This document shows, one piece after another, positions 1-64,000 of a stretch of 64,000 bases of DNA. This DNA comes from Lingula anatina. Taxonomy: Eukaryota; Animalia; Brachiopoda. The notes below the pieces were generated by a model. The model saw nothing but the letters and a program-made list of their open reading frames with translations. It did not search any database and was not told the DNA's origin. Position 1 is the first letter of the stretch. Each line of letters starts with the position of its first letter. The stretch covers positions 24,042,225 to 24,106,224 of the forward strand of contig CM120640.1 of the NCBI GenBank assembly GCA_051362555.1. Reading direction: 5' to 3'. The position numbers and the translations under genes are program-made.

Positions 1-3000
1 AGTCCATGTTCGTGTGGGGTCGCTCATCATCTTCTTTGTCCTGGAAAAAGAAATGAAAAACAAGATTAGATTCTTTCAATTTACCAATACCATCACCCCA
101 AAAAATGAAATTTACTAACCTTAGCTTGGATCCAAGAGTGAAGTCCATGTCCGTGTGGGGTCGCTCATCATCTTCTTCGTCCTGTAAAAAGAAATGAAAA
201 ACAAGTTTAGATTTTTTCAATTTACCCATCCTACAACCCCCCAAAAAAGAAATTTACTAACCTTAGCTTGGATCCAAGAGTGAAGTCCATGTCCGGGTGG
301 GGTTGCTCATCATCTTCTTTGTCCTGTAAAAAGAAATGAAAAACAAAATTAGATTCTTTCAATTTACCCATCCTACAACCCTAAAAGAATAAAATTTACT
401 AACCTTAGATTGGATCCAAGAGTGAAGTCCATGTCCGTGTGGGCTCGCTCATCAACTTCTTTATCCTGGAAAAAGAAATTTAAAACAAGATTAGATTCTT
501 TCAATTTACCCATCCTACAACCCCAAAAGAATAAAATTTACTAACCTTAGATTGGATCCAAGAATGAAGTCCATGTCTGGGTGGGGTCACTCATCCTTAT
601 TGTGGATCCAAGAGTGTAGTCCATGTCCGTGTGGGGTCGCTCATCATCTTCTTTATCCTGTAAAAAGAAATGTAAAACAAGATTAGATTCTTTCAATTTA
701 CCAATACCATCACCCCAAAAAAATTAAATTTACTAACCTTAGCTTGGATCCAAGAGCGAAGTCCATGTCCGGGTGGGGTCGCTCATCATCTTCTTTGTCC
801 TGGAAAAAGAAATGAAAAACAAGATTAGATTCTTTTAATTTACCCATCCTACAACCCCAAAAAAATAAAATTTACTAACCTTAGATTGGATCCAAGAGTG
901 AAGTCCATGTCCGTGTGGGGTCACTCATCATCTTCTTTGTCCTGGAAAAAGAAATTAAAAACACGATTAGATTCTTTCAATTTACCAATACCATCACCCC
1001 AAAAAAATTAAATTTACTAACCTTAGCTTGGATCCAAGAGTGAAGTCCATGTCTGGGTGGGGTCGCTCATCATCTTCTTTGTCCTGTAAAAAGAAATGAA
1101 AAACAAGATTAGATTTTTTCCATTTACCCATCCTATAACCCCAAAAAAAATGAAATTAACTAACCTTAGATTGGATCCAAGAGTGAAGTCCATGTCTGGG
1201 TGGGGTCGCTCATCATCTTCTTTGCCCTGGAAAAAGAAATGTAAAACAAGATTAGATTCTTTCAATTTACCCATCCTACAACCTCAAAAAAATGAAATTT
1301 ACCAACCTTAGATTGGATCCAAGAGTAAAGACCATGTCTGGGTAGGGTCGCTCATCCTTAGTGTGGAACCAAGAGTGTAGTCCATGTCCGTGTGGGGTCG
1401 CTCATCATCTTCTTTGACCTGGAAAAAGAAATGTAAAACAAAATTAGATTTCTTCAATTTACCCATCCCAACACCCCCCAAAAAAAGGAAATTTCCTTAC
1501 CTTACATTGGATCCAAGAGTGTAGTCCATGTTTATGTGGGGTCCCTCATCATCTTCTTTGTCCTGTAAAAATAAATGAAAAACAAGATTAGATTCTTTCA
1601 ATTTACCCATCCTACAACCTCAAAAAAATGAAATTTACCAACCTTAGATTGGATCCAAGAGTGAAGTCCATGTCTGGGCAGGGTTGCTCATCATCTTCTT
1701 TGTCCCGTAAAAGGAAATGAAAAACAAGATTAGATTTTTTCAATTTACCCATCCTACAACCCCAAAAAAATGAAATTTACTAACCTTAGCTTGGATCCAA
1801 GAGTGAAGACCATGTCCGGGTGGGGTCCCTCATCATCTCCTTTGTCCTGTAAAAAGAAATGAAAAACAAGATTAGATTTGTTCAATTTACCAATACCATC
1901 ACCTCAAAACAATGAAATTTACTAACCTTAGCTTGGATCCAAGAGCGAAGTCCATGTCCGGGTGGGGTCGCTCATCATCTTCTTTGTCCTGGAAAAAGAA
2001 ATGAAAAACAAGATTAGATTCTTTCAATTTACCCATCCTACAACCTCAAAAAAATGAAATTTACAAACCTTAGATTGGATCCAAGAGTAAAGACCATGTC
2101 TGGGTGGGGTCACTCATCCTTATTGTGGATCCAAGAGTGTAGTCCATGTCCGTGTGAGGTCGCTCATCATCTTCTTTATCCTGTAAAAAGAAATTAAAAA
2201 CAAGATTAGATTCTTTCAATTTACCCATCCTACAACCCCAAAAAAATAAAATTTACTAACCTTAGATTGGATCCAAGAGTGAAGTCCATGTCCGTGTGGG
2301 GTCGCTCATCATCTTCTTTGTCCTGGAAAAAGAAATTAAAAACACGATTAGATTCTTTCAATTTACCAATACCATCACCCCAAAAAAATGAAATTTACTA
2401 ACCTTAGCTTGGATCCAAGAGTGAAGTCCATGTCCGTGTGGGGTCGCTCATCATCTTCTTTGTCCTGTAAAAAGAAATGAAAAACAAGATTAGATTCTTT
2501 CAATTTACCCATCCTACAACCTCAAAAAAATGAAATTTACTAACCTTAGCTTGGATCCAAGAGTGAAGTCCATGTGTGGGTGGGGTCGCTCATCATCTTC
2601 TTTGTCCTGTAAAAAGAAATGAAAAACAAGTTTAGATTTTTTCCATTTACCCATCCTATAACCCCAAAAAAATGAAATTAACTAACCTTAGATTGGATCC
2701 AAGAGTGAAGTCCATGTCCGGGTGGGGTCGCTCATCATCTTCTTTTTCCTGTAAAAAGAAATGTAAAACAAGATTAGATTCTTTCAATTTACCCATCCTA
2801 CAACCCCCAAAAAATAACATTTACTAACCTTAGCTTGGATCCAAGAGTGAAGTCCATGTCTGTGTGGGGTCGCTCATCATCTTCTTTGTCCTGGAAAAAG
2901 AAATGAAAAACAAGATTACATTCTTTCGATTTACCAATACCATCACCCCAAAAAAATGAAATTTACTAACCTTAGCTTGGATCCAAGAGTGAAGTCCATG

Positions 3001-6000
3001 TCCGTGTGGGGTCGCTCATCATCTTCTTCGTCCTGTAAAAAGAAATGAAAAACAAGATTAGATTTTTTCAATTTACCCATCCTACAACCCCGAAAAAAAG
3101 AAATTTACTAACCTTAGCTTGGATCCAAGAGTGAAGTCCATGTCCAGGTGGGGTTGCTCATCATCTTCTTTGTCCTGTAAAAAGAAATGAAAAACAAAAT
3201 TAGATTCTTTCAATTTACCCATCCTACAACCCCAAAAGAATAAAATTTACTAACCTTAGATTGGATCCAAGAATGAAGTCCATGTCCGTGTGGGGTTGCT
3301 CATCATCTTCTTTGTCCTGGAAAAAGAAATGTAAAACAAGATTAGATTCTTTCAATTTACCCATCCTACAACCTCAAAAAAATGAAATTTACTAACCTTA
3401 GCTTGGATCCAAGAGTGAAGTCCATGTGTGGGTGGGGTCGCTCATCATCTTCTTTGTCCTGTAAAAAGAAATGAAAAACAAGTTTAGATTTTTTCCATTT
3501 ACCCATCCTATAACCCCAAAAAAATGAAATTAACTAACCTTAGATTGGATCCAAGAGTGAAGTCCATGTCTGGGTGGGGTCGCTCATCATCTTCTTTTTC
3601 CTGTAAAAAGAAATGTAAAACAAGATTAGATTCTTTCAATTTACCCATCCTACAACCCCAAAAAAATAAAATTTACTAACCTTAGCTTGGATCCAAGAGT
3701 GAAGTCCATGTCTGTGTGGGGTCGCTCATCATCTTCTTTGTCCTGGAAAAAGAAATGAAAAACAAGATTACATTCTTTCGATTTACCAATACCATCACCC
3801 CAAAAAAATGAAATTTACTAACCTTAGCTTGGATCCAAGAGTGAAGTCCATGTCCGTGTGGGGTCGCTCATCATCTTCTTCGTCCTGTAAAAAGAAATGA
3901 AAAACAAGATTAGATTTTTTCAATTTACCCATCCTACAACCCCGAAAAAAAGAAATTTACTAACCTTAGCTTGGATCCAAGAGTGAAGTCCATGTCCAGG
4001 TGGGGTTGCTCATCATCTTCTTTGTCCTGTAAAAAGAAATGAAAAACAAAATTAGATTCTTTCAATTTACCCATCCTACAACCCCAAAAGAATAAAATTT
4101 ACTAACCTTAGATTGGATCCAAGAGCGAAATCCATGTCCGGGTGGGGTCGCTCATCATCTTCTTTGTCCTGGAAAAAGAAATGAAAAACAAGATTAGATT
4201 CTTTCAATTTACCCATCCTACAACCTCAAAAAAATGAAATTTACAAACCTTAGATTGGATCCAAGAGTAAAAACCATGTCTGGGTGGGGTCACTCATCCT
4301 TAGTGTGGATCCAAGAGTGTAGTCCATGTCCGTGTGGGGTTGCTCATCATCTTCTTTATCCTGTAAAAAGAAATGTAAAACAAGATTAGATTCCTTCAAT
4401 TTACCCATCCTACAACCCCAAAAAAATAAAATTTACTAACCTTAGATTGGATCCAAGAGTGAAGTCCATGTTCGTGTGGGGTCGCTCATCATCTTCTTTG
4501 TCCTGGAAAAAGAAATGAAAAACAAGATTAGATTCTTTCAATTTACCAATACCATCACCCCAAAAAATGAAATTTACTAACCTTAGCTTGGATCCAAGAG
4601 TGAAGTCCATGTCCGTGTGGGGTCGCTCATCATCTTCTTCATCCTGTAAAAAGAAATGAAAAACAAAATTAGATTCTTTCAATTTACCCATCCTACAACC
4701 CCAAAAGAATTAAATTTACTAACCTTAGATTGGATCCAAGAGTGAAGTCCATGTCCGTGTGGGCTCGCTCATCAACTTCTTTATCCTGGAAAAAGTAATG
4801 TAAAACAAGATTAGATTCTTTCAATTTACCCATCCTACAACCCCAAAAGAATAAAATTTACAAACCTTAGATTGGATCCAAGAGTAAAGACCATGTCTGG
4901 GTGGGGTCACTCATCCTTATTGTGGATCCAAGAGTGTAGCCCATGTCCGTGTGGGGTCGCTCATCATCTTCTTTATCCTGTAAAAAGAAATGTAAAACAA
5001 GATTAGATTCTTTCAATTTACCAATACCATCACCCCAAAAAAATGAAATTTACTAACCTTAGCTTGGATCCAAGAGCGAAGTCCATGTCCGGGTGGGGTC
5101 GCTCATCATCTTCTTTGTCCTGGAAAAAGAAATGAAAAACAAGATTAGATTCTTTCAATTTACCCATCCTACAACCTCAAAAAAATGAAATTTACAAACC
5201 TTAGATTGGATCCAAGAGTAAAGACCATGTCTGGGTGGGGTCACTCATCCTTATTGTGGATCCAAGAGTGAAGTCCATGTCTGGGTGGGGTCGCTCATCA
5301 TCTTCTTTGTCCTGTAAAAAGAAATGAAAAACAAGATTAGATTTTTTCCATTTACCCATCCTATAACCCCAAAAAATGAAATTAACTAACCTTAGATTGG
5401 ATCCAAGAGTGAAGTCCATGTCTGGGTGGGGTCGCTCATCATCTTCTTTGCCCTGGAAAAAGAAATGTAAAACAAGATTAGATTCTTTCAATTTACCCAT
5501 CCTACAACCTCAAAAAAATGAAATTTACCAACCTTAGATTGGATCCAAGAGTAAAGACCATGTCTGGGTAGGGTCGCTCATCCTTAGTGTAGAACCAAGA
5601 GTGTAGTCCATGTCCGTGTGGGGTCGCTCATCATCTTCTTTGACCTGGAAAAAGAAATGTAAAACAAAATTAGATTTCTTCAATTTACCCATCCCAACAC
5701 CCCCCAAAAAAAGGAAATTTCCTTACCTTACATTGGATCCAAGAGTGAAGTCCATGTCTGGGCAGGGTTGCTCATCATCTTCTTTGTCCTGTAAAAGGAA
5801 ATGAAAAACAAGATTAGATTTTTTCAATTTACCCATCCTACAACCCCAAAAAAATTAAATTTACTAACCTTAGCTTGGATCCAAGAGTGAAGACCATGTC
5901 CGGGTGGGGTCGCTCATCATCTCCTTTGTCCTGTAAAAAGAAATGAAAAACAAGATTAGATTTGTTCAATTTACCAATACCATCACCTCAAAACAATGAA

Positions 6001-9000
6001 ATTTACTAACCTTAGCTTGGATCCAAGAGCGAAGTCCATGTCCGGGTGGGGTCGCTCATCATCTTCTTTGTCCTGGAAAAAGAAATGAAAAACAAGATTA
6101 GATTCTTTCAATTTACCCATCCTACAACCTCAAAAAAATGAAATTTACAAACCTTAGATTGGATCCAAGAGTAAAGACCATGTCTGGGTGGGGTCACTCA
6201 TCCTTATTGTGGATCCAAGAGTGTAGTCCATGTCCGTGTGAGGTCGCTCATCATCTTCTTTATCCTGTAAAAAGAAATGTAAAACAAGATTAGATTCTTT
6301 CAATTTACCAATACCATCATCCCAAAAAAATGAAATTTACTAACCTTAGCTTGGATCCAAGAGCGAAGTCCATGTCCGGGTGGGGTCCCTCATCATCTTC
6401 TTTGTTCTGGAAAAAGAAATGAAAAACAAGATTAGATTCTTTCAATTTACCCATCCTACAACCCCAAAAAAATAAAATTTACTAACCTTAGATTGGATCC
6501 AAGAGTGAAGTCCATGTCCGTGTGGGGTCGCTCATCATCTTCTTTGTCCTGGAAAAAGAAATTAAAAACACGATTAGATTCTTTCAATTTACCAATACCA
6601 TCACCCCAAAAAAATGAAATTTACTAACCTTAGCTTGGATCCAAGAGCGAAGTCCATGTCCGGGTGGGGTAGCTCATCATCTTCTTTGTCCTGGAAAAAG
6701 AAATGAAAAACAAGATTAGATTCTTTCAATTTACCCATCCTACAACCTCAAAAAAATGAAATTTACAAACCTTAGATTGGATCCAAGAGTAAAGACCATG
6801 TCTGGGTAGGGTCACTCATCCTTATTGTGGATCCAAGAGTGTAGTCCATGTCCGTGTGGGGTCGCTCATCATCTTCTTTGTCCTGGAAAAAGAAATGTAA
6901 AACAAAATTAGATTCTTTCAATATACCAATACCATCACCCAAAAAAAATGAAATTTACTAACCTTAGCTTGGATCCAAGAGTGAGGTCCATGTCCGGGTG
7001 GGGTCGCTCATCATCTTCTTTATCCTGTAAAAAGAAATGTAAAACAAGATTAGATTCTTTCAATTTACCTATCCTACAACCCCAAAAGAATAAAATTTAC
7101 TAACCTTATATTGGATCCAAGAGTGAAGTCCATGTCCGTGTGGGCTCGCTCATCAACTTCTTTATCCTGGAAAAAGAAATGTAAAACAAGATTAGATTCT
7201 TTCAATTTACCCATCCTACAACCCCAAAAGAATAAAATTTACTAACCTTAGATTGGATCCAAGAATGAAGTTTACTAACCTTAGCTTGGATCCAAGAGCG
7301 AAGTCCATGTCCGGGTGGGGTAGCTCATCATCTTCTTTGTCCTGGAAAAAGAAATGAAAAACAAGATTAGATTCTTTCAATTTACCCATCCTACAACCTC
7401 AAAAAAATGAAATTTACAAACCTTAGATTGGATCCAAGAGTAAAGACCATGTCTGGGTGGGGTCACTCATCCTTATTGTGGATCCAAGAGTGTAGTCCAT
7501 GTCCGTGTGGGGTCGCTTATCATCTTCTTTATCCTGTAAAAAGAAATGTAAAACAAGAATAGATTCTTTCAATTTACCAATACCATCACCCCAAAAAAAT
7601 GAAATTTACTAACCTTAGATTGGATCCAAGAATGAAGTCCATGTCCGTGTGGGCTCGCTCATCAACTTCTTTATCCTGGAAAAAGAAATGATAAACAAGA
7701 TTAGATTTTTTCAATTTACCCATCCTACAACCCCAAAAAAATTGAATTTACTAACCTTAGCTTGGATCCAAGAGTGAAGACCATGTCCGGGTGGGGTCGC
7801 TCATCAACTTCTTTATCCTGGAAAAAGAAATGTAAAACAAGATTAGATTCTTTCAATTTACCCATCCTACAACCCCAAAAGAATAAAATTTACTAACCTT
7901 AGATTGGATCCAAGAATGAAGTCCATGTCCCTGTGGGCTCGCTCATCAACTTCTTTATCCTGGAAAAAGAAATGTAAAACAAGATTAGATTCTTTCAATT
8001 TACCCATCCTACAACCCCAAAAGAATAAAATTTACTAACCTTAGATTGGATCCAAGAATGAAGTTTACTAACCTTAGCTTGGATCCAAGAGCGAAGTCCA
8101 TGTCCGGGTGGGGTAGCTCATCATCTTCTTTGTCCTGGAAAAAGAAATGAAAAACGAGATTAGATTCTTTCAATTTACCCATCCTACAACCTCAAAAAAA
8201 TGAAATTTACAAACCTTAGATTGGATCCAAGAGTAAAGACCATGTCTGGGTGGGGTCACTCATCCTTATTGTGGATCCAAGAGTGTAGTCCATGTCCGTG
8301 TGGGGTCGCTCATCATCTTCTTTATCCTGTAAAAAGAAATGTAAAACAAGAATAGATTCTTTCAATTTACCAATACCATCACCCCAAAAAAATGAAATTT
8401 ACTAACCTTAGCTTGGATCCAAGAGTGAAGTCCATGTCTGGGTGGGGTCGCTCATCATCTTCTTTGTCCTGTAAAAAGAAATGAAAAACAAGATTAGATT
8501 TTTTCCATTTACCCATCCTATAACCCCAAAAAAATGAAATTAACTAACCTTAGATTGGATCCAAGAGTGAAGTCCATGTCTGGGTGGGGTCGCTCATCAT
8601 CTTCTTTGTCCTGGAAAAAGAAATGTAAAACAAGATTAGATTCTTTCAATTTACCCATCCTACAACCTCAAAAAAATGAAATTTACCAACCTTAGATTGG
8701 ATCCAAGAGTAAAGACCATGTCTGGGAAGGGTCGCTCATCCTTAGTGTGGATCCAAGAGTGTAGTCCATGTCCGTGTGGGGTCGCTCATCATCTTCTTTG
8801 TCCTGGAAAAAGAAATGTAAAACAAAATTACATTCTTTCAATTTACCAATACCATCACCCAAAAAAAATGAAACTTACTAACCTTAGCTTGGATCCAAGA
8901 GTGAGGTCCATGTCCGGGTGGGGTCGCTCATCATCTTCTTTATCCTGTAAAAAGAAATGTAAAACAAGATTAGATTCTTTCAATTTACCCATCCTACAAC

Positions 9001-12000
9001 CCCCAAAAAATAAAATTTACTAACCTTAGATTGGATCCAAGAGTGAAGTCCATGTCCGTGTGGGGTCGCTCATCATCTTCTTTGTCCTGGAAAAAGAAAT
9101 TAAAAACACGATTAGATTCTTTCAATTTACCAATACCATCACCCCAAAAAAATGAAATTTACTAACCTTAGCTTGGATCCAAGAGTGAAGTCCATGTCTG
9201 GGTGGGGTCGCTCATTATCTTCTTTGTCCTGTAAAAAGAAATGAAAAACAAGATTAGATTTTTTCCATTTACCCATCTTATAACCCCAAAAAAATGAAAT
9301 TAACTAACCTTAGATTGGATCCAAGAGTGAAGTCCATGTCTGGGTGGGGTCGCTCATCATCTTCTTTGTCCTGGAAAAAGAAATGTAAAACAAGATTAGA
9401 TTCTTTCAATTTACCCATCCTACAACCTCAAAAAAATGAATTTTACCAACCTTAGATTGGATCTAAGAGTAAAGACCATGTCTGGGTGGGGTCGCTCATC
9501 CTTTGTGTGGATCCAAGAGTGTAGTCCATGTCCGTGTGGGGTCGCTCATCATCTTCTTTGACCTGGAAAAAGAAATGTAAAACATAATTAGATTCTTTCA
9601 ATTTACCCATCCTACAACCTCAAAAAAATGAATTTTACCAACCTTAGATTGGATCTAAGAGTAAAGACCATGTCTGGGTAGGGTCGCTCATCATCTTCTT
9701 TGTCCTGTAAAAAGAAATGTAAAACAAAATTAGATTCTTTCAATTTACCAATACCATCACCCAAAAAAAATGAAATTTACTAACCTTAGCTTGGATCCAA
9801 GAGTGAGGTCCATGTCCGTGTGGGGTCGCTCATCATCTTCTTTGTCCTGTAAAAAGAAATGAAATACAACATTAGATTTTGTCAATTTACCCATCCTACA
9901 ACCCTAAAAAAATTAAATTTACTAACCTTAGCTTGCATCCAAGAGTAAAGTCTATGGCCAGGTGGGGTCGCTCATCATCTTCTTTATTCTGTAAAAAGAA
10001 ATGAAAAACAAGATTAGATTTCTTCAATTTACCCATCACACCCCCCCCCCCCCCCCCAAAAAAAAGGAAATTTCCTTACCTTACATTGGATCCAAGACTG
10101 TAGTCCACGTTTATGTGGGGTCCCTCATCATCTTCTTTGTCCTGTAAAAAGAAATGAAATACAACATTAGATTTTTTCAATTTAACCATCCCACCAACCC
10201 AAAAAAATGAAATTTACTAACCTTAGCTTGCATCCAAGAGTAAAGTCCATGGCCGGGTGGGGTGGCTCATCATCTTCTTTGTCCTGTAAAAAGAAATGAA
10301 AAACAAGATTAGATTTTTTCAATTTACCCATCCTATAACCCCAAAAGAATAAAATTTACTAACCTTAGATTGGATCCAAGAGTGAAGTCCATGTCCGGGT
10401 GGGGTCGCTCATCATCTTCTTTATCCTGTAAAAAGAAATGAAAAACAAGATTAGATTTTTTCAATTTACTCAACCTACAACCCCAAAAGAATAAAATTTA
10501 CTAACCTTAGCTTGGATCCAAGAGTGAAGTCCATGTCCGGGTGGGGTCGCTCATCATCTTCTTTGTCCTGTAAAAAGAAATGTAAAAAAAAGATTAGATT
10601 CTTTCAATTTACCAATACCATCACCCCAAAAAAATATAATTTACTAACCTTAGCTTGGATTGAAGAGTGAAGTCTATGTCCAGGTTGGGTTGCTCATCAT
10701 CTTCTTGGTCCTGGAAAAAGAAATTAAAAACAAGATTAGATTTTTTCAATTTACCCATAATACAACCTCAAAAAAATGAAATTTACTAACCTTAGTGTGG
10801 ATCCAAGACTGAAGTCCATGTCTGGGTGGGGTCACTCATCATCTTCTTTGTCCTGTCAAAAGAAATGAAAAACAAGATTAGATTTTTTCAATTTACCCAT
10901 CCTACAACCCCAAAAAAATGAAATTTACTAACCTTAGCTTGGATCCAAGAGTGAAGACCATGTCCGGGTGGGGTCGCTCATCATCTCCTTTGTCCTGTAA
11001 AAAGAAATGAAAAACAAGATTAGATTTGTTCAATTTACCCATTCCACCACCCCAAAAAAATTAAATTTACTAACCTTAGCTAGGATCTAAGAGTGAAGAC
11101 CATGTCCGAGTGGGGTTGCTCATCATCTTCTTTATCCTGTAAAAAGAAATGAAAAACAAGATTAGATATCTTTAATTTACCCATCCCACCACCCCCCAAA
11201 AAAAGAAATTTACTAACCTTAGCTTGCATCCAAGAGTAAAGTCCATGGCCGGGTGGGTTCGCTCATCATCTTCTTTGTCCTGTAAAAAGAAATGAAAAAC
11301 AAGATTAGATTCTTTCAATTTACCCATCCTACAACCTCAAAAAAATGAAATTTACCAACCTTAGATTGGATCCAAGAGTGAAGTCCATGTCTGGGCAGGG
11401 TTGCTCATCATCTTCTTTGTCCTGTAAAAGGAAATGAAAAACAAGATTAGATTTTTTCAATTTACCCATCCTACAACCCCCCAAAAAATGAAATTTACTA
11501 ACCTTATCTTTGATCCAAGACTGAAGTCCATGTCTGGGCAGGGTTGCTCATCATCTTCTTTGTCCTGTAAAAAGAAATGAAAAACAAGATTAGATTTTGT
11601 CAATTTACCCATCCTACAACCCCAAAAAAATGAAATTTACTAACCTTAGCTTGCATCCAAGAGTAAAGTCCATGGCCGGGTGTGGTCACTCATCATCTTC
11701 TTTATCCTGTAAAAAGAAATGCAAAACAAGATTAGATTCTTTCAATTTACCCATCCTACAACCCCAAAAGAATAAAATTTACTAACCTTAGCTTGCATCC
11801 AAGAGTAAAGTCCATGGCCGGGTGGGGTCGCTCATCATCTTCTTTATTCTGTAAAAAGAAATGAAAAACTGAATTAGATTTTTTCAATTTACTAATACCA
11901 TCACCCCAAAAAAATGAAATTTACTAACCTTAGCTTGGATCCAAGAGTGAAGTCCATGTCTGGGTGGGGTCGCTCATCATCTTCTTTATTCTGTAAAAAG

Positions 12001-14022
12001 AAATGAAAAACAAGATTAGATTCTTTCAATTTACCCATCCTACAACCCCAAAAGAATAAAATTTACTAACCTTAGATTGGATCCAAGAGTGAAGTCCATG
12101 TCCGGGTGGGGTCACTCATCATCTTTTTCATCCTGTAAAAAGAAATAAAAAACAAGATTAGATTTTTTCAATTTACCCATCCTACAACCCCCCAAAAAAG
12201 AAATTTACTAACCTTAGCTTGGATCCAAGAGTGAAGTCCATGTCCAGGTGGGGTCGCTCATCATCTTCTTTGTCCTGTAAAAAGAAATGAAAAACAAGAT
12301 TAGATTTTGTCAATTTACCCATCCTACAACCCCAAAAAAATGAAATTTACTAACCTTAGCTTGCATCCAAGAGTAAAGTCCATGGCCGGGTGTGGTCGCT
12401 CATCATCTTCTTTATCCTGTAAAAAGAAATGCAAAACAAGATTAGATTCTTTCAATTTACCCATCCTACAACCTCAAAAGAATAAAATTTACTAACCTTA
12501 GATTAGATCCAAGAGTGAAGTCCATGTCTGGGTGGGGTCACTCATCATCTTCTTTGGCCTGTAAAAAGAAATGAAAAACAAGATTAGATTTTGTCAATTT
12601 ACCCATCCTACAACCCCCCAAAAAAGAAATTAACTAACCTTAGCTTGCATCCAAGAGTAAAGTCCATGGCCGGGTGAGGTCGCTCATCATCTACTTTGTC
12701 CTGTAAAAAGAAATGAAAAACAAGATTAGATTTTGTCAATTTACCCATCCTACAACCCCAAAAGAATAAAATTTACTAACCTTAGCTTGCATCCAAGAGT
12801 AAAGTCCATGGCTGGGTGGGGTCGCTCATCATCTTCTTTATCCTGTAAAAAGAAATAAAAAACAAGATTAGATTTGTTCAATTTACCCATCCCACCACCC
12901 CCCAAAAAAAGAAATTTACTAACCTTAGCTTGGATCCAAGAGTGAAGTCCATGTCCGTGTGGGGTCGCTCATCATCTTCTTTGTCCTGGAAAAAGAAATG
13001 TAAAACAATATTAGATTTGTTCAATTTACCCATCCTACAACCCCAAAAAAAATGAAATTTACTAACCTTAGCTTGGATCCAAGAGTAAAGTCCATGGCCG
13101 GGTGGGGTCGCTCATCATCTTCTTTATCCTGTAAAAAGAAATGAAAAACAAGATTAGATTTCTTCAATTTACCCATCCCCCCCCACCCCCCCCACCCCCC
13201 CCCAAAAAAAAAAAAAAGAAATTTACTAACCTTAGCTTGGATCCAAGAGTGAAGTCCATGTCTGGGTGGGGTCCCTCATTATCTTCTTTGTCCTGTAAAA
13301 AGAAATGTAAAACAAGATTAGATTTTTTTCAATTTACCTACACCATCACCCCCAAAAAATAAAATTTACTAACCTTAGCTTGGATCCAAGAGTGAAGTCC
13401 ATATCCATGTGGGGTCGCTCATCATCTTCTTTGTCCTGGAAAAAAAAATGAAAAACAAGATTAGATTCTTTCAATTTACCCATCCTACAACCTCAAAAAA
13501 TGAACTTTACTAACCTTAGTGTGGATCCAAGAGTGAAGTCCATGTTCGGGTGGGGTCGCTCATCATCTTCTTTGTCCTGTAAAAAGAAATTAAAAACAAG
13601 ATTAGATTTTTTCAATTTACCCATCCTACAACCCCAAAAGAATAAAATTTACTAACCTTAGATTGGATCCAAGAGTGAAGTCCATGTCTGGGTGGGGTCA
13701 CTCATCATCTTCTTTGTCCTGCAAAAAGAAATGAAAAACAAGATTAGATTTTTTCAATTTACCCATCCTACAACCCCCAAAAAATGAAATTTACTAACCT
13801 TAGCTTGGATCCAAGAGTGAAGACCATGTCCGGGTGGGGTCGCTCATCATCTCCTTTGTCCTGTAAAAAGAAATGAAAAACAAGATTAGATTTGTTTAAT
13901 TTACCTATTCCACCACCCCAAAAAAATGAAATTTACTAACCTTAGCTTGGATCTAAGAGTGAAGACTGTGTCCGGGTGGGGTTGCTCATCATCTTCTTTG
14001 TCCTGTAAAAAGAAATGAAAAA
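1..14022 (-). repeat. 142-bp tandem repeat array (about 100 units, truncated by window start); each unit is an exon-plus-intron-like cassette on the minus strand
   Basis: GGATCC recurs at 128, 270, 412 and 554 (period 142). Shorter 50-bp units (e.g. 554-604) and 33-bp units (7255-7288) are interspersed. Minus-strand unit: TTTTTACAG|GACAAAGAAGATGATGAGCGACCCCACCCGGACATGGACTTCACTCTTGGATCCAAGCTAAG|GTTAGT. Homology stops at about 14022. Copy number is estimated from length divided by period. Confidence 0.97.
13941..14002 (-). other. Outermost (transcriptionally first) exon-like copy of the array, 62 nt, DKEDDEQPHPDTVFTLRSKL
   Basis: Preceded on the minus strand by unique sequence running into TTTTTTTCATTTCTTTTTACAG and followed by AAG|GTTAGT. 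Open in frame 0. Host protein not recognised. Confidence 0.45.
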
Positions 14023-15472
14023 AACTACTTTTCTTTGTTTGAGTTTTTAAAGTTGGTTTTTAAAGTGAAAGTGACATGGTTTTCCTTGAATGGTCACTGT
14101 GGAGGCAGTGCCCAAAATAGGGATGTCTTCAGTTTTGATGCAATATTACATAATGCTTGACAGCATAATGACCATCAAGTTTTAATAATAAAATAAAAGT
14201 ATAATGGATATTCAACAAATATGACATGAAAAAGTCTTCAAGGTCAAGGAAGTTCAGAGTCACACCTTCAAAATACCAAAATGTAAACGAGAGATAACTG
14301 TACTGAAATGATTTTCTTTCCATTTTCAAAACCTTTTTTACAGAAAACAAAATGAGCAATTTACTGTCATTTTTAAATGATCAACTAAGAAAATTGTTGA
14401 CAAAGGAAAAATATCAATAGAACAATTTTAAATGTCCTATTTGCTTCATTCTGAGATTCTGAACATAGTGAATGATTGAATCTGACAAACTGTAAAGATG
14501 TGTTTATTTCCATCTTTGAAACTTTATTACACAATACACAATAACAGGTTTACCATCATTTTTATATTATCAACTAACAATATTGTTAAGATGCAGAAAA
14601 TGTCAAAAGAACGCCTTTACATATATAATTAGTTAAAAAATGAGACTGTTAACATGCCTAAGAATCAAATCTGAGGAAAAAAATACTTATATACAAAAAC
14701 AAGGCATAACTTCAAGAAAACTTCACCAATCAAGCTTATTTTCGAACTAAATCTGTATTTCAGTAAGACTGATCACTCCTGTGAATTTCTAGACAATTGG
14801 TCAATTGATTTTCCTTGAAATGTGTTATCGGTGGTGCATATATGCTAAAGAAAGTTAAAAAACAGAATAGCTTTTATATAAATCGCCTGACCATGCCAAT
14901 TTTCTAACTTGACCTGTGTACTATGAATATTCATCAGTTCTGTAAGTTTCAATCCAAGTGTAAAAATGCTTTGTATGTGTCTGTACATAAAAACAATACA
15001 CAAAAGGGAAAAACACTTACACTTGAGAGAAAATGCACATCAGCCTTAGAAGAGAAACACGACAACCAAACAAGCGTGACCTAAATAGGGCATATGAAGG
15101 CTTTGGTTCTAGCCTCAAAGGGCATTCAACTTTCAAGAACGACCTAGAAACTTGGGCGTAAGAGGAATACGACAGAAATGAAAAGAGAGTATGACATGGT
15201 GGCACCTACCCATCTCCAGCAGCTTGGATTTCAGTCCATATACGATTATTTTTCTGCGGCGGTTATTCGAGGTCCGGGCTAAGAGCTGAGTGTTATTTGT
15301 ACATGTACATTTCCCAGATTGAAGGGTCGAATTCACAGAAGCACACCATGGGGAAAAGACACAACATTCGATGTTTTGTGCTAGTAAAGAAACTATCCTC
15401 AGGTGCGTTGCATTGGCGTAGGATCACATGAGATTTGAAGGTGGTTGCCCGAAGAAAATCAATCGCTCTCAC

Positions 15473-15509
15473 TTCTCGTCTCCTCTGGAGTGAAACGCAA
15501 CATGTCCAT
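15473..15509 (-). other. Candidate first coding exon (MDMLRFTPEETR) of an unidentified minus-strand gene pointing into the array
   Basis: ATGGACATGTTGCGT...ACGAGAA|GTGAGA lies in a locally CpG-rich patch (about 15240-15610). Further minus-strand donor-like sites occur near 15209 (GG|GTAGGT) and 15020 (GT|GTAAGT). I could not join these into a confident model. Confidence 0.25.
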
Positions 15510-16242
15510 CCCGCTTCACAATTGCCCGCTCTTAGACTTCCAATCTTAGATTGACGGCTGGGGGCGTTGTTGTCGTCAGCATCCTGTTAGTTTGAACGCG
15601 GGGGTGTCGTATGAGAATGAGACCCAAATTTCATTATTGCATTGTATATACACCTACGTTTGAAATGCATTCAGCGTTTTCATACCTTAACTTTTTTGTT
15701 TAAACAGATAAAAACGCACATGTACCTCGGAGGAAAGAATCAATGTACGGCTATAATAGTTTTTTGGGGGAAACCACGCACGCCTCTCCCCCAATTATTA
15801 TTGACAGTGTCCTTGCATCTTGTTGACATGATATCAACCTGAAGTTTATAAACCTACCCCAGGCCATCATTGGACGACCTTGTCCGCTTACTCTGGAACA
15901 TTTATTCACAATATGCACTGATCCACAATGCACTGTAAAGAAACTTTCATTTCATTTCTTGTTTCACAGATGATGATAATAAAGATAAAGTGATCAGATA
16001 ATACATTTTTGCTATAAATATGTATGTAGAGTTGTCCAGTTTTTTGGTAGCATTAATTTTCGAAGGAGAAAGGATAACGAAAGGATAATATACTTGGTGT
16101 GATTTAATGTTTTAGTTTCTTTTTACATATGCTTAAATATTTTAACTACTTCTTATATTTGCTTGAAAGAAGATGGCATGCAGGGCTCCATAGTCCCCCT
16201 TTTCACTGTTCAGAACTGGCATGGTTTAAAAAAAAAACTTTC

Positions 16243-16276
16243 GTGTGTGTGTGTGTGTGTGGGGGGGGGGGGGGGA
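16243..16276. repeat. (GT)n followed by poly-G
   Basis: gtgtgtgtgtgtgtgtgt followed by a G run, read directly. Confidence 0.9.
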
Positions 16277-17216
16277 GGGAGGGAGTTACCTCCCTCAGCT
16301 CCTGTGATCTTTTATGTTGTTTAATTACCCAAATTAACAGGTCTGTAGACGGAAAGGGGAGAGGGGGCGAACCCCAGAAGAAGGTTGTTTGCTCAGGGCA
16401 ACATATGACCTACGTACACGGAAGTTTCATGGTAAAAAGATCAACTTATAGAAAAAAAAACGTCACGTTTTGATAATCTGCATCTACTACAATTACCCAA
16501 ATGGTCTTTTATTTAAAAAAAAAAAAGATTAACAAAAAGCATACAACCATATAATGAAGAGGACATTATCAGACTGAGTCTCTAATAACTAAAATGAAAA
16601 AGTATACTTTTAGCTGAAGATGGAGTTAAACAATCTGCCTCAACGGGTTCAGGGGTTGAGAAGTAAATATGTAGAAAGCCAAAATGACGAAATAACCTTA
16701 ACATGAAATTACACAACTTATACGAAGCACATTTTTCTGACTGGCGTGGAGTTTTCATTTTTACAGCATGGAATTTAATGTAAGCGATATTTAGATTACC
16801 TGTTCAATGCCTGCTAGAGATATGCAGCAAGAAAACAAAGCGGGGACATCGTGGGATATGGTGGCCAGACCATGGACAGACGGTAGAGAGTTACAGGTGG
16901 TGCCCCCTCTGAAAATGGAGGTAAGGCCAATGATCTGAAAAATTAAGTATTGGACATGTACTGTTAATTACTTTTCGATTTCAATGGTGCGATGGGCGTA
17001 GAATAGGTGATTTTGCTACTTAAATATGAAGCCTATTTAATGATGTCAATCTATGGCAAATAGCGGGGGATTGTGAAAAATGGGTAATTGAAGGTCTGAT
17101 CATTCCCCTTTTTCTACCCCCTTACCGTCAATAGACAAAAAACTATGAAAACAAACATTTTAGACGAAAAATATTTATATTCTTATTAAAGATCAATTTC
17201 CTAAATTGATGGGTTT

Positions 17217-17453
17217 CAGGGGCAGATCCAGGATTATTAGAAGGGGGGTCCGGAAGACCTCGAACGCAACCCCCCCCCCCCCCCAGGCGTGGGGTTCGTT
17301 GCCTGCTCAAGGGCCCCGAAATTTTTTTGATGTTTTTGAGGGCAAACGGTGCCCTTTGGTACGGTTAAGAACTATGATTCAGATAGTCAAATTTTTTTTC
17401 AAGAGGGGAATATTGGTGTGATATATTTTTCAGAAACCGAAGGGGGAGGGGTC
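17217..17453 (+). mobile_element. Interspersed non-autonomous element, copy 1 (starts CAGGGGCAGATCCAGG)
   Basis: About 170 bp of clear reverse-complement similarity to 22858-23110 (e.g. CTTTGGTACGGTTAAGAACTATGATTCAG; AAGAGGGGAATATTGGTGTGATATATTTTT). The provided ORFs 17206+ and 22801- share LVRLRTMIQ. Confidence 0.8.
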
Positions 17454-18272
17454 AGGAACACCCAGTTCCATGTAAAATATATTTGCTCTTTATCTTTGTT
17501 TAATATATAACTGCTTTTAAATAATAATAGAAAATAGTTATCTAAACAGAGCTGTTACATAAACAAATGCTATAATATTCTATTTACTAATTGTTTTGTT
17601 TCTTATGAAAAATGTCTTATTCTAAGTTTCATTTTTTTTCTGTGAGCACAGTGTGTTGCTATATTTGTATAAAATATAATTTTGATGTATATATATTAAA
17701 ACTGAAACATACGGGGAATTAATTAAAATATTAATGACTCGTGTAATTTGTTATCTTTTTGAGGTGAAAATAGGCCTAAGCCTGCAATTTTGCCGCAAAG
17801 CGATTGTAATTTAGCATTAAATGAATCAATATATTATAAATTTATAGTTAATAATTAAGTCATTAAATCAACGATGCAAGACTTAGATATTTTCCTTATT
17901 AAAGATTTATGTGGCATTCTCGATTGAAAGACCAAATCTGAGATGATCTCACATCATAAGCGGACATGGCGGTGTAGAAGCATACAGGTCGATGGTATTG
18001 AAAGTCACAGTGCCCATTTTGGGCACTTTTTAGATATAATTCCTGTTTGAATATAAAAATTCTCATGCTTCAAGAAAGCTTAGTCTACAAATACAATGTA
18101 GGCAGGCAGGCAGCTGGGACATTTGACGCCACTCGGGCCTGAGTTACGAGTAGACTGAACATAACATTTAAATTCTGTTTACCATTACGGACTGCGGCTC
18201 TGCTAATATAGTTTGTTGTTTATTCATAGTAAAATAATGACTTCATAATGAGAACTGCTTCGAAGCAAAATA

Positions 18273-18330
18273 CGATCGTCAGGAGGTTTATTTGAAAAAT
18301 TGATTTGTCAAATAAACCTCCTGACGATCG
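18273..18330. repeat. Perfect 23-bp inverted repeat (hairpin)
   Basis: CGATCGTCAGGAGGTTTATTTGA (18273-18295) and TCAAATAAACCTCCTGACGATCG (18308-18330) are exact reverse complements with a 12-nt spacer. Confidence 0.92.
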
Positions 18331-18412
18331 GGCATACCTTCTGGGTATGCCCGTGAAACTCAGAGTCGGGGTTATTGCATGTCTCTTGTTTATTAATTTA
18401 TTTATTAATTTT

Positions 18413-18416
<4 letters not shown>

Positions 18417-18496
<80 letters not shown>
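18417..18496. repeat. (AT)40 microsatellite
   Basis: Uninterrupted AT dinucleotide run. Confidence 0.98.
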
Positions 18497-18498
<2 letters not shown>

Positions 18499-20497
18499 AA
18501 CTCAAAGATAAAAAGTTTGAATAACAGCTTCATTGGAATTATATTTTTGTTTTCTTTTTAATTTTTTCTCAAACACTGGCATTTTAAAGATGTGACTTTA
18601 AACTCCCATCTGCCTGAGGCTCTGCACATTTTCTGTATTTTCACATAAGCAGTTGTTTTTGTATTTATGTCTTTTAACATTATGTAATATTATTTTATGC
18701 ACTGTCATCATTTTTCAAATATTGGGACTTTCATCATGTATAGTTTGAACTCTCATGGTCCTGAAACTGCAATCTTATTGAAGGGGGGATTGAGACCATC
18801 CTCTGGGTCTTCCGGAAAACGTTCAGATTTTAAAGTTTATACTGACAGGTATCTATTTGGAAGACCATCAAAATGGAGGATGGATCAACAAAGATACTTT
18901 GGAATACTGTTAGAAAATATCTCTGGATCCGCTCCCGTTATTGATCATGTTACCTGTTGTGCATGATTAAAATTCAGTGTTGACTGACTGTGCATTATAA
19001 GCATTATTTATTATTGCATCAAAATTGACAAAATGACCTGTTTTGCATCTTTATTTTCTGTTTTTTGTCTGTACATTTGACAGCTTTGCTGCCTTGTCTG
19101 TACATTTGACAGTTTTGCTGCTTTGTGGGTTGTCTTTTCAATTAAAAAAAGCATGGTGCTGAATGATCTTATGACCAGTGCCTATATTTTAATGAAATGT
19201 TCAAAAATCAAATGGACAAAAGAAAAGATTAAAGATGTATACAAAGTCAATTTTTTGTCACAAAAAACCAACCAAATACCAGCAAAAAGTTTCAAGTAGT
19301 ATAACTAAGAGAATTACCAAAAGGCATTGATTAATTTTACCCGAAAATGATGTTTGAACAGCTTTTTCTGCTGGCATTCTAAGCTGTATGTCAATGGGGC
19401 AGGAAAGTGGGTCACGAAAGTAGGTTAAATTTACAACCAAAAATTTAAAGGAAGGAGCAGTCTAAAGGTCGTTTATAGCTGATCGAGTGATCTATTCAGT
19501 TTATCCCTTGGCATGTCGAATTTACTAGAGTCATATAAGAAACTAATAGAAGTGGTTTACACGTGTAACTGGGAATCCACACTCCACCGATGCTCGGTTT
19601 GTATGTACCTTTAAGTTTACTTGCTTGAGGAAGGGAATACGTAGACAACCTTGCAAATGAACAAGGGGTGTCATATTTTAGATCACATAATCCGATTTTA
19701 ACCAAAGCCTTACATTGTACGATCCAACCAATGAAAGTTTCAATAGGTATATAATTATAAAATCATTTATTGTGTACTTAATGCCATTGGCACAGACACT
19801 ACAAACAGAATTTGTACTTTGTCTTTCCTGTATTTTCACAGTTACTAGTATGTTTTCAGGAAATTAAAAAACCTGGCTTAAGCCAATTGTTATTCCTGAT
19901 CAATGTTCTAGGCTGGCAACTTTTCAAATGAATGCATTAAGGCTATAAACTACACATTTACTAATGTTCTTAATATGTTTTATTCATACTTTATTTTATC
20001 ATTTTCATCCATAGATGTCTAGTAAAAATCTAAGGTGAAAGTCTTCAGTCTGATTACTCTAATTGCTACTGGCGTTTGAAACATAACAAATAATACAAAA
20101 ATAAGAAAATCATTATAATTTTTAATATCACGATACTGAAAATGTATATCTAAAACAATACATAACAATTTCTGATAAAATTTGATTTCAATTAATTTAA
20201 TTTTACATCATTAAGTCATAGAAGCAGTCTTTAACTAAAGTTAAAAAAAGAATCTAAGGAATGCAAAAAAGAAATTAAAACAAGAAATTGAAAGAGAGAG
20301 AGGTGACAACTGAAGATGTGAATGGTGATGCATGCAAACAAATTATGGACAAGATTTGGTTTAATGTAAATAAAACCACAATTGTTATTTACATTTACCA
20401 TCCATACCAATTTTCATTTTCAACACTGACAAGCTAATTGAGACAATATAGTTTGTTCACTTCAACTACACTGTAGCATAACAAACAGAAGCAGTTT

Positions 20498-22076
20498 TCA
20501 CTCATTTTTGACTGCTGGTTTATTGTTCATCCAAACCCAAATATTGATGGAGGATGCCAAGCACAGCCATGCCAAGTAAGGCATCATTAGATAGGAGGCA
20601 TTCTTATTGATTCCCCAAAACATATAAATACATCCAGCTACACATCCTGCTGTTGTTACTATCTCCAGCGCACCCTGAAAGAGGAAAATTATATTGAAAA
20701 TTAATTAAACCTAATAGCAGCATTACAATTTTAATATATGAATGTTTTTCCACCAAGGGATCATGCAATGACAATATTAAAATACTGTTAAACCTAAAAT
20801 GAACAGCAGATAAAAACTGACACATTGTATGCCATTTCTGCTGCCTTAAATTCCCAATCCAAATACCATATATATGACACAAATAAAAAAGTTTTATTTG
20901 CAAGCCCATGGCCTACAGTCTTGCAGTTTAACATCTGTATTTCACCCCTCATTTCATTTTTTTTCAACTCTTTTGACCTTAACAGATTTAAGCAGCCATG
21001 ATGCAACAGTGGAAATATTTACCAGTCCCATCTTTCTAGCTCCAAAGAAAATGGGTGTCCATGCCCAATTGAGTGCCAGCTGTGTTCCATACAATGCCAA
21101 AGCACCAGCAGCATCTCCCTTAAAACCATTGCCATCACGATAGACAAGGTAGGAAGCATAACCCATACCTGAAATCCATTTGTTCTACCATGATTATCTT
21201 TTTATTCACATTTCTGATAAGTAGAAAAGCATTTCCTCTTAAAAGCATTTACGTTTATTTCTGTCACATAAGCATTCATTAACATCATTGAGTCAATGTT
21301 GAGAAATTATATACAAAGTTGCTCCGGTCTTTAAGTCCCACATAAATTATAGTTAGCTTTTTTGTTTCAGTCCATCAAGGATGTCCACCCCTACCTGTGT
21401 AAAGTGTGGTCCATACAGGTGCAAATACCCAGTTAGGTGGAGTCCATGCTGGCTTCTTTAAGTCCTTCAAAGAATACAATTATTATTGTTAAACTTCGAT
21501 TAAATGATTACATTCCATTTGGAAGTTTCTCCTCTGTATGTACATACAGTTGATGCAAGTGACTTTTCAGTTCTTTTAGTTTTACAATAATTGGAATATG
21601 ATATAGTAAATTACTTGATCAATTATTAGACTTAAAAATATATGGAAGTACTTTTGACCTCTTTACATATATTTACAAGCCATTTTGGCAAAAAAAAAAA
21701 AAAAAACTATAACGAACAGTTACAGTAAAGCAGCTAGTAATTAGTAAATAACAGAAGAGAGAAAGCAGAAAAATGCAACAATCATCAATATACAAGGGCT
21801 TGGCATTCCACTTTTTATCACATCTAACAATTATTTATATATGCTTATAATCACAAATTCTCAGGAATGAATTGAACAGTTTTACCAAAAAATAAATAAA
21901 TAAATAAATAAAATACAAACTGGAGCCCTTGTATAATGACAAATTGCTAGAGTCAAACCATGCACCTTGAACCAATTTTTCAATGTAGGGCGTGTGAAAA
22001 AGGTACCAGCAATTCCACCTATATGTGGGAACAAACTGAAAGCTACAGGGGGTAATAATGCAGACCAAGACGCCAT
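20498..22076 (-). CDS. TSPO: Translocator protein TSPO (TspO/MBR family), isoform using the proximal ATG exon, 167 aa
   Basis: Exons (minus) 22076-21966, 21464-21395, 21168-21023 and 20674-20498, all GT-AG with compatible phases. Translation contains [44 protein letters not shown] and LMMPYLAWL, which are hallmark TSPO motifs. Stop TGA at 20500-20498. Confidence 0.96.
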
Positions 22077-22273
22077 TGCTAAAATATAAAATAATAAAAA
22101 ATATTTAAAAAGGTAGTTATCTAGAGCAGGGGAAATTTTGTTTAATAGAAAAACAAAGCTAAAACCGTGAATAAGTAAATTAACAATGCAAAAAGTTTCG
22201 ACCTATTAGTTATTCTGTGCCATGCAACTACTGACAGAACACTAACAATAGGTGAACAGTTTCTTTCAGCACC

Positions 22274-22636
22274 CAGACATGCTGAAACTGTTGGTCTGAT
22301 CGGTCATGACCGGCAAAATTTGTCTGGACCGGTAAAAACTTGGACTTGGTCGGTTCAAAGGACTGACAAGAGTTTTAAGAGTCGCAATTTTGAATTTAAA
22401 GTCATCATTTGACATACTTCACTAATAAAATGATATAAAGCCCAAAGCATTTTTTCACTTCCATTTCAAACCTATCACATTCACAAACAAAGTAAGCTAC
22501 CCTAATCATACTGGAAGTATCTGTCTCAAACGAATAGGGTGATTTTTGGTCCGACAAAAATTCATTCGGTCAGGCAAATTTTTCATTACTGCCGGTCCAA
22601 ATGTCCAGCCATTCTGAAAAGTTTTCAGCATGTCTG
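22274..22636. mobile_element. MITE with 14-bp TIRs, in the TSPO intron between the two alternative exons
   Basis: CAGACATGCTGAAA ... TTTCAGCATGTCTG, with flanking direct repeat AGCACC at 22268-22273 and 22637-22642. Confidence 0.85.
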
Positions 22637-22857
22637 AGCACCCTGTCATATTTTTATATCAGTATATATATATATATATATGAAACTAATTTTCAACAGC
22701 AATCCACAAAACCATTAGTTAGTAGTCACCCAGCAACAAATATACTATTCACCTTTTCATACCAATAAGGCCACTGAACATAATGCTAAATGGGCAGCAA
22801 TTATATTAATCTGAATGGCGGCAAACTCAAATAGCATCCGGTGGCGGAATTAGAGGG

Positions 22858-23110
22858 GACCCCCGCCCTTCGGTTTCTAAAAAATATATCACACCAATAT
22901 TCCCCTCTTGAAATTAGAATTTTGACTAACTGAATCATAGTTCTAAGCCGTACCAAAGAGCACCATTTGCCGCCCATAACATCAAAAATTTTGGGACCCT
23001 TGAGCAGGCCCCACACCTCGAACCAAGGGGGCAATTGTCAGCTTCACATCTGAGGCCTGTCGTTCTGGACACCCCCTCCCCCATTTAAAAAAACCCTGGA
23101 TCTGTCCCTG
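22858..23110 (-). mobile_element. Interspersed non-autonomous element, copy 2 (inverted relative to 17217-17453)
   Basis: Ends in CCTGGATCTGTCCCTG, the reverse complement of the copy 1 start. Internal similarity as described for copy 1. Confidence 0.8.
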
Positions 23111-23651
23111 GTATCCTCTTCCTGGACTGGACTAAGACTGGTTAAAAGGGGAAATTAATGCAAATGTGCCTTTTAAGGTTGTTAAAACAAAAGGCTATGG
23201 CTAGGAAAGTGATAATCAGTTAATCATTTATCATTTCTGAAAGGGATGACTCATTGCTAGTTGGGATTATATGGACTGGACGATAACCGAAAGGCATGCA
23301 GTGTACATATTCAAAACAAAAATCTCTTAAAATAACAAAACACAAAGTACTAGTACTTATTAACGATAACACTGATGGATCCATGCTAGGTTATGTAGAG
23401 GGGGTGTCTTGGACAATTCGTTTTTCAGGAAAGGGGATAGGTGCAGATACCTCACCCCTCCCCTCCCACTTTTCTCTGGAACTGCACTTGAATAAAACAG
23501 TCTTTTTGGGCACATCATGTTGCAGTTTATCCAAGGGTAATACAAACATAATCACAAATAACGAGACCCTTATCATGAAATTTAAAGAATAAGACAAGGA
23601 CGAAAAATAAAAAACATTAACAGAGGCATGCAGATCAGATCCATGATTTAC

Positions 23652-23777
23652 CTCATTATACCATTTTTCTGACTCTTTGAAGAACTTAGCATGAACGGCA
23701 TATGCATTCACAAAACCACCAACAGTTGGCACAAATATGAATGCTGAAGGAACCAGAAATTTGGACCACTCAGGCAT
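23652..23777 (-). CDS. TSPO: TSPO alternative ATG-bearing exon (distal copy, TM1 plus loop 1), giving a 172-aa isoform
   Basis: TTTATTTCACAG|A ATG ... GAG|GTAAAT. 42 codons, MPEWSKFLVPSAFIFVPTVGGFVNAYAVHAKFFKESEKWYNE, homologous to the proximal exon and ending in the same phase 0. Confidence 0.85.
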
Positions 23778-24021
23778 TCTGTGAAATAAAGAAAAGGGTA
23801 TTCTAACAGAATCCTTTATATCTCTTTACAAGGGCACTTTAAGACATCAAATTTACACATTTGTCAGATTATTGGCTTCAGACTTCAGCTGGTGATAACT
23901 TCTTTTCTTGGAGCATACATCCCACTTCTTCAGCTTGTTATGTAGTCAAGAGAAAAAGATAAGGGTTAGCCAATATATATACTATTTGTTAGTGGGTTAA
24001 CATCTCACAAAAGAAATGCTA

Positions 24022-24203
24022 CAGGCCCATAGCCGGGGGGGGGGGGGGGGGGGGGGGGGTTCCGGGGGTTCAAATGAACCACCCTTTTTGCTGGGAAAAG
24101 GTCCATTCTGGGTAAAATTTGATCTACGTACATGAAGATTTTATGGTAAAATGTCCACTTTTTCATAAAAAGAACCCTCCTCTGAAATTGCTGGCTACAT
24201 CCT
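24022..24203. mobile_element. Short MITE-like element with poly-G tract
   Basis: Imperfect terminal inverted repeats CAGGCCCATAGCCGG / CTGGCTACATCCT, inner GGGGGTTC / GAACCCTCC, and a G run of about 26 nt. Confidence 0.55.
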
Positions 24204-24505
24204 AACAGGCCAAAGATCCCAGAAAATACATAACAAGAAAAAAAGCCAAATCCTGTAACTAAGAGAAATCTAGCAACAACTGGACAAACAGTGAATTTAT
24301 CATACAAACAATGTCAGTGTGAACATACTGGATACCAAGTCTTGATACTATCTTTCATAGTAAGGCTTGATATATATCCACCTAAACTAGGCAATAAAGT
24401 AAATCCCAAAGGCATCAAGTACTTAGACAACTCCATCTGAAAAACAACAATGACAAATACGGTAGTCAGAAATTCTAATTAGTAAAAAAAAAAGAAGCAT
24501 ACCAG

Positions 24506-24741
24506 GGCCCAGTTTCATCAACACTGGATAGCAATGTCCATTGGATGAAATTGTTATCCTCTGGTCAGTTATCTTGTGAGTAAAAAAATGTTTTCTTATA
24601 CCTAGATACCTATCATTATTTCAGATTTTTCTATCCAGTGGTTAAAAAATGGCTGATACCATCAGGATAATGATTTCATCCAATGGATAGTGTTATCCAA
24701 AGTACTAGTATAGCGCTATCCGGTGTTGATGAAACTGGGTC
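24506..24741. mobile_element. MITE, PIF/Harbinger-like
   Basis: TIRs GGCCCAGTTTCATCAACACTGGATAGC / GCTATCCGGTGTTGATGAAACTGGGTC, nested inner inverted repeats (CCATTGGATGAAAT / ATTTCATCCAATGG) and a 3-bp CAG target-site duplication. Confidence 0.85.
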
Positions 24742-25169
24742 CAGAAGTTTAACTCAATCTTTTTTCTCGTCTTCCTTGCAGTTAACATACCTAATGATGA
24801 CATGTCAATTACAAATGTCATAATTCAATACCAACTCATGCTGTTCTTATTTACAGAAGAGATTGTCTCAACTTTACATCAAAATGTCCTTACGACTATT
24901 TGAACTCAACCACATGTATGTTAAATTTGTTGATCACTGCAGCATTGCTTATATAAAATACAAACATCCATATCTATATAAAATACAAACATCCCATTAT
25001 CTAGCATCAATATTGTTCAATTCATTTTGTTGATAATGTATTTACATCTCTCCACCTCAGGGGTCAAATGCTAGCATCTGGTTCAACCAAATGACAAAAC
25101 GGGGGCAGCCCTATATTCCAAGGATCCACGTACTATTCTGAATTCTAAGGAGCCTTGATCTGTTATTAA

Positions 25170-25405
25170 CTGCTATTTCAAAGGTCTATTATGCCAATGG
25201 TCCGTTGCTCCGAAAGACTGCTACTCCGAAAAAAGTTTACTGCAATACCTGCGCTTGTACGAATTGTATTAGTTGTGCAATTTGGACACTGACCTTCGTG
25301 TCAAAGACATGCACATAATTTGCAATAATTCGGAATAGCGGTCCCTTTGAACAGCAGTCCCTCAGAATACCAGTCCCTCAGACTAGCAGACCCTCAGAAT
25401 ATAGC
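25170..25405. mobile_element. Degenerate element with two inverted arrays of ~20-bp subterminal repeats
   Basis: Left units resemble CTGCTA(T/C)TCCGAA. Right units resemble TTCGGAATAGCGGTCCC and CTCAGAATACCAGTCCC in the opposite orientation. Confidence 0.5.
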
Positions 25406-25779
25406 ACACCCAACAAAACTTCCCAAGGAGTGCAGCACTTGACTTGAGTACCCAAGTAACTTCAGATTACATGAAGAACTTAAAATCCATAAATCTTACA
25501 TGAAAATGAAATTCAAATATTGCTTGTTTTATACAATGGTGGACCTGCAAAAGAAATGAAATCTCTGTTTATTTCTATGCATTCCCACAGGCAACTTTAA
25601 CCTAAATTTTAGGAAAAAATCACAGGCTAAGGCAGGCTGAATCACTCAGTGAATGTCAAGAAAAGGACGTTGTTGCGTAATTTGGAAAAATATTTTCAGT
25701 GGAATAAAACCATTTACTGACAACACATACACTTGACACAGCACTACAGACCATTCTTTCGAGGAATAAATGCACTCAC

Positions 25780-26153
25780 TTTTTTACTTATCCGTTGATG
25801 GATGAAAGCCTATTCGCTGGACAACGTGCACCACTTCCAAAGGTCGAATTTATTGAGTAATGCTCAGAGTATATTACGGAAGCCTCGTTTTCGATTGAAA
25901 AATTCTGGTTTGCAAAAACTGCAAACGAGGATGTGTTATGGAGATTAGCCTAGTACTTTTCTTGACCTTGCCCTAATTATAAGGATTTGCGTAAAAATGT
26001 CCTCTGCAAGTTTTTTTTAATCATTTATAATAGTTTTTATATAAATCATATATTTTCATATTTAATATGATGTATATATGATGCTATATATATTTTTTTC
26101 CGTTCATTATTAGCCGGTAATGCTGGCGGAAGATCTCCGCAGTTGGAAGGAGA
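25780..26153. promoter_or_regulatory. Probable bidirectional promoter for TSPO and parvin, including a non-coding first exon of TSPO
   Basis: Minus-strand donor AAA|GTGAGT at 25779. Both TSPO ATG exons have splice acceptors 1-2 nt before the ATG, so an upstream exon is required. CpGs are locally retained and the parvin ATG is at 26154. Confidence 0.6.
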
Positions 26154-29100
26154 ATGGCATCGCCAGGCCCCAGTGGGACGTTGAAGAAGCAAAAAGAAGA
26201 TAGCTTTCTTGGAGAATTTATCGGAACAATCACGAGGAAGAAGAAACAGAAAGAAGGTCAGTGCATTTTCTCGCTTAAAAAAAAAAAACAAATCTAGTCC
26301 AGAACTATGCCACCTTGACATGAAAAACCAAGTGTTTACTTTTGGGAGTGGTTCGGCTTTATTCCCAAATTTGGCGTTCCTGTTGTTTTCAGTGTTAGTT
26401 TCAGTTTCCATATAAATTCCAGACCATAAATTTAAATGATATAACACTGTCTTTGCAACGCTGTGCTTAATTACGTTACTGATTGATACATAGCGTTTGT
26501 GATGCGCACAGTGCCGAATACAAAATATCAAGAAGAATATAGCTTAATCATGTGAAATAATTTATTTGTATCATATTACTTTGTACTAAGTTTCAGCACC
26601 CGTAGTAGTCACCTTCGTTTGATTAATATAAAAACTACAGCAAAATTATTGGAGCAACTTATTCATTATCTACAATTTCCTAATCCTATGCTTCTTTTGG
26701 TAGTGGTTGACTTGCAAGAAGAAGGGAAAAATGCCATTGAATCACCCAGCAGTCCAACAAGCCCAGATATGGGTCCAGAGGCATTCATGCTTGGTAAGGA
26801 ACCTAGAATTAATTTGGTAGAGAACTGAAGTTAAAATAAAACAAGAAGTGCATCTGATATTTTCCTTAAATCAAATATATGCACATATAAACCATCCCAT
26901 CAGTAATATGCATCATTTGGAATATGCATTCAGTGGACTAAGGGATATTTCTCTTTAAATTCATGTGCAGTATAGCGCATTTTTGGGAGAGTGTAAAATT
27001 CACCTGCCAGACCATTGATCGAACCCGGGACCTCTTGCTAATAGGGCGAGTGCTCTACTGCCTGAGCTTTCCTGTTACCCTGCATCTGGCACTTCAGCAG
27101 TATAAATGAATAAGCATTCTTTGTGTGTTAATGTGCCTTTAAATATTGATGCATGCTTGTGGTCATGTTTATTTTAGTTTTAAAAACTTTATTGCCATTA
27201 CAGAGGAGAACGAGGAAAGATCCATGATAGAGCCTGGTTCTAGAGAAGATGCTAAAGTAAAGGAGCTTATTATGGTAAGGACATGAAGGCAGTATTCAGT
27301 ATTATAGTAAAGAAATGTTGAATTACTATATCTTGAATATTAAACTAGAGCAAAATAATAACTGAAAAATATAGTTTAAGCTCATCAGATGTTGTTACTT
27401 AATGCATACACAATTATTGAAAATTTATACAAGCATAACATTTGATAACGAAAAAATTTGGGAAAAAAGTTTTGTTTTAATACACAGATATAGTATTAGT
27501 CATAGGCTTATTGATATATTGCTTAGTTTTCATTTCTCTTGTGACATGTCTAAAACTTTTTGTTTCTGTGCTAGAGTTAGATTGAGCAAATTGAAAAATG
27601 TAATTGGAATGCAGTAATCCACTAGTTTACTTTGATTTCATTTTCTCTGTTAAAAATCCTGCTTCTTTTCAGATGTTGCTGGACTGGATCAATGATGAAC
27701 TTGCAGAGCAGAGAATTATTGTGAAGGACATAGAAGAAGACATTTTTGATGGACAAATTCTTCAGAAGTTAATTGGTAAGTACATCATGTTGCAGACAAA
27801 GATAGAGCTTTTTTGGAACTGTGATAACATATCTGTCACCAGTTGTGGTTATAACTGTGATAAATGAGACTTGAAGTTAGGCACTTATCCATTCATTGTT
27901 ATTCAAAACCAGAAAGAAAGTTGAGCTTCGTGTCACTAGTATTTACAAAACACAGATCTCTGTAAATTTTTGCCTGAACAGATTTGATAACTGTATACTT
28001 TGAGCGTACCTAATTTGGTCTTTTGTTAATTCTATTATCTCTTTCTCGCTGATTTGCAGAAAAACTGGCAAGAGTGCGAGTTGAAGTTCCTGAAGTGACT
28101 CAGTCAGAAATAGGACAGAAACAGAAATTAAGGATTGTACTGGATACCATCAACAGAATTCTTAATCTGACACCTACATGGAACCAGCAAAAGTGGACTG
28201 TGGACAGTAAGTTGGAAAATGTTGCATCTTAGTTCTTGCATCTGTTCTCCTCTTCTAAACTGGTTTTAATTTAATTTGATGATGACTGACTTTAAGCAAA
28301 TTTCTTGTCTAAAATAGCCATCATGTCAATGCAGCTGCATAGTTTTAAATTGTATTAAAAACATATTTCTTATTTGGTTGGTCTCCTTTTCTTTTCAAAT
28401 ATTTAGTCACTTTTCACTTTTAAATTGATAATTTGTTTGAAAATAGTGTCTTATTTCACATGTAACAGTATGATTCATCAATGTTTTTCTTTGTTAATGC
28501 ATGTGTGTGCATACATACAGATATAAGTTAAGCAGAGCAAATTCTTCAAAGTCTTTTTTTCTTTCAGGTATTCATTCAAAAAACCTGGTAGCCATACTCC
28601 ACCTTCTAGTCACACTTGCAAGACACTTTAGGGCTCCCATCAGACTACCTGAAAATGTGGCAGTATCAGTGGTGGTTGTACAGGTGCTCCATTTTGGTTT
28701 AAAATTTTTTGTAGCAATCAAGGGGTTTTCAGCAACAATTGAGCTTGCAAATGAGATCTTTAAATGTAAATTGTTTGAAAAACCCTTACTCTTTCTTTTA
28801 ATTGCCATGATATTAATCTATAATATATGATTCACAAAGATTTAAATTATGTAGTGACCATTTTGCTTAATTTCATACTGGATATGTGGGATGCAGGGTA
28901 TTAACCAGCAACAAAAATATTGCTGCTTTGAAGCAGGTGTGATGGACACTTTCACTGATCACAAATTAAGTCAGCTTAGATCACATTGTAGAAAAAATGG
29001 TCCCATCATCAGTTATTTATTTTCCTGTGAATTCAGATAAAAAGTTTTGGTTTGGATTTAAGAAACATGCCACATACACTAAACAGTGATTACCACTCAT

Positions 29101-32100
29101 TTAACAATATTGTATTATCATCACTAATGTATTATATGTAGCAGTGAACAATGGCAGGTCATTTGTCCTTGAAATGAGATATTTACATATTTGGTAATGA
29201 TGTTGATTCTTTGTTGACCAGTGCTTTGTTAGAATATGAGATTTTTAATGAACCCCCAGTCACATGTACCACCATAGAGTTGTGCTCTTGTTCTTGTCGT
29301 GCCATTTTGTTAGGAGAAATCATGCTTAAATCGGATTTTTTTGTAATGTACTGCCATCACTCACTGAAGATCTCAGATGTTAGATCCTGGTTAACACCCT
29401 TCTGGACTGTGAATGGATGAATTAAAAACCCTTTGCTAACTGATGTCTCTCATTACAGAAACGGGATGGTTTGCTGCAGACAAGAAGAGTCATAGAAGAG
29501 ATAACAGGGACCAATGAGTATGTTCAGATTAGAAATATTTATAAAAAAGATTTTTAAAACATTTGAATTTTTGCTAATTTTACTTTTGAAATATTATGTT
29601 GTTGTTTAGCATATTAGATTCCTGTATCTGACCTTTTAAATTGATAGGAAACTAGACATCTCCAAAACTCTTATCTTCATCTTGATTTCATTCATGTTTA
29701 CTGAGCTAATTACAAACTATACTCTTCTTTACAAGAATCAAACATTTTGTTCTGCTATAAGTTCCAAATACGATTGTGTTCGTATTTTAGCTAGAAATTT
29801 TATTTGTTTGAAAAAACCAACAGAATGTTCGAGGAAATTATTTTTATGTATCAGCTAATCTGCCATCTAACATAGAAAATGGAGAAGCACTTCAGTGGGT
29901 CTAAAAATGCAGATATATAATTATACCCCACTGTCATTGACATCTTCAAAAACCTGTGTTTGGATAGGTAGCAATTATAATACATTTTATTAAATTTTTC
30001 CTCATTAAAATGATGGGGAACTTGTCATATATTGTCTTCAAAAATATTGAGCTTATATTTTGTGTTTTATTGGCTTTGAAGGCAGATGGGTTTGATAAAG
30101 CACAAGTGCTTGTTATTGGACAAAATGGTAGAAGTTAAAAAAATTACAAAAGCCTATATTGGACTCTGCTGACTAGGTGGTAAAGAGAGGGAATGTGAAA
30201 CAATATATTAATTGTTTTTATTAATCTGCAAGTTTTTTGTGCTACCAAAATTTGATGATTTGTGAAATGTATCTAATCGTTGTTTTGAAAATATTCTTTA
30301 TATAATTTGGTAACTTTTCTTTTTTTCAGTGACATAGGAGCAAGATTTGGTAAGGACCTTGTTACATTCTTTCAATAAAAAGTAAAGATAAGCAATTATT
30401 ATTTTATTTAATTGCCTTGGCATTAATAATAAGCATATATAAAAAACATTTGTTTTTTTGTTTAACCATAACATTAGGGTATTTATTATCTGTACTTTTG
30501 CTTATTTCAGAGCGAGATGCCTTTGATACTTTATTTGATCATGCACCAGACAAGTTGAATGTGGTCAAGAGGGTAGGTGAAACAAAATAAGTAACTGCAG
30601 TTTTCCTAAGATATAGGTATATCCAATCAAAATCTTTAAAGAAAATGTAGGTGCCTTACGTCTTCATTTCTAGGCTATTGTTTTGTCATTGTGGGATGTA
30701 TCCTGAATGTGCGTAGTATTGTTATTTATACTTATTTTAACAAGTGTAGGTTAAGATTTTGAAAGTTTTTTAATACTTTAGAATATGGTGGACAAATAGG
30801 GTGACAGCGTTGAATATGTTGCTTTTTGTTCTTGCAGTCCCTGATTGGCTTTGTTAACAAGTGGCTGAACAAAGTCAACTTGGAAGTAACTGATCTAGAC
30901 AACCAGGTTAGCTCTTCTTCATTGAATAAAAATATTGCTGATACTGAACATTCTCTTTATTTCTTGTGGTTTAGAGTGGCTTTCCAGTACTGTATCATGG
31001 CGATATGGCTTTTTTTTCTTAATTCAATGAAGCTTGAAGTATTTAACCTATTGGGGTTAGTTTGTTTACAATATCAGAGAGTATGTAATTCATTTAATTC
31101 AGCATAAAAGCCCTTTTGTAAGATTTACCACACCCAATAAATATATAACTTGTGTGGGTTTACATAATATGTCAAGTCTTCTGTTACAAGATATATGTTA
31201 TGGTGGAAACATATCTTATTATTTTCACATTGTGATATTTTTTAGTTTCATGATGGTGTGTATCTGGTGCTGCTTATGGGACTTTTGGAAGGCTACTTTG
31301 TCCCACTTCACTGCTTCCATCTGACTCCAACAAGCTTTGAACAAAAGGTATAATATGAATTTTGATCAGTAGTATTCATTATTATTGTTAAAATAAAATG
31401 TTTATTCTATGAAAACATGGGTTAAAGGAAGAAGTTATAGCAAACTGATAACCTGCTTTCTTAGATGAATGATGTTAAGATAGTTCACAATAGTTGGAAT
31501 TCAATAGATCCAGCCTTTGTATTATTACTAAAAAAGGAAAAGCAATCTATATAATCAGAGATTACTTTTCCTAGAGCCCTTCATGTCAGTTAATTTGAAC
31601 TTGATGCATTTCTTTAGTTTTTCCCTTATGTGGCACACGGAACACTGTAAAGCATCACCTCTGTATTTTGAAAATTACCATCTTGAAACAAATGATTGTT
31701 TTGGGTATCAAATGTTTATGAAAGTTTTTACTCAATTCTTGTGGAGGTTCACCTCAATATAAGTGATATCAATGATATTTTTTCGTCAAAACAGTTGTGT
31801 TTCAATTATGTTTCCCATAACTAGAACACAAAACTGGTAATAAATAATATCAGATGACAAATAATGCGGTTTAAGCTAAAATTTCAATTGGTGAACTTGT
31901 ATTGGAAAAAAATTATATTATATTTTTGCATTTAGACTAAAATGTTACAATTCGGCTAAAAATATTTTCTATATGCAGGTTCATAATGTTTCCTTTGCAT
32001 TTGAACTAATGGTTGATGCAGGACTACCACAGCCAAAAGCCAGACCAGAAGGTGAGGTTCATTTGTTCAGATGCTAATAACAACGGTATCAAAAAAGTTT

Positions 32101-32258
32101 TCAAATGTCTGAATTTTAATCCATAATTCTCAAAGTTTCCTGTTGTTTTGTTAAAATTGACGTTGATTTGGTTAATTTCAGATGTTGTTAACCTTGATTT
32201 GAAATCGACATTACGGGTATTATACAACCTCTTTACCAAATACAAGGCATTACCTTAG
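26154..32258 (+). CDS. PARVB: Parvin (alpha/beta-parvin-like, two calponin-homology domains), 363 aa, 13 exons
   Basis: Exons 26154-26256, 26704-26793, 27204-27274, 27673-27775, 28060-28206, 28568-28683, 29459-29517, 30330-30349, 30511-30572, 30838-30906, 31246-31347, 31979-32051 and 32182-32258, totalling 1092 nt in frame. Motifs: DSFLG, DLQEEGKNAI, LLDWINDELAEQRIIVKD, ERDAFDTLFDHAPDKL, FHDGVYLVLLMGLLEGYFVPL, DLKSTLRVLYNLFTKYK. The A-versus-B paralogue label is nominal for an invertebrate gene. Confidence 0.97.
27003..27068 (-). mobile_element. tRNA-derived SINE head (degenerate) in parvin intron 2
   Basis: Minus strand AGCTCAGGCAGTAGAGCAC...CCCGGGTTCGATC carries Pol III A-box-like and B-box motifs. 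The acceptor and T stems do not pair as in an intact tRNA. Confidence 0.7.
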
Positions 32259-33959
32259 AAGGTCCTGAACTTCAGACAGCTTTAAGTACAGAATCTCTGA
32301 AAAATTTACAAAGGATGCTGCCAGCTTTTTTAAGAGGTATCAGTTAAGGAAGACGAGGAAAAAAAACATTCAATATTTTGCCTTCCCTGCGTACTGTCAT
32401 CATATTCATCACTGCTGTGAGAGTATGTACTAGCTTCTCAGACTTTTTAGTTGCATGCTTCTCAAATAGTGCGCCAAAAAATCACATCAAGAATATGGCC
32501 ATTCATCATGAATATGACACTTTGTTCATTTTCATTAAGTAGATTGCATAAAAAATATATAAAACAATGTTTTCATTTCAACCCACTCATTAATTCATAC
32601 ATGAGCAAATAAATTTCAGGATATGAAAACAAATGCTGCTCCTATTTTCATCAGGGTGACAAGAAGGTTGATCAAGTTTTCTGAAATTGTTATTATAACA
32701 ATGTATAATCAAAATATGTCTTTGTTAAAGACTCATTGATTTTGGATTAAACTAATGTTCCTACAAGGTAAATATACTTGTATGCAGTACATTTTGAAAT
32801 GAACAATAATGTAACAATGTACAGGTGCTGTCAATACTCCATAATTTAAAAATGTAAATTATGCATGCATACATAGGTACAGATCTGTTAGAGAAGTGTA
32901 ATTCTCATTATCTAGTATGTTAAAACATCTAAACCCATTTGTTAAATTAGGATAGTAATTTTAGACACCTAACATATATGTGCCAAGTGATATTTTATAG
33001 GGGACCTGCATCATATGACATGCAAATATTCCTCTTGTAGTCTGTATATTTTTGTAGATATAGGTATACACTATATGTATATTATGTAATCATTATGCAA
33101 CCTTAGAAATAAATCTGAAGGACTATTTGTTTTTGTTTTATATCTGATATCTCAAGGAACAAAAAATTAACCGAGCTAGTTTGTAAGTATGAAAGGTATG
33201 AGCAATAAATGGGTTGGTGTGTGTGAAGGATTATTGAAATCGAAGGATACAATTTCATTTCAGACTTAATATTTCTAACCATTTCAGCAAAAAAACCTTT
33301 GGTGTTCCCTTTCAACAATTAACATGTAATGCTGTAGCCACACATGTAACTAATTTTTTCAACTACAAGTTATTTAATTCTTTTTCTTCCACGTGCCCAT
33401 CCACGTCAAGTAGAGATGCAACTATCAAAGACTTTTTTTCTCTTTCTTTCATTCATTGCATATTTCGCCCTCTCTATATGCTGGTGTCCTCGTCACAAAA
33501 AGTTAGGGCAGACACCTGTCAGAATACATTAAACTAGCATTAAACTGTAATCTTAACAAAAAAGTTGTATCACAGCGACAGTTTCTCATCATACTGCTGT
33601 CATAAGCAATGGCCATTTTATATCCATGCTAAACAACTTGAAGCGGTCCATGAAACCGTTTTCCGTGCACCTGTCAATCCTTCCCAAATTAAATTTGGAA
33701 AGGTGATGTCATCCGGATGTCTGCAACAAAGCAGAAGGGATATGTGTGCGAAAGGAATAAGAATACATGTACCCCCTTCATAGACACCGTCTGATTTTGG
33801 ACAAAAAGTAGAATAAGAGATTTTAAAACAGGGAAACAGATAAAACTTTCGAATTAACACAGTTTTAAATAATCACAAAGTGAATTTTCTCAACCAAGCA
33901 GAGATAACTGCAGCTATGAATGACAATAAACATCAAATTCTCCCAACTTATCGAAGTAC

Positions 33960-34110
33960 CACCCCTGCGCAGGATTTATGCGCAGTGCGCGTGTACGTAG
34001 TCTAGATTCTTTGTGTCATTCCTTGCATACCATTACTGAAGAACTTGCAGCCCTGAAAACTCTCAATCCGATCAGAAAGTCGTCCCAGAAGTGCCTCGGC
34101 CTTTTGCTTG
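33960..34110 (+). promoter_or_regulatory. Probable TEAD promoter and non-coding first exon
   Basis: CpG-retaining patch with TGCGCA motifs and a strong donor TTG|GTGAGT at 34111. The TEAD ATG exon has an acceptor at 39223, so an upstream exon is needed. Confidence 0.6.
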
Positions 34111-35477
34111 GTGAGTATATTTTTCTGTGATATGCGGGTTTTTGTCAGTTTTGGGGGAAAAGTTGAGAAAAGTAGCCCGGAATGACAGAAATGTTGGGGC
34201 GATTTTCGAATCCCACACATACCTGGCATAGTTCTAGACCAGGTTTACTTCCGGACGAATATTTGTGTGTAGCGTCCTCGTGTCTTTTGTTTTGGTCATG
34301 GTTTGTTATGGATATATGTGGAGACATTCATGAGAACGAAATGAAACGTGCGATTTTTCCTACAAGACACCTTGGACTAGGTTGAAAAAGTCGAAGAGTT
34401 GAAGAAAGTTTTGGCGGGTGATCGAGCGCACAGGTTAAAACTTGTGTGGGTGACTGTGAGCTGCAAACATGGCAGTACGGCTAGTGATTAAGAACTTAGA
34501 TGTTGCAGTTGGAAAATGTTGTTACAGTAATGGGCAGTGTTCATCGTGGAATTGGAGTGGATTAAACAATTGTGCCGAGGATGACTATGTTTAACTCCAG
34601 TTTTGATTTGATAGGTGTAATTAAGAATGTAAGGATATTGCTGATGAACGTCATTTTGAATCGAACATAGGAATATGACCCGAAGTTATTGATTGCATAC
34701 ATGAGCATGATATATTATTGTATGAGCTGTTGCTGATAACCTGTTGCATTATGATTACTGAAGCAATTTTTCTGACTACCAATGCTTTAAATTAATGTCA
34801 AAATGGTAGCCTGGTGGAGTTTCTGAAAATTAAATATCCGTTGATTGATTACATGCAATGAATGAAACATCAGACATACATGTCTTTTATAAATATAATT
34901 CCACATTTGATACATTTGGGCCTAGTACTAAATCAGCCAAATTAGTGTAATCACTTACCATTGTCATGACTTAAATCATTGCAGTCTATAGCAAGGCTGA
35001 TATCCATGCATGTTTTATATTGTTTTATGTATTAGTAAATACACAGTTTGTAGCGATGATCAGAGACAGAAATGTAAAATTGTTGTTTTACCTAAGGTGT
35101 TAAGCCCAAGGCAGTATTTAATTATTTATGCTACTTGGCTATTTTAAAAAAGCCTTAATAAGAAATTAATAGCTAACTTCCAGGTAGTGACCTGATAAAA
35201 TATTGTCATTATCCCTTGTTCAAAATAAAACTTTTGACAGATCATGGGTTTTATCAAACCCTCTTGCCATTTGGACACTGGTATTTATCAGTGTCAGTGA
35301 ACTTGAACAGATTGGTGGAGTATGCAGCCATACAGAGCACAGTAACACTGTAGCCATACAGAACACAGTAACACTTGAATTCATCATCCATGAGGCACAA
35401 AAATTAAATCCTTGTTTACATAAATTGTCACTAATGCTTATTTAAGCCTCTCAGCATTTAAAAGAAACTTCAAAAGA

Positions 35478-35730
35478 TGCATTCAGAACCAGTTGATCGG
35501 CATACTAACCATTCCCCGGATCAAATATGGTGCCACCCACTTGAAAGCTTGTCGAGATTTACGCCCTTCCCCCTGCGGGAATCCATTGTCAAGTGCATAT
35601 CATATTTAAACCGCAGACTAGTTAGTCTGCAGATGAACTGGTTGTGAACCCAGCCAAGGGCTGTATTCAGAACAGATGATCTGCGGACTTGCTGGTCGGT
35701 GGATCATATTTGGCCAACCCCACTTGAAAC
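35478..35730. mobile_element. Degenerate MITE-like repeat(s)
   Basis: Imperfect inverted ends GCATTCAGAACCAGTTGATC / GATGAACTGGTTGTGAACCCAGCC, followed at once by a second partial copy GGCTGTATTCAGAACAGATGATC; both copies contain CCCACTTGAAA. Confidence 0.5.
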
Positions 35731-38700
35731 ACATAACAGTTAGCGTACAAAAGAGAGGACAAGTTGTATTCTTCAATATTTCATTTTAAGAGAATTCTTT
35801 GACAAATCTGAATATAAGTAAGAAATGAAAATGGCATACAGTTGTCAAAGATGTGTATATTTTTAAAAACAGTTGAACTGTCTTGTTTTCATCATTAACT
35901 TCTGTTTGCATTCAGAACATTTGAATAAATGAGAAAAATGTTTGAAGTGAAAAAAATAATAAGCTGTTGAAACTGACTGCCCGTAAAGAGAGAAACTGTT
36001 TTCTGGCTATTGGATAAAGTACTTGTCAAAATCTTATAATTTACTTGATATATGCTGAATCTTATCAATTTTTCTTTGAAAACACAAACAGAGAATGATC
36101 ATACTGTTCAACTAAATTTTTCAGCTAAACAGTATATGGATATCTAGTTTTTTAAATTAAACTGAATATAACTGTGGCCTACTTATTTGATTCATTGTAA
36201 AAAGTAACAAGGTATGTTATATTGATTGTGGCGCTGTTATCTTTTCTTTTAGCTGCCACATTCTGGCAGTAGGAAAAGGTCCCTTTTTCCTCCACTCATC
36301 ATCTGGTTCTATCAATATCCCAGGCAACACAGCTGCTTAGAAGGCAGAATCTAGATTAATAGTACTGAAACCTGACACTGCCTCCTAGACCAGTCTCATT
36401 ACTTTTTTGTTGCAATTGTCTGGTAATGGATTTAGGTGCTTTCTCTTTTTATTTAAGTTTGCCTTTTTTTCTCCTTTTGTTTAGTTTTAATCTTATAAAA
36501 CAACAGAGGCAACAATATATTTTGCACTTTTGCCTTGATTAATGGCAGTATACACCACATCCTTTATATTGTTATTTGGTAATTCAGTCTTGGTTTGTAT
36601 TAGTGTCAGTATTTTTCATTTGTTTTAATCTTTCTCAGACCTGGTACAATTTTAACACCAGGTGGTTAGCCCCTCCCTTTCATTTTGCTAATTGGTACAA
36701 TGTGGTGTATTGTTGTCCAGGTTAACGTTTTAATGCAAATTACAGAGACAGTTCTTCACAAAACCAGCACTGTTTTCGGGGTGACCTTTTACTTGAACCT
36801 CTGCCAAATTTACCATTAATTATTCATGTTGCCATGACTCATAGTTGTTCCTTTGCATTGGTTTTACAGTCAAGGTAGACAAGTGCTTGTCACGGCTGAA
36901 ACCATTAAAGCCCAACAAAAGCCGCAGAATAAATATGAAAGGTTATAGTAAAGATCAAATAAAACAATACAAACATCGTACAATTCAATCCAATTGGAGT
37001 ACAAATTTAACCCAGCCTGGTGCTATTCAACCCAGCATAGACTGTTGTGATATGACTTGTGCTAATATCAAACAGCATCAGACTGGAACCCATTCTTGCC
37101 AACACATGTGCCTTTTAACCACAAGGAGGAAATACTAGACCTATATAAACTGAATTAATGATTTGGGGGGATTCAAAAACACCAGGAGTTTTTTTGGAAA
37201 AACAGCCCAAATATAAATAAATGCAATATTTTATTTGGGTCTTGGTTTTGACCTTATCATTTAGTTAGTTTTATTGTCCTCCCTTGGTTTGTGTAGTTTT
37301 ATGTTATGTCAAACAGATTTATGTTTTGATTAGTGGAATTGTTTTTTCAGCTGTAATTGGAATGAAAATGAGAAGTAAAAAAAAACTATTCATCCGGATC
37401 AATTTTCTTGACAATTTCTGGTCAAATAAATAATTTAAACATCTTCATTAATAATAAAAAATGATTTTGACTGTTTCTAAAGTGATGGTTATATTTTGTA
37501 TCAACTCTTGCCTGTTCTAAAAGTGTTTGTTCACCTCATTCTTGGGAGAAGAAGCAGGCAGCTTGTTGTTTGAGGTCAGAGAGATCGCAGTTAATTCTGC
37601 AAGGCAGGTGAGACACAAGTTGTTAACAACCTGTCTGCTGCAGAGCTGATGGTTGGAGGCCACTTGTCCTGCAAGTTAACTTAAGTACATCAAATAACAT
37701 TTTTCTCCTTACACCGTGATTAATATGCAGTTCAAGTTTTTACCTGCCGGCTACATTTTGTGCACTATGTTTGTCTTACAGCTGTTTCATATATGAACTG
37801 TACTGGCCAGATATACGTAGAAATTTAAAGCTTAGAATAAATTTCCTTTTTTCTGCACTTTTGTACTTTCCACCTTTTAAATTACCAGATTTGTCTATGT
37901 GTAGGTTTTGAGGTATTGGGATATTTCCTGTGTTTGAATTTTATTATTTATTTTCTAAAATTTAATTAACTTTGGTATGAGTAAAACTTATGAACAGAAG
38001 AGATTGCTTGGCAATGAAAAAAAATAAAGAAAACTGCTCAAGAGTAAGGCTGTGATAGGGATCATTTTACCTTCAGTTGTATGTAAAGGTAGATAAAATA
38101 TGTGCCTGTATGAATCATGATCTATCTCTGTTTGCCTTAGGGGTTTTGTTTGTCATGGACAACACACACAACAAATATCAGCCTTATGAAGTCTATTGAT
38201 CATGAAGGGATTTTTATTAATTGAGCACTATGCCTGTTGTTTATATTCTCATACCTGCAAAGCATATCCATTAATGTAATAAATTAGAATGGACAAGACT
38301 TCAGCAAAAAGGGTCAGTATTTAATGTAAGTAGAATATGTTTTTAAAATCAAAGGCAAAATAGATGCATTTGTAAATACCTCCGGTGATTTATAATTTTA
38401 TAATCCTGTTATATGTTCCTATAAATAAAGGTGTTCAAATTTCATTTTTGTTATATTTGTGTCACAATACCAGTGCAGATTTATTCGTAAAATTTTCATA
38501 ACTCTCTGAAAATACTTGACTCATGCCAGGCTCGTGGTTGGGGAGGGGGGGGGGGGGGGTTATATCAGTTGTCAGTTGTTACTACCCAGCCAGCTGCTTC
38601 TGTAAAACAACACATGCATCCCAAGCTGTTCTTTCAAAGAATGCCCAGCACATGTGAGATGCAACAGATGAAATGGTATTTGTTTGTTAGACTGTTGAGT

Positions 38701-39235
38701 CTCTTTGACAATTGAATAGAGAAAGCATGTAATTTTCTTTTAAATGGTTTATAGTTTTCAGTTTTTTTCTTCAAATTTTAATTTTCCGACTGTTGGCAGA
38801 TTTCTGACTTTTTTGGAGCCCAGAATATCATTTTTGAGAGCAGTACAGAGGGCCCCATGCCATGTTTTCAGGCTTTTCTGGTAAATGACGGTCTCATCCC
38901 TGATTTTTACCTGGAGAGTTTATATTACCTAGAAAATGGGCACGTGTCAGATGATGCACCTTTGTTTAAGAAAGTATGAAGAAAGTACATCTGTTTCACT
39001 GGCTGTTGCTATTGGATGTGACAGCAGTTACAGGAGTCAGTGATCTGCACTGGCATATTGTCTTGTCACCTGTTCAGGAATGAATTAACAAAACAAAGAC
39101 CATCCTGAGCATTATTTGTGCCATTTCAAGGATGTTTTGATATATGAACCTGATACCCTGAAAGTCTGTAATATTTGCTCATTTATTGAAATTGATGCAT
39201 GCATTATTTAAAAACTTTTTCAGTGAGCAGCAAAA

Positions 39236-47506
<8,271 letters not shown>

Positions 47507-50500
47507 TTCACTGCCAGGCCCATCTTCCCGATTTGCCATTGACTGAACCACATATATGCAGGGCATAGTGTGTGAGGGAGAAAAAAAAGGTGCACATACT
47601 GCTGCCACTGATTCATGTAAATGGCACAGGAAATAAAAACAGCTAGAAGGAAAAAAATAGAAATGATTTCTCAGGCTGCTTTTTTTGCCAGTGTTAAGGT
47701 GAAACAGTAGGTAGAAATTTGCTGCAATATTTACAGGTAAATAATATTGAAGCTGCTAAGAACTACTGTGTGTGCTACAGACAGATCTCAACTGCTGGTT
47801 CTATTTATTTGTTGAGCTCACACACCTGTTTTGTTTTTTTTTTTTTTTTTTTTTTTCGTTAAGATCTGCAGATATAGGGTAAAAACTGAAACCAAATCCT
47901 ATTGACTGCTATGTTAATGTATTTGACACATGAGCCAGGAACTGTTTTACCCCTGATGTGCTGAAAGTACAAAGTAGTAGAGCCTTGATAAAGAATATGC
48001 AAGTTACTTTGCACAAAGCTTTGTTGATGTTGTGAGAGATGTATTTTTGAAAACTTCTTACAGATTGGTCGTGTTGTTGACCATTTTCATGCATTTGGCT
48101 GAATTTTTGTATAGTTTTTATACACCCATTTCTCTTAGTCCGAGTATAGAAATCTCCACAGATATAGATGATTAAGAATTGTATTTGCTAAATCTAATAC
48201 CATTTCATGCTAATTATACTTGTAAAAAGTATGGATTTTTTGTGACATTTTAGTCTTAGATTTGTCTGGTTTCATAAATATTCTAAAATATCGAGATATA
48301 TATAGGAATGAAGGAATATACTTACTCCAGGTCTATCAGAGTGGCCAATAGTAGGTTCAAATATATAGATATTTACCCTGCTGATGATAAGAAATATGAC
48401 ATTGTTACTAATTGGACATCTTTAACTTCAGGTTGTGTAAGCTGTGAAATGATGCACAGCATACAATATACAATGAACTTTGTATGTGTGTAAGTCGGTG
48501 CCTTGTTTATATTATTCTTCTAACCAGTCGGGTTGAAGAAAGATTAGTATATGCAGTGCAGTTTGCACAATATTTTCTACTGGTTCTGGGAGCTGATCTA
48601 CCCCTCTCTATTATAACTTTTGTGTAAGTACTGCAGCAACAGCAGCATTCCTTTGAAAACGATACTTCTAAACACTGTGCCTGTTTGATGACTTGTTTTT
48701 TGTGGTTTATTTTTTAGTTGGGTGAGAAATGATCTTTTAAGTATATGAAGACATCGCTGTACTCTCTTCTGTTCAAGTCCTGTCCATCAAATTGAAAGAT
48801 CTTTTATTACTAAGAAGACCTATTTTGATAGGGGAAAATCTGCATTTTATACAGCATTGTATATTTTGTAATTATAAGTACAGTATTTTATTAACTATTG
48901 TTTGTATATACATATTACACAATGATTGTACATGGCTTTTATAATATTTTATTTAGGCCCACCTATGCTTGATTTAAATATAGTGGTAATTTTATCTAGA
49001 AGTTGTGCTGTAAAACTGCATGTTGTCCCAAATTAAAAGCAATACATGGTTCTGGCTGGTCTGGGAGATTGTAACGCTATGCAAACCACAAAGTCTGGGT
49101 TAATACGAGCTACTGCCTTACAGCTGTCTTACTCTCTCTATGCATTGGTTGTCATAGCAACTTTTTTTAGTTGAAACTTCTGGCATCTTTTAATTTCACT
49201 GCAAATCTATATAAATACAATCGTCCAAGCCAACTAAGGTACCACTTATATAGACAGTTTGCTGATTATTATATTTTATCTCGGATTAGTAGACTAGTAA
49301 TGAATGTATAGATTTTAATAGGGATTATCATGGTCCAGAAATGCCATTTGTGATTTTAAGAATATTGCGTTGTACTTATTTACCGATGATTTATGCAATA
49401 ATTTTTTAAAGAAAAAAGGTGCTTTGCTGTACGAATAGATTGAAAGCAAATGTTATGCAATGAAAACTGTCACAATGATTATGAGCTTACTGCAGCGAAC
49501 AAAAATCCTCAATGCCCGTTTTTCCACAAGCTGGTTCTTTGGATACTTTTTAACTTTGTGCAGCTTTGGGGGATTTCAAGACTTAACACCCCAACTGAAT
49601 TGCTGGGCACAGCTGCACTGAAAATATACGTCATATAATCGCAACGTAAAGAGGTGAGCGTGTGCTCACACAAGTGTCCGTCTGTTCTGGACTATGTGAT
49701 GAAGTTTGGAGTCCCACATTATTGGCGAATCGGTTTGATATTATTGGGGTTAAGCGCTTCTTTGCGATTAGACCATGGTGTAAAACTTTGAGAATGAATA
49801 CTTTGTGCGTATGTCTGATTGAGGATTTAGCACGTTAGCACATATTAACTGTTGATGAGAACATTGTCAAATTAGCAGATGAAACTGAATAAAGCTTAAT
49901 TTATCATTTGTTTGGAGTCCCTAAAAACGGATCACCGGAAGATGCAAATTGAAGAATGAAAAATTACATCGTATACTAAATACTACCGCATGAATGGTAG
50001 AAGTTAAAACGCTCTCGCTTTCGCTCTCTCTCTCTCTCTTCTCTCACACACACACACACAAACCTCACAGAACTTATTGTCGCCATTGTCCTGTAATGAT
50101 GCGTAGTGTTTAAGTAAAAAACATTCATTTTAGAAAAGAAGCCTTTCTAAAGTAGCTGGGTAGTGACGTATACTCTAATCAAACCGTTTCCTTCAGTCCG
50201 TGTCAAAGCTGTTATTCCTCCATTTCGTCATCCTCCACCAGTACCACTACTCGTAATCGCACTGTTGCTAAATTCAATCTCTTTTTATTTACTAAAGAAT
50301 AAAAAGTCGACCTTTGTTAGTATGTAATTTTGCTTTCAAAGAAAATTTGTATTTACATCAGTCTATATTTCATAGCTGCGATAAAAGTAATTGCGGCTGA
50401 TGACTAAAATGTGTCATTATTATCGAGACATCATACGATTAATATTGATCTGATTAATGGTACTATCGACGCACAACAGTATAGATTACCCTGTCAGCCA

Positions 50501-51723
50501 AACGTACCCCGGATTACAAAGATAACCCTCTTGCTCCGCCATGTAATCGTCATATCAAGAAGCCATTAAACACCTCTGTAATCAATGCTAGATACCATCC
50601 CTGAAATAGGTCATGATGGCACTCAAATGAGGGCGTGGACGTATAAGTTTCACATTCTGAGAGGCTTCCTGACTTTTTGGTTAGTGCGGAGCTATTCTGT
50701 TTATAATCGAATAAGTGCATAATTTGGTTGAATGAAAATACGCGTCGGAAAACTGACCTAGGACCAGAAATGTGAAGACATCACAGTGTGAAGTCATCAA
50801 ACAATCATTAATAAGTCTTCTATTTCGAATGTTAATAAATTTCGACTCTAGAATTCATCTCGAAGCGTCACTAGATGGGTGATTTTCGATTACTTTTCAA
50901 TAAGATGCCTTTATGCTGGGCAAGGGTGGACATCAATAGCACCTGCTGCCATTACATCGTTTCTTCGAAATTGTTGTAGATGATATGTTGAACAGTACAC
51001 ATCCATGCTGTCTGTGTGTGACAATATTATATTTGAAAATGGTCTTAGTTTTAATTGTCTTATCAACAACTTTACCGGGATGGAATTCAAGACTTGAAAA
51101 TCATCCAATCCTGCAAAAAAAGGTAATAATGTTAATTACGTTTGTTTGAATTAAAAGAAAAGAATATATACATGGGCAAAAAAATAGTCCAATGTCAAAT
51201 GATTACATAATTATTTCTCTGCTTCTGCCTCAAACAATAACCTCGCGCCCCTCTCTCACGAAAAGAACAGTAACCTATCCAAACATATCATTCTCAGATT
51301 GCTTGCTTGTGTTAGGTGTGCGCTTAATAAACACAATATTAGTTGCACCACAGTCGCCGTCTAGCACATTGTTTGCTGCATTCTTGGGGGGATTAACCGT
51401 CTGAGCGGCATCGTCGAAGATTATAACATGTAACTTATTTGTTTTAACGTGTTCTTAGCGCCTTAAGGTTAATCGCTTGTTTCCCCAGACAAGCTTGACC
51501 ACCCAGGTGAGTATGAAGACACTGGGATGATTGCACTGTCGAACAGATGGCACTGGTTGGGGGCTTTCATTGTGTGAGAAAAATTACGTCCGTCTAGCAC
51601 CGAAAGTCCCATTATCATGCTGATATTGTTTTAACCCCTCTATTGTTTTTGTTTTTATTTTTATTTTTGTTTTTGTCTAATCACCAAGCCACTTATTTTA
51701 TTATTGGTGTGAATCCATCTTTC

Positions 51724-51858
51724 TACCCTCTACCAGGGCGACAGATATTATAGGCACATTTGCCACCAGTCACAGATCTTTAGAAGATTGACCATATTTA
51801 GCCAGAGACATCTGTGAATATCTTGTGAAAAATTAATCAGTGGACCCGATAGAGGGTA
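51724..51858. mobile_element. Tc1/mariner-type MITE (~135 bp), copy 1
   Basis: TA|CCCTCTACC ... GATAGAGGG|TA, with internal similarity to 57025-57156. Confidence 0.8.
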
Positions 51859-52704
51859 CCATCTTTCCACCGTCAATTACATTTTAACTCGCCTATTGTT
51901 TTGAGCAGACAGTTGGTTATGTTTTTGTCCATTTGTTTTCTCTCTTTGTATTCACTTGTTTTAAGCCATGGATTTGTCTGTTCAAAATTTGAAAATAAGC
52001 AATACATGTTGTTGGGTACCCCTTAGGCTGTATTCCCAGAGCTTTTAGGGGGTAATTAACTTTCATGTCCGCTCGGCTGACAGCTATTTAGCGTGAACCC
52101 CCAGGAAGTTAGGTCGATCCAAAGTAGATCGATCTAATCTCTGGAAATGGGGTCTTATTGTAGTGCTTTTGTAAAACCCAATGAAGAGGAACTGAGAATT
52201 TGAATATCCCAGTTTTCTTGAAAACTAAAAATATGCAGTATCCCCGCATGGGATTCAGTGCATGCGAACGATTATAATAATCAATCCACGGATGGAATTT
52301 TACACCAATATTTACAAGATTATTTCACAGTTTACTCCCAAGTTGAGCTGGCTTATCCTCAGAACTCCTGAATACAAATTTTTACATCTGGAAACGGAAC
52401 GTAGGGATTGCAATTAACGTCACACATTCTAAGTAACCGTGAGAAAGACTTATTAGCTAAACAAATATGTACAGCGTCATATTGTCAATAGAAGCCCCAG
52501 TGAGAGTTAAGACGGAGAAAATAGAAAAGCGGGAATTCAAAAAAGAAATTGGAGAATAAGCACATCATTATTTCACCATTGGAATTAGGTATATTACGGT
52601 ATGTTGCACTTTTTCAAAATGATATCTTGCCATAACAGCGTGTCCGGCTTGCTTACGAAAAAGCCAGAAGTGCTTCTTATAGGCCTAATCAGCACAACAC
52701 ACAA

Positions 52705-53050
52705 TCTCTAATCTAGGTTCCATTTTGCACGTTCTTGATTTTGTATATATTTATTCTTAACACATATATGAATAGGCCAAACTTCGTGGTGTTAAGTTCT
52801 TCGAGTCGATGAATCAATACTGCGATATTGAAACACTAATGGTCCTCAAGTTGAAGTGTTTTCGTTATAATTTTGCAATCTAATCCAATCTTATCTGGTC
52901 TAAGTCCTATTTTGCACTTCTTAATTTTGTATATATGTATTCTTTACACATATATGTGTAGGTTCAATCTTATGGTGTTAAGTTCTACGATCCGATGAAT
53001 AAATATTGCGAAATTGAAACACGAGCTGCCCCGAGGTGTTTTCGTTTTAA
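52705..53050. repeat. Diverged two-copy tandem duplication, period about 187 bp
   Basis: ATTTTGCAC...TTTTGTATATAT...ACACATATATG...TGGTGTTAAGTTCT...ATTGAAACAC occurs at about 52722 and again at about 52909. Confidence 0.85.
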
Positions 53051-56000
53051 GCTTGGTAATTGCTCCTTAAAAGATAATAGAACTCTTAGCGAATCTTAAC
53101 ACTGTGTGAGTGGATACGCATTTTTTTTCCTATTTCTTTTTTAATCAATGAAAATAAAGACAGGTAGGATAGTTTGCACATGTCCTTGCTGTAATCAGGA
53201 TATGAGGTTGTCTATATGTATGTGGAAGTGTTTGGCAAATTTTGAGCTTGTTTTACGCCATTTTACATTATAGCATCTCTACTCATTAATCATTTTCTTT
53301 CCTCAAAAATGAAATTCCAATAAGTTTCCAAAAACTACCCCCTGGGCAAAATCGCTTTGTAAGTAGATTTTTAGTTTTAAAGGCTTAAATCAAATTCGAA
53401 TTCCAGCTTGTTTGTACCAATTTAATTATTCAGATGATGAGATTTTTTTATACAAAATTTAAAGTACATAACCATATCTAAAGAACAGAATCTTTGATAC
53501 AAAATAACATGAATGTGTGGAAAAGATAGAGAATCTTCCACAACGATAACATGGTGACATTGAAATTGCAGTAGTTGTGAAAACAATTGTGTTTTCTACT
53601 GTGGTCTCTGGTATAGTCTTGTTACCCACATCTGCTGTGCATGCTTTCCGTTTCCCTCGCAGACTATACGCGTAAGATCATCTTGCGGGTGTTTATTTTT
53701 CTGCCTTTTCATTATGAATACCCAGGCTTATTTTAAAGTGGTTGAATTTAGGGCCACTGATAGACATAACATTAAAAGAAGGGATGAGTTATCCAACATT
53801 CGAGGCTCCTAAAATTTTATTGTGATTAGACGAACGGGCAGTAGAAGGTGGAAATAGTTGACTGTAGGTCCAACAACGACAGGGAAATGATGCAAATTAA
53901 AGATTTGAAGATGGCTCTATCTATATCTTAGTATAGCAAATAGAGCCTAAACAATAAATTTCTAAATATACATATGCACTCTCTTCAAAACAAATGTATC
54001 CATTGTACTTTCTCTCGATTGTCCATGGTATCGCTTTGGATCTGTGTATCAGAGAGAGAGAGTGAGATGGCCATGACAGATATTGTAAGCGTGAAGGTCA
54101 GTTTAATTAAGCTGAACTTACGATGGGGCGAGTTTGAGACGTGTTTGAGTGCGCTGTTGCATGCAAAATCGCAAAACAGCAGCTCCTGCATGAACGTGCT
54201 ACTACAGTATCGATCTTGAATTTTTTCAAAGCCATGCATCTTCCGGGTGTCTTTCCAACATCAAATCTTTCAATTAGAACACATTAAATGTCACCCAAAA
54301 ATTGCGTTTGTAAGAGAAAAACGTATATTTAATGAAGTACGATACTGGTCTTTGTTGAAATGTGTAAAAAGGGATACGCCACGAAAAACGAACACAACCA
54401 GGTACATGTAGTAGTACTACTACAGGAGGTGGAAGTGTAAACATCACTTTTGAAACACCCAGTGATATTATATTTGTATATATAAAGCAAACGTTTAAGA
54501 GTTATTTACTGTGTAGATTATACATGGTTTGTTGTAGTTTACACCTCTGCAAGGTTTTGTGGATTTAACACCTTCCGGGTTTAGGCCCCAGGTTTATAGT
54601 TAACTACCTACCTATTTAACGCATTACTTTGTTTGGACAATTTTTCACACTGCCATTGATACGAAGTTCCGCAACCGGTGGACGGTGAAAGAGTACCGCG
54701 GCGGGGTCGAGCGGAACTCGGGGTTAGGTAGAGTTATATTACATAACGTAGCCTGTAATTAAAGGCTAATTACACAATTTTATCTTCCTGGACAGAGACA
54801 CGTGAACATAATTCACGAGTAAAACAGGTAATGCCTGGGTAATTTTAAATATCTTGAATACAGTGCCGTGATCTTATCAGAGACAATCAACTGACTGCTA
54901 GGTCTATTAAGGCAGTCTATACAGAGTGACTTATCCAGGCAGTCTTTCTCTACCAGGCTCTAATGGCCGGCTTTGATAGGGATCACACCGGATAACTCAA
55001 TCCGTCTCGGGGTAAGGGGTGATTGTCTTTTATCTCACCTCTCGTTTATTCTGTCAATCGTCCCCCGTTTCGTATTCTTCGGATCTAACCGGCTCGAACG
55101 CCTTTAATTATCTTATCTCATTGGCGACAGAGATCAGTTTAAATGGACTTAGCTAGCAAGAGGAATGCCTTGATATTTTACGTGGCAGAGAATACATATA
55201 TTTATCATATCTGTCTCATTAGTAATGTTAATTGTATTCTGTATTGTTAAGTTATTCAATTGCATGATTCACTGCTTTTGTGGCATTGGTATATTCTCAG
55301 TAATGCATTTTTGCACGTAGACTTATCGGTTTCCACAGGCTTTTCAAGAAATGTGTCTGTATCAGCATTCCTTTCTCATACTGTAAGGTTAAATACACCG
55401 CTCTCTTTCCATGGTATGTTCTTTTTGTTAGTAGACATCGTGTGAACAAAAATTCAATGTAAAGAGGCACATTCAAATTTTTAGAATTTCGCACACTTTT
55501 GACAAAAGAGAAAACATCTCATATCGCCACACCCATATTTTTTAATCAAACCGAACTTACAGAGCAACAATATACAAATCTATAAGTTTAGAACAAAATG
55601 CTCTTTATCCCAATTATTGGTCTCCCACCAGAGCCGTGAATCTTGTGCTATAAAGTCAAACGAAAAGCCGGGGAAAGGAGGGACGGATCTTTTCTCAGTT
55701 TCATCCGTATTGACCCCAGGAAATGTAAAACGTCAGTGTCAATACCTAGCAAGTTTTGTTATATTCCTTGTCTCTCGGGGTATGAGGGTTGAATTTAGGC
55801 CTTATTTCCAACAAAAGTGCATTTGCTGTGTAAACACATTTAACGCGTGTGCTTCTGATGAACAAAGATCAGGTCGTTCCTCGACAAATATATTGGCAGC
55901 TGGCGCGTGCCCTAAGTACGGTTAAGTGTTTTCCTTTCTTTAACTTGTGTTTGAATTTGAGAAAGTTTAAATCACGTTTCCTAGACAAGAAGGAATTTAC

Positions 56001-57024
56001 AACATGATGAAGATATGAATGGTCATAGTTTTTGGTACATGTGTTGGAACAGTGTTGGAAAGGCTTTGCGTTATTGGCCGTGCTCCGCGGGTCTCTTTGA
56101 TGGAGTCGGCAGTTTCTATTGATTCCTGTTGATATCAGTTTATTCTGCTCGGCAGATTGACTCTGGCCAATGCCACAAAGGATCACGCTTTCTGTTCTTG
56201 GGGCAAGGGCAGATGCAGGCTGAAACTCGCAGTACATTTGGAAAGAGTTTGTATGCGTAAGGCAGTTGAACAAACACTCGCATAACTCCATATGCTCATT
56301 ACACGTACGGCCGCCCGCTGAATTGAGCAATTGATTACATTGGTTGCATTCAGAACAAAGGCATGTCTCCTTGCAAATAGAGCTTACTTATAATTCCAAT
56401 CATTTTATTGTAAAGCTGTGTGACCATCTGGCGTGTGCCATGACCACTTAGTTTACATACTAAAGCGCTGCAATTTGCATAGCAAACGCCGTGCCGTTCG
56501 CTTCACACTAAAGTATGATTTCGGTCTATCACATGTTGAAAAGGAAACGAAGTGAGTATTTGAGATATGCGCATTTTCTAACAAAAAGCGCGTGTCGCTA
56601 ATGTGGTGAACGTTTTACACCTTTCTTGATAAGGATTCCATTGTTACAGACTTGCAGTCTCTGAAGTTCGCAGTCTCCTCTTCTTTCCAGTTACAGACAC
56701 TTTAAACTAATTTGTTGGAAATTGTTAAAATTTTCTCCCAGCATCCAATATATGCTCCGGGTAACTAGGAAATAATTACAGATTATTAAAAGGGTTAATT
56801 TTTCTTCGACTTCTGGTGTCACTCTGTCATATAATACTCATATTTACTTCTGCTCTTCATTTCCTTTGATCAATTTTTTTCATATCTCATTGATCCCTTC
56901 TTTTGATTTCTTTTTTTCATACTCGGCGAAACTAAAAACTACCGCTTTAGCCTGATTTCACATGTCAAGGAGTTTCAGTTAACTTGCTCATGTGCAACGT
57001 TTTATGTCGTTGACACACGAAGGG

Positions 57025-57156
57025 TACCCTCTACCAGGGCCGCAGATCATATTATGTGCACTTTTCTCTCAGTGTGCAGAAAAGTCCCATCATTTAACTG
57101 GAGACATATCTGTAAATATCTAGTGAAAAATAAATCTGTGACCATGGTAGAGGGTA
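57025..57156. mobile_element. Tc1/mariner-type MITE (~132 bp), copy 2
   Basis: TA|CCCTCTACCA ... TGGTAGAGGG|TA perfect TIRs with TA duplication. Confidence 0.85.
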
Positions 57157-57949
57157 CACGAGGAGCAAGGCTGTCTTTGAATATAAAGACCCGTGACACA
57201 TCACGTACTAAGGACGCAATATAGGTTTTTGATATCCTTATTATTTGGGATTATGATACGCTTATGTTCATTTGCAAACAAAGAAGAAAAGACTCCCACA
57301 AGTTACTCACTTACACAATTAAGGCAATTTCGTGTATTGGTTTACACATCGAAAAAAAATGTTAGACAAGGAGACGGGATGGGAAATTATGTCATTACGA
57401 TTTAGGTTGCAAGTCATATTTCATCCAAACATTTGTTAGAGGACAACTCATATAAAATAGAAAGGGAGAAAAGCTCTCGTTATGTTGCTAACCCAAAAGA
57501 AATTTTTCAAATGTCGGTCCAAAAATCCATTGGATCTTTTTTTAGTTACGACAATCTAAAAATGGATGCAACATGCAGTAGGGATAGAAAATAAGAAAAT
57601 TCAAGACGGAAAAATTTCCATATGACAGTTTTAAAACATGTAGCATTTGTCAAATAAAAGTCGGCATAGTTTGGTTTGTGCAACTTTAGTATGAAACTGA
57701 TATTTCGTGTTTTATCTAGTTGATATCTGCCTCACTTTAGCCATGCTCTTCGCAAAGAGAAACGTCATTTCAATACGATAATTAATGGATTCATATAAAT
57801 TACGCCACCTTTGCGTCCCAGTTTTCCCGCCATATAGTTTATTAGACTTCAAAGTATACATAACGTGACCCAAGTTGTTAAACCGGCTCCTTAAAACCAA
57901 ATAACTCAAAACCTTTTTTGGCATATGTTAACAGTTTTACCACGCAAGG

Positions 57950-58090
57950 GGGTTGTTTACATCCCAGTTCAAGGCTTTCGTAAATAGACCACGCCCCCAG
58001 ACCTCGCGAACCAATAGAATCGTGAGAGCGATTTAAACTCTGGTCCTCCTGACAGCTGTCAATTAAGGAGCGTGGGGTTGGTGATTGAAA
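57950..58090 (+). promoter_or_regulatory. Proximal promoter of the Cip/Kip gene
   Basis: Clustered motifs within 200 bp of the ATG: TTGTTTAC (FoxO consensus, 57953-57960), CCACGCCCCC (Sp/KLF, 57989-57998), TCGCGAA, CCAAT (58011-58015) and TTTAAA (58032-58037). Confidence 0.6.
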
Positions 58091-58142
58091 TAGAACACTC
58101 GTACTACACTGTACTACATTGCAGCTTGTGGCAGCAAAGGAT

Positions 58143-59599
58143 ATGGCTGTGTATTGCAGACGATCATTCAAAATGGATATAACACCAAGCAAATCTGTTA
58201 GGCGACGACTAGATTTTGGAGATGAACGCCCAGACGAGGCTCAAGTAATTTTGGAACTCAAAGACCAAGCGAGAATTATAGACGAAGAGAAGAAACGGCT
58301 GTGGAATTTTGACTTTGAATTAGAAGAGCCACTGGAAGGAAACTGGCTTTGGGAACGTTGTTGCGTTCCCGTTGAAAGTGCCCAAAATGACTTCGTTGAA
58401 AAACAGGAATCTTCACACACGGATAGTGAAAACTCAGACTGTTTAGTAGGATCTACATCTTCGTCTGTATCTAGTACGGCGTTAGACCTATCAGTAGTTC
58501 AATGTGTAGATAATTCCTTTTTCAGCCAAGTTAGTGAAAGAACGCCAACAATTTCTTCTAGCCAAAAACCAAGTATACGCCAACAGAAAATTACAGGTGA
58601 GACTGTGAAAAAAGTGTGACTTCATGTGATGGAAATGAGTTAAGCCAAATGATACATTTGTTATACAGTTGGGGTTTAAATTATACGAAGATTCGCGTCT
58701 TTTACTTGTCTCCAAATTACTTCTTAGATAAATTGTAATTCAACATTTATGATTCAGATATAAATCAAAGTGTAACTGCGTCATTTAGGGTATAACTGTT
58801 CGGTACAAAACCATGGATAGTCCACTCGCATGCTTAATATGTTTCGCGAGCCCAGGCAAGTCGCGTAAAGAGGGCCGAGCTCCGTGACCTCGCGTACTAC
58901 AATCTCCATACATTATCATGTTACTTCAACCTGTCTATCTGAGCCCATTATCTTGAAGCTAGACCCTAGATAAAGATCCAGGGTAGCATTGCGCCGCATT
59001 CAAGCAGAGGACACTCTGTTTGTGAATGCGACTTCTATCTGCTTTTGTTCACGCTAGTGACACAGAGCGTTCAACGCTAGCCCCCTTCTCCGCTCTCTGC
59101 CTGGACCGATCGGGGATTCGCGTGATGCCGCATATGATTGTCTTTTTAATTTACACCGTTTTCAGTGCCTTTTATTTTTACCGGCTTCGGCATTACTTCA
59201 AAGCCATGGGGTTGCTTAAGTTCTTTAATTACTAGATCCAAGCAAAACAGACTCATTTTCTGCTTTATTTATGACTGTTTGCTTAATGCGGTGGAGCTTT
59301 GTGAAATACTGTATCATGTTTGAGGTTAAGGGAAAATATTTTTCTTAGAGTTGAATAAATGATGCATGGACAAAAGAGTGCCAAAACAATAAATAATTTG
59401 AGGATGAAAGAGATATGTGCAAGTTATGAATAGAAGGTTATAGTACTGCAGTAAATAATAAGTCTTAAAGTTCCTAATGTATATATTCTTTTTTTCAGAC
59501 ATGCTCAAGCTCAAAAAAAGAAAACTGATTTCATCCATGAAACCCCAACAAAGCTCAAGAGACAACAAAAAGCCAAAACTAGAGAAAAATGCCAGTTAG
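58143..59599 (+). CDS. CDKN1: Cip/Kip cyclin-dependent kinase inhibitor (p21/p27/dacapo family), 184 aa
   Basis: Exon 58143-58596 encodes the CDI domain (RRRLDFG...KKRLWNFDFELEEPLEGNWLWE) and ends ACA G|GTGAGA. Exon 59499-59599 (TTTTTCAG|AC ATG...) continues in frame to give RQQKITDMLKLKKRKLIS...NAS*. A second in-frame ATG (MDITP) is a possible alternative start. Confidence 0.9.
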
Positions 59600-62500
59600 G
59601 TATGTGCATATTAATATTTCTACCCTGAGTCACCCACCTTGTCAAAACAGCTCTACCTGCCTGGACACGAAAGTGAAAGGCGTCAAAATCCTTTGTCTAA
59701 CCACCAAACCACTTATTCTGTATTTGTTTAAACATGAACTATGGAGAGCATGCATATCTATTATTTTGCTAACTGATTATGCTTACTTATATTTGATAAG
59801 GATTTATCAGTTTACGATATGACTTCGTTCAAGATAATATAAGAGAAACAAAAACTGTTCTCATTTTATCATAACGCAGCAAGGGAAATGCAATAAGCCA
59901 TTGTGTTGTGGCAGCTTGTGTAGGTGTAAAAACTGAAGGAAGTCTTCCCTTTAGGTTTCCACCTTAAAAACAGTAGGCAGCTCCCTTATTCAGGTGTCAA
60001 ATGTGCTAATCACCAATTTAAGGCAGGGAGCATTTTTAGGCAGGTTAATATCATTATTAATTACACCAAAATGGCCTCTAATCTTCGTACATGCTGTTCA
60101 CGTTTCCTGACCCTAAAAGATTAGTGATTACAGAAAGTAATGGGGTTATGGAATGGGGGTGTTTTAAATTGTTTAAAGTGTCATCCCTGTGTGGGTAATT
60201 GAAATAGAAATAAAACCTGGAACCTGGCTTTGAAATTGAAATGTAAACACATCACAGGTACTCTGTGTAATCAAGTGAAATGGTTAAATACACCAGGAGC
60301 TGTGCCAAGTAAAATATTATTCCTCTCTTTCATACCAAACAAAGGGTTTCTGAAGCCCGGCTCTTGGCAGCTACAACGTGCATTATTTATTAGCACTTTT
60401 GTGATTGCCCATGCTGTAATATTTGTAACTGCATAACACATGAGTAGAAGAATATCTGAATGGAATATTACAGCTCCCATATGTCTCACTCACTTTCACA
60501 GCTGGTGCCCACATAAGTTTCAGATCTAAAGCACATTAAAACAAGCACCTGCATTTGCTTAGCTTTCCCTACCACTATAACTGGATTTCTCATTAGTGAT
60601 GCTGTAAGCTTCATCTGATCATTTTGGAACTGTATAGAATATTGAATGTCCACGAAAGTGCAATGAAAAGTTTGGGACTGGCAAAAAAAAAAGAAAGAAA
60701 GAAAAGATTAAGGTAAACAGACCTAGTGGTTGAACATGATTTGGCTGTTATCTGGTTTGGATCAAAAAAGGGTTTATTTGGCTGGAGGTAGTGGCTTCCA
60801 CCCTGGCTTAAGCATTTAGCATGTAGAGGATGATATGGCTTAACCAATTCCCCAGGTTAAGCCCCACTTTGAAAGGTGGATCAGCTGTCCGGCCGAATTA
60901 GAATTTTTCTTTGTCAAGGGGCCTGAGTAGCTCTTTTATGATGGACTCTGTGAGGATTTAGAAAGACTGAGACATCTACTGAGAAAAGCCTCTTAGTTTC
61001 TAATGAATAACTTCTATTCCCTTTCCATCTGTCAGATTCAGTCCAGGCATCTTTGTCGAGACACAGATTGTTCACTCTGGCGTCTAGAGAAAACCCCTAA
61101 GTAAATTGAATGTAGTCTGCTGAAATGAGATAAAGTCAATAGGCAGACTGTAAATTTGAACAAATAATTATTATTTTATTAGTTGATGATAGCAAGGGTT
61201 GCTACATGCTACTTTGGATTGTATTTTCTCTGTATCAAAATACATGCATATTAACTTTAACATACCCCCTCGAAGTTTAATTCAGCTGTGACGTTGCACA
61301 TCCAGGACAGGTCCAGCAACTTTTAAGATCGTGATGCCAAGGAATTGTGTGCTTTGTGATATTAAACTTGTGACCTATTGACAGGACAAAGGGAAAGAAA
61401 TCACATTACGTGATGTGTGTATGGTTACCTCACCTGGCATTAGCTCACCTTAGTGTGATCAGAGAGATCAAGAGTTTATGCATATTTTGGTTGAAAGATT
61501 TCCTTAGGTGACCCTAGACTTATTCTTCATAATTCGCGGTGAATATGTGTGCTTTTTCAACTGGTGCAGGGGTGAGGGAAAGGTTGCCTGATTTAAAGCA
61601 TTCAGTAAGCAAACATTGCTCCTTTTGAGCAATGTTTTTGTAGTGAGGTGAATTACCCATCCACAGAGAGTTCATTTAAATAAACTTTTATGTAAATGAA
61701 AATAATACAGAGAATTGATGCAAACATGTTTTACTTAAACTATAGAAATGGTTATGTAAGGTTACATAATACTGCTGTCATAGCAAAATTACAAACTTGA
61801 ATGCCAAAATAAAAACTTTTTTCTCAGAGTACCTGTTTCCTGTTCAAGTTTGTAATTTTACCTAGATCAACATTGGATTTAAAATTATGTTTCAGATTTG
61901 ATCAGTGGTCTTTTGTTCAATTAAAGTGCTTGGAAGAAATTGTTTAAACCATATTGCCCCCTCTGAGCATCCAACAGTGGAAGTATTGATAAAATAATTA
62001 CCCCAACCTAGTTTCCTGCGCTTTTTTGGGGAAATAAGTGGAAAAGGGATCAGTTTATTGAAAGAGACAAACCCTCATTGATTGTTGGTACTTATGTTGT
62101 TTGTTTTTCTGCTTGGCTGGTTTAGTTGTAAACATCTGTGTGTGCCTACCTTTGGTGAAGTGTGGGGCAGTGGCAGAGGACCCTGGGAACTTGAGGGACA
62201 GGCCTCAGGGGCTTAGTACACACCTCTCTGTTTGATCATGTGACTATTTGTTTAGAAAAACTTGTCCTAGAAATAAGTGAATGGGATAAATCTCCAAAAA
62301 GGAAACAGAAAAAGAGTCAGGAGAGAAGAAAAGGTCAAGTTGGGGTCATAATTTTGGCAATCATCCACTCTTTTTGAAAGGAAATATTGAAGTCCCCAGA
62401 TCTCAGTTCATCTAAAGAAAATACAGTGTGAGGTGGATCAATAGAAACCTCGAACAAGGGTGGGGAGGGTTTTTATGTTAAATACTGGATAGTTGGTGGT

Positions 62501-64000
62501 TTATGTAAACTTAGGAGAACCTTGCAAATATTACCTGCCTATTTTGATCTAGGGACTTTTCCTGATTTCATGTTTTGAGATCTTTTAACAATGCTCTGTG
62601 TGCACCTGTGTCCAAAAGAAAGGTCATATAGCAGAGGGTTAGATGAACATTTATCTGGATTGTTCCTTATCATCACGGTGCATAGTATTAGGTGAAATGA
62701 GCATACTGAATACTAGGCTATCTAGTCAATTTGATGAGAGCTGTGGAATTCCGATTGTTCTTTGAGTAGGGTTTAGATATGGATTCCAGCCTGTCCTAGC
62801 TGGACTAGACGTAGATGTGTGGTTTTGGAGATAATAAGACCGCATTCCTTAAAATATAGTGACCCCCCTAACTCTTGCTAAGGAGGTGATGGTGGCAGTC
62901 ATTGTTGAAACCACAAAAAGTTTTATGACTCTCATTCTGTCTGGCAATTTTGCAGTGGGGATCATACATTCAAAGCCCAAAAATATTTTTTGAGACTTAA
63001 TGCAAAATCAAGTGAGATTTTGCAGGTTTTGAGAAGAGTGGAATCAGAAAAAATGACAAACTAGCAAATGTAATTAAAAGCTGGCAGAGTTAATCCACGG
63101 ACATTTTTTTGGGTTTTTTTTCTCTTAATTTCTGTCATAGTACAGTGTGTTTTGAGTGTCACTGAAGGTTCTCATCTTTTCTAGTTTCTTATGATGTAAC
63201 ACAGTGCCGTCAGCCACATTTTAGGATATCATGGATGGTCCCAATTACCCAGTATTTTCAATATTAAGTGGAAAAAATAACAGAAATATATATTTTTGCA
63301 TTGTCAAATAAATGTATCTTCCTTGTTGTGGCATATTTATGTGCTGGGGTGCTGATTTGTTTCTTTAAAGAACCTTGTATATCCCCTTTTTAATAAGCCA
63401 TGGTAAAGAAAAACATACATTTGATTGACAGCCGTCAGCTGGTGTAGAGGTTTTTATATGCAGCCCCTGGATAGCGTCATCTCATCAGCTCAGTGAGCCC
63501 AGGGCCGAGGTGGAATAAGAGAAACCATGTGCAAGCCATCAGGCCCTATCAGTTGTGGCATATGACTGGACCAGATTGAATTGCAGAGCTTTGGCTACTG
63601 TGTCCACAGCAATCCACCCCTTCACAAATAAATCAGAAATTGGATTTCATACAGCTCAAACTGGGTGAACATAATGAGAGGATGGCTGGACGGCTCTGAC
63701 CATATATGGTGGGGGCTATTAGTATTTGGAGACAGTGTATCATCTGAGGGTTGAATAATTCACCCTGTACTTTTACTCTCTTGTAACTGGCCTGGTAGGG
63801 CATCTAAGGACAAATGTAGCTTTAAATCATTTTAGTAACCTGAGATTTTGCTTAATAAAAAAGAGGGTCATGCATTGTTGAATGCTTTCATGGCTGCTAT
63901 TTTCTTTTCTACTAATGCAATTTCAGTTAAGAGATGGTCACATGAGTAGCTGGTTTCAGTTATCCACACTGTTAACCCAAGTAAATGGTTGACTATTGCC

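Follow-up and report, generated by a model that had tools for sequence, protein, structure and literature searches.

The genome of the brachiopod Lingula anatina contains a tandem array of at least 94 units, typically a 62-nt exon followed by an 80-nt intron, and RNA reads of this repeat family show neighboring exon copies spliced to one another. We identified the array in a 64,000-nucleotide stretch of contig CM120640.1 (positions 24,042,225 to 24,106,224; assembly GCA_051362555.1), referred to here as the window. The interpretation that we consider probable is that the units are exons of a weakly expressed, likely non-coding transcript, which probably begins at a CpG-rich site ~1.5 kb upstream of the array.

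The repeat has a period of 142 bp, fills positions 1–14022, and continues past the left edge of the window, such that the count of ~94 copies is a lower bound. On the minus strand a gap-free parse of the array yields 93 full exon-type segments and 93 introns, with 95 donor and 94 acceptor motifs; the leftovers are a 33-nt partial unit with an extra donor at 8040–8072, a second one at 7247–7279, and one copy cut by the window edge. Exon-type segments are either 62 nt (n = 80) or 112 nt (n = 13) long, and the introns are 80 nt in 78 of the 93 cases, with the remainder being 79–102 nt. The 112-nt exon variants contain a 50-nt internal repeat and are confined to the part of the array left of 9.6 kb, with the first of them at 9451–9562. 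The first 62-nt exon copy lies at 13941–14002 (minus strand), with its pyrimidine tract and acceptor at 14003–14022 forming the right border of the array, and the first 80-nt intron, at 13861–13940, has a GTTAGT donor, a branch-like CTAAT with its A at −26, a pyrimidine tract, and a terminal CAG. Also within the window are a TSPO gene (minus strand, ~20.5–24 kb), a CH-domain gene that we take to encode parvin, a TEAD gene, and a CDK inhibitor whose open reading frame has 99% identity to a Lingula anatina protein.

Blocks of 380–790 bp recur within the array with 99.0–99.7% identity, at offsets of 852, 793, 4,084, and 4,226 bp; one example is at 2481–4124, where a six-unit offset of 852 bp gives 99.6% identity over ~790 bp. 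These near-identical multi-unit blocks, together with the restriction of the long variants to the left of 9.6 kb, suggest recent unequal crossing-over, and from these sequence comparisons array turnover appears to be fast.

An earlier sequence-only reading of this DNA had described about 100 tandem copies of a 62-nt exon plus an 80-nt intron, ending on the right just upstream of the first pyrimidine tract. The 142-bp tandem organization and the position of the border stand, but the copies number about 94, and both exon and intron lengths vary as noted above. That reading had also listed the splice signals, and these hold up well. All 93 introns start with GT and 92 end with AG; the donors are GTTAGT (75), GTTTGT (8), GTTGGT (7), and GTAAGG (3), exactly the four variants listed there, and CTAAT, with its A at −26, is retained near the end of 85 of the 93. 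The two acceptors listed there, TACAG (54) and TCCAG (36), account for 90 introns, but three have others, one of which has lost its AG.

A donor, branch, tract, and YAG together on one strand occur in 19 of 5,000 dinucleotide shuffles of the monomer and in 3 of 701 other pieces of the window, counts that depend on a rule drawn up after the unit had been seen. Conservation of the signals was assessed by a base-matched, tree-based test of six column sets on 78 units, in which the donor columns have three changes against 12.7 expected (P = 0.016, uncorrected, and the only set with P < 0.05), and the full splice-signal set has 17 against 30.1 expected (P = 0.067); branch, tract, and acceptor taken singly are not conserved above background in this test. 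A simple frequency test ignores shared descent; applied to 13 splice columns chosen by hand, it yielded p = 0.0003, and we set it aside in favor of the tree-based test. Both tests cover 78–80 of the 93 units, being restricted to those with 62-nt exons and, for the frequency test, also to those with 80-nt introns. Selection on the splice signals of the array is thus weak at best.

RNA reads from four (X1, X4, X6, and X8) of nine available same-species raw-read runs were aligned to positions 13870–16450, with 6% of X1, X4, and X6 and 26% of X8 being read. This stretch holds a single exon copy, and reads from all copies therefore pile up on it. Joints with a backward step of exactly 62 nt are present in seven X1 reads with three start places and in two X6 reads with two, and in four further X1 reads a diverged copy yields this same period; runs X4 and X8 have only one or two reads on the unit, with no joint. 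The joint, aligned as 14001>13940 with three letters ambiguous, is consistent with the predicted 14002>13941, which joins the two ends of the first exon copy. All of these nine reads are first-mate plus, implying minus-strand RNA under a standard stranded protocol, and it is on this strand that the skipped segment has GT..AG ends. Unspliced joints of 142 nt are also present, with two in X1 and six in X6, such that spliced joints (7, plus the 4 through the diverged copy) outnumber unspliced ones in X1, whereas unspliced joints predominate over the two spliced ones in X6. Read depth at exon positions relative to intron positions is 29–31 versus 8 in X1 (~3.7-fold) and 22–25 versus 10–12 in X6.

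As a control, 2,744 simulated unspliced reads of the array, aligned with a different aligner from that used for the RNA, yielded offsets of 140–144, 50, and 33 nt and never 62, with exon:intron depth ratios of 1.1–1.5. An intron-less 62-nt junction is also absent from the window DNA. Together, the 62-nt joints, the simulated control, and the lack of an intron-less junction in the DNA indicate that each unit comprises an exon and an intron that function in splicing, and that neighbors are joined. The central claim of the sequence-only reading, that each monomer is an exon with its intron, is therefore borne out at the predicted GT/AG boundaries in two of the four runs; its proposal that a productive mRNA would contain one copy only is contradicted by reads in which copy is joined to copy. 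Few reads are involved, but they show that the array splice sites work and that the copies are chained rather than mutually exclusive; a 150-nt read can demonstrate the joining of two neighbors but not of 90 in a row. The 62-nt joints could also arise from circles made of one exon or from trans-splicing that repeats an exon, and we judge these to be less simple explanations. We also considered an in-frame 66-nt exon using a donor 4 nt further on, and no 66-nt joint is found among the 15 listed of 25.

To the right of the array, a decayed interspersed repeat that is present in many copies and shows ~187-bp internal similarity occupies 14044–14993 and attracts thousands of RNA reads, most of them <95% alike. 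The monomer has no similarity to this repeat, which we rejected as its source, and the available part of a paper on an oyster Helentron (PMC7492417) yields no usable link. On the far side of the repeat from the array is a weakly transcribed stretch on the minus strand, 15001–15609, where X1 same-strand depth is about 0.9–8, falling to near zero at 15610–16392, a gap that led us to reject read-through from TSPO. The CpG observed/expected ratio is 0.70–1.04 at 15101–15700 as against 0.11–0.45 just downstream, and there are candidate donors at 15209 and 15020. This stretch looks like a promoter and first exon; none of the 15 joints listed (of 25) ties 15.0–15.6 kb to the array, and we thus infer the link between them. 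Two open reading frames over the candidate first exon have no Pfam match at threshold.

The same flank can be read differently, as the start of a protein-coding gene that carries the array in its first intron or 5′ region. The first exon of this gene would end at 15210 with an ATG and one further base, its next real exon would lie outside the window, and the array copies would be pseudo-exons, mostly skipped and only sometimes spliced to one another. There is indeed an ATG in good context directly ahead of the donor at 15209, but several other ATGs lie upstream of it, and the phase it sets runs into a stop in the array exon. The presence of unspliced reads would fit pseudo-exons, but not the 7 (+4):2 ratio of spliced to unspliced joints in X1 or the ~3.7-fold exon depth. 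Gene-body methylation is established for many invertebrates, and the CpG decay is consistent with a methylated gene body; the window also ends inside the array on the left, as this explanation would allow. However, depth does not clearly fall at 15209, and coverage of the candidate first exon (about 0.9–8x) is below that of the pooled exon copy (30x). We regard this explanation as rather unlikely.

A further question is whether the spliced RNA derives from this array, as the reads come from other animals than the one assembled and are not placeable on this very array. At position 13965, a base found in 20 of the 93 window copies is missing from all 31 X1 reads and all 22 X6 reads, and the diverged copy in the X1 reads differs from every window copy in at least 6 of 26 letters. 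These mismatches may reflect other alleles, copies beyond the window, or a second locus. In the last case the window array could be a silent satellite offshoot, with the spliced reads coming from a related donor, either another array or a gene at a different locus, which would account for reads that depart from the variant mix of this haplotype and among which is a copy type not present in the window. Against this, such departures would be expected with RNA from other animals, given a heterozygosity for Lingula anatina of 1.6% in the available part of the source (PMC4595640) and apparently fast array turnover; moreover, all X6 reads carry the majority base of the array at two listed exon sites, and same-strand transcription starts in single-copy DNA 1.5 kb upstream. 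A silent offshoot therefore seems to us a doubtful explanation.

The exon has little to suggest a protein-coding role. Of the 80 copies of 62 nt, 73 have an open frame 0, as had been claimed for the unit, and these give 53 distinct peptides; the other seven contain a stop, and six of these are the CGA>TGA changes that had been noted, with the CGA codon accounting for them as a CpG mutation hot spot (8.0 changes on the tree at CpG columns versus 2.6 at other C/G). The two shifted frames have a stop in all 80 copies, in agreement with the prediction that joining two copies leads to a stop, and with all copies joined the longest stop-free stretch is 57 codons. The sequence-only reading had recommended comparing coding change with intron divergence and searching for protein homologues, and neither favors a coding exon. 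In frame 0, pN/pS is 1.46, 46 of the 56 variant alleles alter the residue, and third codon positions show the least variation; mean identity among copies is 91.0% for the exon and 90.6% for the intron, i.e. the two are equally diverged. There is no sign of purifying selection on the peptide. Queries using the natural frames of the window that cover the exon peptide gave five candidates among longer proteins, none with E ≤ 10, and no candidate among proteins of similar length, and a phmmer search of 1.84 billion representatives with a query of 36 residues had no match with E ≤ 0.001; with queries this short, the three empty protein searches are modest evidence. The monomer pattern also had no matches in metagenome contigs, a data set that is uninformative for an animal. 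Within the window we found no upstream coding exon that is in the right phase and has a start.

The sequence-only reading had proposed that the array is either a Dscam-like bank of variant exons or an exon turning into satellite DNA. As a bank, one of ~94 variant exons would be used per mRNA, diversifying a 20-residue stretch of a protein, and both the open frame in 73 copies with its 53 peptides and the breaking of the frame by inclusion of two copies are as expected. However, the RNA joins copy to copy, most variant alleles alter the peptide, third positions are the least variable, seven copies have stops, and there is neither a detected homologue nor an in-phase upstream coding exon with a start in the window; with chained copies, no selection on the peptide, and empty protein searches, a Dscam-like bank is not supported and we consider it very improbable. 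The second proposal is close to the interpretation that we favor, except that it had the copies skipped as decoys, whereas they are spliced in at least sometimes.

The least credible alternative is that the transcript hosts small RNAs freed from each intron or unit, as a mirtron, snoRNA, or piRNA array. In its favor, the architecture is like that of repeat-exon host genes such as SNHG14, and RNAs that host small RNAs are as a rule unstable and do not encode protein. Against it, the folds of two introns are poorer than those of shuffled sequence (z = +0.9 and +0.7), whole units fold no better than shuffles (z = +0.1 and −0.3), and Rfam has no match near the gathering score over 9900–16400.

Returning to the non-coding transcript of spliced repeat copies, we propose that unequal crossing-over multiplied one of its exons, together with the adjoining intron, at the original site. 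As every copy has its own splice sites, the introns would be taken out one after another, giving a head-to-tail 62-nt repeat RNA with short frames only. Nonsense-mediated decay would be expected to act on such an RNA, and this may account for the low RNA level. The expansion is most likely near-neutral, being tolerated because each copy supplies its own splice sites, and an RNA-level function of the array is possible. More speculatively, the array could be a 'spliced satellite', with ~100 minimal introns removed serially from a minisatellite, selection acting on the donors and not on the peptide, and array length determining how many 62-nt modules a functional repeat RNA contains, a view that we hold to be improbable.

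The array provides a clean example of a minisatellite built from a monomer that is a whole exon-intron unit and works in splicing, and RNA reads support serial, frame-destroying splicing of the copies. It illustrates one route from a gene segment to satellite DNA in which spliceability is kept, and one route by which repeat-exon lncRNAs could originate quickly. If whole-array transcripts exist, they provide a natural test of splicing and nonsense-mediated decay on ~100 near-identical junctions; if they do not, the array is a curiosity of repeat turnover.

Several known systems share parts of this organization. In Drosophila Dscam1, one exon is used per cluster, and its variants are ancient, divergent, and conserved at the protein level. 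The Lingula array likewise lines up dozens of variant exons of the same length, but its copies are chained, ~91% identical, and drifting freely; in a search for docking site–selector RNA pairing of the Dscam type, limited to local folds, the middle of the exon can pair with the G-run of the next intron, no better than in shuffles. SNHG14 and C19MC are intronic small-RNA host arrays with a structured snoRNA or miRNA hairpin in each intron, unlike the Lingula introns, in which we find neither a structured hairpin (z = +0.7 and +0.9 for the two folded) nor a near-threshold Rfam match. Our literature search, largely confined to open-access papers, found no account of the Lingula array or of an out-of-frame array this dense.

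Human intragenic exon arrays, as described in the available part of one study (PMC2588610), include the 2.4-kb repeats of DAZ, as well as LPA, NBPF, and DMBT1, and like the Lingula array they are tandem genomic units each with one or more exons; however, their units are larger, on the kilobase scale, and coding, adding protein domains. The closest cases are SmPoMuc of Schistosoma mansoni, whose exon-intron repeats are coding, and Firre, whose repeat exons are not in tandem. From the part of the SmPoMuc report available (PMC2576457), each of its units spans ~1 kb, includes an in-frame exon of 27 nt, and occurs in up to about 20 genomic copies; the units are kept alike by concerted evolution and encode a protein repeat under selection. 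Both systems use an exon with its intron as a homogenized tandem unit (with 91% mean identity and 99% blocks in Lingula), and both have several copies in one RNA, at least two adjacent ones in the Lingula reads; the Lingula array differs in its 142-bp unit, its at least 94 copies, and an exon that is out of frame and whose peptide shows no selection. In the Firre lncRNA, according to the accessible part of the source (PMC4820808), the RRD repeat makes 7 of 13 human and 11 of 23 mouse exons, and these discontinuous local repeats have a tested role in nuclear retention through hnRNPU. The Lingula transcript, spliced and non-coding as far as short reads reach, may likewise be an RNA with many exons from one repeat, but relative to what is described there for Firre, its repeats follow one another strictly head to tail in far greater number, are recent, and have no known role.

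Thirteen copies of the array's exon are long variants of 112 nt, represented by the one at 9451-9562, to which 12 further copies are similar. At the variant junction, the end of one exon (at most 1 base from the donor) is fused to a point 12 nt inside the next exon; the 112-nt variant is a deletion beginning at the splice site, not a clean intron loss. Among the 93 array introns, the one at 1705-1784 (minus strand) is the sole case in which the acceptor AG is lost. A predicted fold of 10470-10600 (minus strand) allows pairing between the exon's C-rich central part and the G-run in the intron that follows, but the stability of this fold does not exceed that of shuffled sequences (z -0.3).

To the right of the array, the TEAD gene (plus strand) carries two pairs of homologous duplicated exons, 40390-40517 and 40561-40688 (128 nt each) and 41060-41221 and 41265-41429, with just a 43-nt intron between the members of each pair. 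The first pair encodes the second half of the TEA domain, and use of both 128-nt exons would lead to a frameshift. Judged from sequence, both pairs look like true mutually exclusive exons. TSPO (minus strand) apparently has two similar candidate first coding exons, at ~23650-23777 and ~21960-22076, each starting with an ATG and lying upstream of a shared exon at ~21395-21465; alternative N-termini are thus possible.

Between the array and the candidate first exon of its transcript lies a decayed high-copy repeat (14044-14993) with internal similarity of ~187 bp. In the three stranded RNA runs, it is covered by thousands of reads, the majority in the same orientation, a one-sidedness that is unusual for an interspersed repeat. 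The element may resemble the Helentron-borne satellites of molluscs.
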